Shown: piece by piece, positions 1 to 64,000 of the stretch
Layout: each line of letters opens with the position of its first letter
Position numbering within the stretch: the stretch's first letter is position 1
Assembly (NCBI GenBank): GCA_017654855.1
Contig: CM030335.1
Coordinates: 2,542,001-2,606,000 of the forward strand
Direction of reading: 5' to 3'
Source: Podospora anserina
Taxonomy: Eukaryota
DNA: 64,000 nt
The notes under the pieces: generated by a model
What the model saw: only the letters and a program-made list of their open reading frames with translations
What the model was told of the DNA's origin: nothing
The model's database searches: none
Program-made: the position numbers and the translations under genes

Positions 1-1311
1 TGCCTTTCTTCATGCCTCGCTCGGTAGGTTGCCAGGGAAGTTTGTCGCCGCGGACGCGAGCAGGCCCTGGTTTTTGTACTGGTGTCTTAGCGGGTTGGCC
101 ATGTTGGGGGAGGACGTGAGCCGGTATAGGGATAGTGTAAAAGAGACGGCGAGGTCGATGCAGAATGGGAGTGGGGGGTTTGGTGGTGGGGGTGGGCAGC
201 TGAGTCATCTTGCTACGTCGTATGCGGTGGTGCTGGCGTTGGCGATTGTTGGGGTGAGTTTTACTGGATAGAAAATTAAAGAGGGTTTGTTTGCTGATGA
301 TGAAAAAACTTTTTTTTAAAAAAAAATAGGGAGAGGAAGGCTTTGAGGTTATTGATAGGAGGCAGATGTGGAGGTGGCTGGGGGGGTTGAAGCAGAGGGA
401 TGGTGGGTTTGAGGTTTGTAGGGGGGGGGAGGAGGACATTAGGTACGTTGTTGCTATGCTGGGAATGGATTAGGGGTAAAGGGCTGATGATGGATACAGA
501 GGGGCGTACTGTGCAGCTGTTATCATCACGCTGCTCGATCTGCCGCTCGATCTAACTCCCGAATCGCCCGCATATAAACCCGACGACCCGAGTTTTAACC
601 TCCTGTCTGGAGTAGCTGACTACGTTCGACGATGTGAGTGTTCTTTTCTTCTAGCCTCCCCCACTCTCCCACACGAATTTTACCAACATCATTTTGCTAG
701 GCCAAACCTACGAAGGCGGGATATCCTCCTCCCCCTCCGCCGAAGCCCACGGCGCCTACGCCTTTTGCGCATTGGGGTGCCTCTCCCTCCTCGGCCCCCC
801 GAGTATCACCATCCCCCAAACCCTCAACCTCCCCTCCCTTCTGTCATGGCTCTCTAGCCGGCAGTACGCCCCCGAAGGAGGCTTCTCGGGGCGGACCAAC
901 AAGCTCGTTGATGGGTGTTATTCCCACTGGGTCGGGGCGTGCTTCCCCTTGATCGAGGCCGCTCTGGCCAATTCCCCAACTCCGGTGAATGACAGTTTGT
1001 TCAGTCGGGAGGGGTTGATACGTTATATTCTGAACTGCTGTCAGGATGAGACTAAGAGGGGGGGGCTGAGGGATAAGCCGGGCAAGATGAGTGACGCGTA
1101 TCATAGCTGTTATGTGCTGAGTGGTTTGAGCGCGGGGATGCATCAGTGGGTGTTGGAAGACGAGGAGTGGATGGTGCTGCCTTATTTGGAAGGGGAGCAG
1201 GTTTTTGAGAATGCGGATCGGGTGAGGCCGGTGCATCCTGTTTATGTGATCCCGCAAGGGGCGGTGAGGGCGATGAGGGGGTATTTTAGGGGGAAGGGGG
1301 GGTTTAACTGA
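1..1311 (+). CDS. RAM1: Protein farnesyltransferase beta subunit (5'-truncated by window)
   Basis: Exons <1-253, 330-442, 500-633, 701-1311 joined by GT..AG introns; prenyltransferase repeats GGFGGG..SHLATSYA, GGEEDIRGAYC, CQTYEGG..EAHGAYAFC, EGGFSGRTNKLVDGCYSHW, GGLRDKPGK..DAYHSCY. Confidence 0.93.
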
Positions 1312-4300
1312 GTCTTGTGTTTGGTGATGGTGTGGTTGGAAGATATATGTGTGTTGAGTCTGGAAGGGTTTGTACGGGAATAAAATAGGATATGTGTATG
1401 TTTGGTGTAGGTCGTTGGGCCACTGGGATATACGTTGGCAAATGGGATAACATGGTGTCAAAAAGTTATTTTAGTTGCTTTTTGCTTGTGGTCACTGAAC
1501 AGAGGAATGAGAATAAAATGCTGTCGAGAAACAACGCGCATGTTGTCATGGCGAGGGCAGATAAAATTGTGGATTGCTTGTTGTTGGCTTCGGAGTGGAA
1601 ACGTTCTTTGGATTGTCTATCGGCAACCTGTTGCAAACAAGGTTGATGATATGTTGCAAAGTAGGGGACGTCAAAATTCCAAGAGAATGTGGAAGGAAGT
1701 CAAAGAGTTTGTCAAGTGCAGTGAAATCTAAAGTTGCTTGCAGTTGACCTTCAGTCTGGCGAGGAAGAGAAGAGAAGAGCAGAGCAGATATCACGTGTCT
1801 AATCACATTTATTCCGCCGTGACCACCCCAAACCAACCGCTCTCAAAGCAAGAGAGAGATGTCCAAATCCGGTGAAACAAGGGTACTTGATTGGCTGTTT
1901 CATGGCCTCTCTGTACATGTGAGAATCGTTAGCTCGCCGGACGAATACGGATGGCAACAGCAACCTGTCGCCATGATGGTCAGATGAGAAATGAGCAGTC
2001 ACGATCTCACTTCAAGTCTAGAATGAAAATAACATGCAGGTATTTCCTGACTTCTCGTGCCTTCCCATCTGGGGCCGGGGGACATGCACAATGCACGTAT
2101 GACATAGGTGGTGCATTTTGCAGCTAGCTATCAGAGGCAAAAAGGAGGCCTCGGAGGTTTACTCATGTTTCTGCTTCTTTCTTCTGCCGGCAGCGGAGGA
2201 GGTGATGGTGTCACTGGTGTTCCCCCAATGCTTTACTTTGTAAAGATCCCGAGCCATGGTAGCCGTGTATTGCCTGTTGGATGACCTGCATGTACCAATC
2301 TGCCCCCGACTCTGGATCTGGAACTGACGGTGAAGCCTACAGAACTGTCACACGTGCTCATGCTATCTGTCCTACTCTGTGTCCAGAATGAGATAGCAAG
2401 ATAGATAGACATCGCCACTGCAGGCCCATCTATCTCTAGCCTTCTCATTATCCCATCGATGCCGGCAAATCTGAAACCTAGAAAGAGCAAGAAACGGTCA
2501 AGATGAGCGAACGATGGACAGACGTGGCAATCTTGAGGCGCACCCAATACTACCATTGCATGTCTATCTCATGCACGACGCCCCGGACAGACAGATGGGC
2601 TTCTTGCTCCTTTCCTCGTCCCAGCCGTGTCAAGCAAATGGGAACAGAAGGAATGTGTCTTACCACCCTCTCCGCGCCCGACTGGTACTGGTAGTACCTC
2701 CCCCTCTTTTGATGTTCCCATGGGATCGGCTCAGAGGGATGGTCAGCGAAGCCTGGGGAAGTGAGAAAAGCTGGGACTGAAGCATCCACACCGGCTTGGA
2801 TGTCTAAGATCTCATCGTGATTCGGTTTCTGGAATCAGATGGTTGGTTGGTTCCATTGCCCATGTTTTGACGACGCCTGACGCGGAAGCTCGGCATTGGA
2901 AACGAAGAGAACGATGTTCAGGTTGTGGGTCAATGATTTAGTTGAGAGTTGAAGTGAGTGGTCGCTCATCGTGACTCCTCTCATCTGCAGACCCAGGTTG
3001 GATGCTGGGCGTGGGCAGATGGATGCCCGTTTGGAATCCAGCTGAGAGCCCAACGTTTAGCGGTGTCTAACATCAGCTCTTCCGGGGGAAGCAGGAGAAA
3101 GAGAGGAGGATTGTCCTTGCTGGCATTTCTTTCTCCCGGCGTCCCAGACCTGTCGATTTGCTGGATCTGTCCATGGGCCTCGATAATGGGCCCTCCCCCA
3201 GATGGGTCCCGGACGATATCAGTTGATGGCTACCAGTCGCCCGAGGGGGAACAAGAACAACGAAAAAAAAAAAGGTTGCATGGCAGGGCCTCTCTCATGC
3301 ATTCGGACGTTCAGATTCTGTTGTGTAATCTGTTTTGGTTATTATGTGAGCAGAGAAAAACAGAAGGACTCACCTTCGCTGTCACGTCGAGCCGGACCCA
3401 GACCCAGTATGCAGCCCGAATGAAGGCCCAGCCCAGATATCGCCAGGAGAAAAAGACCGAGCAAAGGAGGGGCTGGCAATACGCCGTCTGGTACATAGAG
3501 CCGGCAAAGGCTGCACTGTTGCGAGATGACGTTTGCTTGGACATTCCATGAAGGATGAGGGGTCAGCTTTGCCCCTCCCCCTCACCAACACCTTTTTTTT
3601 TTCCCTTGATTACTGCGGGGTGTGAAAGGACCCCTCCTCCTCCTGCTCAGGTCTTGTCTCCCAATTTGTCAAACACGGACCCGGCCGTGGTGATTCCGCC
3701 GGCACAATACGAGGACCGCGGTGCTGGATGTTGGATGTGTGGCCGTTGCCTTCTGTGCCGAAGGCTGGAAGTTCCAGCATTATCCCAATTGGCCATCCGT
3801 CTCGTTCGGCTTGGAGATGCACACCATTCAGTTTCATCCCGCACATGGGACTCGGTTGTCCGGATTAGGGTTGGGTTTGTGGTGAAGACATTGGATTCAT
3901 TCATGTCATTGAATAGGTACCCATCCAACCTTCCCAATTGGTTGCTCCAGGCTCTTGAGATCTTGCCTTGAATATGGTGGGCAGTCGAACAAGTCCTGTC
4001 CTGCCTTCCTCGTCTGGCTGCCCGTGGCTAATGGAAGGTACGATAAGGATAAGGCTGTGGTAACCTATTAATGCTCTCTTTCCTACCCTGTCAGACAGGT
4101 ACATCTTTTCCCTAGAATAACTCATAAAAAAAACACTCACCTTCCATTCCTTCTCACAACCCCCCCGCTTCTGTACGAGCCATGTACATGCTGCACGCTG
4201 TTGCTGTCGCCGGTATCGATTCGTTCGTCAGTTGCCCCCTCGGCGCCCCGACCCATACTTGGCTTCTTGTTTAATATCAAGAAGCATTGCCAACTCATCA

Positions 4301-6050
4301 TTGCATGAGTGTCAAGGTCGACCAGTGCCTAGTTGCCTTGCGACGTCGCTGGCCACTCAAAAGGCCGAGTTGTCGTTAGGGCCAGACGCAGACAGACGCA
4401 GGCGATGCAAGGGTTTGCCGGCCCCCCCAGCCACTGTTCATGCACCTCATTCCCTCCCTCACCGACTTCCAATGTCCTCTTCTCTTCGAAGCGCCGCCGT
4501 TCGTTTCTTACCGACCTTGTTTGTGAACTGTCGTCCCGAAGATCCAATTGCCCGTCCCTGATTCGTCCGTCCTACTGTGCACTAACACGCGGCCCCACAG
4601 AAACTGTTTCTCGAACCACCACTCTTCGGCGCCGCATCAAATATCAAAAAAAAAAAAAAAAACTTTTGTTTTCTCTGCTGACGATGACGGAAACCTGCCG
4701 TGGGCGAATCGCCATGGCCCGGGTGACGGCCAGCGACGGCTACGGATACCTGGCATCATCACATCGAGATATCGTCACAGATGCTTGACCCCCTGCAATG
4801 TATCTATCTGTAGGTGCTCTTCGGAGAGCTTGTCCACGGCCAACGCTGTTCCTGTGTACACTACCAACCGCTACTTGGTCGATTCGACTGCAGCTGCATT
4901 AGTGGCCGCGCATATGGATCTCGGAGAAGTCTCCCTTCGTCCCTCCTTGTGTCCCCGTCCGTCACTGCGGTGCTCTGATGAGCCGGCATTTCCCTCCAGA
5001 AGCTACAGGGCACCGTTGTCTGTCTAGATGCCCCCGGCGGCACCAGCCCAGCGGCGATATCCCCCAGAGTGCCGCCGAGGTGGACGAGTCGTCCTGTCCG
5101 TTTCCCCTTCCGGTCTACCTGCAGAAGCAGAGACATTGGCCTTCGGCGGTTCCATTTTTGCCACCTTCTGAGAAGGCCATGTCTGCATACAAACGCGCCT
5201 TTTACCCAGAAAAAGCCCGCGGGCCCGCCCAGATCGGACCAAAACAAAAGGGAAGAACGGAGGGGGGTTGGACAGGTGCGGGAGTGGAGGCCGGAGCAGG
5301 GCCAAGCCTGAGAGAAGAATAGCAACATCGAGCATGAGCAAGTGCATCATGGGCCAACAGGACCCATATCCTTTCCCCATACCATACTGGTCGGACTTAT
5401 CAGAGGAGATCTTCCCCTCCAAGTCGATGCATCCCCCCATGTTGATGGGGTGGAGTTGGCCCGGTCTCAGCGGTTGTATCAACTGGCAACGACACACGCC
5501 AACACATCAAGAGGGTCACACTTTGAGCCGCATCTTTTGTCGACATGCATTCGACGACCCTTCCACTCTGTCCGTCTAGCTTTCCGTCCTTTCCCTGCTG
5601 CGTCTGGTGTCTGTATCTGGACTTTTGCCATCCCCCCCGTGCCCCGCACCACCACCGCCCGTCACTGCAATAAAGCACACATGTCTCGCCGTTTCTGGTC
5701 CACGACTTCCCTTCCTGCGTCCGAGCCTTGATACGTAGCATATCTATCAGCCCTGACTTCTCTCACCACCCAAACTCACACCACCCTCTCGTCTGTAGGA
5801 CAAGCTTCCACCTCCGGCCTCTTACTCTCTACCTCCCTCTCTCTATACCACTTCCACCCCCAGCCAGGTTGGGCTCGACTGCATCGCATATCGTACCGAG
5901 TCCCGGATCCAGCCTTGCCGTCCGTTCTTGCTTTATTGCATCGTCCATATTTTCTTTTTTGGCTTCCCGGGACCTGCCAGACGTCTGTTCCACGTCTTGA
6001 ACCTGCCGTGCTTGTCACATTGGGGTCCCATTACGAGCAAATTTGTCACC

Positions 6051-6840
6051 ATGGTTGGCTTCTACATGCAGTACCTGGAGAGTAAGTTCTTCATTGACTT
6101 TCTGGAAGCTCTCTTTCTGGCCTTGCCGTCTAAACACCGTTCCCGCATTGTTCCTGTTGTGGTGGCATGTCGTTGTTGACCAACCCCCCTGCACGACATC
6201 TTCCCACAACATACACACACCTTACCTATGTTCCTGCTTCAGACTTCAGATCCCCAGGCACAGCATCCATCCACCCCCTGGTCATTCATCCCTCGATCCG
6301 GCACACCATGTATACCTGCTGCACCCCATAGGGCTGAGGGGGTTCAGGTTGGGCTGTCATGCAGATCACTTCATGTCAGGCCGTTCTTGCTACCACCTCC
6401 CCCTCCTCCAATACTCTCCCCCTGTAGGAAACGACAATGCCCAACGGCTGAGTATGGGATCGTTCCAGGGCCGTGCTAATCGAGGATGACTTGCAGGTCT
6501 TTGCCGCCGGCGTGGATGGCACGACCCCAGCTACGAGTGCTACCGCGACAGCAGCGGCTACACTTGCCTGGTTCTGGTGAATGGCCGCGAGTACCAGACG
6601 GACCTTGCATACGAATCCGGGAACCTGGCCCAGGAAAACGCAGCCATGCGTGCTTTTATGGTTTGCCGGAACTTTTCAGTCAATGGCGGCATGCTTGCCC
6701 GCAACGGGATCGTCCAGGGGCTGCCTGCCGACGACAGCAGCGTTCGCAAGTCTCGGAAGAGCAGCCGGCACCACCCGTCTACAAGCCACCGCAGGTCTGG
6801 ACACCACTCCAGCAGCAGTTCGACCACCTCTTTGGAGTGA
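6051..6840 (+). CDS. Small (124 aa) protein with a single dsRNA-binding-domain-like fold
   Basis: Exon 6051-6081, intron 6082-6496 (GTAAGT..GCTAAT..TTGCAG), exon 6497-6840. Spliced protein MVGFYMQYLESLCRRRGWHDPSYECYRDSSGYTCLVLVNGREYQTDLAYESGNLAQENAAMRAF matches the dsRBD pattern (L..LC...W..P.Y...Y.C.V.VNG...A...AA..A). Confidence 0.8.
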
Positions 6841-7885
6841 TTCCCAGAGGAGCCGCGTTTCCGCGTGGCGGGAGCAGGGTGGACGTTGGGATTCGCTGAA
6901 TCGCCATGTCTGCCTGCCCCCTTTTGGACCGAACCATTGCCCAGCTTGTGGAACAGATCTCGGGCGACCACTACCACCTGGACATTGGACTGTTATTCCC
7001 CCAATTAAAATCGGAGAAGGCTTCACAGCGAAACACAGTGAGCGAGACCCCGCAGATGATACCTGGATGGTACTGTCCGGTTTTCATCCGGGATCGTTGA
7101 ATTGGTCAGCGGCACAGCGGACTTGATGGAATTTTCCACCAAAAAAAACCATTCTTGCATTCTCACGAAATGACGAAACGATATTTACGACGACATAGAC
7201 AAGCTCGAGCTTTAGCGACCTTTTTTTACCCCATCCCGAGCCTGCCTGGTTCCGGCCTTGGCTTCCCTGATCATATCCACGGTGCATATTTTGGATTTCT
7301 GTTTTGATGACTTTCGCTTCATTTACAAAAGACACGGCGACACTTTTTTCTTCACACACTTTTCCAGCTGGGTATGACAGGACCAGCCGGTTGGGTTTGT
7401 GGGAGAAGGTCTGAGCTAACCGGACACTTGGGGGCAACTCTGGGTGGCCGCAAACACCTCACTGGGCAGCCAACATATCGAGTTTTCTTGCCTCTGGATG
7501 GACTATTACTCTTGGACCAGGGACCTGGCTTACGATTTGGCCTGGAGTTTTCTACTTTTTTTTGTTTTGCACACTCGGTTTCCTTGTTCACACCCTGGGC
7601 TCAGCCTCTCTCTGTCAATGCCGGATTCCTAATTCACACAAGGAGGAGGACAGAGGATTTTTTTGAACGTCTAACCTGTTCACAACCATTTCACTGGGCG
7701 CTTTTTTAGGCCGCATGTTTCGGAGAGGGCCGTTGGTATGTAGCGGAGGGGGGCATTGGACGCTGTTGGAGTCGCGAGGAGTTTTTTCAAAGACTGGAAA
7801 GAAAAAGGTGGAGGAATTCACGTTCTGGCATCAGCGGGAGGCACCATTAAGGACCGCCTTTTCTATGCCCCCTTTTTGGATGATT

Positions 7886-7929
7886 GTGGTGGTGGTGAGG
7901 ATGGTGATGATGATGGTGGTGGTGGTGGT
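7886..7929. repeat. (GGT/GAT)n imperfect microsatellite
   Basis: Direct reading; a second GAT/GGT tract lies at ~8151-8203. Confidence 0.85.
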
Positions 7930-9519
7930 TTAGTCTTTTTCTTTTTTTTCTTTTTACGTTTACGACATGATGATGAATATGATGACCCTTTTAACGACAC
8001 CGTTTATGACGACAAAAAGAGGTGGATTGATCAGAGAAAGCAGAGACAATTTTGATGACTTGAGAAGAAAGATTTATCACGGGAGAAATGAATACACGGA
8101 TTTGAGCACATGGCTGACTCTCCTGATTTTCTTTGCATGTTTTCAGTATGTGATGGTGATAATGGTGATGATGGTGATGATGGTGATGATAGTGATGGTG
8201 ATGTGGCGGATGCCAAAATTTTAACCCCTTTCCAATCCGACCGGTCCGGAACGGGGTCCGAACCCGGCGCCGCGCAACAGTGTTACTAGCTGTATATACG
8301 CCGTGTCGGACCGGGACCGGAGCCGGCCGACGAATGAGAATACGGAGCACGCTAAGGGGGCTTTTTATGTTGTTGGGACGGAAAGTCATGTTATGTTGTT
8401 GGTTGCACAAGGTCACAAGGTCTCGGGGAGCAGCAGGTGACCTCGTGGTGAAGCTTATGTCAAACATGGGCTTTCGTTTTGTTTCATAGGTACGCGACGA
8501 GGTCCCCCAACAAAAGGTGGCTGTGCAGAATTGGGATGTGCATGATTTGAGGGATCTGGGAAGGTATGAACCAGGTTTTTGGGTGTTTGATGTAGATCAG
8601 GGCAGGGCTGGGGAGGGAGGTTTATGGGTTTTTGAGGGCTAGGTGTTGAAGACGCCCATAGTAGCGGAGTATATAACATGTGGGAGAGCAAGGAGTAGCT
8701 AGAGCAGAGCAACACTCGAAGAGCAGACAGAGTCTCATTGATAGCTTCAGCTTGCTCTGAAGAAAAGAGCTCAACCCCCTTCCCCTGAATTCCCCATCTC
8801 TCCCACAGGGTTGAGCTGATGAATGTTGCCCCCAATTTCGCCAGGGGAAATTATGCGGCTTGATTGGCTGCTCAGCTGGCATGTGGCCAAGGAGTACCCC
8901 AGACAATTGGTCGCAGAGCTGAGGAGAAAAGCACGGACCAACCTTCAGCAAAGGCCCCATTTTGTGTTGTCTTAGCTGCTTGCCCGCCAGGGGGAGGGGC
9001 GCCATGTGTTGTGTTGTGGCAGCTGTGGCATGGTCAGTCGGTAGTAGTAGGTGTCCTTAGTTTTTTTTTTTTGTGCTTCCTGTCCTCTCTTCATCATCTT
9101 CGACATCTTCATCACGAACTTCCTTCGGCCTTAATTTTTTATTGTGCGTCGTGTGCGTGTCTCTCCTGATCCGCGCGTATTATATTCATTCTCAAGTTGC
9201 AGTCTGGGCCTAACTCACCACCCCCACTCTTCTCGGACCTTAGCTTCGTGACCTACCTACCTAACTTGGAGCGTGTCATTCCTAATTATAACCTGCTTTC
9301 TTGAGAGGAGCAACAAGAACTTCGAAGGGGCCAGCTTGCTTTTCTCGTTCACCAACTTCCTTTCTTACGCTCGTTGTAAAAGTCGAACCATTTTTTTTAA
9401 TACACCGCAACTACCCGCTTTACGCACTACCCGAGAGCGCGCGCGCAATCGTCAGACGTCGAGTCCATCGTTCACGGTTTAGCGAACCTACACCGAGTTA
9501 TCCCCCTCAACAAGCAATC

Positions 9520-10947
9520 ATGAAGGGTACGTGCCTCTTCTAGACGGACTTATTCAAGATGGACGGGAAAGCTGACTTTGTCCTTCTTCACAGCCCTAAT
9601 TCTCGTCGGCGGCTTTGGCACTCGCCTTCGCCCTCTCGTACGTTCTGTTGCCCTCCCCTCCCTCCATTCCACGCTCCCTTTCGATGGTGCCCAACACATC
9701 ACGAACCAACACCGGCGATCTAGCCCCCCTCCCTCCCCACACCGGCGGGCCTTCACCATTGATACGAGAGACCGTTGCGACTTCACCGTTCAGGAAACCT
9801 CGAGTAGCTAACCTTTGTATCGCTCATCAGACTCTGACCCTCCCCAAGCCTCTGGTCGAGTTCGGCAATAAGCGGATGATCCTGCACCAGATCGAGGCCC
9901 TTGCAGCTGCTGGTGTTACCGACATTGTATTGGCTGTCAACTACCGCCCCGAGATTATGGAGAAGTACCTGGCCGAGGTTTGTCCAGTCCCACACCACTA
10001 CATACCAAAGTGACAAGCCCACTAAGATGCATCTTCTTTCTCAAACACAGTACGAAAAAGAATTCGGCATCAACATCACCATCTCGATCGAATCCGAGCC
10101 CCTCGGCACGGCCGGCCCGCTCAAGCTCGCCGAGGAGGTGCTCCGTAAGGACGACACCCCCTTTTTCGTGCTCAACTCGGACGTGACGTGCGATTACCCC
10201 TTCAAGGAGCTCGCCGCCTTCCACAAGTCGCACGGCGACGAGGGGACCATTGTCGTGACCAAGGTGGAGGAGCCCTCCAAGTACGGCGTCGTGGTTCACA
10301 AGCCGGGGCACCCGACCAAGATTGACCGCTTCGTCGAGAAGCCGGTCGAGTTTGTGGGCAACAGGATCAACGCGGGCATGTACATTCTCAACACGTCGGT
10401 CCTTGACCGCATCGAGCTGAGGCCCACCTCGATCGAGCAGGAGACCTTCCCCGCCATGGTGAAGGACGGGCAGCTGCACTCTTTTGACCTGGAGGGCTTT
10501 TGGATGGACGTCGGGCAGCCAAAGGATTTCTTGACGGGGACGTGCCTGTACCTGTCGAGCCTGGCGAAGAAGCAGAGCAAGCTGCTGACCCCGACGACGG
10601 AGCCGTTTGTGTACGGGGGGAACGTGCTGATTGACCCGAGCGCCAAGATTGGGAAGAACTGCAGAATAGGGCCCAACGTGACGATTGGGCCGGATGTGGT
10701 GGTGGGGGATGGGGTGAGGCTGCAGAGGTGTGTGCTGCTCTCGGGGGCCAAGGTGAAGGATCACGCTTGGGTGAAGAGCACGATTGTGGGGTGGAACAGT
10801 GTGGTGGGGAGGTGGGCGAGGTTGGAGAATGTGACGGTGTTGGGGGATGATGTGACGATTAGTGATGAGGTTTATGTTAATGGGGGGAGTGTGCTGCCTC
10901 ACAAGACGATCAAGGCGAATGTGGATGTGCCGGCTATTATTATGTAA
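9520..10947 (+). CDS. MPG1: Mannose-1-phosphate guanylyltransferase (GDP-mannose pyrophosphorylase)
   Basis: Exons 9520-9526, 9594-9637, 9831-9977, 10051-10947 give [53 protein letters not shown] and a C-terminal hexapeptide beta-helix (PSA1/MPG1 orthologue). Confidence 0.97.
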
Positions 10948-11111
10948 GGGCGGGGTTTTGAGGGGACAGAAATGGGGGGTTTATATGGGATTGTAATTCA
11001 TGGTATTCTGGGAGGGCTGGGAGCAGTTGGGTGGGAAAGGGGCCCAGGTTATTTTTTTTTCTTGTGAAATTTTTTTTTGTTTTTTTGTTTGAGATGTTAT
11101 AAGATTTTTTT

Positions 11112-11117
<6 letters not shown>

Positions 11118-11175
<58 letters not shown>
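11118..11175. repeat. (GA)n microsatellite
   Basis: Near-perfect GA run between the convergent MPG1 and HIR1 3' ends. Confidence 0.95.
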
Positions 11176-11316
11176 AATGGAAACACTCCACACACATTTG
11201 ATGTTGAGATATATTCAAGCTATTTGGTGATGGGTGATTGGGTGTTGAAGAACCAATGTATACAGACGGTGACAATAGGAGGGCAAGGATTAGCAAAGAA
11301 TAGTATGGTAATATAT

Positions 11317-11343
11317 CACCACCACCACCACCACCACCACCAG
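11317..11343. repeat. (CAC)n microsatellite
   Basis: Direct reading. Confidence 0.9.
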
Positions 11344-11576
11344 CAACCAGCCCCTTTTTATGTCAAAAGCCCATGATAGCAAAACCCCGCCCTTGTTGCG
11401 CCAATTCTCCAAACCCACCCATCCACCCGTCCTTTCCCGTGCTGATAAAAGCCCATAAATAATTGCTGAATAATTCTACAAAAAAAAAGCCCTTGCTATA
11501 GGTGTCCTAGGCATTTATCCCCAACTCCTTTGCGAAGCCACGTCGTCGTGTTGATGCTTGTGATGGTAGGTAGTGA

Positions 11577-14500
11577 TTACTCCTCCATCTGGTCCACCAC
11601 CCCATTCGTCTCTTCCCCATCCTCCTCATCCTCCTCATTCCCAGCCGTCAACCCCAGTATCCTAGCGTATTGCACCGTCGTCCTCTGCAAATCCCTGAAT
11701 TTGCCTATTTTGTCATATCAGTCCCTGTTCTCATAAAAAAGAGCAAGGCGATGAAAAACTTACCAAGAATCAACACCACCCCCTTCAGCAACTCCTTCCT
11801 CTCCCAACCACAAATCACCTCCCCCTTATCAAACCAGCCCCTTCCCTTTTCCCCCCCATCCTTATTGTCTTGCAACACGCCCCCTACCAACGTGTTGAGT
11901 AATTCCTCCACCTTTGACCGCAATCCTTCGGCACCGATCCGTTTGGCGTACATGAATAGATACAACCTAAACTCCTCCTTTGCCCCCAAGGCCAGAGCAC
12001 CCGCCATGCGGTTCTCCAAGTGGGCGACAGAAACAACCGATTCGAACCCTTCAAACCCGTCCTTGGCTACGAGTTGCTTGATCAGTCGCTGCAAGGTGTA
12101 CGCCCGTCCCTTGACGAGGAATTCTGTCGTCGTGTGCCGCTCCAAGTGGGGGATTATACCCGCCGAAATGTCGGGTTTATCATCACCACCTGACTTTGGT
12201 TTCTTCGCCGGCGCCGAGGGGCCGACTGCTGTTGAGGAGAGGGCGGTAAGCGACGAGTCGTTGCTGTTCCAGTATTGGGATCCTAGCGCCCACCAGGACT
12301 CGGAGAGGCGTTGCCAGGTGTATAATGTGGGCAAGTAGTAGAATCCGTCGCCGTTGGAGAGGGTTACCACGATTGTGCCGAGACTGTTGAGGTGGGCGGA
12401 GGTTACTCCCGGGGCAGCTGTTGGTCCGTCTGGAGATAAAGAAGTGATGGCAATGTCGAGGATGGGGGCGAGGGATACGGGTGGGTGGGCAGCGGACATG
12501 GTTTTTATGTTGAAGACGTGGCACATGCCTACTGATGTTACGCATAGGAGCCAGTGGTCTCTTGACTCGAGGATTATGGGTTGGGACTCGAGTATAATGC
12601 CGTTCAAGAGGCGGCGGCCGGCGGGCGTCCAGGTGTGGAGGGTGCCGTCTTCGCAGGCGGCTGCCCAGAAGTGCTTGTTGCCTGTTAGGAGGATGATGGC
12701 GCGGGGGAGGTAGTCTTGCCAGAGGAGGGCACCGCGCTTGGTGGCGGTAATATGGGAGGGTTCGCGGGGGCGGGCGGGGTTTTTGGCCTCGAGGATGGTG
12801 TTTTCTGGGATTTTGGAGGCTTCTTCGAGGGTGGATTCCCCTTGAAGGACTCCCTTTTCGAGGGCACGGACAATGTGAGAGCGGATTTTGGGAACTGCTA
12901 GTCGTACTTGGGAGAAAGATACCGAGGGGCTCACGACGGCTGAGCGGAGGAACTCTGGCGTTGGGACGAGGCCTTGAGCGGGTGATGTGAGGGTTGCTGG
13001 CTCAAGGCCGTCGACTGTGTCAGCCATGATTGGTACAGGACCTGTTGCCAGCCGCTTGTTGGGTTCATCCTCTTCCTCCCCGTCAAGCACAACAGCTTTT
13101 CTCTTGGTGCCTAGCAACAAGGCGGCGATACCGCCTTTTGGTAGCCCATGGGAGGGTTTTGAAAGATCAATCACCGTCTGAGACGTCTCGCTTTGTATCG
13201 CAGTCTTGGACTTCGCGCCCACTAGCTGCGATTGTGGTAATGACAGTAAGCCAGTGCCGGATGACGAGACTAGCAGAGGTGCAACCCTCTTCCTTCCATC
13301 CTTCGTTACCTGCACCCGGGACTTCAGTTCGTTGATGCGCTCTGCAGCCTTGTCGGCACTCTCTGCGGCCGGCGTCTCCTTGCCTGACTTGGGCTCAGAA
13401 GTGCCATTTGTCTCTCCATTCTTGACCGCGTCACCGTTCTTTGCCTCGCCGTTCTTTGTTGACTTGGTGCCATTTGTTGTGGCAGCCGTGTCACTCTTCG
13501 AAGCAGCAGCAGCAGCAGCAGGCAGATCTCCCATCAGAGCCCCCATCCGGGACTCGGCCCCTCGCAACTCGCCAGCCTTGCTGTGATTCTCGAGGTGTAG
13601 CCCATCAACATCTTCTGCAGTTCCCATTCCCTTTCTGGCAACCCCGTACTTCTCGAGAGCCTTGTCGTTCTCCTCTGCCGTTGCTACCCACCCCAGCTCG
13701 CCAACTTCAAACTGAACCACAACGATGTTTCCATCTAAGCTGCAGGCAAACAAGGTCTGGCCATCTGGGGCCCATGCCAAGTCTGAAATGGACTTGGATG
13801 CTACATCCTGCACAATCACAACTGGCCGAGAGGTGTTTGTGTTCCATATACTCAACGTCTTGTCCTGACCAGCAGAGGCAATGACTGTCACCAGTGATCC
13901 GGATGCGCCCTTCTCGGCCGGGTTTTGGGTATGGAACAAACGAGGCGAGAACATACACGCCTCAGTTGGGCCTTCGTGACCAATCAGGTTGATCTGGCTG
14001 TCCCATCTTGAACGCTCAATGATGGCCACACTGCTGACCGGGCCGTTTACTGCATTCGCCGCCGCGATGTGATTGCCATCTGGCGACCAACTACACCTCC
14101 GAAAGTACGTGGTGAGCGGGGAGCTCTTGAACGGCGCACTGATGGTAGTCTCGAGAACAAAGTTGTTGACCATATCGTGGGCGGTGGCATTCGGAGCCGG
14201 AGGGGTAAACCGGAAAATCTTGATAGTCCGGTCATCACCGGCGGTAGCGAAGAACTTATTGGCCGGGTCAAAGGTGATCCCCTTGACATGGCTTTGGTGA
14301 ACAGCAAGTGTCTTTAGCTTTTCGAATGTGTGTCCTGACCATACCACCACTTTCGAATCTAGACCAACTGAGACGAGAATCGAGTTGTCGTAAGACCAGG
14401 CGAGGTCCTGGACGTCGCTGTCGTGGCCTACGAGGCGTTTGTGGGTTTTCCAATTCTCGATGGGCGGTGGCTCGTTGGTGCCGAATGTGGTGGCGTGTGA

Positions 14501-14893
14501 TGGAGGGTTGCTGTCGAGCTGGTAGATGCAGATGACACGGTCGTCGGCGCCGGAAGCGAGGTAGCGATTATTTGGGGAGAATCGGACGGAATGGATGGTG
14601 CCCAGGTGGTGGCTCATGTGGCAGAGCTGTCGCGGGGCCGAGTAGCCTTCGACATGGCCATTGTAGATTGAATCGGTCGACCAGATGCGAACATGGCCAT
14701 CTCCGCCAGCGGTGGCCAGTCTCTTTCCATCCTGGGAGACGTGGCAGCTGTAAACCTCAAAGTCCTTCTGTTCGCCTGTAGGCAGCCGCGCGCAGCGATG
14801 GTCAGCAATTCCGAGGTGTTCTCAAGTGCAGAGGGAATTCAAGAGAGAAAACTCACCAGTATGGCGAAGCCACGAAGGCTTGATGATGTACAT
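11577..14893 (-). CDS. HIR1: Histone chaperone HIRA/Hir1
   Basis: Exons 14893-14857, 14775-11764, 11704-11577; N-terminus MYIIKPSWLRH; WD40 repeats (GHDSDVQDLAWS, HVKGITFDP, TYFRRCSWSPDG); B-domain VTKDGRKRVAP; C-terminal Hira domain (VSVAHLENR). Confidence 0.95.
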
Positions 14894-14981
14894 GTTGTGT
14901 TGGGTGTGCCAGTAACTAAGGATGGACGTATGTACTTATGACGAAGTTTTGGCGATATGGATAGTGATGGTTGAAAGAAGC

Positions 14982-15006
14982 ACGCGTGCGCGCGCCGGAC
15001 CGCGTC
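14982..15006. promoter_or_regulatory. CGCG-rich, MCB-like (ACGCGT) cluster in the divergent HIR1/ETP1 promoter
   Basis: ACGCGTGCGCGCGCCGGACCGCGT about 90 nt upstream of the HIR1 ATG; function inferred only. Confidence 0.3.
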
Positions 15007-15620
15007 CGCTAGCCGGGTCTAATTAGAAGGCCGTAAGGCGCGCGCCCAGCGGAGGGGAGTGCTGGGCCAGTTTTTTCTTATCGAGATCTCGGCTAATCGG
15101 ACATTTGCATCACCGTCAAGATGGGTACACTATTTGGAGCTGCAAGACCCGTCTCGTGTAGGCCACAAGCTTCTCGGATTTCCGCATCCGTAGGACTTTG
15201 ATCAGGTTAACTCCTGATGGGGTTCGACAAAGTATACATTCCCAGTCTGACGGTGTATTCATTAACCGTTGTTCAATTCACATAAATCCCTGATGTTGAT
15301 TTCGTTCCAAGTTCCAACAGCTTGGAATTCCAAAACCTTGGTCCAAAACGGGCTAGCGCCTTTGAGCTGCTGCCAAATTTATTTTTAACGTGGGGTGCAG
15401 CGGCCATCACCCCTCACCCTTCCTTGTCACAGCACCTTGATGGCCCACCATCCTACATCGTCATTCTTTCACCTGCCATCCGGACAAAAGACCGCTTGCG
15501 ACATTCTCTCTCATTCCCAAGTCCTTACCCCTTGGGTTCCTGGACCTGGCTGGCACATCATACCATCCACTCCAGGCTGGGCTCAAACGAAGCACAGCCA
15601 TCACCTAGCGAGTGGCTACT

Positions 15621-17831
15621 ATGCCGTCCTATTCCTATCATTTAATCTTCGAGCTCTATGCGACGCCCGATCCCACCACCTCTGCCGTCGCCGATACCAT
15701 CAACGACATCTGGGTCCCCACCCCAACCTGCCCGACAGTCTTTGACGATCTCCCCTCTCACACTCCACGCAGCGCTCGCCCGCCTTCTCCTCGACATCTT
15801 CCATTTCGACCGAATCATCAGAGTCACCATCTCTACGAAGCCGGACCAAGCTCCGTTCCCCCACCAGACTTTTCCTACGCGTCAGGCAAGGTAATCGACT
15901 GCGGCCGCCACCGAGGAACAACAAACGTAGAGCCCAACGAAGATATCACCCCGAACCCCGCCACCAAGCGACGCAACATTGTTCACGTAAGTGAGCGTCA
16001 GTGGCGCGAGAGAGAGACCTCAGACGACATCCCTCTCAAGCCCGAAATTCAAGGGATAGGGCCCAACAAGGCAACCAAAGACTGGCGATTCGGGCGCATC
16101 AACATTGAGAGCTTCGATCCCGCGTCTGTCCCATCAAACAACGGAAAGGCGAAAGAAGTCATCATGGAGGGACACGGCAGGCAGCCGGCGGCCAGCCTAG
16201 GTCCTAACCTAGGCGGCATGGGACAAAACACCAAAGGCCGTTACATCCCAGCAGTAAACACAAAGAACACGGAAGCTGGTTGGGGAATCGTACATCTATA
16301 CCGGGAAGCCGACGAGTTCTCGGCGCTGAACTCACCACCCCCAATACCACCCCCACCAGGACTACAAGACAGCGGGGTTGGCGAGGAGGGAACAGTTTTG
16401 TGTATCCCAGCGGTGCCATCCTACATGTCACCATCGGATTTCTTGGGGTTCATCGGTGAGCCCTGGAGGGGAAGCGTAAGCCATTACCGAATGGTCTCGA
16501 CAAGCAGGATGAACCGCTACATGGTCCTCATGAAGTTCAAAGACAAAAAGACGGCCACGGAATGGAGAAAAGAGTTTGACGGGCGGCCATTTGATACCTT
16601 GGCAGAGAGCGAGATATGTCATGTCACGTTTATCAAGAGCATCACTGTCGAGACACCAGGAAGAAAAGGGAGCGAAGGCGCCGGGGTGGGAAAGGGAGAG
16701 ACGGGCATGATCAATTCCCTTCGCCCTTTCCCACCACCAACACCAAGTCTAGTCGAGCTGCCTACCTGCGCGGTTTGTCTCGAGAGAATGGACGACACGG
16801 CCGGGTTGATGACGATTTTGTGCCAACACGTGTTTCACTGCACGTGTCTCCAGACATGGAAGACGAGGGGCTGCCCTATCTGCAGGGCGACGAACCCGCT
16901 CACGAAGCAGCAGCAGGAGCTTGATGATGAAGGGAACCCCTACGCGAAGCCGTTTGGGCACGGGGTTAGTAATTTGTGCAGTGTGTGCGACGCGCCCGAC
17001 AACCTCTGGATCTGCCTGATATGCGGCAATGTTGGGTGCGGGAGGTACCAGAGGGGGCATGCGAAGGAGCATTGGAAGGAGACGGCGCACAGTTTTAGTC
17101 TGGAGTTGGTGACGCAGCACGTGTGGGATTATGCGGGTGACATGTGGGTGCACAGGTTGATTAGGGATAAGGGGGATGGGAAGGTGGTTGAGCTGCCTAG
17201 TGGTAATACTAATACTGCTGGGAGTGGGAGGGGGGAGGATATGGATGTTGTGCCAAGGGCGAAGTTGGAGAATATCGGGTTGGAGTACACGCATTTGCTG
17301 ACTAGTCAGTTAGAGAGTCAGAGGGTGTATTTTGAGGAGATGGTGAATAAGGCTGCGGATAAGGCGACCAAGGCGGCGGCGGCGGCGGAGAAGGCTGCGG
17401 GACAGGCGAAGGAGGCGTTGAGGGAGTTGGGGGAGCTGAGGGAGGAGTGTAGGGTTTTGAGGGAGGAGACGGTGCCGGGTTTGGACAAGGATTTGGCGAG
17501 GGAGAAAGCTAGGGGGCAGAAGAGTGCGGAGTTGGCGAGGAGTTTGGGCAAGGCTTTGCAGGAGGAGAAGCAGGTCACCAAGGGGTTGATGGAGAGGATT
17601 GAACATTTGAAGAAAGAGGGGGAGAAGAATGCGGCGTTGGTGGAGGAGTTGAGACAGGAGAACGAGGGGCTGAAAGAGATGAATCACGATTTGACCATGT
17701 TTATCAGTGGGCAGGAAAAGCTAAAGGAAATGGAGAAGGAGGGGCAGCTACAGGAGGGCGAGTTGGAAGAGGGGACGGTGGGAGTTGCTGAGGGGAGTAA
17801 GAAGAAGAAGAGGGGGAAGAATAAGAAGTAG
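15621..17831 (+). CDS. ETP1: BRAP2/ETP1-type RING finger + zf-UBP ubiquitin ligase
   Basis: Single ORF; BRAP2 domain (LCIPAVPSYMSPSDFL..RYMVLMKF), RING ELPTCAVCLERMD..CQHVFHCTC..CPICR, zf-UBP LWICLICGNVGCGRY..HA..H, VWDYAGD.WVHRL, C-terminal coiled coil. Confidence 0.93.
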   Translation: MPSYSYHLIFELYATPDPTTSAVADTINDIWVPTPTCPTVFDDLPSHTPRSARPPSPRHLPFRPNHQSHHLYEAGPSSVPPPDFSYASGKVIDCGRHRGTTNVEPNEDITPNPATKRRNIVHVSERQWRERETSDDIPLKPEIQGIGPNKATKDWRFGRINIESFDPASVPSNNGKAKEVIMEGHGRQPAASLGPNLGGMGQNTKGRYIPAVNTKNTEAGWGIVHLYREADEFSALNSPPPIPPPPGLQDSGVGEEGTVLCIPAVPSYMSPSDFLGFIGEPWRGSVSHYRMVSTSRMNRYMVLMKFKDKKTATEWRKEFDGRPFDTLAESEICHVTFIKSITVETPGRKGSEGAGVGKGETGMINSLRPFPPPTPSLVELPTCAVCLERMDDTAGLMTILCQHVFHCTCLQTWKTRGCPICRATNPLTKQQQELDDEGNPYAKPFGHGVSNLCSVCDAPDNLWICLICGNVGCGRYQRGHAKEHWKETAHSFSLELVTQHVWDYAGDMWVHRLIRDKGDGKVVELPSGNTNTAGSGRGEDMDVVPRAKLENIGLEYTHLLTSQLESQRVYFEEMVNKAADKATKAAAAAEKAAGQAKEALRELGELREECRVLREETVPGLDKDLAREKARGQKSAELARSLGKALQEEKQVTKGLMERIEHLKKEGEKNAALVEELRQENEGLKEMNHDLTMFISGQEKLKEMEKEGQLQEGELEEGTVGVAEGSKKKKRGKNKK

Positions 17832-19703
17832 GGTCTCAGGGGCTTCTCAGCGATTGTAGACATAGTTGGACATTTGTCGTACTTTCAGCCCTGTGGCAGC
17901 AACGAGGCATGACCAGGTGTGAGACGGCGCCAGCATCTTGCATGATCAGAGAAAATATGAATACAGCGTTGACTCTACAATTAATTACCATATGACAGCC
18001 GTGTCTCGACCCCGGTCTGAGGTGATGCAGAGCATGATGCATGTCTTGGCTGTCAAGCAACAGGTAATGCAAGACATATTGCGTCTTCACATGCAACTCA
18101 TTCTGAAGATATTACCATCCGCAAGACTCTTCAAAGACTATCGTCTGCTTGGGATGTTGATTGGCCTCTGGACGGCTTACACGGTCAGCGCCTAGCTCCC
18201 AAACCGGGTCCAGATCCCGCCGGCTTGGTGCTTCTCAGCTTGGCAGTAACGCCGAGAGCCGAGGGGAGATGGCGAGGTTGCATGCCGATTCGGACATGTT
18301 GCTCGATCGTATGGCCGCTCGATCTCCGGTCGTCAAGGCTATTTTTGTTAAAACAAATGGTTTAGGGCAGTTGGATGGCTCGGTGGCTTGATGGGGCTTC
18401 CAGAGTGGGAAGGTTGGAATTAAAAGGAATGTTACGCACTGCGGTAGCAAACACAGATTTGGGGTAGGACAAGATCAGCAAGCACGTGTTTTTGGAGGTT
18501 TCACACCCCCGCAATCGTCATGGAGGGGTTTAAAGTAGATAAGAAAAGATCGGAAGCGAGGGCAGTGTTGATGCCCCTGGTCAATCTCATCTCATGTTTA
18601 CATATTTCTTGATTGCTACTGTATGAATCAGGTATCTGTTATCTTCTGCATGCCACTGCGACGACGGATATGTCACTGCAAAGATAAAAAAGCTGGCTTC
18701 TTGCTTTCCGTGGCTGCATGCGGGCGTGCTGCGCTGCAGGTTGGAAGTGTGGCCACGGATAGGTAGCTCTTATCAATCATGACAGCTTCTAGCTGCCGAT
18801 CAGCCAATAAGAGGGGTCTTTTTAGTGTTGAAATGTCACTGAAAAGCAGCAGCGAGCATCAACCTGACCCCTGTCGACGCTGTTCCAGAAAGAGGATGAC
18901 ATCGGCTTTTTGCCCCACCGTTTTGAAGGGGGGTCGCTGATTTTCTCTTTTTTTTCGCACATGCTTCCGGACTGGTGCTGTCACCCTGTCGTGTGCCCTG
19001 TGTGTACCTACGGGCACCTTCGAGAACCTCTCCCTCGCTCGAAGCTGTATCTTGCCATCCCTCGGTTCCCTTGTTTTTCTTCATTTCCTCTCTTCCTATG
19101 TAGCGTTGACTCTCTGAAATCTCACACAACTTATCTTGATCTTCTGATACCCTATACCCCAAGACACGACTACATCTCTTTCCTGTTGTTCCCCCTTCCC
19201 TACCCCGTACACCGAGAGGGACCCATCCGTCCGACCGGCCTAATCTGCGGGACCCCGAGTTGCGATCCCGAGCTTCATCGACATTTGCTCAACGGCACCC
19301 AACAATTCCCGTATAAATGCCTGTACCCCGCGCTGGCATTTAGATAAGAAAACAGAAGCGCGCACTTTATTTTCGAACAGGGCGAGCAACAAGCGATTGA
19401 TCTTGGGGTAACCTCCATTTTATCTTGTACCCCGCGGGCAGCTCTACCAGGCCCAACGGCTAAACGCCATTATTCACAAAGGCAGACGAGCAAAAGCCAC
19501 GAGGCGACTTCACAACCTACCTCGGGGGGGGAGGTGAAACGTTTCTTGTCCGAGTAACTTGCACCGACATCCCACCCACCGACCGGCGCGCAATCTCGAG
19601 TCCAATCCAACCCCACCTCCGTGCTCTTCCCCGGGCGACCCGAAATAAAAACTCGTTGTCCTGGCGCGGGGACAACAACAACAACAGGATTGCTTGAGTG
19701 AGC

Positions 19704-22145
19704 ATGTCCGAAACAACACAGCTGCAGACGCAGCAAGCGGCGGCACCCCAGAGTGCCGCCAACCCAAAGCCCGCGAAGGAGCTCTATCCGATGGTGGGCT
19801 GGAAGTATGATAGCTTCCTCTGGATAATGTCGCTGCTGGAGGACACGTTCTTTCGCGAGGTGCATCCGCGTAGTGCTTGGAGAGTGCCCAAACATGGCCC
19901 TGTTCTGTTCGTGGCTGCCCCGCATGCCAACCAGGTGAGCTTCTCCCTATTCTCTTGAAGTGGCTAATCGCAATAGCTGACAAGTTATGTGGTGCAGTTC
20001 GTCGATGCTCTCGTTTTGCTGAGAACACTACAGAAGGAAGCCAAAAGACGAGTTTCGCTGCTTATCGCGCAAAAGTCAGTGTCTGGCTTCATCGGATGGG
20101 CATCTCGCCAGGTGGGCTGCGTGCCAGTAGGACGACCGCAGGACTCGGCGAAGCCCGGTCGGGGCACTGTTTACCTTCCCAACCCAGTGGATGACCCTAC
20201 GCTTGTTCGTGGGATCGGCACCAATTTCACTGAATTTGGAGAGGTGGGCGGTATCATCTTCCTACCTTCGGCTAAGGGTCAGAGCGGAGAAAGTTTGGAT
20301 ATCAGCGAAGTTATTGGACCCGAGGAGGTTCGCATCAAGCGGCCGCCCAAGGGGAAGCTGGCCATGTCACAACTTACTGGCCGTGATGATGTGGATGCGA
20401 ATGGCAAGCTTCTCAACAAGGAGGACAAGAAGCCCAGGGAGGGGTATCAGGGCATCAAGTACAAGATCGCGCCGCATGTGGACCAGTCCAAAGTGTTCCA
20501 GGCCGTGTTTGATCGTTTGGCGTCTGGGGGTTGCGTTGGTATCTTCCCTGAGGGAGGCAGTCATGATCGGACTGAGCTGTTGCCTTTGAAGGCGGGTGTG
20601 GCGCTGATGGCGCTGGGAACACTGGCGGATCATCCTGATTGCGGCCTCAAGATTGTGCCTGTGGGCATGAATTACTTCCACGCTCACAAGTTCCGCTCGA
20701 GAGCCGTTGTGGAGTTTGGGGCTCCTTTGGATATTCCGCGGAACCTGGTTGACGCGTATTCGAACGGCGGGACGGAGGGGAGACGTGAGGCGGTGGGTCA
20801 GGTCTTGGACATGGTACACGAAGCCCTGAGCGCTGTCACCGTTTCGGTGCCCGACTATGACACCTTGATGGTTATTCAGGCTGCGAGACGGCTTTACAAC
20901 CCGACCGGCAAGCCACTGCCGCTTCCTGTGGTCGTCGAACTTAACAGGCGGCTTGCCTTGGGCTACGAGAAGTATAAGGAAGATCCGCGCGTCAAGGAGC
21001 TCAAGGAGGCGGTCACCGAGTACAATAAGCAGCTCCGGTACCTCGACATCCGGGACCACCAGGTTGAAAAGGCGAAGCTTTCGTGGTTTACCGTTGTCGC
21101 AACGTTCCTCCAGCGCGTTGTGATATTGTTTCTTTTGTCTGCGGGTGTGATTCCGGGTCTGCTGCTTTTTGCGCCCGTGTTCATCGCCTGCAAGGTCATC
21201 AGTCACAAAAAGGCCAAGGAAGCCCTCGCTGGCTCTGTGGTCAAAGTCCAGGGCAAGGACGTCATTGCTACTTGGAAACTGCTGGTCGCCTTGGCTTTGG
21301 CTCCTCTCTGCTACAACACCTATGCCATCATCACGCTTTACATGGTGCACAAGCACCGGTATTACGGCTGGGTCCCTGAATGGGTACCCTTCTGGGCTGT
21401 GTACATCGCCTGCTGCATCTTTTTCATCCTACTCACCTTTGCCGCATTGCGCTTTGGAGAAGTTGGGATGGATATTCTGAAGTCTCTGCGGCCACTTGCC
21501 CTTTGCATCAACCCTGCGTCCAGTTACAATGTGGCCAAGTTGCGGGAGAGACGCGCCGAGCTGAAGGCGCAGGTGACGGACATCATCAACACGATTGGCC
21601 CCGAGATGTTCCCCGACTTTGAGCACAGTCGCTTGTTGGCTCCAGCTGATTCCGCCGCCCGGGCAGCAGCTCGCAGGGAAGCCGGTGTCAACAGCCCGCC
21701 CATCTCACCCAACCGGCCTTCCTACGACCGCCGTTCCAGCTATGGCGTCTCAGTCAACGGAAGCGACAGCCCGCCATTCCAGGCACCCACAAGAAGGAAC
21801 ACCACCTCCTCCAGCCGCAACATCCCCTACAACGAATCATTCAGCAACATCGCGCAAGCGCAGATTTTTGCTACCAGGCCGACGACGCCTTCTAATCACA
21901 GTCGGGCGAGCAGTTCGGGGGGCAGGCCGGGATCGGCTGGTTTCCCGGTGGCTGGGTTCACGACGTTGGATAGCGCCGAGGGATTTGACGAGGCGAGCAA
22001 AAAGATTAGGGCTGCGATGAAGGAGAGGGGGGAGATGAGACGGCGAAAGAGCCAGGCGAGGCAGTTTATGATGGGGGATGAGGGGACTAGTGAGGAGGAT
22101 GGGAGTGATGGGGTTGAGTTTGGTGATCGGAGGAAGGGGCAGTGA
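19704..22145 (+). CDS. SCT1: Glycerol-3-phosphate / DHAP O-acyltransferase (Sct1/Gpt2 family)
   Basis: Exons 19704-19934 and 19998-22145; motifs APHANQFVD, IFPEGGSHDR, IVPVGMNYF; transmembrane segments and a Ser-rich tail. Confidence 0.92.
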
Positions 22146-22720
22146 GAAAGAGGGGGGCGGGGGGCGAGAGGTTGTGTTGGTTAAGTTTTCTTTTGTCTAT
22201 TTTTTTGTCTTTATTCGTTACTCAGGAGACTTTGTAACTGGGAGTAAGATACCCCCAGGAAGGCGGATGGCTGGCAAGCCGGTGGCCGCTCTTTGGTGGT
22301 GTTAAGGGGGAAGAGAAAGGAAAATATCTGGTATATGTTAGTCTTTTTTTTGTGGTTGCGGTTTGAATCTGAGATGGTTCTGGTTGTTTATATTGATGTG
22401 TATTTGTATTTACTTTTTTTTGTGGTTTTTCTATCTGGTGATGGTTGTGTGATGATTATGCTGAGTCATCCTTGTAATGAAGAATTGGGTGACATGCTTC
22501 AAGGCTGTTCTTCTAAGGTAGAAATGATGAATAATGACAATTAACTCAAAACTCCCAGCTGATGATACCCCAGAGTTTGTATTCCTGCCTATTGTTTCTT
22601 CCCTGTGTAGTCTCATCCATTCCCTGGCACGTCTGGCTCATGTCGGGCTAAGTCCACTATCCAAAGGTTTCAGCTCTCTCTGTTCACGACAGGTTCTTCC
22701 GTTCTATGCGATCATCCCGA

Positions 22721-23517
22721 TTAAGCCGAAACAGAGACAGCCCCAGCAGTCCTTCTATCATCAGCATCAACGGGAAGTCTAATCCTGCTGTACCTCCCCC
22801 CTCTTTCCTCATCAGCGTCCTTGATCAGAAGCCCCATCTCGAAAATGACTGGCTTCCTGGCCGTCAGGAGGGAGAAGAGACCAACAAAGATGCTCAGAGC
22901 TCTGTTTCCGACCATGTTAGCCAAAATTCATCACCAGTTGTTTGCGGGGACGGGGACATACCCAACAGTTTCACTCAGAACCAACACCTCTGCAGCCGAG
23001 TATCTATAATAATAAGACGGGTCGGCCAGATCAATGCTCGCAATGACGATGGGGGGGATGCCCAGGATGATATCCGTCACCCGGGCCACGCCGTATCTTG
23101 GCTTCTTTTCATTGTCAGAGCCGTTGAATACGCAACTGCAGTCTCCTATTTGGAGGAGGATTGTTGGTAAACAGGGGATTTTGTGATGATGGTTGTGTGG
23201 GGAATGGGAGGGGAAGAGAAGGTGGAGGAGGTTGGAGAGGAGGAGGAACCAGAGCCAGATGTGGTTGAAGACGAGGAGGCCGTCGGAGAAGTACCCGTCG
23301 GCGAGCCAGACGGCGATGGAGGCTATGGTGAGGATGATGAGGATTATTCTGAGGAGGGTGGTGAGGGGGGTGGAGAGTTTGTAATGTTTGGAGGTGGTGT
23401 CATCGGGGGAGGAACTGGTGAGGGAGGCGGCGTGGGAGGAGGAGGGGGGTGGGTAGACCTGGGGGGGTTAGCTTGGGACGCAGTGGTGAAGGGATAAAGG
23501 GGGGGAGGGCTTGCCAT
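22721..23517 (-). CDS. Uncharacterised ~226 aa multi-pass membrane protein
   Basis: Exons 23517-23515 (ATG only), 23458-22962, 22901-22721; introns GCAAGC..GCTAAC..CAG and GTATGT..GCTAAC..CAG; open frame with about four hydrophobic segments (LLRIILIILTIASIAVWL, IWLWFLLLSNLLHLLF, IILGIPPIVIASI, VGALSIFVGLFSLL). Confidence 0.7.
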
Positions 23518-24292
23518 TGCCGGTTTGAGACCTGCGGTGGTGATGGTGTGAGGGGAGGAGGTTATGAAGGGGGAGGTAGGTCGTGAGGGATCCGGGGGAG
23601 AGGGTGGGGGATGACATTAGAGGCTCGGTCCCAGGTTTGGTGGTCATGACGGACAGAGAAGATTGATGAATTGGAACGTGTTTACTCAAACTATTCTTCT
23701 ACCCGTGCAGCGAGGGGGATATCCTCTTTTTATCAACCCGGCACCCTCGGTCATGTTCGCTGAGAGAGCTCACAACCAACAACACAAGAACCCAGCCCCT
23801 GAGCCCCCACCGTTACACACAGCATTCAAATCCAGACCAAAGCATGAGGGGGTCGACCGTTTCCTATGGTCCTGACGACATGCCAATGCTGTTTATTCTG
23901 ATGCCTGGACTTGCAAAACACTCATTGATTGGACGAAAAGTGGGCGGTTGGCGAACATGAGGAAAGATATCGTCTCAAAAGGTGAGAAAGGGGGGGTGCG
24001 GACGCGTCACCTACAGGTTTGCGGCGGTAATGCTGGTCTTGCTTGGGCCAAGCCCATGCATGCAACATCTGCCAGGGATTTGTGGATGGTCTCTAGAGGA
24101 AACACAGAGCTTCAGCACTTGTTGGAAAACGAAGGCTTTGAGGAAGATGGAGGAAGACTACACGTATAATGGATATGGAGGATGTGTTGTGTAACTGGGC
24201 AACGTGTGTTAGGCAACAGAACGAGAAGTGAAGAGTGTGATGCTGGTGATGATTGCCCATGAGATGAGGGCAGGAGCAAAGGAAGAGCTTCA

Positions 24293-24594
24293 ATGATTGA
24301 AAGTGAGATACCTAAGATGATTGAATATAGAGAGATTGAATGTGCAATCTGTTTGGAAAGCAATTGTTCAATGACCATGGCATCATCTCTTGCATGAATC
24401 TTGGGGTACAGCCCTCTGGCAGCATGCACTTGCACAGCAAATCAGTGAGAAATTCTCTTCATCAAAGTAAGGGCTGGCCATGTTGTAGATATATCGAAGA
24501 ACATTGGAAAGTGATGGTTGAAACCGAAGCTCAATGGAAGGCGGTTCATCTTATCCAAGTGAATGGCGGGGATGTCCTGGTGCTATTCACTTGA
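24293..24594 (+). pseudogene. Possible degenerate RING-H2 gene relic
   Basis: IECAICLE in one frame, then after a frameshift QPSGSMHLHSKSVRNSL..GWPCCRY, spaced like PCGHxFHxxCIxxWL..CPxCR. Confidence 0.3.
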
Positions 24595-24912
24595 CAGGTG
24601 CTTGTGGAGGAGTGGTCAGTGCGGTAGCTGCTGCAGGGATTGAAAATTTTGTGGAGCAAGAGCGGCAGAAAAAGGGCGGTGAAGTGAATCGCGCCTGGAA
24701 CGTAGCCATATTTTTTTCTTGCGACAGCCACTCTGACCCCGCGACGCCTTCTTTCAGATTGTTCAAGGTTTTGACACCCAATTCACCAATCCTCACCAAT
24801 TGGGCCATCTTTTCACCAAATACTGCCCATGTCAGCTCCATTCTGGCTCTTCTCTAACAACTCCGCGGCAACCACAACAACTCAGTCTCCCAAGTCGAAC
24901 GACAAGACCACA

Positions 24913-26244
24913 ATGGCCAAAGACAAGAAGGTCAAGGCCGACAAGGTCACCAAGTCGACCCCTGCCGCTACCCAGCTGCCTGCCCAGCTCCTCGACCTTG
25001 TAGAGAAGTTTCTCTCTGAGCATGATTTCACCGAGGCCCACACCGAATTCACCAAGGCTCGCAAGGCCAAGGGTTTGAAGAAGGCCAAGGGAAAGGCAAC
25101 CGACAGCACTCTGGAGTCCGTCTTCCAGGCTTGGGAGACTTCCAAGGCCAAGGCTTCTAGTGACGACGATTCCAGCAGCAGCAACGAGTCCGATTCCTCT
25201 TCCAGCAGCGACAGTGATTCGGACTCGGACTCGGACTCCGAGAGCGACAGTGATGATGTCGAGATGGCCGACGCCCCGGCCGACTCTGAGAGCTCTGACT
25301 CTAGCAGTAGCTCTGAGAGCTCCGACAGTGACAGCTCCGACAGTGACAGCTCCGACAGTGACAGCTCCGACAGTGAAAGTGAGAGCGAAAGTGAGGAGGA
25401 GAAGAAGCCTGCCGCTTCCAATCCTTTGAAGCGCAAGGCCACGTCCGAGAGCAGCGACTCGTCGTCTGAGGATTCCTCCGGCTCTGATTCCGAGAAGGAG
25501 AAGCCAGCTGCCAAGAAGCAGAAGACTGCCACCGCTAAGGCCGAGTCATCCTCCTCTGAGTCTTCATCCGACTCTTCTTCGGATTCTTCTTCGAGCTCCG
25601 ATAGCAGCTCTTCTGATTCTTCTTCCGATTCCGACTCATCGTCCTCCGACTCTTCTTCCGACTCCGACTCGTCCGATTCTGATTCATCTGACTCCGACTC
25701 TTCCGATTCCGAAGACGTAGCCGAGGAGGCTGCTAAGGTCCCCCTCCCCGACTCCAGCGACGATTCATCATCCGATTCCTCCTCCGATAGTGACTCGGAC
25801 AGCGACTCCGACGACAAGAGCAAGACTAAGACAAAGAAGTCCACCAAGACCAAGGCGAACAGTGACACCTCCGCGAGCGGTTCCTCCAATAGCTCTGCAA
25901 CCCTCAACGGGAGCACCTCGCCTAAGGTTTTCCCCGTCAGCACCTTCGCCCCTCTTCCTCCCGACCCGTTTGTGAAGACCAACAACCGCGGCAAGGGCGC
26001 TTCAGTAAAAGAGGAGAAGGTTCCCTTTTCCCGTGTCAACCGGAACATCAAGGTTGACCCTAAGTTTGCCGACAACTCGTTTGCGGGTGAGGACTGGGGA
26101 AGAAAGGCGCACGAGGACCTCATTGTCACGAGGGGCAAGGGCTTTACAAAGGAGAAGAACAAGAAGAAGAAGGGCAGCTACAGGGGTGGCAGGATCGACA
26201 CTGGCCTGCAATTGGGCATCAAGTTCGACGATGACGGAAACTAA
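24913..26244 (+). CDS. SRP40: Nucleolar phosphoprotein Srp40/Nopp140
   Basis: LisH-like N-terminus (LVEKFLSEHDF), long acidic Ser tracts including a 15-nt GACAGTGACAGCTCC tandem repeat (~25318-25376), SRP40_C motif PFSRV..WGRKAHEDLIVTRGKGFTKEKNKKKKGSYRGG.ID. Confidence 0.93.
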   Translation: MAKDKKVKADKVTKSTPAATQLPAQLLDLVEKFLSEHDFTEAHTEFTKARKAKGLKKAKGKATDSTLESVFQAWETSKAKASSDDDSSSSNESDSSSSSDSDSDSDSDSESDSDDVEMADAPADSESSDSSSSSESSDSDSSDSDSSDSDSSDSESESESEEEKKPAASNPLKRKATSESSDSSSEDSSGSDSEKEKPAAKKQKTATAKAESSSSESSSDSSSDSSSSSDSSSSDSSSDSDSSSSDSSSDSDSSDSDSSDSDSSDSEDVAEEAAKVPLPDSSDDSSSDSSSDSDSDSDSDDKSKTKTKKSTKTKANSDTSASGSSNSSATLNGSTSPKVFPVSTFAPLPPDPFVKTNNRGKGASVKEEKVPFSRVNRNIKVDPKFADNSFAGEDWGRKAHEDLIVTRGKGFTKEKNKKKKGSYRGGRIDTGLQLGIKFDDDGN

Positions 26245-29200
26245 GGGCAGCAATGGGGGGTACATGGATATACGCAGAAAGATTTCAGGAGTTGATAATT
26301 AGGCACAGAGGAGAGGTCGAGTGGTCATAAGGCAAGGTGTATGGGAAGCCAACCAGATAATTCTATCAAGAGAAATGGATGGATAAAGAGATGATATTAT
26401 AGAGCTTTGGGTGTTTGGCAGGCGAGCCAGCAAAATAAAGCGTGGTGTTTTTGCGGTAGATGTTGGTTTTAGTGTATCACTTTATGTTGTCTTTTTCTAT
26501 CAGTTACCTAGAGAAAAAGGCGTTGTTTTCTCAATATCCATTAGGGGCACATACTTTGAGGAGTTGGGAAATCATTTGTTTTTATTTTGTGTACACATAT
26601 TGAGCTTTGATGAGGTGTTGATGTGTCTGCATTTAATGGTGACTGTCTGTTTCGGTTTCGTGTTGCTTTTTCAAACCAGGCCAAGGCATGTACATCGAAC
26701 TGTGTAGCTTGGAATCAAATGGGTAGCCCAACTTTTTCCATTGACAGAAAAAGAGGTAGGGGATATAGGATATGGCAGCACACACGTTGAATACGTGATG
26801 TTCAAGCAGACCATGCTTCCGGAAGCTTGGATCATGGGGTCACAGGTGACTGGAGCTCACTGCTTTGCTGGCAGAGATGGAAAAAGCCGAGGGTGAGAAA
26901 GGGATAGATGGCGACTGACGTGATAGGCAATTCCACATATGAAGAGTTTCTTAGGTTAAGTGGATGAAGAGAGAGAATCATCGACGTTGTGTGGTGACGA
27001 GTACAATGATAGTTTGTTTCATAAACAGTTCTCTCGATGGGACTTGAAATCGAAAGGAGGGTGCCCAATTTCGGGAGGATCATTCTCCAATGCTTGAAAG
27101 CAATGTTCTCCAGTGAACCTGTGTCAAGCAATCCGGACAAACGGGATGCTGGGCTTCGTGGCAGACAGAAAGCTGCTTCTAATAGTGGACGAAATAAGAA
27201 ATCAAAAGTTGAATGAGTAAGGGAGGCGGGCAGTGCTCAACCTCTCAAGAATTTAAGACAGAAAATGCGGCAGGAGTGCCTCTCGAAACAGCCTGTATTG
27301 TACACTAGACAGTCCAATGTCCTACCATCTACCTTGAAATGAAAAAGGGGCAGGTGAGGTATGTAAGGTGACCCCCCAAGGTGAGCAATTGTGGCTGAGG
27401 CGGCTAACCGAACTTCCCATCCTATCTATGTTCATACTCAGAGCCTCGTGGTTTGCCGCCGAACTCACCCACCAACCCCTAAACGCACACCCACGGTTAC
27501 ACAAAGTGGCCTGTCACCTCCATATTGGGGACTGCTACACATTCATAATTTCATGCTCCCGCAGCTCAGTCTCATTCCCCACAATCTCACATGCAAAACT
27601 AACCAGCCACACTTTCCCTCGGTGAGGCTCGTTTCAACAGCACTCGACCTTATCTCACCTTGAGATGTGTGCCTTTTCCGGCCGAGGTCACCTCAAATGA
27701 CACGTCAAAAAAGCGGTAAGCAAGAGACAGACTTACAACAGTGCAATGGGACACATCAAGAGGGGTCCATTTTTGCGGGGCACCTGTCCGCGAACTTTCA
27801 AACAAGGGAGTTTGAACGTGTGTAAGTGGTTCGCCGGGTTAAGGGTTGGGGTTGTAGGTGGAGTGTCTGAAAAGCTAGGAATGAAAAATGTCACCAATCT
27901 CGGGTTTAGGCATGAGCAGTTGTGCCTTGGGCGGAAATCTCTTGACGGGACATGGCTGCTCTTTACGAGGGAAAACCGGGAATGCTGGTGTGATGCTGGT
28001 CTCCCCTCGGCCATCAGATATCTGGCGGTGAGACCCGAGGTCCCTGTGCTATTTTTTCAGCTGAAGGGCTGAAAGTTGCACTAGAAGACGTCTATTGATC
28101 GAAACTATTGATGTTAGCTGTTGACACGGTGTTAGAGAGGATGTGTTTGATTTTGTGGAACTGGGGAGGTGAAGGCGGCTCATCTGAGCAAAGGCGAAGC
28201 CTGGAACATCTCCCGTGTAGCAACACCTCCGCCAGCTCTTGAGGCGGTGAGAAGACGATGATTTTCTAGAATATAGTTGGAAAAGGTGAGGCACCCCATA
28301 AGGTGACCGGATTGGAACAGCCATCAAGGTCTGCCGAGTGTTGAGGACATTAGTCGAGGTAGGGATGAAATGGCTGTCTGGTCGTCTTGCCACCTTTAGT
28401 CAAGCCATCAGACTAGACTCGATAACAGAAATGCGGCGAATGGTGTCCTCCACAGGTTCGCCATATCTGGACGAGATCTGAGAACCACCGAGGGACTTGG
28501 GCCCTGAATCAAGGTAGCGGAGGCCGAACGGAGAACTGCTATGCTTGGAGCTGGCGAGGCAGATTGATGAGGTTTGGATGTCCATGTTCGAAATGTGGGC
28601 CTAGAAAGATCTTAGGGTGACGGTACGAACGCTGCGGAGACTTTATGGAGTTCGATATTGAAACTCTGGTTCGGTGCCGGCTGCGTGATTCCGGAGATGA
28701 GGGTCACCAGGGTGTAGGCAAGTTGATATCGGAGGCCCTGAACTTCCAAAAATATTAAAGTTCAGTCAAGCATTGACCAGACATACCTTTTGTGGAATAG
28801 AGATCAGACTAAGATCCTGGTTCAGATGGATGTCGGGGTGGCTTGGCTGTTCCTGCCCTGGTCCGATGTTTAACGGTTCCAGATGGAACATGGGCACGGG
28901 CGATATCCCAAGGAACTGGAACCAGGGGAAATATCCTAGAACCGGCAGTTTAGTTTGATGCTAGCACGAATGAACGAAAAAAAGACCCGAGTGTGGCTGA
29001 TGGGATGGCCATGACTCCTTGACCGTAGTGCGGTAGATGTGAGGCCTGGTCCTATGACAAACGGGATATGCACCCGAGGAGAGGGCACCGGTTCAAGGAG
29101 GGGCTTTAACGAAAAGCCTGCCAAGATCCATTTCCTCAAACTCGATGGGGTGGAAATGCCTAATCCGTAGTTATGAGGGCGATGAGGCAATGCGGAGGAA

Positions 29201-30019
29201 TTAGATACCGCCCTTCGGAATTTAGCACTGGGCTGGAGATTCGGGTCTCGTGTTGATGCTGGTATGGGACGGCGTCCTCCCAGAGCGGTTCATCTTGGGT
29301 GAGAGCATCATTTTATGGTAGATTGAGGCATTGAAATGATAGTGTATGATCAAGTCGAAGCAACCATGTGTTGTAAGACCACGAGCGTCTCTCCACGTGG
29401 TAAGCTTTGAGATGTGTTGGATGAAGGACAAAAAGGGACAGGGCCACAACTCTTGGCTCTGTCATGAGAGAGAGCCAATCAGTCAGCCTTATCGTCGGTA
29501 GCCAATGGGGACTGTCCATATCAGAAAACAGTGGGTCGAAAGTGGCACTGCAAGTACCCAAAGTACCCTTGTCGGTTGTGCCGCCGTAGGGCTCTCACCC
29601 AGGGCGCGCTCACTGTCGCGAACTTCCCCGCGCCTCTGGGCTGTTGGAGCCTGGTCATTCCGTTGGCGGTTGGCGATTTACTCGGATGGCGGATGGTGTT
29701 AACATTTCGCTTCTTTGCTAAAACCGTCCAACTCCCTCACCATGCCGGTGACCGACCCGGTGACTGTGAATACCTTCATCAGTTCCCTCCGGCCTGGTCT
29801 GGCCGTCCCCGCGTGACATCACCGCCTGCGCTCTCAGGTCCCCCCCCGCCATCAGCCAAAAGGCATCCATCCTCCTCGTGCCCGCCTGGCGGCTGTGAGT
29901 TCATTCAGCTCGCTCTCCAAATCTCACCCCGCCATCTCACTCACCTCATTCACACAACCAACTGTCTTTTCTTTCATCAACGCTCATCAAGGCGATTCAT
30001 GGTGGCAAGCGAGGTCCAC

Positions 30020-32336
30020 ATGGGTATAACTTGCAGCATAGACACGGTCGAGTTTGACAGCGATGCTGAAAAAAATAATACGCAAGTCCCCGAGGAAACG
30101 CACCCGCACTCAGTCAATATCACCCACACGGCGCTGGCTTACAAGATCGATGGCTGACCTGTTCGTCCACAGGCCCGACGTTGTGAGTGAAGCTAGCCCA
30201 AGAAGCATGGCTGTAAGAAAGGCTCAAGGCTCTGGCGCTGAGTCCTGTACTCGGCTCAACGGGGTGTCTAATGGTAATGGAACTCGAGGTGAAGGCTGGA
30301 TGGCTCAGTATGACTGCGTTGGGCCACTGGAGGCTGCTGCAAGAAGACGGAATCCAGAAATCGATTCATCAAGCCCCTGTCTCACAGATCAGCTTCATGC
30401 TTTCACTGGACGGACGTCTGAAGAAACAAAGAAACCAAAACCATGGTCGTTACGGAGTTCTTCGAGAAATGTGACGCTCTCAGCTCCGAAAGAGTTCTTT
30501 GACGCAGCAGATAAGGACATTGAGGGAACTATCACGACGTATGACGAGCTACGGAAGGCACTCAAGGACCACGAAGATGCACTTTCGTTTGAGAATACCT
30601 GCAGGATCAACGCTTCGGTGCTCGAGATCAAGGCCAACGCTAAGCTTCAGGCTCTCAAAAAGGACGACATCGAACGCTATTACACGCCAGCTCCGCCCAG
30701 GCAGGGGTTTCAGGGCCAGGAGCATCCTCGTTTCTACGGAGATCATTTCCTTTCCAACATCGACTTAATTCAACAAACCCAACTTTTCAGTCTCTTCCGC
30801 GCCATGCCCAAAGGCGCTCATCTTCATATTCACTTCAACGCTAACCTATTACCAAATTTTTTACTTGATATTGCGAAGGAGATGACCCGCATGTATATTT
30901 GGTGCAACATGCCACTGGTGAATGACAAGGGGCAGGTAGACCGGACCGCTTTGGATCGGTGCCGGGTACAATTCAGTATTATGAACGAAGCGGCAGTGAA
31001 GGAGCGAGGCGAGGGCAATATTTTTGATGCCGCTTACCAAAACAGGACTGTGATGCAGTTCTCTAGGTTTCGGGAAGAATTCCGCCGGAGGTACGCCCAG
31101 GAGGACGTTGACAGAGTTGATAAATGGCTACAAAACAAGCTGGTCTTTGAAGAAGAGGAGGCCCACGGTTTGCTTCAAACAGCAAAAGGGTACGTAGACT
31201 CCGTTTCCTTGTGAAACCATTGCTAACCAGCAGTACAGGGCATGGGAAAAGTTCAACGCGAGAACGCAAATGATGAAGGGCCTCTTCAACTATAAAAGTG
31301 CATACGCAAGATATACACGCCATTGCTTAGAGGAGTTCGCCGATGACAACATCCAGTACGCCGAGATCCGTGTGAATTTCATGTCGACAAACCAAGTATG
31401 GGAAGATGACGGGTCCAAAAAACTTGACAACGAAGGAATCACAGATCTGATTATCGATCAATACGAGAAATTCCAACGCCAGCATCAAGGAAAAGTGGTT
31501 CAGGGGCTCAAGATCATCTATTGCACGCCACGGTCATTCGACACCGAGCAGGTGGAAGAGTCGCTTCACGAGTGTCTCGAGTTCAAGCTCAAAGAGAAGT
31601 ACTCAAACTACATTGCCGGTTTTGACTTGGTTGGCGAAGAAGGCAAAGGTCACCCCTTACATTATTTCACAAAGCAGCTGCTTCGATTCCAGAAAGCCTG
31701 TCGCCTAGCAGGAACCTCCATACCGCTTCTGTTACACTGCGGTGAGACTCTGGATCATGGCGATGAGACGGACAGAAACCTGCTCGATGCTCTCCTGCTC
31801 GGGTCCAAGCGGATCGGCCACGGGTTTGCCCTGCCGCGGCATCCTTTTATTATGGAGCAGATGAAACAGCACAACATCTGTGTGGAAGTGTGCCCAATAT
31901 CGAACGAGATACTGGGACTCACGCCGAGAATAAGCGGGCACTCTGTGTACAACCTGCTGGCTAATAATGTCCACTGCACTGTGAGCACCGACAACGGGAC
32001 ACTATTTAGGTAGGTTTCCTTTGATATTGTCTCTTGCCAGGTATGCTGACGTGCTCTAGATCGCGATTATCACACGACTTTTACCAAGTACTGGCAGGAA
32101 AGGCAGACATGACGCTCCATGGACTTCGGCAGCTAATTGAGTGGAGTCTTGAGCACTCGTGCATGGATGCAAAGGAGAGGGAAAAGGTGCATACCGCTTG
32201 GCTCCACATGTGGGAGAAGTTTTGTCTGAGGATTGTCAAGGGTGAATTTGACCAACCGCAACAGCGAAGAGACGGCGAGGCTACCTTGGGGGTGGCTGGA
32301 AACGAGAAAAAGACAGCTGCTATGCCCGGCCCATGA
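30020..32336 (+). CDS. Adenosine deaminase 2 / ADGF-like metallo-deaminase
   Basis: Exons 30020-30081, 30173-31189, 31239-32009, 32060-32336 (first intron GC-AG); motifs MPKGAHLHIH, DNIQYAEIR, IAGFDLVGEE, LHCGET, RIGHG, EVCPISNE, STDN. Confidence 0.88.
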
Positions 32337-34075
32337 TTCTTGGCCTCTCCCAGGCCCAGTAGAGACATGGAGAAACAGGAAGAAAGGTTTCGGGCGGTAG
32401 AATATGACAGGTATATGACAAAGACAGCAATGTGTCTGGCTGGGGTTTGTTTTGCAATCATGTCATGGTTCACGGTCATAAACGGGATTTTAAACGGTAG
32501 GACAGGGCACAGGGGGTATATGACGATGATGATACCATGTTTGGGAACGGATTAAGATTTTCTGGGCCCTCTTTGTTTGAGTATGACAGGCTCTGCTCAC
32601 GGGCCGCGAGGCCATGTTTGGGGGTCGGGATGGAAGAAGCGATACATGTCACATTCGTGAGTCCTTCTTAGGAGGCAGGGTTGGTTCATGGGTTTACTGG
32701 GCTGGTTTACTGGGCGAGTTACACACTGGGTTGTTAGACGGGCAAAACAAACGGTTGACGGGGACAATGGCAATGGATTTGGAGTTCATGGCGTTTACTC
32801 ACCTCAACTTCACCTTCGTCATCTCTCACAGCCAGCAACCAGTTTCAAGGCGATTTCCGGATGACTGAGATGACAGATCAAACTTTCTCCTTTCTTCGGC
32901 CCTCTTCCCTTTGTCATTGTCAACCTTTACTCAATTCCCACCTGATCTCTCACGCCTGTTATCGACAAAGCGATCAGGCTGCCAGAGCCTCATGAGCAGT
33001 CCGTCAAATCAGGTACGTCTCCATTTTGGGCCGCCCCGCATTTACATTGCCATACAACTGTTGGCTGCATCATGTTTGCACCTTCGCTCGGATTTGCGGA
33101 CCAAGCCATCCACCTATCCATCACCCATCAGGCTGAGGGGGGGCTGAGACGTGCGCGCGGTCACGACTTCAACCACTCAGGCAACATCGCTCACATTACA
33201 TAGTTCCCATCCCACCATCCCTCAGGAAAGTGAAGGGGGAACGACCGGGGGGGAATTTCCCTTTCCTACAACAAGAAGCCTACACTATTGTTCCACCTGA
33301 GGTATGTGTGTCAGCGTAATTGGACAAGGTCGGCGATAGACTGGGTCCAAATCAAGGCTTGTAAGCGCGCCGCAGAGGCTCTACGGTAAACAATCGACTT
33401 CGTTTCCAGGACATGAAAGATCATTCTCGGGGTGGATGGTTAGAGAATACATTCTATGCAGGGGCCTTTTCCACCCGCTCCGCTCCCGTTTTTGGCCTTC
33501 TGAGATCTTACTATCACTGGGTACCGCTGCCGTGGAGCTGGACCAGGCTGAGATGTCCAGGGACGAAGGAATATGAAAACCCTGGTTGAAGATGTGGTAT
33601 TAAACCCACTACAGCTCACCTCCATTTCATCTTCTTCATTTAGCACATAGACTGAAGTCAGCAGCGTTTTTCTTTTTGTCTTATGTCTAGGTGTCGGTGA
33701 AACCGCCAGCGAACAACCTCAAAGTTTGCCTTACTCGTCGGGCGTTTCTCTCACACACGCATTTTCCAATCGTCGCTTCTATTGCCTGTTTTCACCCCAC
33801 CGATTGGCGAGACAGGTGTAACGCACAGCTACCATACGGTGCACCTAGATTGTTTGCGCCAAGCTGAACTAGAGCTGAGCCTTCAATCATTCCTGACTGG
33901 GCGTTTCGAGCGTCGACGACGTGGCCGCGCGACGAACTTTTTTCTTCTCTCTGAATAGTTGTAAACAATACAGTGTCGGTCTCGTCAAGGTTCTCTTTTA
34001 CTCTTACTCTTCAGAGTCGTATCTAGGAGACGCTGAGCGCCTGTATTATACGTTATTCTGGACAGCATCATCGCC

Positions 34076-35755
34076 ATGTCCAGCCTTCCGCTGCCTCTGG
34101 ATGAGGATGCTCCCACGGGAGCGCTAGCTTGGTATGTATTTCCCTCGAATCCCTTCAGAACTTACCTTAACAGAGTAACTAACTTTCAACAAAGGTTCCC
34201 ATACGGCCGTCAGGATCTTCCAGGTTGGCGCTTCGACGTCATCACCCTCCTCGCCATCATCGGCGAGTCCAGCGTCGCTGAACACGCCCAAACCCTCACA
34301 GCATCCCGTCTCTGCCTCCTCCCACGTATCATTCCCGCCCCTCAAGCCCTCCTCAAACCAGTGCGGCCTCAACGACTCCCAGAAGCCAACGCCAAAATGA
34401 CAGGCGTACACAGCGGGGTGGTTCTCGACACGGTAGGTTTCTTCGCAAACATCCTACAACCCCTCGACGAGATGAAGCCCTTCTCCTTCAAAGTCCTCGA
34501 GATCAAGCACACGAAGGAAGCTTTGGAAGCCATCGAAGCGGGTAAAATAAGAGAGCAAAAGGGGAGACTTACCACCTCCACCAAGGGCAGCAACTGGTGG
34601 AGAAGAGGCTGGAGAGGGCAGCAAAAACCAACAGCACCGCATATGAAACCTACCACTGATACCACCACAGTCCTCACCCCCTCCCGACCAAGCTTCTTCG
34701 ACCCAGCCAACGCCAACCCAACCGAAAAACCACCCACCCGTAAACCCACTGTTCAGTTCGCCACAGCAGCGGCAGACGACGACCTCGAACGAGGCGGCTC
34801 TTCCACCACCACGCTCACAACCTCTAATAATAACCACCCCCACCACCTCCCCCATCACCGAACATCAACCACCAGACCCTCCGTCCCGGCAACGTTATGC
34901 TCCCCCGTGCACCTACTTTCGATTTTTTCATTTGCCCTCACACTGGCAATCATCATCCTCTCCGCCCTCTGGGAAGACGGCACGGCCATTCTGGCCATAG
35001 TATTGATGTCGCTGGCCTCGTCGGTGGTTTGCTACGCCTCGCTGTGGAAGCCCGTTCTCATGAACAGGACCACTTCGGGCAAGGTGCCCGAGGGGGATGT
35101 CGTGATCAGGACGAGGGAGGGGGCGTTTCTGCTGATCAAATGCACCGAGGAGGTGGCGCGGGAGCTGTATTCCGGGACGGAGGAGTGCAAGTATGTGGTG
35201 GAGAGCGATCTGTACAGGCTGTACATGGGGTTGGGGATGGTGCTGCTGATGGTGAGCGTGGTGTTGCTGGGGAACTGCGGGTGGAACAGTCAGGTGCTGA
35301 TTGGGGGGGGGTATATCTGTTTGAACGGGCTGTATTGGATGATGGGGTTGGTGGAGGAGAAGAGGTTTTGGGATGTGGATAGGAGGTATACCGTTCGGGA
35401 TGTGACCAAGGAGGATTCAAAGGGGGCGCATGCTTTTCCGGAGGGGAAGGATAAGTGGGAGAAGGATCGGTTGGAGGATGATGAGATTCCTAGTTTTACG
35501 AGGACGATGTGGTATGCGATCAGGGAGACGAAGGGGCAGGTGGCGTGGGTGAAGAGGAGCGGGGCGATGCCGAAGACGAAGCAGTGGAAGAGGTGGTTGG
35601 AGGAGGCGCAGAAGATGGCTGAGAAGGGGGAGAGAGGGTGGAAGGCGGTGAGGAGGAAAGGGGAGATTATGAGGGAGGAGGGGGCCGAAGATGATGCGGA
35701 ACAGATGGCGCCTGCGCAGGAGGTGCAGAGGAGGGGGACCGTGAGGGGGGAGTGA
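34076..35755 (+). CDS. Hypothetical multi-pass membrane protein
   Basis: 559-codon ORF with strong coding bias, probable in-frame 63-nt intron 34132-34194 (GTATGT..ACTAAC..AAG), several transmembrane segments; no family recognised. Confidence 0.8.
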   Translation: MSSLPLPLDEDAPTGALAWYVFPSNPFRTYLNRVTNFQQRFPYGRQDLPGWRFDVITLLAIIGESSVAEHAQTLTASRLCLLPRIIPAPQALLKPVRPQRLPEANAKMTGVHSGVVLDTVGFFANILQPLDEMKPFSFKVLEIKHTKEALEAIEAGKIREQKGRLTTSTKGSNWWRRGWRGQQKPTAPHMKPTTDTTTVLTPSRPSFFDPANANPTEKPPTRKPTVQFATAAADDDLERGGSSTTTLTTSNNNHPHHLPHHRTSTTRPSVPATLCSPVHLLSIFSFALTLAIIILSALWEDGTAILAIVLMSLASSVVCYASLWKPVLMNRTTSGKVPEGDVVIRTREGAFLLIKCTEEVARELYSGTEECKYVVESDLYRLYMGLGMVLLMVSVVLLGNCGWNSQVLIGGGYICLNGLYWMMGLVEEKRFWDVDRRYTVRDVTKEDSKGAHAFPEGKDKWEKDRLEDDEIPSFTRTMWYAIRETKGQVAWVKRSGAMPKTKQWKRWLEEAQKMAEKGERGWKAVRRKGEIMREEGAEDDAEQMAPAQEVQRRGTVRGE

Positions 35756-36860
35756 GGGAAGTTGTGTGGTGGGTGTTGGGTTGTATGAATATCATGATGC
35801 CTTGGGCGTAGCATTGGTTTGGATCTAGGATAGTGACCATCATCATAGAAAAAGGTTGGGTAGGGTCAAAATACTAGGACTCTCATGAGATGTCGTCAAA
35901 CGTGGATCGCGAACACGAGCACTAGCCTTCAAAAAAACGTGAAACAATCTTTCGTCGACGCTGGAGTTAACGTTTGGTTCCATCCGAACCCCATAGCACA
36001 GCCCGGGCCTGGCCCTTGAATCCCGAGAGCTTGGGACCCCGCGACAAGCTTTCTATAAGTTGGCTCGAGCTTTCATGAACCTCATCTACTTCAAAGACTG
36101 ACTAGGCCCCCGTTTCTTCACATGGCAGATGTACCTACTAGCCTGCAAGAGCACATTTCTTCCCCTGAATCTCCCCGGCATTGTCTCGTCACCATTTACA
36201 AAGTAGCCCAGCCTCGGAATACAAAGGAAGCAGAAAACATGCCGCGGCATGCCGTGCCGTACCCCCAAAACCCGGAGACATCGGAGGTGGGGCCGGATCT
36301 CGGCCGGGTCTCGGCCGGCTAAGAACCTCATCTTCACCTCGGCGCTGGCCAAGAAACTCCGCAGGTTTCCCTTGGGATTTTCCAGCTGTTAGGAACATGC
36401 CTGGAAACCCAGAAGCGTCATTTTTTTCACTGCAAGGTTCCATGTTGTCGATCACTTTTTGATGATGGCTGATAAGTGCTGACGTGCAGTTTTGAATCCA
36501 TCCATCCCATCCCACATCCGCTTGTTGCGGTTAGAGAAACCAGATATTTCCCCAAAGGGGTTTTTTTTCTTTTTTTCTTTTTTTCCCTTCCTGTGGCCTC
36601 CTCAATGCCACCGGGATTTATGGAGTATTCCACTCAAATCACAGTCCCATCCTCCACAATTGAGGATATCACAGTGGGATCTCTGCAAAGTTTCTCAAGT
36701 TTTCAGACGATGGCGCCATCGTCCCGCATCTCCATTTTCCTGGATCTGGATTCTGAACAAAAAAGTTTTGAAGGTGGGGTTGGTTGGTTGAAGTGGATGA
36801 GGTGGATTTTGAATACGAAACCCTGCAAGGGCAGGGCTAGGTGGAATTAGCCGAAGCGAG

Positions 36861-36867
36861 TGACTCA
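36861..36867. promoter_or_regulatory. TGACTCA Gcn4/Cpc1 response element (distal)
   Basis: Perfect TGACTCA about 1.4 kb upstream of the cpc-1 leader. Confidence 0.45.
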
Positions 36868-37970
36868 CAAAACTCAATTGCTGTTCAACACAACGGTTGC
36901 AAGTGGTCAGCAAAGCAATTGGGGGTTTTGATTCGACGGCGCAAAAAGAAGAGGTGAGCTTGTTGTAAGAGAAAGGGAACTGCAGCGGTCTTGTGTGTGC
37001 TATCGTCAATATATCCAGATGTGGGTGGGCTTTGAGGCGGAGTCGTGTCTTGTGCCTCGAATGTAGTGTAAGGCTGCTGTTTTTCCATCCTCGATGCTGT
37101 GCGACCGACCGCCTCGCTGTTGTTGCCCAATCTTCACAGCCCTCGAGGACATCTGTCTGGAAACGTTTCCTTTTCTTCTTCAGCCGGGAGAAAGGACCGC
37201 AAGTCGATAGGACTACCACCGTAGCTGCGCGGTCCTAGCGGCTCTTCAACAATTGGACGATGTTACACATGCAAGCACTTCGCAAGGCGTTGCGCGTCCG
37301 GGCAGTCGGTCCCTTGACAGTTACGCAGCCCTGCCTTGTGCGCCCCCATGGAAATTACCCACATGTCCACATGGACGATTTGCAATAACTCATTGCAGTT
37401 CCATGCGGCTCTTTTCTCACAGCTCATATGTGTCCAGTTGTTGGTATGCTCTACGAATCTTCTTGTTGCTTTCGGGTTCCATGTCAACTTTTTGACATGT
37501 CAAGCCCACCGCGCCCTTGGGAGGCCTGGCAGACACCCTGAACCGTGCCGCCGGCGTAAGCCCGTCCGAGCGTCGCTCTTTTGCTGCAGTTCAACCGGAA
37601 AGGCAGAGTGGGCCCAAATCCCACTGGTCCCGTGTTATTGGATGGGAGCCTTGTGATGAGATCCACGGTGGGGCAGTGCTACACCAGAGTGTACCACGGT
37701 ACAGAATATTCAAATGGACCATCTTGGGGCTTGATTGGAGTCTATGTGTCGGGAGAAGCTGAAGAAGGTGCGAGGAAGACTGGCTCTTATGAAATTTGTG
37801 TCAGCTAACGAATCCGACACAAACCCAATTGGAGATCAGCTTTCGCGAATGTGTTGAAGCCAAAGCTGGGCTTCAAAACTAGCAGCGACGCTACTCGGTT
37901 TGGAACCCCGCAGTCTGCACTGTTGTCAAGGCTGCGGTTTTTTTTTGGAGCCGGTCGGTCCTCAAGTTTG

Positions 37971-37977
37971 TGACTCA
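37971..37977. promoter_or_regulatory. TGACTCA Gcn4/Cpc1 response element (proximal; autoregulation)
   Basis: Perfect TGACTCA followed by CCAAT at ~38010, about 250 nt before uORF1. Confidence 0.6.
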
Positions 37978-38221
37978 CACTTGCCCTTTTCGGCTGACCG
38001 TCGGCGCAGCCAATCAGATGGCAGATCCCACCGCGCTGCCGCCTTGGAAGCCTCTGCGGCCTGGGGCAGGCGTCGGGGTGGGGCGTCCGCTCTGCTTGCC
38101 CAGGCAGTTCGCTGCCTGATTAAAACGTCCTCTGCGCCCACTTTTCCGTCCTGCTTTCTCTTTCTCTCACCAAACCACTCACAACAACCAATTTTCAGAC
38201 CAACCCAAGGCATCTACCAAG

Positions 38222-38230
38222 ATGCGTTAA
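38222..38230 (+). promoter_or_regulatory. cpc-1 uORF1 (ATG CGT TAA)
   Basis: Minimal uORF at the start of the leader, in frame with the main CDS. Confidence 0.85.
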
Positions 38231-38454
38231 ATCATCCCCTCCCCTCGTCGGAACTGCTCTTTGAGCCTCGTCAACATTTCTTCTTTTAAGAATTTTAACA
38301 ATCTCCCCTCTCAACCCCCCCCTTCAGCTCTACCTTCACAGGTTGAACTGAACTACAGCACCCAGCTTTCCAGCTCGCGCTCCGGTTCACATCCCACCAC
38401 CGCCATTCCCGGCCCAGACTTTTCAGTCTTCACCACGGATTCACATCAGTCATC

Positions 38455-38580
38455 ATGGACTCCCTCCAGTACCTCGAGCCTGCCGGCACATTCCGCGCAT
38501 CAACAGCCCCCACAGAATCTCAGCTTGCCCCAACAGGACTTCGTCTTGTTCGATTCGCCGATCAATCATCGTCCACATAG
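38455..38580 (+). promoter_or_regulatory. cpc-1 uORF2 (41 codons, MDSLQYLEPAGTFRAS..GLRLVRFADQSSST)
   Basis: Second AUG in the leader, out of frame with the main CDS; matches the known two-uORF layout of cpc-1. Confidence 0.85.
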
Positions 38581-38908
38581 TAGCCGTACTACATCGCAAC
38601 CTTCCGCCCACGGAGGTGTAAATCAACCACAGCAATATCGTAATCAGCCGCTCTTCCCGCAGCAGATCCCATCGCCATCACTGCAGAATCAGCGAGTTGC
38701 GAACATCATCCAGGCAACCGGCCACTCCACGACTTCATCGGCATTCACCAATCGGTTTACTACACAGAACTCGCGCCCATCGCCGCAACAGTTCTACGCC
38801 TCGTCCGCTCCATCTTCGTCTGTTGCTCTGAACATTCCCAAGCAACGCCAGCACCGCCCACCCGTTCCCCTGTTTCCACAAGGTCCCGGCGGCGTGCCAC
38901 CAGGCAAG

Positions 38909-39679
38909 ATGAACATTCAAGGTAATTTCACTCCGCAACACCACCTTGCTCGCCACAGAGGCTCACACATGAGATCAGACCTGGATTTGGACGACTTCAC
39001 CGCCTTTGAGGGCGGTGCGTCTACCACGTACTCGTCGCCAGCTCTCCCGACTGTCTTCGATCTGAGCTCCAGCGTCTCGAGCACGGGGCAAAACCTGGCC
39101 ACCGTCTCTCCTCAAGAGCTCATGATGAACGAGCCCTTCATGTCAGCACCCAACTCCACTGCTTTCACCGCTTTGACTTCGCCATCGCTGTATAACGGTT
39201 CCCCCGATTTCTGCGACAGCTATGAGACCTCTCCTCACTTTGGAGGAGGAGGTGATTTCGACTCCAACCCGGACAACTGGTTCCCCCTTTTCCCAACAAC
39301 CAACACGGAACCAGAAGCCCCCAAGGAGGCGCTTGTTGGGCCTAAGCCTGAACAGTCCCCAGTAATTACCGCCGAGGAGCTCGAAGTCAAGTCGCTGGCC
39401 TCGGGACATCGTCGCAAGTCAAGCACTTCTCCACCAACCCGCCACTCGTCCATCGCCGGTGTCAACTCTCGCCGCCGCGACAAGCCCCTTCCTCCCATCA
39501 TTGTCGACGATCCCACGGATACTGTCGCGATGAAGCGTGCTCGCAACACTCTTGCGGCTCGCAAGTCTCGGGAGCGCAAGGCCGCTCGCTTGGATGAGCT
39601 TGAGGAGAAGATTGAGAAGCTCTCTGCTGAGCGTGATCATTGGAAGCAATTGGCTTTGCAACTAGGTGCAAAGGAGTAA
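38909..39679 (+). CDS. cpc-1: Cross-pathway control bZIP transcription factor (Gcn4 orthologue)
   Basis: Exons 38909-38921 and 38979-39679 (57-nt intron): MNIQDLDLDDFTAFEGG..TVSPQEL..SAPNSTAFT.LTSPS..WFPLF..PLPPI..AMKRARNTLAARKSRERK plus leucine zipper. Confidence 0.95.
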   Translation: MNIQGNFTPQHHLARHRGSHMRSDLDLDDFTAFEGGASTTYSSPALPTVFDLSSSVSSTGQNLATVSPQELMMNEPFMSAPNSTAFTALTSPSLYNGSPDFCDSYETSPHFGGGGDFDSNPDNWFPLFPTTNTEPEAPKEALVGPKPEQSPVITAEELEVKSLASGHRRKSSTSPPTRHSSIAGVNSRRRDKPLPPIIVDDPTDTVAMKRARNTLAARKSRERKAARLDELEEKIEKLSAERDHWKQLALQLGAKE

Positions 39680-40882
39680 AATTGGTGCTCAGGAGTAAAC
39701 CAACCAAAAAAAATAATAGGCAATCGGCTTCGTCGTACGGCACATTATCCCCCATTGTAATGGACATTGGGGAGGGGATTTCATCGGATTCTCATTTTTC
39801 TTTTTCTGTCTTTTCTATGGTTTTTTACTTGGGAAGCCGGTCGTCAGCTTTGTCAGCGGGCCAGGCAATGTCATTTGTCGTTCAGTATCTGGTCTCCTTG
39901 GAAGGAAATAACTAGTTGTTTTTTGACCATTCCCCTTGACCTTTCCGGTTCATTGTGTTCTTATAGACTCAATTAAACCCTATGAACTTGTGCTCCTGAT
40001 TTCTCTGGCGTGACTATCTTTGACAGAAGTTTTTGTGACTGAGATGGTATGTGGTACTGTTGGTGACTGCTCTCGTAAGTGATACTCTCACACCTTTTGT
40101 CTCCCGACTGCTCCGTGACACGGGACAAGCTTTCAAGAATATGTTGCTGATGCATTCACTTCCAACTATTTCCACTGTAAAGCAGATGCCTGATGAGCCT
40201 CATTCTTCCACCAGTCCAGGTAGCTTCTCCGATGGACTTTGCGCAAGGCAACTGTGGTGTGGTGTGATGTCTCCGATTTGGAAACAGATGGTTGCCTAGG
40301 CTATCTCGTTTGTTCAGAAAATGACCCAGGTTGGTAAGCTCCATGTGGACTTGTTCGGTGAGTTGAAATAACTCATAGCAGAAGGACCATGAACAAAATT
40401 GAAGAGTAGACTTTAGGTGTTTATTGAGATGTTGGTAGCGTAGAAGGTATGAGGAAATTCTAGACGGTTGGGGAAGGTTAGTCTCACGAGCAGTTGAAGT
40501 AAACAAAGATGATACGATAAAAGTAGGCTTCATGGCAGGTAGATTGCTTTGATGTGTGCTGAGTTGCTCCGAAATGCAATGGTGGGTTGAGTGAGCATTA
40601 TGAGAGGTGGTGGTAAGGCAATGTGTATGTTTGCCTACTTATGCATACCTTGCTCTTGTTGCAGCCTTGTGTTATCTGCTGTTCTGGGTATTGACTCGTC
40701 CTTGCTCTGATCTGCTACACTCTGGTTGCTTCTGTGGCTGTTCTTTCCTACATGATCTTCTTCCGAGTGCTCTCTTTTCAAACAGCCCCCTTATTCGCTA
40801 CCTGCTCCAACCGCCTCCCCATTCGCGATTTCTGGCTATTCCATCTCCATTTTCCCCTCCCAAGGTGCTGTTTGTTACCTGG

Positions 40883-41132
40883 CACCCTCCCCATGAAATG
40901 ATTAGCACAGCAAGTAAGCTAACCCCTTATTATACTGTAAACCATACCTAAAGTAATAGGGTTTTTTAATACTATCTTTAAAGGCTTGTTAACTGTCTTT
41001 AAAGACTATTAACTATCTTTCACAGCGTATTAACTATCTTTAAAGGACTAACGCCTATCTTTCGAGGTATGGTTTATAGTATAATGTAGATTTAACCTAC
41101 TTTTGAGTGCTAATTATTTTGTGGTGAGGGTG
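40883..41132. mobile_element. 250-bp non-autonomous TIR element (MITE) with CCTGG target-site duplication
   Basis: ~67-bp imperfect TIRs at 40883-40949 and 41065-41132 (CACCCTC..ATTAGCAC..ATTATACT.TAAACCATACCT), CCTGG directly outside both ends, AT-rich core of ~20-bp tandem repeats. Confidence 0.85.
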
Positions 41133-42472
41133 CCTGGTCGTCCATCTTCCAGTTGCCGCTGTTCACTTGTTTTGTCCAAGCCGTCTCCTTCAAGTTGACT
41201 CGTTTCGACTTACTACTCGCCCACAATCATCATAGTTTTTCAAAAGACATAGCCGGCCAGCATCCACGCAGCAGACTCACAACTGAGTCATCATCAATAT
41301 CCAGTCAGCCAACGTCAACATATCAACAGCAACGAGCAACAAACCATAACCAGCCAGTAGTTGCCAGTCCATCCGTCAGTTCCTGTATGTATATCACCAG
41401 TCACATTGAAAAGTCACGCATATCATCAGTCCCCAAAAGTAGCGCATAGCCTCATGTCATTTTGTATTCTCCAACTGGCCCCCATTTCCTATCTTAACCC
41501 CCTATCTTCAAACTACCATACAACCCCTTCCCCTTCTCTCCTCCCCCCTCCCATCCCCATCATCACCCGCCCAGCATTAATCACAAATAGTTTTTATCAA
41601 TATCGTATCCCAGTTCAAGAAAAAAGTAATAATATCACCCCCCTCTTCCCCCTTCTTCACCACCCCATCCATCCCCTCGTCATCTTTTCTTTACTTTTCT
41701 CATTCCATCCAACCAGCACACCAATCATAACCCATCATCCCCGTGCACCATCACTCATACACAAAAAGCACAACAAACCAACAACCACGCATAAGAAAAA
41801 AAAAACCAACACAAGAAAAGGACATAGCCACATAACAATAAAGCTCCCGGTTCACAGTATGCTCTACTACATGAAACTACTTTCTTTCTTTCCTTCCCCT
41901 CTACCACGAAAACGTAAAAAAAACCCCTCTTGTATACCTCCCCTCCCACACACCCAATCATTGCTCTGTCTTGAGTGCCCAAAAAAATGGGCAGAATCAA
42001 ATGCCCCCGAACCAAAAGCCGCCGAACCACAACGAGAGAGAAACACCCAACCCCCAGAAAGAAGAACCCCCCCCCCCCTTTTAACGAAGAGAATGGTAGA
42101 AGAAAAAAAAGTTAGTAGTAAAATAGTAAAATAAAATAAAACCGTTTTGTTTAATAGAAGAAAAAATAAAGGGAAGCCACTCGCTCTCTCTTCTGCTCTT
42201 CTTTCTCTTCTTGTTGCACCCCCCTAATGTGCCTACTCCTTCTCTCTGTTCCCCCCTCTTCCCCCAACTCAATATGTAAACCATCTCCATCATCTCCCCT
42301 TAAGCAACCAAGACGGATGGATCGACGGATGAATGGATGGCGTCTCCAATAATACTCGTACATATACACAAAAGGTTCGTGGGTATGTTGATGTTGATGC
42401 GGATGCAAAAAAAAAAGAGTTCCGCGGGTTTAGAATTGTGGTATCGTGTTTTGGTATCGTAGTGAACAATGT

Positions 42473-42506
<34 letters not shown>
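42473..42506. repeat. (TG)n microsatellite
   Basis: Direct reading; in the 3' UTR of the minus-strand gene. Confidence 0.9.
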
Positions 42507-42572
42507 GGTGGGTGAGTGAGTGGGTGGGTGTTTGTGTTTGCGGGTCCCGACCATGCTAAACTTCCCATCCAT

Positions 42573-45500
42573 CTAGCTCACGATCATCATCTGCATCCGA
42601 GGCGAGTCAGCAGACCCCCTGCCCAAGATAGAGTTGCTGCTGTGACTCTTTGGAAGCCTCCTGGGTGGACTAGACGCAGCAGGATCCGAAAAGACTCGCG
42701 TAAAGGCTGGGCTGCCATCCAGATTGAGATGCGAAAGTCGCTCACGACGAGGAGTGGCGGCCGGGCTTTGGGTAAGCAGTTCAGCTTTGCGTACTGCATC
42801 CGACAGCGAGTCTCGCAGGTGACCAGCCCTCTTCACCAGCTCTTGGAGACTGTTTGTGTCAAAGAACAGCTTGGTGTCTTGGGTCTTGGTGGCGGTGGCG
42901 GCGATGGGATCGGAAGTAGACCGCTGTTGCTGCATTGCCTGGATCACGGTGGCCAGAACGGCAGAGCTCCCATTGGGGCTTACCGAACCGTCTGGTGTTC
43001 GTGGTCGTGGAGGCTTAAGCGGCTCGTCGGGCAGTGGCCACTGACCGCCGAAAATATCGTCGTCAGGCGAAAACACCGACCGTCTTCGGACAGTCGCTCG
43101 TTCTCGTACCACTGTCGTCCGGGTCATCATCTGCGGCTCGGGAATCTCGAAAGGATCGTTAATGTCATCAAGCATGGAGCCATCAAACCCCTCGTCGATA
43201 AAACGTTCATCAATCTCATCAAGATCATCTCGATCAAAGTCCAGTGACAACTTGACTGAACCAAACTCATCAGCTTCGTCCTCATCGGGCGATGCCAGGG
43301 CAATAATATTTTCCGCCTCGACCCATTTTGGTTGTATGGCCCCGTGAATAATGTTGAGGTCTTTGCCATGGCGGCATAGTCGTTTCAAGTCATTGACGAG
43401 CAAGGAAAGTTCCCGTATTTGACCCGAATGGGCTTTTACACTCGGCTGACTGGCTTGAATCGACGGGGGAACGACCATAAAACTCGTGCTAGAGTCCTTT
43501 CCTCCGGTCGTATCAAGCGGGGTTTCGTCAAAAACGAAATCATCATCCCAGTCCTCGCTGGCATTCTTTGTACTCAGCCCCCATGTTCCAAACTTTGGAG
43601 GCGGTTTGGATTCATCAGTAGGTTCTGGAACAACAGGAACGCTCTGGCTCCGTACATGCCCGGCTTTCGGGGCTTTCCGACTTGTCGAACGACCAATCCT
43701 CAAATCCATCTCCTGCTTCCCATGAACCGTTTTGGGTCGGGTTGTATCGGAATCGAGCTTGTCATGGATCGATGGTTCTGACCAGTCAAATATGCTGCTC
43801 CTCGGCCGGTCGCTCATACTATCACGAGACAGATCGGGGCTCCCATTCCCACCCAAATTTTTGAGCGCATGCCGAAGTGTCGGACTGACACGTCTCGAAT
43901 TCGTCGAGCTCGGTGGCGAAAGATGATTGCTCAAAGTGTTATCGTCGTCTCGTGCCCAGTCATCGTCGTCGTCATCATCAAAAGATAACCTGGCCGCAAA
44001 CTCTCGGTGTACCAGCATCAGACCTCCCTGACCACCATAGCCAAACCCGTCCAACTTGATCGGCTTTGTTGTGCCATCCAGGTGAGTGCTCCGAACAGGC
44101 GTGGCTGCACTGTCTTCCTCTTCAGTGATCTTGGTTTCGCCATCCCATCCACGTCCCAGCATCTCTTGAATCGATAACCTCTTGGTTTTGCCGTTGCTGG
44201 CAGTGCTCGGTGGCGATTCATCAAACATCGAGTCTAGCGGTGTCTCAACAGACCGAACCCGACTGGAAGAGGCGATGGTGCGGAAGGAATCGTAGGCATC
44301 ACTCCGGACATCTGTGTCTTCGTCATCTGCATCGTGGACCTCAAAGTCGGAGCCTGCCAGCGTGATTGATCGTTCCCCCGAAGGACCTCGGCTATGTGTG
44401 GGAGCAGGAGGGTTCTGGGAGCCGTTCATGTAGTTTATCGGGGTATGGAATGATCTTGGAGGCGGTGTGGAAGAGGAAGAACTTGACAGCCCAAGTCGTG
44501 AAACGTCGATGTTGAAGCTGGATAGACGGTTTAATGGCGGAAGAGGAGAGGGTGAATTTCTCTTGCGGTTCCGTGGAGCATCCGAGAGGGTTGGTGCAGG
44601 CTCAAGCTGTGGTGCTTGCGGCTGGTAGTTGGGTGGCACAACAATTTCTTGTGTGGTTGGGCTGCCCGGAGACTGCATTGGGTCGCGAAGCATGCCGGCC
44701 AGGTCGGCGGTCGCATATCGATTATCATTTCCGCCCTTGGCGTCAACGGTACTCCTTCTAGGACGCCGAACGCTCGAGGTTCTCGCGATCCAGTTTTGGG
44801 CTGAACTAAAATGCATCGACATTGACCTCTTCGGTCGCTTCTCGGAAGATGTTTCGGGCGAGTCGGTGGGGTTGACTGGACTCTGCAGAACCTCTAGGTC
44901 CTCGATGTGCCCGAAATCTTCTTCCTGCTGCTCAGCTTCATCCACAAACACAGGAATGTCTGTTATGCAATCTGCCTTGGTGAGGTATGCTCGAGAAACA
45001 TGGCCTGGGGTTAGAGACACTCGTCTTTTGGGGAACAGGGAAGCGAGCTTAGCGCTCTGTCCACTCGTAAGTCCTGAAGCGTCACGACCAAGGCCCGCCG
45101 CCCGCCGAGCATGAAAAAACGACGTCCATCTGCTGGAGGAACGCTTAGAGCCGCCAAATGATGAAGACGTTGGTGTTTCTGTCTCTGGGACACTCGAAGG
45201 CTCATATGAAAACTTGGGCCCGGCCCCAGCTCCAGCGGAAGGCGGAGGGTCAACCGAGTTACCTTGCAGTTGTGATTGTTGCTGCATGGTTGCTGTCCGT
45301 TGGTGGCTAGTAGCCGGTCTCCGGAGGGTCAACACCTGCGACTTGGAGCCCCGCCGTTGGTGAGATCCGTGTGGCTCACCGAAACCAGGGGCATTCCTCT
45401 TTACCAACTTGTTGGGGGCCGAGCTGGCAAGTGATTGTTGCCCAAGCATCGGGACACCTGAGCCATGTGAGAATGTCAAGGATGACGAGTCGGGTCCCAT

Positions 45501-46114
45501 GCTTGACCTTGGGCTCCCGTGTTGTGAGATCGGGCGTAATGAGAAGCGCCGAATCCACGATTCCCTAGAAGACACGGAGTCGCGAGCACTTTCTACATCC
45601 TGCCGCGGCACTGATTCTTTGGTATCTTGGCGAAGAAAGGACTGTCTCCCGCTGGTAGTTCTCGGTGATGTGACCGGTACGGCGCTGCCGGGTCGCTGAG
45701 GTTGAGCCGCTTCCGTGGTAGGGGACATCAGAGGACTTGGTGTTGGGTCGACAAGCTGGCGAAACGAGCCGTAGGCAAACTCCTGGACTGGTGAAGAGCA
45801 TCGTTGCTGCAGAGCTGCGGCACTCGTGTTAGGCCTCGCGCTCGAGGCTTGAGAGCCGAAGGCATCGTAGTCGGCAGAAAATACTCCTGGGTTCGGGCTG
45901 GACCACGGCGGCACTTCCGACTCTGACGGCTGACCAAATACCAGACCAGCAGCGGCGGCCGCAATGGCAGTGCCGGTTCCCACAAGCTATAACACAATTT
46001 TGTCAGTTGCCAAGTCCATCTCAAGAGTTGTTTGTAGTCCCATCCATGTGCTTGTGCTTCCTTCCGCCAGAGCTCCTCGTCGTCCAGATTACTTACACTC
46101 GGCACAGCCTGCAT
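42573..46114 (-). CDS. Large (~1143 aa) Ser/Pro/Arg-rich hypothetical protein
   Basis: Exon 46114-46097 (MQAVPS), intron 46096-45987 (GTAAGT..ACTGAC..TAG), exon 45986-42573; mostly low complexity with islands WGLSTKNASEDWDDDF and IRELSLLVNDLKRL. Confidence 0.85.
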
Positions 46115-49100
46115 CCTGGCTGCGGACGGACTGTTATCTCGACGGCGAAGCGTGGCGAGAGAAGAAAAGGACGGGGAGGGTGTCGGCTTTAGTTCGGGTC
46201 GTGGTTCGCATCGTCAGGGCATTAGAGGGCGGGAGTAGATTGTCGGGGTCGGAGAAATTGAGCTGAAGCAATGCGGAATGTGGAATGCGGGCCCGGTATG
46301 GCACTGTCGCGTCCTTGCCGTCAACAGCTTCGCCGTTGTTCACCTGGGGAAACAATACCGAGCCTGTAGGAAGGCAGCCGGCGCGCAGAAAGCTGCTCCT
46401 CCTAACTAACGCGAAGTCGCTTTCACTTGTTGCGGAGCCCGGCACGGGGAGAGCGAGGACAACTCCGTTTGTCGTGGAGTCAACGCGGGCGGGCTGCAGC
46501 TGACAATGAGGAGATCCACAGCACAGCGTGACAAGGGCTTTCAGCCTTTGAATTCGTCAGGATGGGGTCGCAATGGGCCGTGGCCGGGTCGTGATTGTGG
46601 CCGTTGCTGTGGTCGTCGAGAGGAGACTATCGCAACCCGAGTGAGGGCAAGGGAGGACTGTGAGTGGAGGGCCGTTTGCCAAAACAACACCGCCTTTAGC
46701 TTCTCTCTCGTCCCAAACACGCGCAGCTGCAGGCGCAATTCCTCCTCCTTCAGGGAAAAGGGAAAACAAAAGACGAAAAGGAAAGAATAGGGTAGAGGTA
46801 GAGAGAGAGAGTAAGGTGAGATTAAAGGTCGTGTCAAAACAAGCAACCGACGACGGTACTGGGGACGGCAGCAACGAACGCCGAGCCAGCAGAGAACCTT
46901 GGAAGGGGAGAAAATAGACGGTAGGTTGTTGCTGCGATGCCCAGGAACTGGGACTGGGACTGGGGCGGGCTGCGACTGTGGGGCCCTCGGACAGTGCGGG
47001 CGTTTCTGTCGCTTCCTGGGGGGGCTTGCTCCAGGTCCTTGCTGCAACACGCTACCTCGAGCATTCTCGGGTACCGTACGGCGCGAGCGACTCAGAGAGC
47101 CCTAGCGATGTGCACACTCTCTTTTTACTGGCCTCTGGTTGCTCGGGGTACGCGCATCCTCCAACTCCCCCCAGACGCACGCCATTGCGCAGTTCAGTCA
47201 GCCACTGGCCGACTGCCAGCCAACCTCATGCAACAACAAATACCGCCAGTCAAGGGAGCTTATGGATAAGAGATCCCCTCACGTCTGAAACTGGGGAAAC
47301 CTGGTTCATGACTCTCGTCTGTCTGTCTTCCCCTCTTCTGGCCATCCGACCACCTGCGGAACTGGCCGAGACTCCCAGGTTTATATGTACGCCATCCAAC
47401 CACCACGGACGAACGAGAACACCTCCTCTGAAGCAGAGACACAGCACCGGAGACAGAGAAACGCCGTCCGGCCTCACAACCGGCCGCAGGGAGGATGCTG
47501 GGACTCGAGAGCTGGGACCACCTGGGACGGGACCGCCTGAACATCATGCAGTTGCAGACTCATTTACAGGTACATACAGGCACTGTCAGGCACAGGCACG
47601 CGCATCAAATCCATATTATCATCTCCAGATAAAACGCCCCCCACACGCAACGACGTTGCTAAGCTTACTTGAGGAGCAACGGCTCCCAAAACAGCACTGG
47701 CCCCGAGGCAAGGCGATCCAAGATCCGATGCAAATCCAGCCCAGCTGCTGCTTGGTTCGCCTGAGGCTCGTCCGTTTAGCGCTCCTTTTCCCACTTTTAC
47801 TTTGTATGACGTTTGGACATATCTCTTGTCCTTAACGACAACTGCCCACCCGACATCTAACAGCCGGTTGGCCAATCTACCCGCCACCACAGAGCAGAAA
47901 ACCCGGGTACTTTGCTTCGAAACTAAACACGAGCCAGAAGCCGAGACTGCCGCCTTCTTGCCGCTGGTGCTGACCTGCTGTATATCAAACCCAGTCAATA
48001 TATAATACCAGACCTCGGCCAGCCAAACACATGCACGGGAGAGCCATTCGCCCGTCTGCAGGGTTTCAACTATCTGTGCGCCAGTATTGAGCCGTACCAA
48101 ACACTCTCTCGTCACCTTTCTTTTTTATTTAATACCTCTGCAACAATTATCTACTTGTATTCAAATACTGATTTCATGATGCTCCCGCCCAGGCGACCTG
48201 CAGCGAATAGCTGCATCTATGAGCCAGCCCACTTGACAAGAAGGATCAGACTACCAGCCAACGACAGCCAGACAAACCTGCATTACTTGCATGAGAAAAC
48301 AGGCATGCGGATGATCTGCTTTCTTTCCCCTCCTTTCCACACTCCACACTACTCCGGTTTTTGCTCTCTGCTAGGTTTATCAAGTTCCCAGTTCCCAGAC
48401 TGGCGGGCTCCTGACACGTAGGACCATCCACATGGAACAAGAATGGATTGGCAAAGGAGGTTCTGGAAATGTTCGTGATACCCCGCAAAATCCTACACCC
48501 GAAAGAGACTATCTTCCAATGCATAACCAACTTGATTAATTGACACACACCACTAGACGCCATCCCAAATACCGTGCAGGACAGTAGTGTCCCAACCATG
48601 CAGTACTATCTCAAGTCTGAAAACGACAGATGACACAAGGGCGTCATCCCATCCGTTTTCCGTTCTTGTCCGCCCAGAACTTTTCAACCTTCGTCTAGTG
48701 TCTGAGAAATCAGTGGATGCCAGTTGATGAACCCGTCAAGTTGCCCTTACACAACACCAAACTATTACACAGGTTTGACCAATACACAAGGCATCACAGC
48801 ATCGAAGTGCACAACACCACGCTAGCAGGTTACGGCGGTACGCTTCTTCTTCCGTGATACCCTTCTGTTTGGAGGTTGTGTATTGGTATCACGCACAACA
48901 ACAAGTCGATGCCATCTCGAATTTTTTTTCCTCTGTATGAGACAGACAGATGATCACCCGTTGAGACAAAAGAGATCTGAGCCCTATGCTGCCCTTTCCC
49001 CGCCACCGACGTAGATCAACGTGGGCTGGGGCCTTAAGGGACTTTTTTAACCTCAGACCTTGTCAGTGCTTTTTTGTCGATCGAATAAGAAAAAAAAAGA

Positions 49101-50144
49101 AGGCAGAAAAGAAAAGTTCCCTCGAGTGAGATATGTCTTGCATCAGACAGTGCACAGTGCTTGCCTTGTCGGTCGTGATATGCGGTCGTGCTACGCAGCA
49201 AGTACTAGTCTCACTCTTATCTTACCCTCATGGCTGACATGACATCCTAGCCATGCGAGCGAAGTGAGCGACGATCCCGCCTCCCTGACCTCCCCGTCTC
49301 GGCCCGGGAGAGAGGTGTGGGCGGCAGGCAAGATCATTTCCTTCCCTCGCATTTGTTCCCTTGTCTCGGGGGGTTCAATATGTAGCTATTATTGCCCCGT
49401 TTCGCTCCGTACATACATAAGTTATTTAACTTGACCACTTTTGTTTTGGTTTTCCTCTGTGCCCCAGAGATACATCCCATCCCCCCATTTCCATCGGATA
49501 TCTCCTTTGGTGCAACCCTCGTTCTCTCTCGAAGCCCAATGGAAGTACCCAATCCACCCACCCCGGAGAAATCTCCTGACTTCCGGCGCCTGTGGTGGTT
49601 GCCCTCCATCAAATCGACTGGGGCAAGGCTCATCCTCGCCTCTTGGAACTGCATCTACGCGGCAGCCTTTTTCAGCCCGACGAATATGTATGTACGGGGT
49701 ATCTTGTGTAGGCTTTCGGCAGGTGAGGTAGGCAGGTAAATGCAAGCACCCAACTGCAAGGGTCAGGGTCCCTCACCCATCATCAGCTCAGAGTACCATT
49801 GAGGCTTTATTTCCACCGGGCTATTGTTAGAAACCCCCCTCCTTCTGTAAGGCGTAGCACACACACACACATACATGATACAAAACACAACCCCATCACC
49901 TCGACAACCGATCTCGGTGTTCATCTGCCTCAGACAGCAGGTTGATCCAACATCTGTCAATGCCAAACCACCGGCGAGCATTTTCTAGAATTTCTTATTA
50001 CGGTTAACGCTCAGACTCCCTTGAAGATCAACAAGAAAGGGAAAAAGCAAAAACGCGGCCGTTGTGGACAAAATCTGAAACAAGCAACGGCTCTCTCTCT
50101 CTCTCGTAAAATCCCCCTTGTCCGGTGAAAGGTGGGGTTTAATC

Positions 50145-50791
50145 AGCACTACGGCTTACCGCCGGGACACCCACCGCCAGGAGCCCGGCTAGGCATCACG
50201 GCGTAGCCTCCTGTTGGTCACGGGCCTAACCTACTTTGGCATTTCCGTCGAAAAACATCAAAAACACCAGTGGCAGCTCACATGCACAACCACACACATT
50301 TGCAAGGCCAAAAGTCGGTCAAAATAAGCCAAAATAAGTGCAAAATGAAGGGGAAAAGCCTGGAGATTCAATATAAGAAATACTTCAATATACATCGCAG
50401 CTTCGAGAAATATTAAAACGCATACGTAGGCAGGGTTACAACTTAAACGGCATCACCACACTATCTAATTCAAAACTACCACCCAACTCAACAGCCAATT
50501 CAACAGCCAATTCAACAGCTACTAGTCTTGCAATTACAGCTAGCCTAGTAATACGAGCCTTAAAGCCTTTACCTACTACACAGGCCGGGCAGGGTGGAAA
50601 CAGTAGTGGTTAGAGATAGTTATAGGCAGTATTAACTACTGCGGTGGAAGGTGATTAAAATATTCGTTGTTGGATAGGCCTGCACGAAATTACAGTTGAT
50701 TTTAGTGTGTTTTGACCGTTTTTCGATGTTTGTGGGATCTTTTACTTGATGTGATGCCTGGTCGGGCTCCACCACCAGCCAGTGCTTACCG
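50145..50791. mobile_element. Probable degenerate TIR-element relic
   Basis: Inverted blocks GGAGCCCGGCTAGGCATCAC (50180-50199) / GTGATGCCTGGTCGGGCTCC (50751-50770), TCGAAAAAC / GTTTTTCGA and AGCACT / AGTGCT around an AT- and TpA-rich core. Confidence 0.5.
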
Positions 50792-52227
50792 TCCTTCTCG
50801 GATCATCAGCCCCGTCCATTGTCCTTACGTACGATTTGTTTTACTTCCGCCGCTATCTCGGAGCGGGAGCGGGCATCGAGTTCATCGATTTTCCGCACAT
50901 TGTCGGCATCAATCCGTGAATATAGGTAAGGTTACGGATACAACCCCCAAAACCCCGATGACGTTGTTGTAGTCACAACCCCAGATACTTCCAAGAGATT
51001 GCCCTGTGGAGAAAACCCCTCCCCGGAGCTTGCCAACATCCAACAATTGACAAGCCAGGGCATGCCAGCAGGCAAGGCAGGACAATGGGAGACCAAACAC
51101 CTGATGCTGCTTGAGCAATGCTTTGTTGGAGGAGAGGAAGTTCAACGTTGTGGTGGAGATACCTATTCCTGTTGTCAAAAAAACCTCCCTCGTAAAGATC
51201 ATGGCTAAAAGGAAGGAAAGACGGTTGTGAAACCGGGCCACCACAGCTTGCTTCCCGGCCTTACGGGTTGGAACAAGAAACATTAATTGTTCTCTGATAT
51301 ATGGGCTCGGTTGTCCGCCTGCGCCGGGTATTCACCGAGGACTGTAGTAGTATTCGTATGATGTTTCCTTGTTTGAGAGAGGGTCTTTGCTGCAGTCATC
51401 AAGGAGCTTGGAAGAATAGTAGCCGAGTTGTGTTGCTTTGTCGAAAAGGAGGCTCTGGGGGGTTCACGGGCCAACAAAACCAACATGAAAACATGGGGAG
51501 AAATCCTAATTCAGATCCTGCCAGTCAAAATGCGAGATGCGAGAGAGGCAGAATCAATTGATGGAGAGGGGCCGTCGTTGTAGATAGAGAGAGTGGTCTT
51601 GGGTTGGAACGACACGCAGCGATTGGTGCAACACGCTCAGTCGCGCAAAAGAAGAGAAGCGGCCTGAGCCGCGTTTCCGATCGCGTCATTCCACTTCTGG
51701 AAAAGCCAAGGCTCGCCTTGCTGGGCACAGGGCAGGTTGGACAGTGTCGACAAGGGAGTAAGATGTACTGTGCTAGATTTGGAGCTGGGGTTGGAGCTGT
51801 GATGAAGATTCCCTGTCTGCGACGTTAACAAACGGCGGCGCTTAGGGGGATGATGGTGGTTGTGATGAGGTGCACACCGAGAGAACCTCGCTTGCAGAAA
51901 ACACACGGAAGACTGAGAAAGTGAGATCATGTCGGAGATGCCTCTCATTCTGGAAGTTTGGAAGATTGAACTCGAGCTGACAGCTCTTCGTTGTCGAACA
52001 TGGACCAATCAGCGGCCAAGACCGCCAGCTGACCGGCGGCTGCAGCACAACGACAATCTCCGCTCCAGAGAATTCTCAGCATGCAACAGCACCCGATTGC
52101 ACAAGTGGCATACGATTCAAACGACACTGAAGGATATCAATCAGAAGCTCGCCAAGTGGTGATTTTACCCTATCTGATAAGCAAACGCCACAATCACATT
52201 TGCATCACCCCAGAATTACCGCCCGCC

Positions 52228-54540
52228 ATGGACGCCGAAATCAGATCGGTCGTGCCGAACATCGACCCCGTGATTTCCGAGTACTCGGCCGGCTACCTGA
52301 CCCATGCCTCCACAGCTTGGTCCGGGTCCGGGGACGAGGAGGCCACCGGTCCGTCTCCGCTCGACGAGGCTGCCATTGCTATCACCGACCTGCTCGTCTC
52401 TGCCTCTGGCAACCCCAGCCCTGCTCAGCGAGAGAAGATCCAAGGTCTCGTTCAGAAGTGGGTGGACAAGTATGCTGCCGCCACCGACAAGCTCGATAGG
52501 AGAGGCCCTGCCGTCCGGCGTCTGGACCAGACCATTCAAGTGAGCTCGCAAAGGAACATGTCCTCGACTCTTGCCGTCGCCACTGGTGGTGTTGATCTGG
52601 AGTCGGCCAATGTCAGGAAGGTCGAGTCCAAGGTCGATAAGAAGAAGCTCGAGAAGGCCGAGAGGAAGATTGCCGCCAAGCAGAGCAAGAAGACCTACAA
52701 GACGGTCGAGTATGAGGCTTCGCGCCTCCTTAACCAACCAGATAACACTCAGTCGTATGAGGATTTCTACATGGCTGTCAACCCGCTGCAGCTGGGTGGT
52801 GCCCAGAGCGGCAAGTCCAAGGATATCAAGATCGACAACATCGATGTCTCGATTGGTGGCAGCAGAATCTTGACCGATACCACTTTGACTCTTGCCTATG
52901 GTCACCGCTACGGTCTCGTTGGTAACAACGGTGTGGGTAAATCTACTCTTCTGAGAGCTCTGTCTCGAAGAGAGGTTCCTATCCCGACTCATATCTCTAT
53001 TCTGCACGTCGAGCAAGAGATTATGGGTGATGATACCCCAGCCTTGCAGGCCGTGTTGGATGCCGATGTTTGGCGCAAGGTGTTGTTGAAGGAACAGGCC
53101 GTATGTTTAATTTTCCCAACCTATTAGGGCAGTTGCTAACAAGACAAACAGGAAATCACAACGAAACTGGCAGACATCGAAGCCCAGCGTTCTGGTATGG
53201 CAGACACTGCAACGGATGCCGCGAGACTAGACAAGGACCGTGAAGCCCTTGACAGCCGGCTTGGTGATATCCAGGGCAAGCTTGCCGAAATGGAGTCCGA
53301 TAAAGCGGAATCCAGGGCTGCCAGTATTCTGGCTGGTCTTGGTTTCTCACCTGAAAGACAGCAGTTTGCCACCAAGACATTCTCTGGTGGTTGGCGTATG
53401 CGTCTGGCTCTTGCTAGAGCTCTTTTCTGCGAGCCTGATCTTTTGCTTCTCGACGAACCGTCCAACATGTTGGACGTTCCGTCTATCACCTTCCTTTCCA
53501 ACTACCTTCAAGGCTACCCCAGCACCGTTCTTGTCGTATCTCACGACAGAGCCTTCCTCAACGAGGTGGCAACCGACATCATTCATCAACACTCCATGCG
53601 TCTCGACTACTACCGTGGTGCCAACTTCGAGTCCTTCTATGCCACCAAGGAGGAGCGGAGAAAGGTGGCCAAGAGAGAGTACGAGAACCAGATGGCACAG
53701 CGTGCCCATCTCCAAGCCTTCATTGACAAGTTCCGTTACAATGCCGCCAAGTCATCGGAAGCTCAATCCCGTATCAAGAAATTGGAGAAGATGCCTGTTC
53801 TCGAGCCTCCTGAGGCTGAGTACAGCGTGCACTTCAAGTTCCCAGATGTCGAAAAGATGACCCCACCAATCGTCCAAATGTCCGAGGTCACCTTTGGCTA
53901 CACACCAGACAAGATTCTTCTCAGAAATGTTGATTTGGATGTTCAGCTCGACTCCAGAATTGGTATTGTTGGACCCAACGGTGCTGGTAAGACAACAATT
54001 CTCAAGCTTCTCATCGGAAAGCTACAGCCCACATCCGGCACCATCACTCAGAACCCTCGTCTTCGTATTGGCTTCTTTGCCCAGCATCACGTTGATGCTC
54101 TTGATCTCAATGCCAGTGCCGTCACCTTCATGGCCAAGACCTACCCTGGCAGGACGGATGAAGAGTACCGTCGCCAGCTGGGTGCCTTTGGCATCACTGG
54201 CACAACTGGTCTGCAAAAGATGGAACTTCTTTCTGGTGGTCAAAAGTCTCGTGTTGCTTTTGCTTGTTTGGCGCTTACCAACCCTCACATCCTGGTTCTG
54301 GATGAACCTTCCAATCACTTGGATATTGAGGCCATGGATGCCTTGTCCGAGGCTCTACAGCAGTTCCAGGGCGGTGTGCTGATGGTTTCTCACGACGTTA
54401 CGATGTTGCAGACAGTGTGCACGTCGTTGTGGGTGTGTGATAATGGCACGGTGGAGAAGTTCCCTGGTGATGTCCAGGCTTACAAGAAGAGGATTACTGC
54501 ACAGGCCGATGCAGCTGGTGTTGCGAAGCAGCTCCTTTAA
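52228..54540 (+). CDS. GCN20: ABC-F protein Gcn20/ABCF3
   Basis: Exons 52228-53100 and 53152-54540; two ABC cassettes (GNNGVGKST, FSGGWRMR, LLLDEPSN; GPNGAGKTT, LSGGQKSR), no transmembrane domains, Gcn20-type N-terminal extension. Confidence 0.93.
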
Positions 54541-55038
54541 GTTTGATTATATAGCATAAATGATATGAACATCAGAAGTATTTTTTGAAGCATTGTGTGC
54601 CTTATATCAGGCAGTTTGTTTGATACGGATAATGATGAATGATATTGAGATGGGTGAATAATTATGAGGTCCAATCATTTGCCATGTTGCTCTCGGGCGA
54701 AAGAACTGAGTCGTTCCTGGCCGGGACATCTTCCGCTACTCAACTTGTGATACGGATTATAAAGGTCATATCCATGCATGACGGTGAATTCCTATCCACA
54801 TAGCCAGCATCTGATATCAATAATAACATATCCCTCAAAACCAGTCTGGTGATGTGTTGTCAAAGGTGTTCTCAAAGGCTTGGTGTGTGAGGTTAGTTTG
54901 GGCCAAACGCGACTAGCGCGTCGTGGTTCCCCCTCCCGAATCTGGCGAATGAGAGTAAACAATGGACCACGCAGGGACCACCCGGCAGCTGGGACTTTCC
55001 CCGATTCTTCGTTCCATTGGTGGTGCCTGATCCCCACT

Positions 55039-55074
55039 TGGCAGCAGTGGCAGCAGTGGCAGCAGTGGCAGCAG
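55039..55074. repeat. (TGGCAGCAG)4 tandem repeat in the beta-tubulin promoter
   Basis: Direct reading. Confidence 0.85.
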
Positions 55075-55253
55075 CGGTGAACAGTCGCCGCCTTTCATTT
55101 CCTTGCCCCCAAAAATCAACAAATCTCTCCTTTCCCCTACCAAAATCTCCACCCGCTGCTTTTCAGACCCGACGACGCCTGTTGTCCACCTTCGACCTTC
55201 TTCACTTCTTTATCGTCAAAGTCGTAAACCACCATCCCAGTAAAACCGCCAAA

Positions 55254-57128
55254 ATGCGTGAGATTGTAAGTTATCGCCAGCTCCATGCCCGAGAGCCCAA
55301 AAGACACGTCCCTGTGGCTTTTTTGGTCCCTGACCCAAAACCCCACCCTCGGGATCACGCCGCAGCAGAGCTTCCTGGGACGACCTCAGGTCGACCGAGG
55401 GCTGCCATGGCGATGGTGCAGTAAACAATATCATGACGACGATAGCTAACCGTTGTCTTCTCTTCAACAGGTCCATCTTCAGACCGGTCAGTGCGTAAGT
55501 AACCGGTCGACTCGAATCCGTCTACCACCACAGCTTGACCGTACTGACACTGCCCTCTCAGGGTAACCAAATTGGTGCCGCCTTCTGGTATGTCAAACCA
55601 CGCTTGCGACTTGGGAATCGATAATATCACAAGTGATTGAAACTGACACCTTCTACAGGCAGATTATCTCCGGCGAGCACGGCTTGGACAGCAATGGCGT
55701 GTATGTGTTATCGTCGGGCCTCGCATCATTCGAATAACCACTCACCGCTCCCATAGGTACAACGGCACTTCCGAGCTCCAGCTCGAGCGCATGAATGTCT
55801 ACTTCAACGAGGTACATACCCAACACGATGCCTTCACCGCTGTCACATCACCATATCATGGCTAACACCTTTGTTCCTTCAGGCTTCCGGCAACAAGTAT
55901 GTTCCCCGCGCTGTCCTCGTCGATCTCGAGCCCGGCACCATGGACGCTGTCCGTGCTGGTCCATTCGGCCAGCTCTTCCGCCCCGACAACTTCGTCTTCG
56001 GCCAGTCCGGTGCTGGCAACAACTGGGCCAAGGGTCATTACACTGAGGGTGCTGAGCTCGTTGACCAGGTCCTCGACGTTGTCCGTCGTGAGGCCGAAGG
56101 CTGCGACTGCCTCCAGGGTTTCCAGATCACCCACTCCCTTGGTGGTGGTACCGGTGCCGGTATGGGTACCCTTTTGATCTCCAAGATCCGCGAGGAGTTC
56201 CCCGACCGTATGATGGCCACCTTCTCCGTCGTGCCATCGCCCAAGGTTTCCGACACCGTTGTTGAGCCCTACAACGCCACCCTCTCCGTCCATCAGCTTG
56301 TTGAGAACTCCGACGAGACCTTCTGCATTGACAACGAGGCTCTCTACGACATCTGCATGCGCACCCTCAAGCTCCCTAACCCCTCGTATGGTGATCTCAA
56401 CCACCTCGTCTCCGCCGTCATGTCCGGTGTGACCGTTTCTCTCCGTTTCCCCGGCCAGCTCAACTCTGATCTCCGCAAGTTGGCTGTCAACATGGTTCCT
56501 TTCCCTCGTCTCCACTTCTTCATGGTCGGCTTCGCTCCCCTGACCAGCCGTGGCGCCCACTCTTTCCGCGCCGTGTCCGTTCCCGAGTTGACCCAGCAGA
56601 TGTTCGACCCCAAGAACATGATGGCTGCTTCCGACTTCCGCAACGGTCGTTACCTCACTTGCTCTGCCATCTTGTAAGTTTTGCCACGCTTCATTGATTA
56701 ACCAGCAAGTTCCAAAGTATACTGACTCTGTTTCTAGCCGTGGCAAGGTCTCTATGAAGGAGGTTGAGGATCAGATGCGCAACGTGCAGAACAAGAACTC
56801 GTCTTACTTCGTTGAGTGGATTCCCAACAACGTCCAGACCGCTCTCTGCTCCATCCCTCCCCGTGGCCTCAAGATGTCGTCGACCTTCGTCGGTAACTCT
56901 ACTGCTATCCAGGAGCTCTTCAAGCGCATTGGCGAGCAGTTCACTGCCATGTTCCGTCGCAAGGCTTTCTTGCATTGGTACACTGGTGAGGGTATGGACG
57001 AGATGGAGTTTACTGAGGCTGAGTCCAACATGAACGATCTCGTTTCGGAGTACCAGCAATACCAGGATGCTGGTGTTGATGAGGAGGAGGAGGAGTACGA
57101 GGAGGAGGCCCCCGCTGAGGAGGAGTAG
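55254..57128 (+). CDS. tub2: Beta-tubulin
   Basis: Exons 55254-55265, 55471-55494, 55562-55587, 55659-55700, 55757-55811, 55883-56673, 56738-57128; [26 protein letters not shown], acidic tail; E198/F200 region reads wild-type (DETFCID). Confidence 0.99.
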
Positions 57129-58541
57129 AACACCAACGACGTGTCCCCTCTACTGCCGGCGGCTGGCCCACAGGATCATGCCGGTGTTGATATTGAGCAT
57201 CATCCACTAGGCGGCTTGTCGACGGATCGTTTGTTGGCTTAAGGATGACTAACCCTGTTTGGAAGCGTTCTTGACGTGTAGCCCTTTTTTGTTGGTGGAT
57301 AATGGATTATTGATTATATCAGTTGGGCCCGCCGTTGAAAACGCTGCTTCTGTGACATCTTTCTTTTTACCCCGTGCCTTCAGTTCTTTGTTGTGATGGA
57401 GCCGGAGTTTCGTCGGTGGGGGGTTGATCCGGTCAAAATACTAGACATGGAGGCAGGGTCCGTCTGGGATGGCCTCCTTTTTTTCAAACATAGTACATTA
57501 GAAAATATATGCGCACGCATGGTGGTAATTACCATTGGAGTTTTTTTGCTTGCTTAGCCTGTTGGGTTACTCGTGTGTGATCTTGCTGTGTGATGTTGTT
57601 TGTGATTACTGGGGATCTGCTGGGTGTGGTCTCTAACGTGGACATACCTTAGCATGAGGGCTAGGTGTGTGTATATTTTTGAGTCAAGATCCACAGTTAT
57701 TCATCTCGTGGCCAACGAGATGGGTTCTGACCGCCTCCTTAGGATGTGTGGTACTTGTTTATGGTATCATTTCGGGAATGGGACAGACTTGGAGGTAGGA
57801 GAGAGTATGAGCGGCTGTGAGTTTTCTGGCCAGAGGAGGGAGGAGCTTGAAACCGGTAGGGTGTGTGGCTTGGAAAAGGGCGGTTATTATGGTGTTCGGG
57901 GGAAGGGGGTCACTGGAGATCATTGGTTTTTGCGGTGGGGTTCAGGTAGGTGTGCAAGATACGGGGTGGCAGTTCACTTGGGTTGATGGCCGCGCTTTTT
58001 TGGAGAGGGGGATAGATGCTGGGAGAAAAGCTTGGGGGCTTAAAAGATGGTCAAACTAATTCTCTTTAAAACACTTCTCAGCTATCTTTCAAAGCCTATT
58101 TACTCGGTACTTTTCAAGGTCTATCAACTATCTATCAAGGCACGGTGTCTGGATACCATCTTGCGTGAGAGACCCATAATCATCAACATCCTTCTGTGGT
58201 ACTATTCAATACATACATATACAACCCCTGTCTAAGAAGATATTTACATGGACATTTTCTTGGCCACCTTTCCATGCCCCCCACCCCCCTTTCCCTTCAT
58301 AGCCCATCCCAGGCTACCTATGCTATTACTTTCCATCCCGGTACATATCCTCATGTTTTGGGTTGTCCACAATGCAATTCGCCCCCCTAATCCCCTTCCC
58401 CCTTCAAACTCCAAAGTGATTTGCCTCGCCCCTATGCACAACTGTTTATAAGAAGCCAAAATGCGCGCACCGTTTTCCTTCCTTCCACTATCTCGACCCA
58501 GAAACAAAAACCAAACGCCATGAAACCATTTGCCGGACCCG

Positions 58542-60062
58542 TCAACGAGCCTGGCTTCCATTCACATACGTCCCATTCCCGTTGGCCTGGCCATTCACAC
58601 CGTTCCCATTCGCCTGACTCTGCGGTGGAACATTCTCATACCCGTGATGTTGGTGCTGGACATCAGTAGGACTATCATGCACCACCATCCCAGTCAACCC
58701 ATTCATCGTGCTTCCTCTCCTAACCAGAGAAATAGTCGTGTTCATCGTCGCCGTCCTCGTCATAACCGGGCTCCCCGTGCGAGTCCGTCGCAGCCTCGGT
58801 ACGGCCCTCCCAGTCTCACGCTCCGCCTCACAATTCCCACAAGCGCCCGCGCCCCCTGCAATCGCCAACCGTCTAAACAACGGATACAAGTCATGAGCCA
58901 TGGGCCTTTTAGTAAAATCCGCATCCATCATGGCTCGAATCACAGGCAATATCTCCTTGATCGCAGCCGCCGATTCGGCCTTCTTGGGGTTGCTGTCGAT
59001 GAGCCGGTCCGCAATCTGGCACAGGTGGAAGAGGTAGGCATCAAGACGTTCGAGGGACTCCGAGTACTTGAACTCCCCCAGGTTGTCCGTCCTCAATTGC
59101 TGCTCGGCGAAATCAGGCGGTCGCCCCAGCAATGTGGTGGCCATTTCTAGGAACACACATCCAAGGGAAAAGACATCGGACCGCTCGTCTCGCTGGGTTT
59201 CGTTGATGGCCTCGGGGTCGGCGTACTTGAGTGTCTTGGGCGTGGGTCCTTCCGAGTGCTGACCGGTCTCAAAGTGCTTTGACAAGCCAAAATCGGTTAA
59301 TACGGGAAGAAGAAAATCGTCAATGACAATATTTTCGGGCTTGATATCTTTGTGCCGGATTCGAATGTTACTTCTGTGGAGGAATGCCACGGCTTGTGAC
59401 AAGCATCCGAAATACGTATGCAGGGCGGCCTCGTTTTCCGGCTCGCGACTGTTGATGATGTGGTTCATGAAGAAGCGGAGGTTGCATTGTGCTGGAGGGT
59501 ACATGGCAATGCCCAGTATGTGCTTCTTGATTTGTTGATCAACTCTGATAGCTTTGACCTTCGCTCTCTGCTGCCTCCTCACCCCAGTTGAGATGCAGTA
59601 ATCTTCAAAGCTGGCCACGTAAACGACGATATGGGGGTGTTTGATCGAGGCCATGTTCCTTACTTCCTCCAAGGCCAGCATCCTGACGTGGCTGTCAGGC
59701 CCGGGTGGCCGTAAATTATCCTTGCAAGTGATAATCTTCAAGGCAAGTGGCCGCCGATATGGATATCCTTCAGGGACATTGACTTTGTATACGACCGTGG
59801 TTCCAGATTCTCCAAGCTGCTCGCCGATCTGAATGAACGGATGGGGGGCCCTGATATATTCCTTATTGGCATGGTGGAAGACCTTATGCTTGCTATCATC
59901 AAGCCCTGCTCTTTCCACTGGCCGGATCCAAGCTTCGCCCGTCTCACGGCCCTCCTCGTCCCAGATGAAGTGCTCGTCGTCTCGCCAGTCTAGGAACTCA
60001 TCAAGCGTAATAGGCTGTGACTGGGTGATAGACTGGCTACTGTTGGCCGAATCGAACGACAT
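58542..60062 (-). CDS. Fungal Ser/Thr protein kinase (~506 aa)
   Basis: First AUG at 60062 (MSFDSAN); LGESGTTVVYKV, LALK, EEVRNM, HKDIKPENI, TDFGLS, YADPE, SDVFSLGCV. Confidence 0.9.
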   Translation of the reverse strand: MSFDSANSSQSITQSQPITLDEFLDWRDDEHFIWDEEGRETGEAWIRPVERAGLDDSKHKVFHHANKEYIRAPHPFIQIGEQLGESGTTVVYKVNVPEGYPYRRPLALKIITCKDNLRPPGPDSHVRMLALEEVRNMASIKHPHIVVYVASFEDYCISTGVRRQQRAKVKAIRVDQQIKKHILGIAMYPPAQCNLRFFMNHIINSREPENEAALHTYFGCLSQAVAFLHRSNIRIRHKDIKPENIVIDDFLLPVLTDFGLSKHFETGQHSEGPTPKTLKYADPEAINETQRDERSDVFSLGCVFLEMATTLLGRPPDFAEQQLRTDNLGEFKYSESLERLDAYLFHLCQIADRLIDSNPKKAESAAAIKEILPVIRAMMDADFTKRPMAHDLYPLFRRLAIAGGAGACGNCEAERETGRAVPRLRRTRTGSPVMTRTATMNTTISLVRRGSTMNGLTGMVVHDSPTDVQHQHHGYENVPPQSQANGNGVNGQANGNGTYVNGSQAR

Positions 60063-60146
60063 GGGAAGTGCCTGTGTGACAGGCTCCGCAACGCAGGACA
60101 CAACCAGGTCCTGTGTCCGGTGGGTGTCTGTTGAGCGACGAAATGC

Positions 60147-60147
<1 letters not shown>

Positions 60148-60178
<31 letters not shown>

Positions 60179-60202
60179 CAGCAGCAGCAGCAGGAGGAGG
60201 AG
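60148..60202. repeat. (GTA)n(GCA)n(GGA)n compound microsatellite
   Basis: Direct reading; lies in the kinase 5' leader. Confidence 0.9.
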
Positions 60203-61789
60203 AAAAGATTTGAAATGGGGATGCAGTGACAGCCGCGCTCAGTATTTGTGTGAGGGTGCACGAACAGGAGGAGGAGTGGCCGGTTTGGCAAAACTGAACG
60301 GTTAGAATTGGTAAAGAAACAGGGAGGACTGGCGAATGAAGTCGAAAAGGCGGGTTGGAGGGAGGCGGACAAGAATTCGCTGGGCAGATTTTGTGTAGTA
60401 GTCTGTTCGCTCTCACCGATGTGTGTACAACAGTGGTCAGCTAAACACGCGCTTGGCACTGTTTTTGGAGAGGACACACAGCCTTAGCCAATGTCACCAA
60501 TCCAATCCACGCCGTGATTCAGCATGCTGCGCAATGCGGCTTGGGTCGTAGGGCCGTCCTGGGGGACCAATGAAAAGTGTTGGAGCGTACCTGGGTTGTC
60601 CTACAGGGAGTGAGGTGCCGGATGGAAGATGGGTGAGGAAGTCCAGCGCGGTACCGGGTTGGAATCTGACTGTCTTCTCAAAGGAACGGGCCGGGCGCAG
60701 CCTAAGTCTGTCGCCCTGTGGCACGCCCCGCAATGCATGCGTGGCAGCGGCAGTTGAAGCTGTTCATGGGTGCCTGATGGTGGGGTCCATCTGACGCCTA
60801 CCCTGACCGATGTCCTGATGTGGTAGTCGCCATCGATTTGGAAGTTCGGGGTAGTAAACAGTCACACGTGGGAAGTAAATAAGCTCTGTGAATCACACCT
60901 TAAACTTTAAAATGAGCCATGCCCCAGAATCGGAGGGGTACTGAGTAGAGTGCACCTTCCTCCGGCCTGGATGACGACGGTGAAAGGGTAGAGGGTTAGG
61001 GTGCGAGATAATGTGGTTCGACTTACACGGGCTCTGCTCGCTGCCGAAATACACACCGAGAAGGCAGGTGACCCAAAACTTTGACAGATGACCACGTATA
61101 TAGTTGGTTTGAAATTTTGCAGCTGTGAACGCTCGTACAATGTTGGAAAGAACGTATATCTTGGCTTTCCCATTCCACTGACCGGAGGCGTTCCACCCCG
61201 ATTGCCTTGAGATGTCGAGATTTTGAGCATCATGACTCTTGCGGGTTCTTTATCGCGAGAAATGACGAGGCTCTTAAACTTTAACCCGAAGTCAGATATC
61301 CAAACTAAGTACCTACGCTATACGTGTTGGCCGACGCTTTCGATCACAGTATGGGTGCTGTCTGTGAGCCGGGCAAGTGGTTCCCAGAACTGTTGGTAAA
61401 TACGAGCAATGAGAAAATATGATGGAATGTGAGCCTGTCAAGAATAGATACGACTATACATTATTTCATTAGCCTCAGACTTTCATGAGATGTGAGAATG
61501 TTGTGAAGTCAGTGAAGGGCTCTTGCACACCACACAGTGTTCTCGTTGTGGTGGCGTGCAGGGTTCCAGTCTGTCAGATTCGGCTCTGACGAGCTTGCCG
61601 TCTGCTCGGTTCTGCTTGAGGTAAGTTTGCCTGAGACATAACTGGTTCATGCCGTCATAAGGGCCTTGGAGGGTTATGCCACTGGAAAATAAGCGGATTT
61701 ATGTTAAGGATAGTTTGGATGTTTGGGCCTGCAAATATTCCTATAGAAAAGCCAAATCTCAGCAGATGTAGCATCAATTGGAACTAGCC

Positions 61790-61876
61790 GCCCGGCTAGC
61801 TCAATCGGTAGAGCGTGAGACTCTTAAGGAGTACTCCGAAATCTCAAGGTTGTGGGTTCGACCCCCACGTCGGGCT
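61790..61876 (+). tRNA. tRNA-Lys(CTT) with a 14-nt intron
   Basis: Acceptor stem GCCCGGC/GTCGGGC, A box TAGCTCAATCGGTAGAGC, anticodon arm TGAGA-CT-CTT-A, intron ~61827-61840, T loop GGTTCGACCC, T5 terminator at ~61899. Confidence 0.95.
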
Positions 61877-63484
61877 CAATTCCCGTCTCAGACGATTATT
61901 TTTGCTAGAGAGATTCATCTCTCGCTTCTTTTTTCTTGCTTGTGTGTATTATTTCACAACACAACGCTCGGAGATATTCGTCCAGGGTTGTGTTGGACCA
62001 TACATATGATCAATCCCTTGCGTCTGACAGGAAGGCTATCCACTCCCGTATGCTCTCTTACACCATAGACACCTTCTTAACGTGGAAACCGGCTCTCTAG
62101 TTCGATGACACAAACTCCACAAAAACGTCGACGATCATCTAGCGAGGAGCACCAGGTGACCTTTTCCTGTCTCCTTGTAGAGTTCAGGATCGAGATTCAT
62201 AAAACACGCGTGAAACACTGCCACACTGCTCCAAGGTTGACATCGAACAAGAGCAGTCGTATCGCAGGGAGACTGGCGGCTACAATATCCCTTTCATCAT
62301 AGTTGTTGATCAAACCCGCAAACACGTGGAGTTGGCTTCGACGAAGGCAACCGGGCATTCCGAGAGAAGCAAGCATAGCAGACCGAGTGTGCGAATCCAA
62401 ACAAGGAGCCCCGAATTATCCCCTGGCCTCTCGGATCTTTATCTATTATTCGGCTCTACTTGCTCGGATTTAACTTTCTGGTGGTATGCAGTGGCAGGAA
62501 ACGCCTGGCGACGCTCCTGGTGAGCTGTATGTAGGCTGGACACGGCTCCGAAAGTTGCATTTCACTGATGTGCGTCCAGGGCGGAGATTGTGTCCGATAT
62601 GCAGGCCGGAGGAAAGGAGAGAGCCACTTGGGCAGGTTCGAAACTCGGGCCTTTTCGTACTGGCTCTGCATTGTGCATACCTTCATCAGTGAAAAAGATA
62701 TTTGTGACTTGCGGGGGAGCTTTCACCAACTTTCGCTGCCTCTCTCGCTTGCCAGGGTCGACCAGGATCCCCGCGACAGAGGGGTCAACCCCGCAAAGAT
62801 GTTCCACCAATGGTCTAGCCCTTTGCCGACCCCTGTGTGAGGTGCTCACATGCTTTTGCACAATGCACAGAGCACACAGAACACACATGGGAAAAAAGTG
62901 CGACGACAGTTCCAGGTTGTCCAACGAGGGGAAAAAAAGGGTGAGCCGAAACGAACATTGCGCATTGCATTGCGACCGCCCCCGGAACGCCGTTACGGGG
63001 ACTAAAACTACTACCTACCGGACCAGGTCTACACAACACACGCCCCTAATGTGGCAGCAGCAAATCTCGCGGTCGTGGTCGTGGTCATGGACCAGCCGTC
63101 CCAGCTGTATCAGCCATACCAGCCGTAGCTGTAGTAGCAACAGCAACAAAGCCAATCGAAGTACTGTTCCCATTGGGGCGCTGTCCGTCTACTACTCCCG
63201 CGCTCGGCTTAAACAGAGTTGTGAGAATAGCTAGGGCCAGGCCTTAGATGACGTACCCCTCCTGGTCTGTCAGCCTGCCCGCATTCCGTCCCTCCAACCC
63301 CGCGCCGTCTCTCCTTTATCAGTCCCGGCAGTACCACCCCCTACAGTGCCCCGTTCGGTACCGCATTCATATCCTATTCATCCGCCATATCCTGTTATCA
63401 TCCCCCCTCGACTCAATCCTCTGCAGCAGAAACGCCTTCGACCTTTTCACTCTACTGCCTGGTCGCCCCGGAGGAACAAGACAT

Positions 63485-63485
63485 C

Positions 63486-63519
<34 letters not shown>

Positions 63520-63564
63520 CCACCAACAACAACAATAACAACAAGAACAACAACAACAACAACA
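63485..63564. repeat. (CAA)n microsatellite immediately upstream of the glycerol kinase AUG
   Basis: Direct reading; encodes poly-Thr in the kinase frame and poly-Gln in another frame. Confidence 0.92.
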
Positions 63565-63573
63565 GCACACAGC

Positions 63574-64000
63574 ATGGGCGACCTTGGCGACTTCAACCCC
63601 ATTCGCTTCGAAGAAGGCGGCATGGTGATAGACATACCCACGCTGAACCTCGACTCCCTGAAGAAGCCCGAAGCAACCATCACCCCTCTGTACCCCGACC
63701 ACATTCCCACCCTCGAGACGCCCAACTTACATCCGCACCATGATAAGCACCTGCCGCGGGGCATTGAGGAGACACCTGAGGAACAGCGGCGCCACTGGTT
63801 TGTGGGCAGTATCGACCAGGGAACAACGTCATCTCGGTTCCTAATATTCAACGGAGAAGGCGACCCAGTTGCCAGTCACCAACTCGAGTTCGAGAACCTG
63901 TATCCTAAATCCGGGTATGTTGAAGAGCCCGCCACCTGACCCGCATCCCGTTGCTTTGGTCTCCGCTTCCCTGCCTCATCCGCCTCCACCTCCGCATGTG
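63574..64000 (+). CDS. GUT1: Glycerol kinase (3'-truncated by window)
   Basis: FGGY signature FVGSIDQGTTSSRFLIFN..VASHQLEF..YPKSG; donor GTATGT at 63915. Confidence 0.9.

Follow-up and report, generated by a model that had tools for sequence, protein, structure and literature searches.

A conserved leader with an in-frame UAG upstream of the Podospora glycerol kinase, apparently unreported, and a likely N-terminally extended isoform

Introduction

The closest described system is premature-stop-correction (PSC) A-to-I RNA editing in Sordariomycetes, known from PUK1, AMD1, FgRID, and FgAMA1, with 71 genes in Fusarium graminearum (PMC10776026, PMC11156358). The stop-correcting edits described in fungi activate genes, and those causing stop loss lengthen proteins at the C-terminus. 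The glycerol kinase locus analysed here is similar to PSC genes in having a genomic in-frame UAG before the catalytic domain, a context favourable for editing, and a restriction to Sordariomycetes. However, glycerol kinase is no pseudogene without editing, as the complete enzyme is still made from a downstream AUG on a shorter mRNA. Because the gene works without the edit, its UAG is not a standard PSC member. Unlike PSC sites, the UAG here would gate a targeting leader annotated as 5’UTR, and no edited RNA was seen in the contigs of three runs.

FgBUD14 combines editing with alternative splicing of a PSC-containing intron (PMC11156358). Here too, one UAG appears removable by editing or by splicing, but the two routes seem to have been reciprocally lost in sister lineages, and the predicted effect is a change of location. 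Dual-targeted isoforms are also made from alternative start codons or transcripts (PMC11653698; PMC7049704); the accessible part of a review on mitochondrial dual targeting does not bring up editing, and where it cites read-through, this concerns C-terminal signals alone (PMC11653698). As in dual-start genes, an upstream AUG would add a presequence and a downstream AUG would give the cytosolic form, and four glycerol kinase models (P0083, P0173, P0202, and P0203) are uninterrupted in this region. Unlike them, this locus has a fixed in-frame stop between the two AUGs. Isoforms with a PTS1 made by UGA read-through have reportedly been found in fungi. A cryptic peroxisomal isoform of PGD depends on a non-AUG PTS2 (PMC7214817). 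The likeness lies in a metabolic enzyme whose annotated UTR hides a targeting signal conserved among fungi; the differences are a presequence-like N-terminal signal, an internal UAG stop, and no conserved near-cognate start among the loci compared.

No report of this leader, or of any edit-gated presequence, was found in the openly searchable literature. The leader is a real, conserved, and apparently unreported feature; the isoform is likely, and the routes of UAG bypass are putative. With a stop gating a targeting leader, protein location would join the things that such edits control, the gate acting on location and not on activity. Such sites lie in annotated 5’UTRs and would therefore be missed by surveys of edited coding regions. 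If the model is true, further unannotated edit-gated leaders in 5’UTRs may exist.

Results and discussion

The glycerol kinase gene and its leader

The window, meaning the whole stretch of 64,000 nt that was analysed, came from a P. anserina-complex genome and contained the glycerol kinase gene Pa_4_7610 (PODANS_4_7610), as named from its protein cluster. Exon 1 was identical to Podospora glycerol kinases in a protein search, Pfam found FGGY_N and FGGY_C domains, the kinase tested as a member of the FGGY family, and its orthology to named fungal glycerol kinases held. One glycerol kinase locus was found in the whole genome. The protein from the annotated AUG (AUG2, 63574) had 590 aa. None of the 7 members of its cluster was longer, and all 4 members with names began at AUG2. 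Intron 1, from 63915, was spliced in all 4 RNA runs. The leader comprised the following features.

63049..63231, + strand: upstream ORF from AUG1 (MWQQQISRSW..), 61 codons, Ser/Arg-rich, presequence-like, in the kinase frame; from the sequence.
63232..63234, + strand: in-frame UAG, with A63233 the candidate A-to-I site; from sequence and comparison.
63235..63573, + strand: open frame of 113 codons without AUG, from the UAG to the annotated start; from the sequence.
63248..63538, + strand: out-of-frame uORF of 96 codons that starts inside a conserved block; from the sequence.
63439..63456, + strand: R-P-F-H-S-T, a putative mitochondrial processing peptidase site by resemblance.
63474..63573, + strand: (AAC)n repeat, poly-Thr in the kinase frame, at which RNA contigs break.
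63574..63914, + strand: glycerol kinase exon 1 from AUG2, supported by the cluster and Pfam.

The layout given in the original prediction was all present in the window: ATG 63049, a single TAG at 63232-63234 (AGC TAG GGC), 113 ATG-free open codons up to ATG 63574, RLRPFHST at 63433-63456 in the kinase frame, the codons CTG 63262, ATT 63283, and GTG 63346, and the 102-nt in-frame stretch GTGAGA..TATCAG at 63221-63322. Above the TAG the kinase frame was open for 221 codons, with extra in-frame ATGs at 62599, 62863, and 62887; the ATGs at 63087 and 63248 were out of frame with the kinase. Two Asp residues of the extension lay just 3’ of the TAG. Pfam searches with the upstream ORF, the 221-codon frame, and the 96-codon uORF gave no family. 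In dinucleotide shuffles (n = 2000), the 81 non-repeat codons after the TAG stayed open in 15%, at most one stop remained over 63052-63477 in 3.9%, and the cleavage-like motif arose in 1.9%. The leader signal from the window alone was modest, and it rises above chance because the leader is conserved in relatives.

We propose that two mRNAs are made from the gene. The short one would be dominant, would start below the UAG in agreement with published 5’ ends, and would give the 590-aa glycerol kinase from AUG 63574, probably in the cytosol. A minor long mRNA, in line with the upstream RNA seen, would start between a CCAAT box and AUG 63049, and translation from this AUG would usually stop at UAG 63232. 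Left unedited, the long mRNA would probably be degraded, a possible reason for its minor level. Bypass of the UAG would yield a 765-aa precursor, 175 aa of which form an acid-poor extension; mitochondria would probably import it, with cleavage near R-P-F-H-S-T, at about residue 133. Sexual-stage A-to-I editing by the Tad2-Tad3-Ame1 system would be the likeliest bypass, turning UAG into UGG at A63233; a second route, in Podosporaceae and Chaetomiaceae, may be a weak intron over the UAG. Our guess is that the isoform would provide mitochondrial glycerol-3-phosphate for phospholipid synthesis in fruiting-body or spore development. From the sequence comparisons that follow, we consider it quite probable that an N-terminally extended isoform exists and is selected, and we give editing an even chance of being the main bypass route overall.

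Conservation across fungi

From a metagenome scan with 425 confirmed glycerol kinase loci, the best 80 were analysed and assigned to classes by best hits and a tree, for which L019, L022, and L048 were too short. Among these best 80 were 27 Sordariomycete loci, and 22 distinct ones were kept. Four duplicates (L021, L023, L027, and L044) were set aside, and L050 was as well, because its upstream DNA failed to align with that of its relative L048. Two loci left out of the 22 spoke against the model: a 1-nt insertion broke the upstream frame of L027, and L050 was without the layout.

Within the best 80 of 425 loci, the layout of an AUG, a presequence-like peptide, an in-frame UAG, an open frame, and the annotated AUG characterised 17 of the 22 distinct loci from Sordariomycetes, and none of the 39 distinct loci outside this class had it. 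The question of TGG or a conserved TAG in orthologues was answered for TAG, the first in-frame stop being the matching TAG in 17 of the 22; among the non-Sordariomycete loci of the same 80 that had a stop, the first one was also TAG in 18 of 37. Loci with the layout spanned Sordariales, Coniochaetales, Microascales, and Xylariales-like branches. In all 17 testable sequences (the window and the 16 of these TAG loci with enough sequence), an in-frame ATG lay 35 or more codons above the UAG, compared with 2 of 34 control frames, and several AUG1 peptides started with M-W-x-x-Q/H. The open frame from the UAG to AUG2 ranged from 108 to 360 nt in relatives. Conservation across the Sordariomycetes of this sample held for the upstream AUG and the in-frame UAG as well as for the open frame and an R-x-F-x-S/T motif, which supports the original prediction on these points.

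Indels were counted in the three closest clean pairs only (L015/L019, L016/L017, and L011/L014), as more distant pairs align too poorly; 7 of 7 indels in the two leader segments were multiples of 3, versus 2 of 12 further upstream. Substitutions by codon position were 14/12/16 and 18/16/18 in the two segments. With no codon-position bias in either segment, the constraint therefore falls on frame and composition and not on sequence. This lack of bias agrees with an extension that is vestigial or accidental in Podospora, where the cytosolic enzyme alone would be made. So do the AUG2 starts of the named cluster members and the failure to find recoded RNA or protein, in the contigs of the three runs covering the UAG and among 8000 proteins scored in a profile search. 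However, the window keeps the frame, the stop type, the upstream AUG, the motif, and the promoter element as its relatives do, and we judge a vestige highly improbable.

Protein databases were also searched. No Sordariales protein carrying the extension was present among the best 120 of 405 matches, nor among the best 120 of 295. The profile, built from 11 read-through peptides, found 2 proteins among the 8000 scored; both match loci analysed here (L019, L015) and do not extend across the stop. Separately, long uninterrupted presequence-like N-termini were seen in the glycerol kinase models P0083, P0173, P0188, P0201, P0202, and P0203, whose sources include Colletotrichum, Xylogone, Xylariales, and Pseudogymnoascus. 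P0149 (an old N. crassa model) and P0222 (Lomentospora) had AUG1-like starts, as if the predictor had spliced around the stop. An intron-less Leotiomycete contig (L040:1-411) had at least 136 open codons above a TAG, encoding RRARYFSS within them, and no ATG before the contig end; it is a possible case outside Sordariomycetes.

Presequence character of the extension

Over the first 35 residues, no more than one acidic residue together with a net charge of +3 or higher was seen in 16 of 20 AUG1 peptides, compared with 26% of 396 controls; this score is a simple residue count and not a trained predictor, and AUG1 was picked by eye where there were several. The window peptide had 4 basic and 0 acidic residues in this stretch. 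The pattern R-x-[FYL]-x-[ST]-[ST], which was defined after inspecting the data, occurred within the last 50 codons before AUG2 in the kinase frame of 15 of 23 loci from the best 80 of 425, and in 0 of 46 control frames. In the window this is R-P-F-H-S-T, which we take to be similar to a mitochondrial processing peptidase site. It lies at residue 131 from AUG1, and presequences are normally shorter than a site at this position would imply.

The UAG context and A-to-I editing

In the best 80 of 425 loci, the stop was UAG in 18 of 18 sequences (window included), versus 86 of 275 background stops. Taken over about 8 independent lineages, this constancy has a probability of 9e-5, or about 0.003 using the 49% rate outside the class. 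In fungal editing, position -2 is preferably C or U and position +2 preferably G, with purines favoured at +1, +3, and +4 (PMC9600606). The window context, C-UAG-G-G, has 5 of the 6 preferred positions, with C at +4, and so bears out the suggestion that this UAG suits fungal A-to-I editing. Preferred bases at -2, +2, and +3 were found in 15, 15, and 18 of the 18, versus 51%, 22%, and 50% of 324 other TAGs, and position +4 had a disfavoured base in 15 of 18 and a preferred one in 3. By lineage, the preferred base at -2, +2, +3, and +4 was present in 6, 6, 8, and 2 of the 8. The candidate edited A, for which PSC sites have a place in a hairpin loop, had a predicted unpaired probability of 0.2 in the window (paired) and at least 0.7 in 11 of 19 loci, these predictions having no control set; its placement in a loop was inconsistent among loci. 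No covarying or conserved RNA structure was found around the stop.

As at PSC sites, the TAG of the window lies between an upstream AUG and the conserved domain; PSC genes make no full-length protein without editing, whereas here AUG 63574 and the short mRNAs yield it. The origin of the editing machinery lies in the ancestor of the Sordariomycetes (PMC10776026), in agreement with where the layout was found. We ranked editing as the likeliest bypass on three grounds: all loci with an unbroken frame have UAG as the stop, the context fits, and the layout occurred only in Sordariomycetes among the best 80 of 425 loci. The intron-less metagenome contigs L013 and L044 read TAG too, which counts against editing. 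NCU06005 is presumably the N. crassa glycerol kinase orthologue. The part of the N. crassa editing table that was covered (CDS rows only) held one row for it, a synonymous CDS edit (PMC13431901). SMAC_07929 had no match in the searchable S. macrospora supplements (PMC5381528, PMC6794485), and glycerol kinase was absent from the accessible Fusarium PSC gene table, which has function and domain columns.

Low, constant read-through of the UAG, aided by the conserved block 3’ of it, would instead provide a small mitochondrial pool at all stages. It accounts for unedited, unspliced RNA and for the nucleotide-level conservation 3’ of the stop, and would be favoured by the mitochondrial glycerol kinase activity that has reportedly been seen in vegetative Neurospora. 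The stop is UAG in 18 of 18, whereas the fungal dual-targeting read-through context is, going by the title of a report, said to be UGA. There was also no conserved downstream structure, and the layout was absent from the 39 non-Sordariomycete loci of the best 80. Read-through is thus a distinctly unlikely explanation in our estimate.

A candidate intron across the UAG

63221..63322, + strand: candidate 102-nt in-frame intron GTGAGA..TATCAG, which would remove the UAG; donor position shared with relatives.

Among the best 80 of 425, the UAG frame was broken in 5 of the 22 Sordariomycete loci, namely L010, L011, L012, L014, and L022 (Staphylotrichum-like), where either 4 nt were inserted or a TAA was accompanied by a 1-nt deletion. 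A predicted intron, GTACGA..TCTGAC..CCAAAG, of 83, 82, 77, 82, and 82 nt, restores the frame from AUG1 to the kinase in 5 of 5. The donor position of GTGAGA in the window coincides with that of GTACGA in 7 Chaetomiaceae loci. In the sister pair L016/L017 the donor was lost and the in-frame UAG kept, L013 and L018 kept both, and the window kept the UAG and its GTGAGA donor but lost the TCTGAC branch and the AAG acceptor. No CTRAY branch site was present in the window intron, no splice donor was scored in L016, L017, L025, L037, L039, or L045, and most UAG loci were without a usable donor. Two other readings were rejected. The W at the stop position of L011 and L022 was not a TAG-to-TGG change but the 4-nt insertion, and the TAG or the next CAG could not serve as a phase-0 acceptor in Podospora, since there was no consensus phase-0 donor below AUG1; such an acceptor is possible in Microascales, where model P0222 looks so spliced.

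The extended isoform looks selected because the layout is conserved, the predicted intron restores the frame in 5 of 5, and a sister lineage kept the UAG without a donor. The reciprocal loss of UAG and intron speaks most strongly for selection on the fusion and for the existence of a bypass other than splicing, and editing and splicing look like two interchangeable bypasses. This reciprocal retention in sister lineages is a natural test of their interchangeability, a point of relevance to the debated adaptive value of editing in fungi. More tentatively, and with somewhat more doubt than belief, we suggest that across Sordariomycetes sexual-stage editing of an ancient UAG may act as an organelle-targeting switch, adding a mitochondrial presequence to a housekeeping enzyme that would otherwise stay cytosolic, and that some lineages replaced the edit by a new intron.

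The weak intron offered earlier as a further alternative fared differently by lineage: it was weak in the window and unspliced in three runs, yet by sequence it was the best-supported route in one Chaetomiaceae clade. In Podospora the extended isoform might be made mainly by splicing of 63221-63322, with a 731-aa precursor and the UAG as an intron-retention stop. The five predicted frame-restoring introns, the donor position retained as GTGAGA, and the precedent of FgBUD14, with editing plus splicing of a PSC intron (PMC11156358), argue for it. However, the window is without the TCTGAC branch and AAG acceptor, the contigs were unspliced in 3 runs, Pa_4_7610 appeared in Table S1 alone among 3 supplement files searched, and six loci have no scored donor. 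Splicing as the main route in Podospora is, in our view, unlikely, and editing is retained as the preferred bypass.

RNA across the leader

RNA contigs were examined from 4 of 23 listed runs, for which the stage is not recorded; contigs drop rare variants, and their depth, being unsuited to ranking gene parts, was not used as a level. None of the runs listed was recorded as RNA, but the 4 examined proved to be spliced. AUG 63049 was covered in 4 of 4 runs and the UAG in 3 (X10, X2, and X4, from three studies). All 3 read TAG with no G at A63233, and none had a joint across 63221-63322, contigs of this kind showing presence and not absence. The mitochondrial isoform of the original prediction therefore stands in part: leader conservation and editing context support it, but no edited or spliced RNA was seen in the contigs. 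RNA transcribed upstream of AUG2 exists in these runs. The upstream contigs began at 62940 (X10), 62920 (X14), and 62797 (X4), and that of X2 extended higher, about 490 nt above 62400. The AAC repeat was bridged by no contig among the 4 runs, and the upstream RNA is therefore not linked to the kinase mRNA by contigs. The X2 contig also passed through a spliced 53-nt GTATGT..CCAG intron at 62527-62579 (+), which joins ATG 62486 to the open frame ending at TAG 63232; this is possibly a longer leader or a non-coding RNA.

The 5’ ends and conserved elements

about 63309-63494, + strand: 5’ ends of the main (short) mRNA, from 8 StringTie transcripts (PMC9801653 Table S1).
62802..62813, + strand: CCAAT-box element TTCCACCAATGG, probable promoter of the long transcript including AUG 63049; from comparison.
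63229..63254, + strand: nucleotide-conserved block AGCTAGGGCCAGGCC..TGACGT around the stop, candidate recoding signal or short-mRNA promoter module.

The accessible Table S1 lists 8 StringTie transcripts of Pa_4_7610 with 5’UTRs of 80-265 nt, two of them from the sexual-development series; their ends are coverage-based and not capped starts (PMC9801653). As a check of the mapping, the ATG of the neighbour gene is 3514 nt away according to the table, compared with 3512 nt in the window. A transcription start below the leader had been named in advance as evidence against the extension, and the published ends go part of the way, with 8 of 8 lying below the UAG, AUG 63049, CTG 63262, and ATT 63283. 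The UAG could therefore be carried only by a minor long transcript. For the probable start of this transcript, the element of interest is CACCAAT, seen in 17 of 23 Sordariomycete loci (window included; best 80 of 425) at 300-434 nt upstream of the UAG position and in all three frames.

The block around the stop varied non-synonymously, as a DNA or RNA element does rather than codons, and possibly also serves as the short-mRNA promoter. Its TGACGT is presumably CRE-like. The block had one exact copy in the genome, and the idea of a repeated genome motif was dropped, as there was no enrichment. Most Sordariales loci had ATG or CTG at the start position of the uORF (63248, in the TGACGT block).

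Near-cognate initiation, also put forward earlier, was not borne out, as no near-cognate codon was conserved among the loci compared (best 80 of 425). A related explanation would confine the presequence to the part below the UAG, translated from a non-AUG start on the short mRNA (e.g. CTG 63421), with the block as a promoter module of GGCCNGGCC and TGACGT. The main 5’ ends lie 55-240 nt below TGACGT, the block varies as a DNA element would, the presequence would be of normal length, a genuine AUG occurs in the segment below the UAG in L015, L019, and L025, and fungal PGD provides a precedent (PMC7214817). The in-frame AUG1 of all 17 testable sequences and the frame-restoring intron would be left unexplained, however, and a presequence-like part lies above the UAG in L024, L034, L039, L045, and L070. 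With no conserved near-cognate codon and no enrichment of the block in the genome, we hold a non-AUG start to be very unlikely, and the UAG-gated extension from AUG1 is preferred.

Neighbouring genes

A protein kinase gene, probably Pa_4_7620, lay at 58542-60440 on the - strand and is directed away from glycerol kinase; its frame was open for 126 codons above ATG 60062, across a trinucleotide repeat. We take 55757-57128 (+) to be beta-tubulin exons, by their sequence features. A tRNA-Leu(TAA) gene was located at 61790-61877 (+), directly above the inferred start of the X2 RNA contig.
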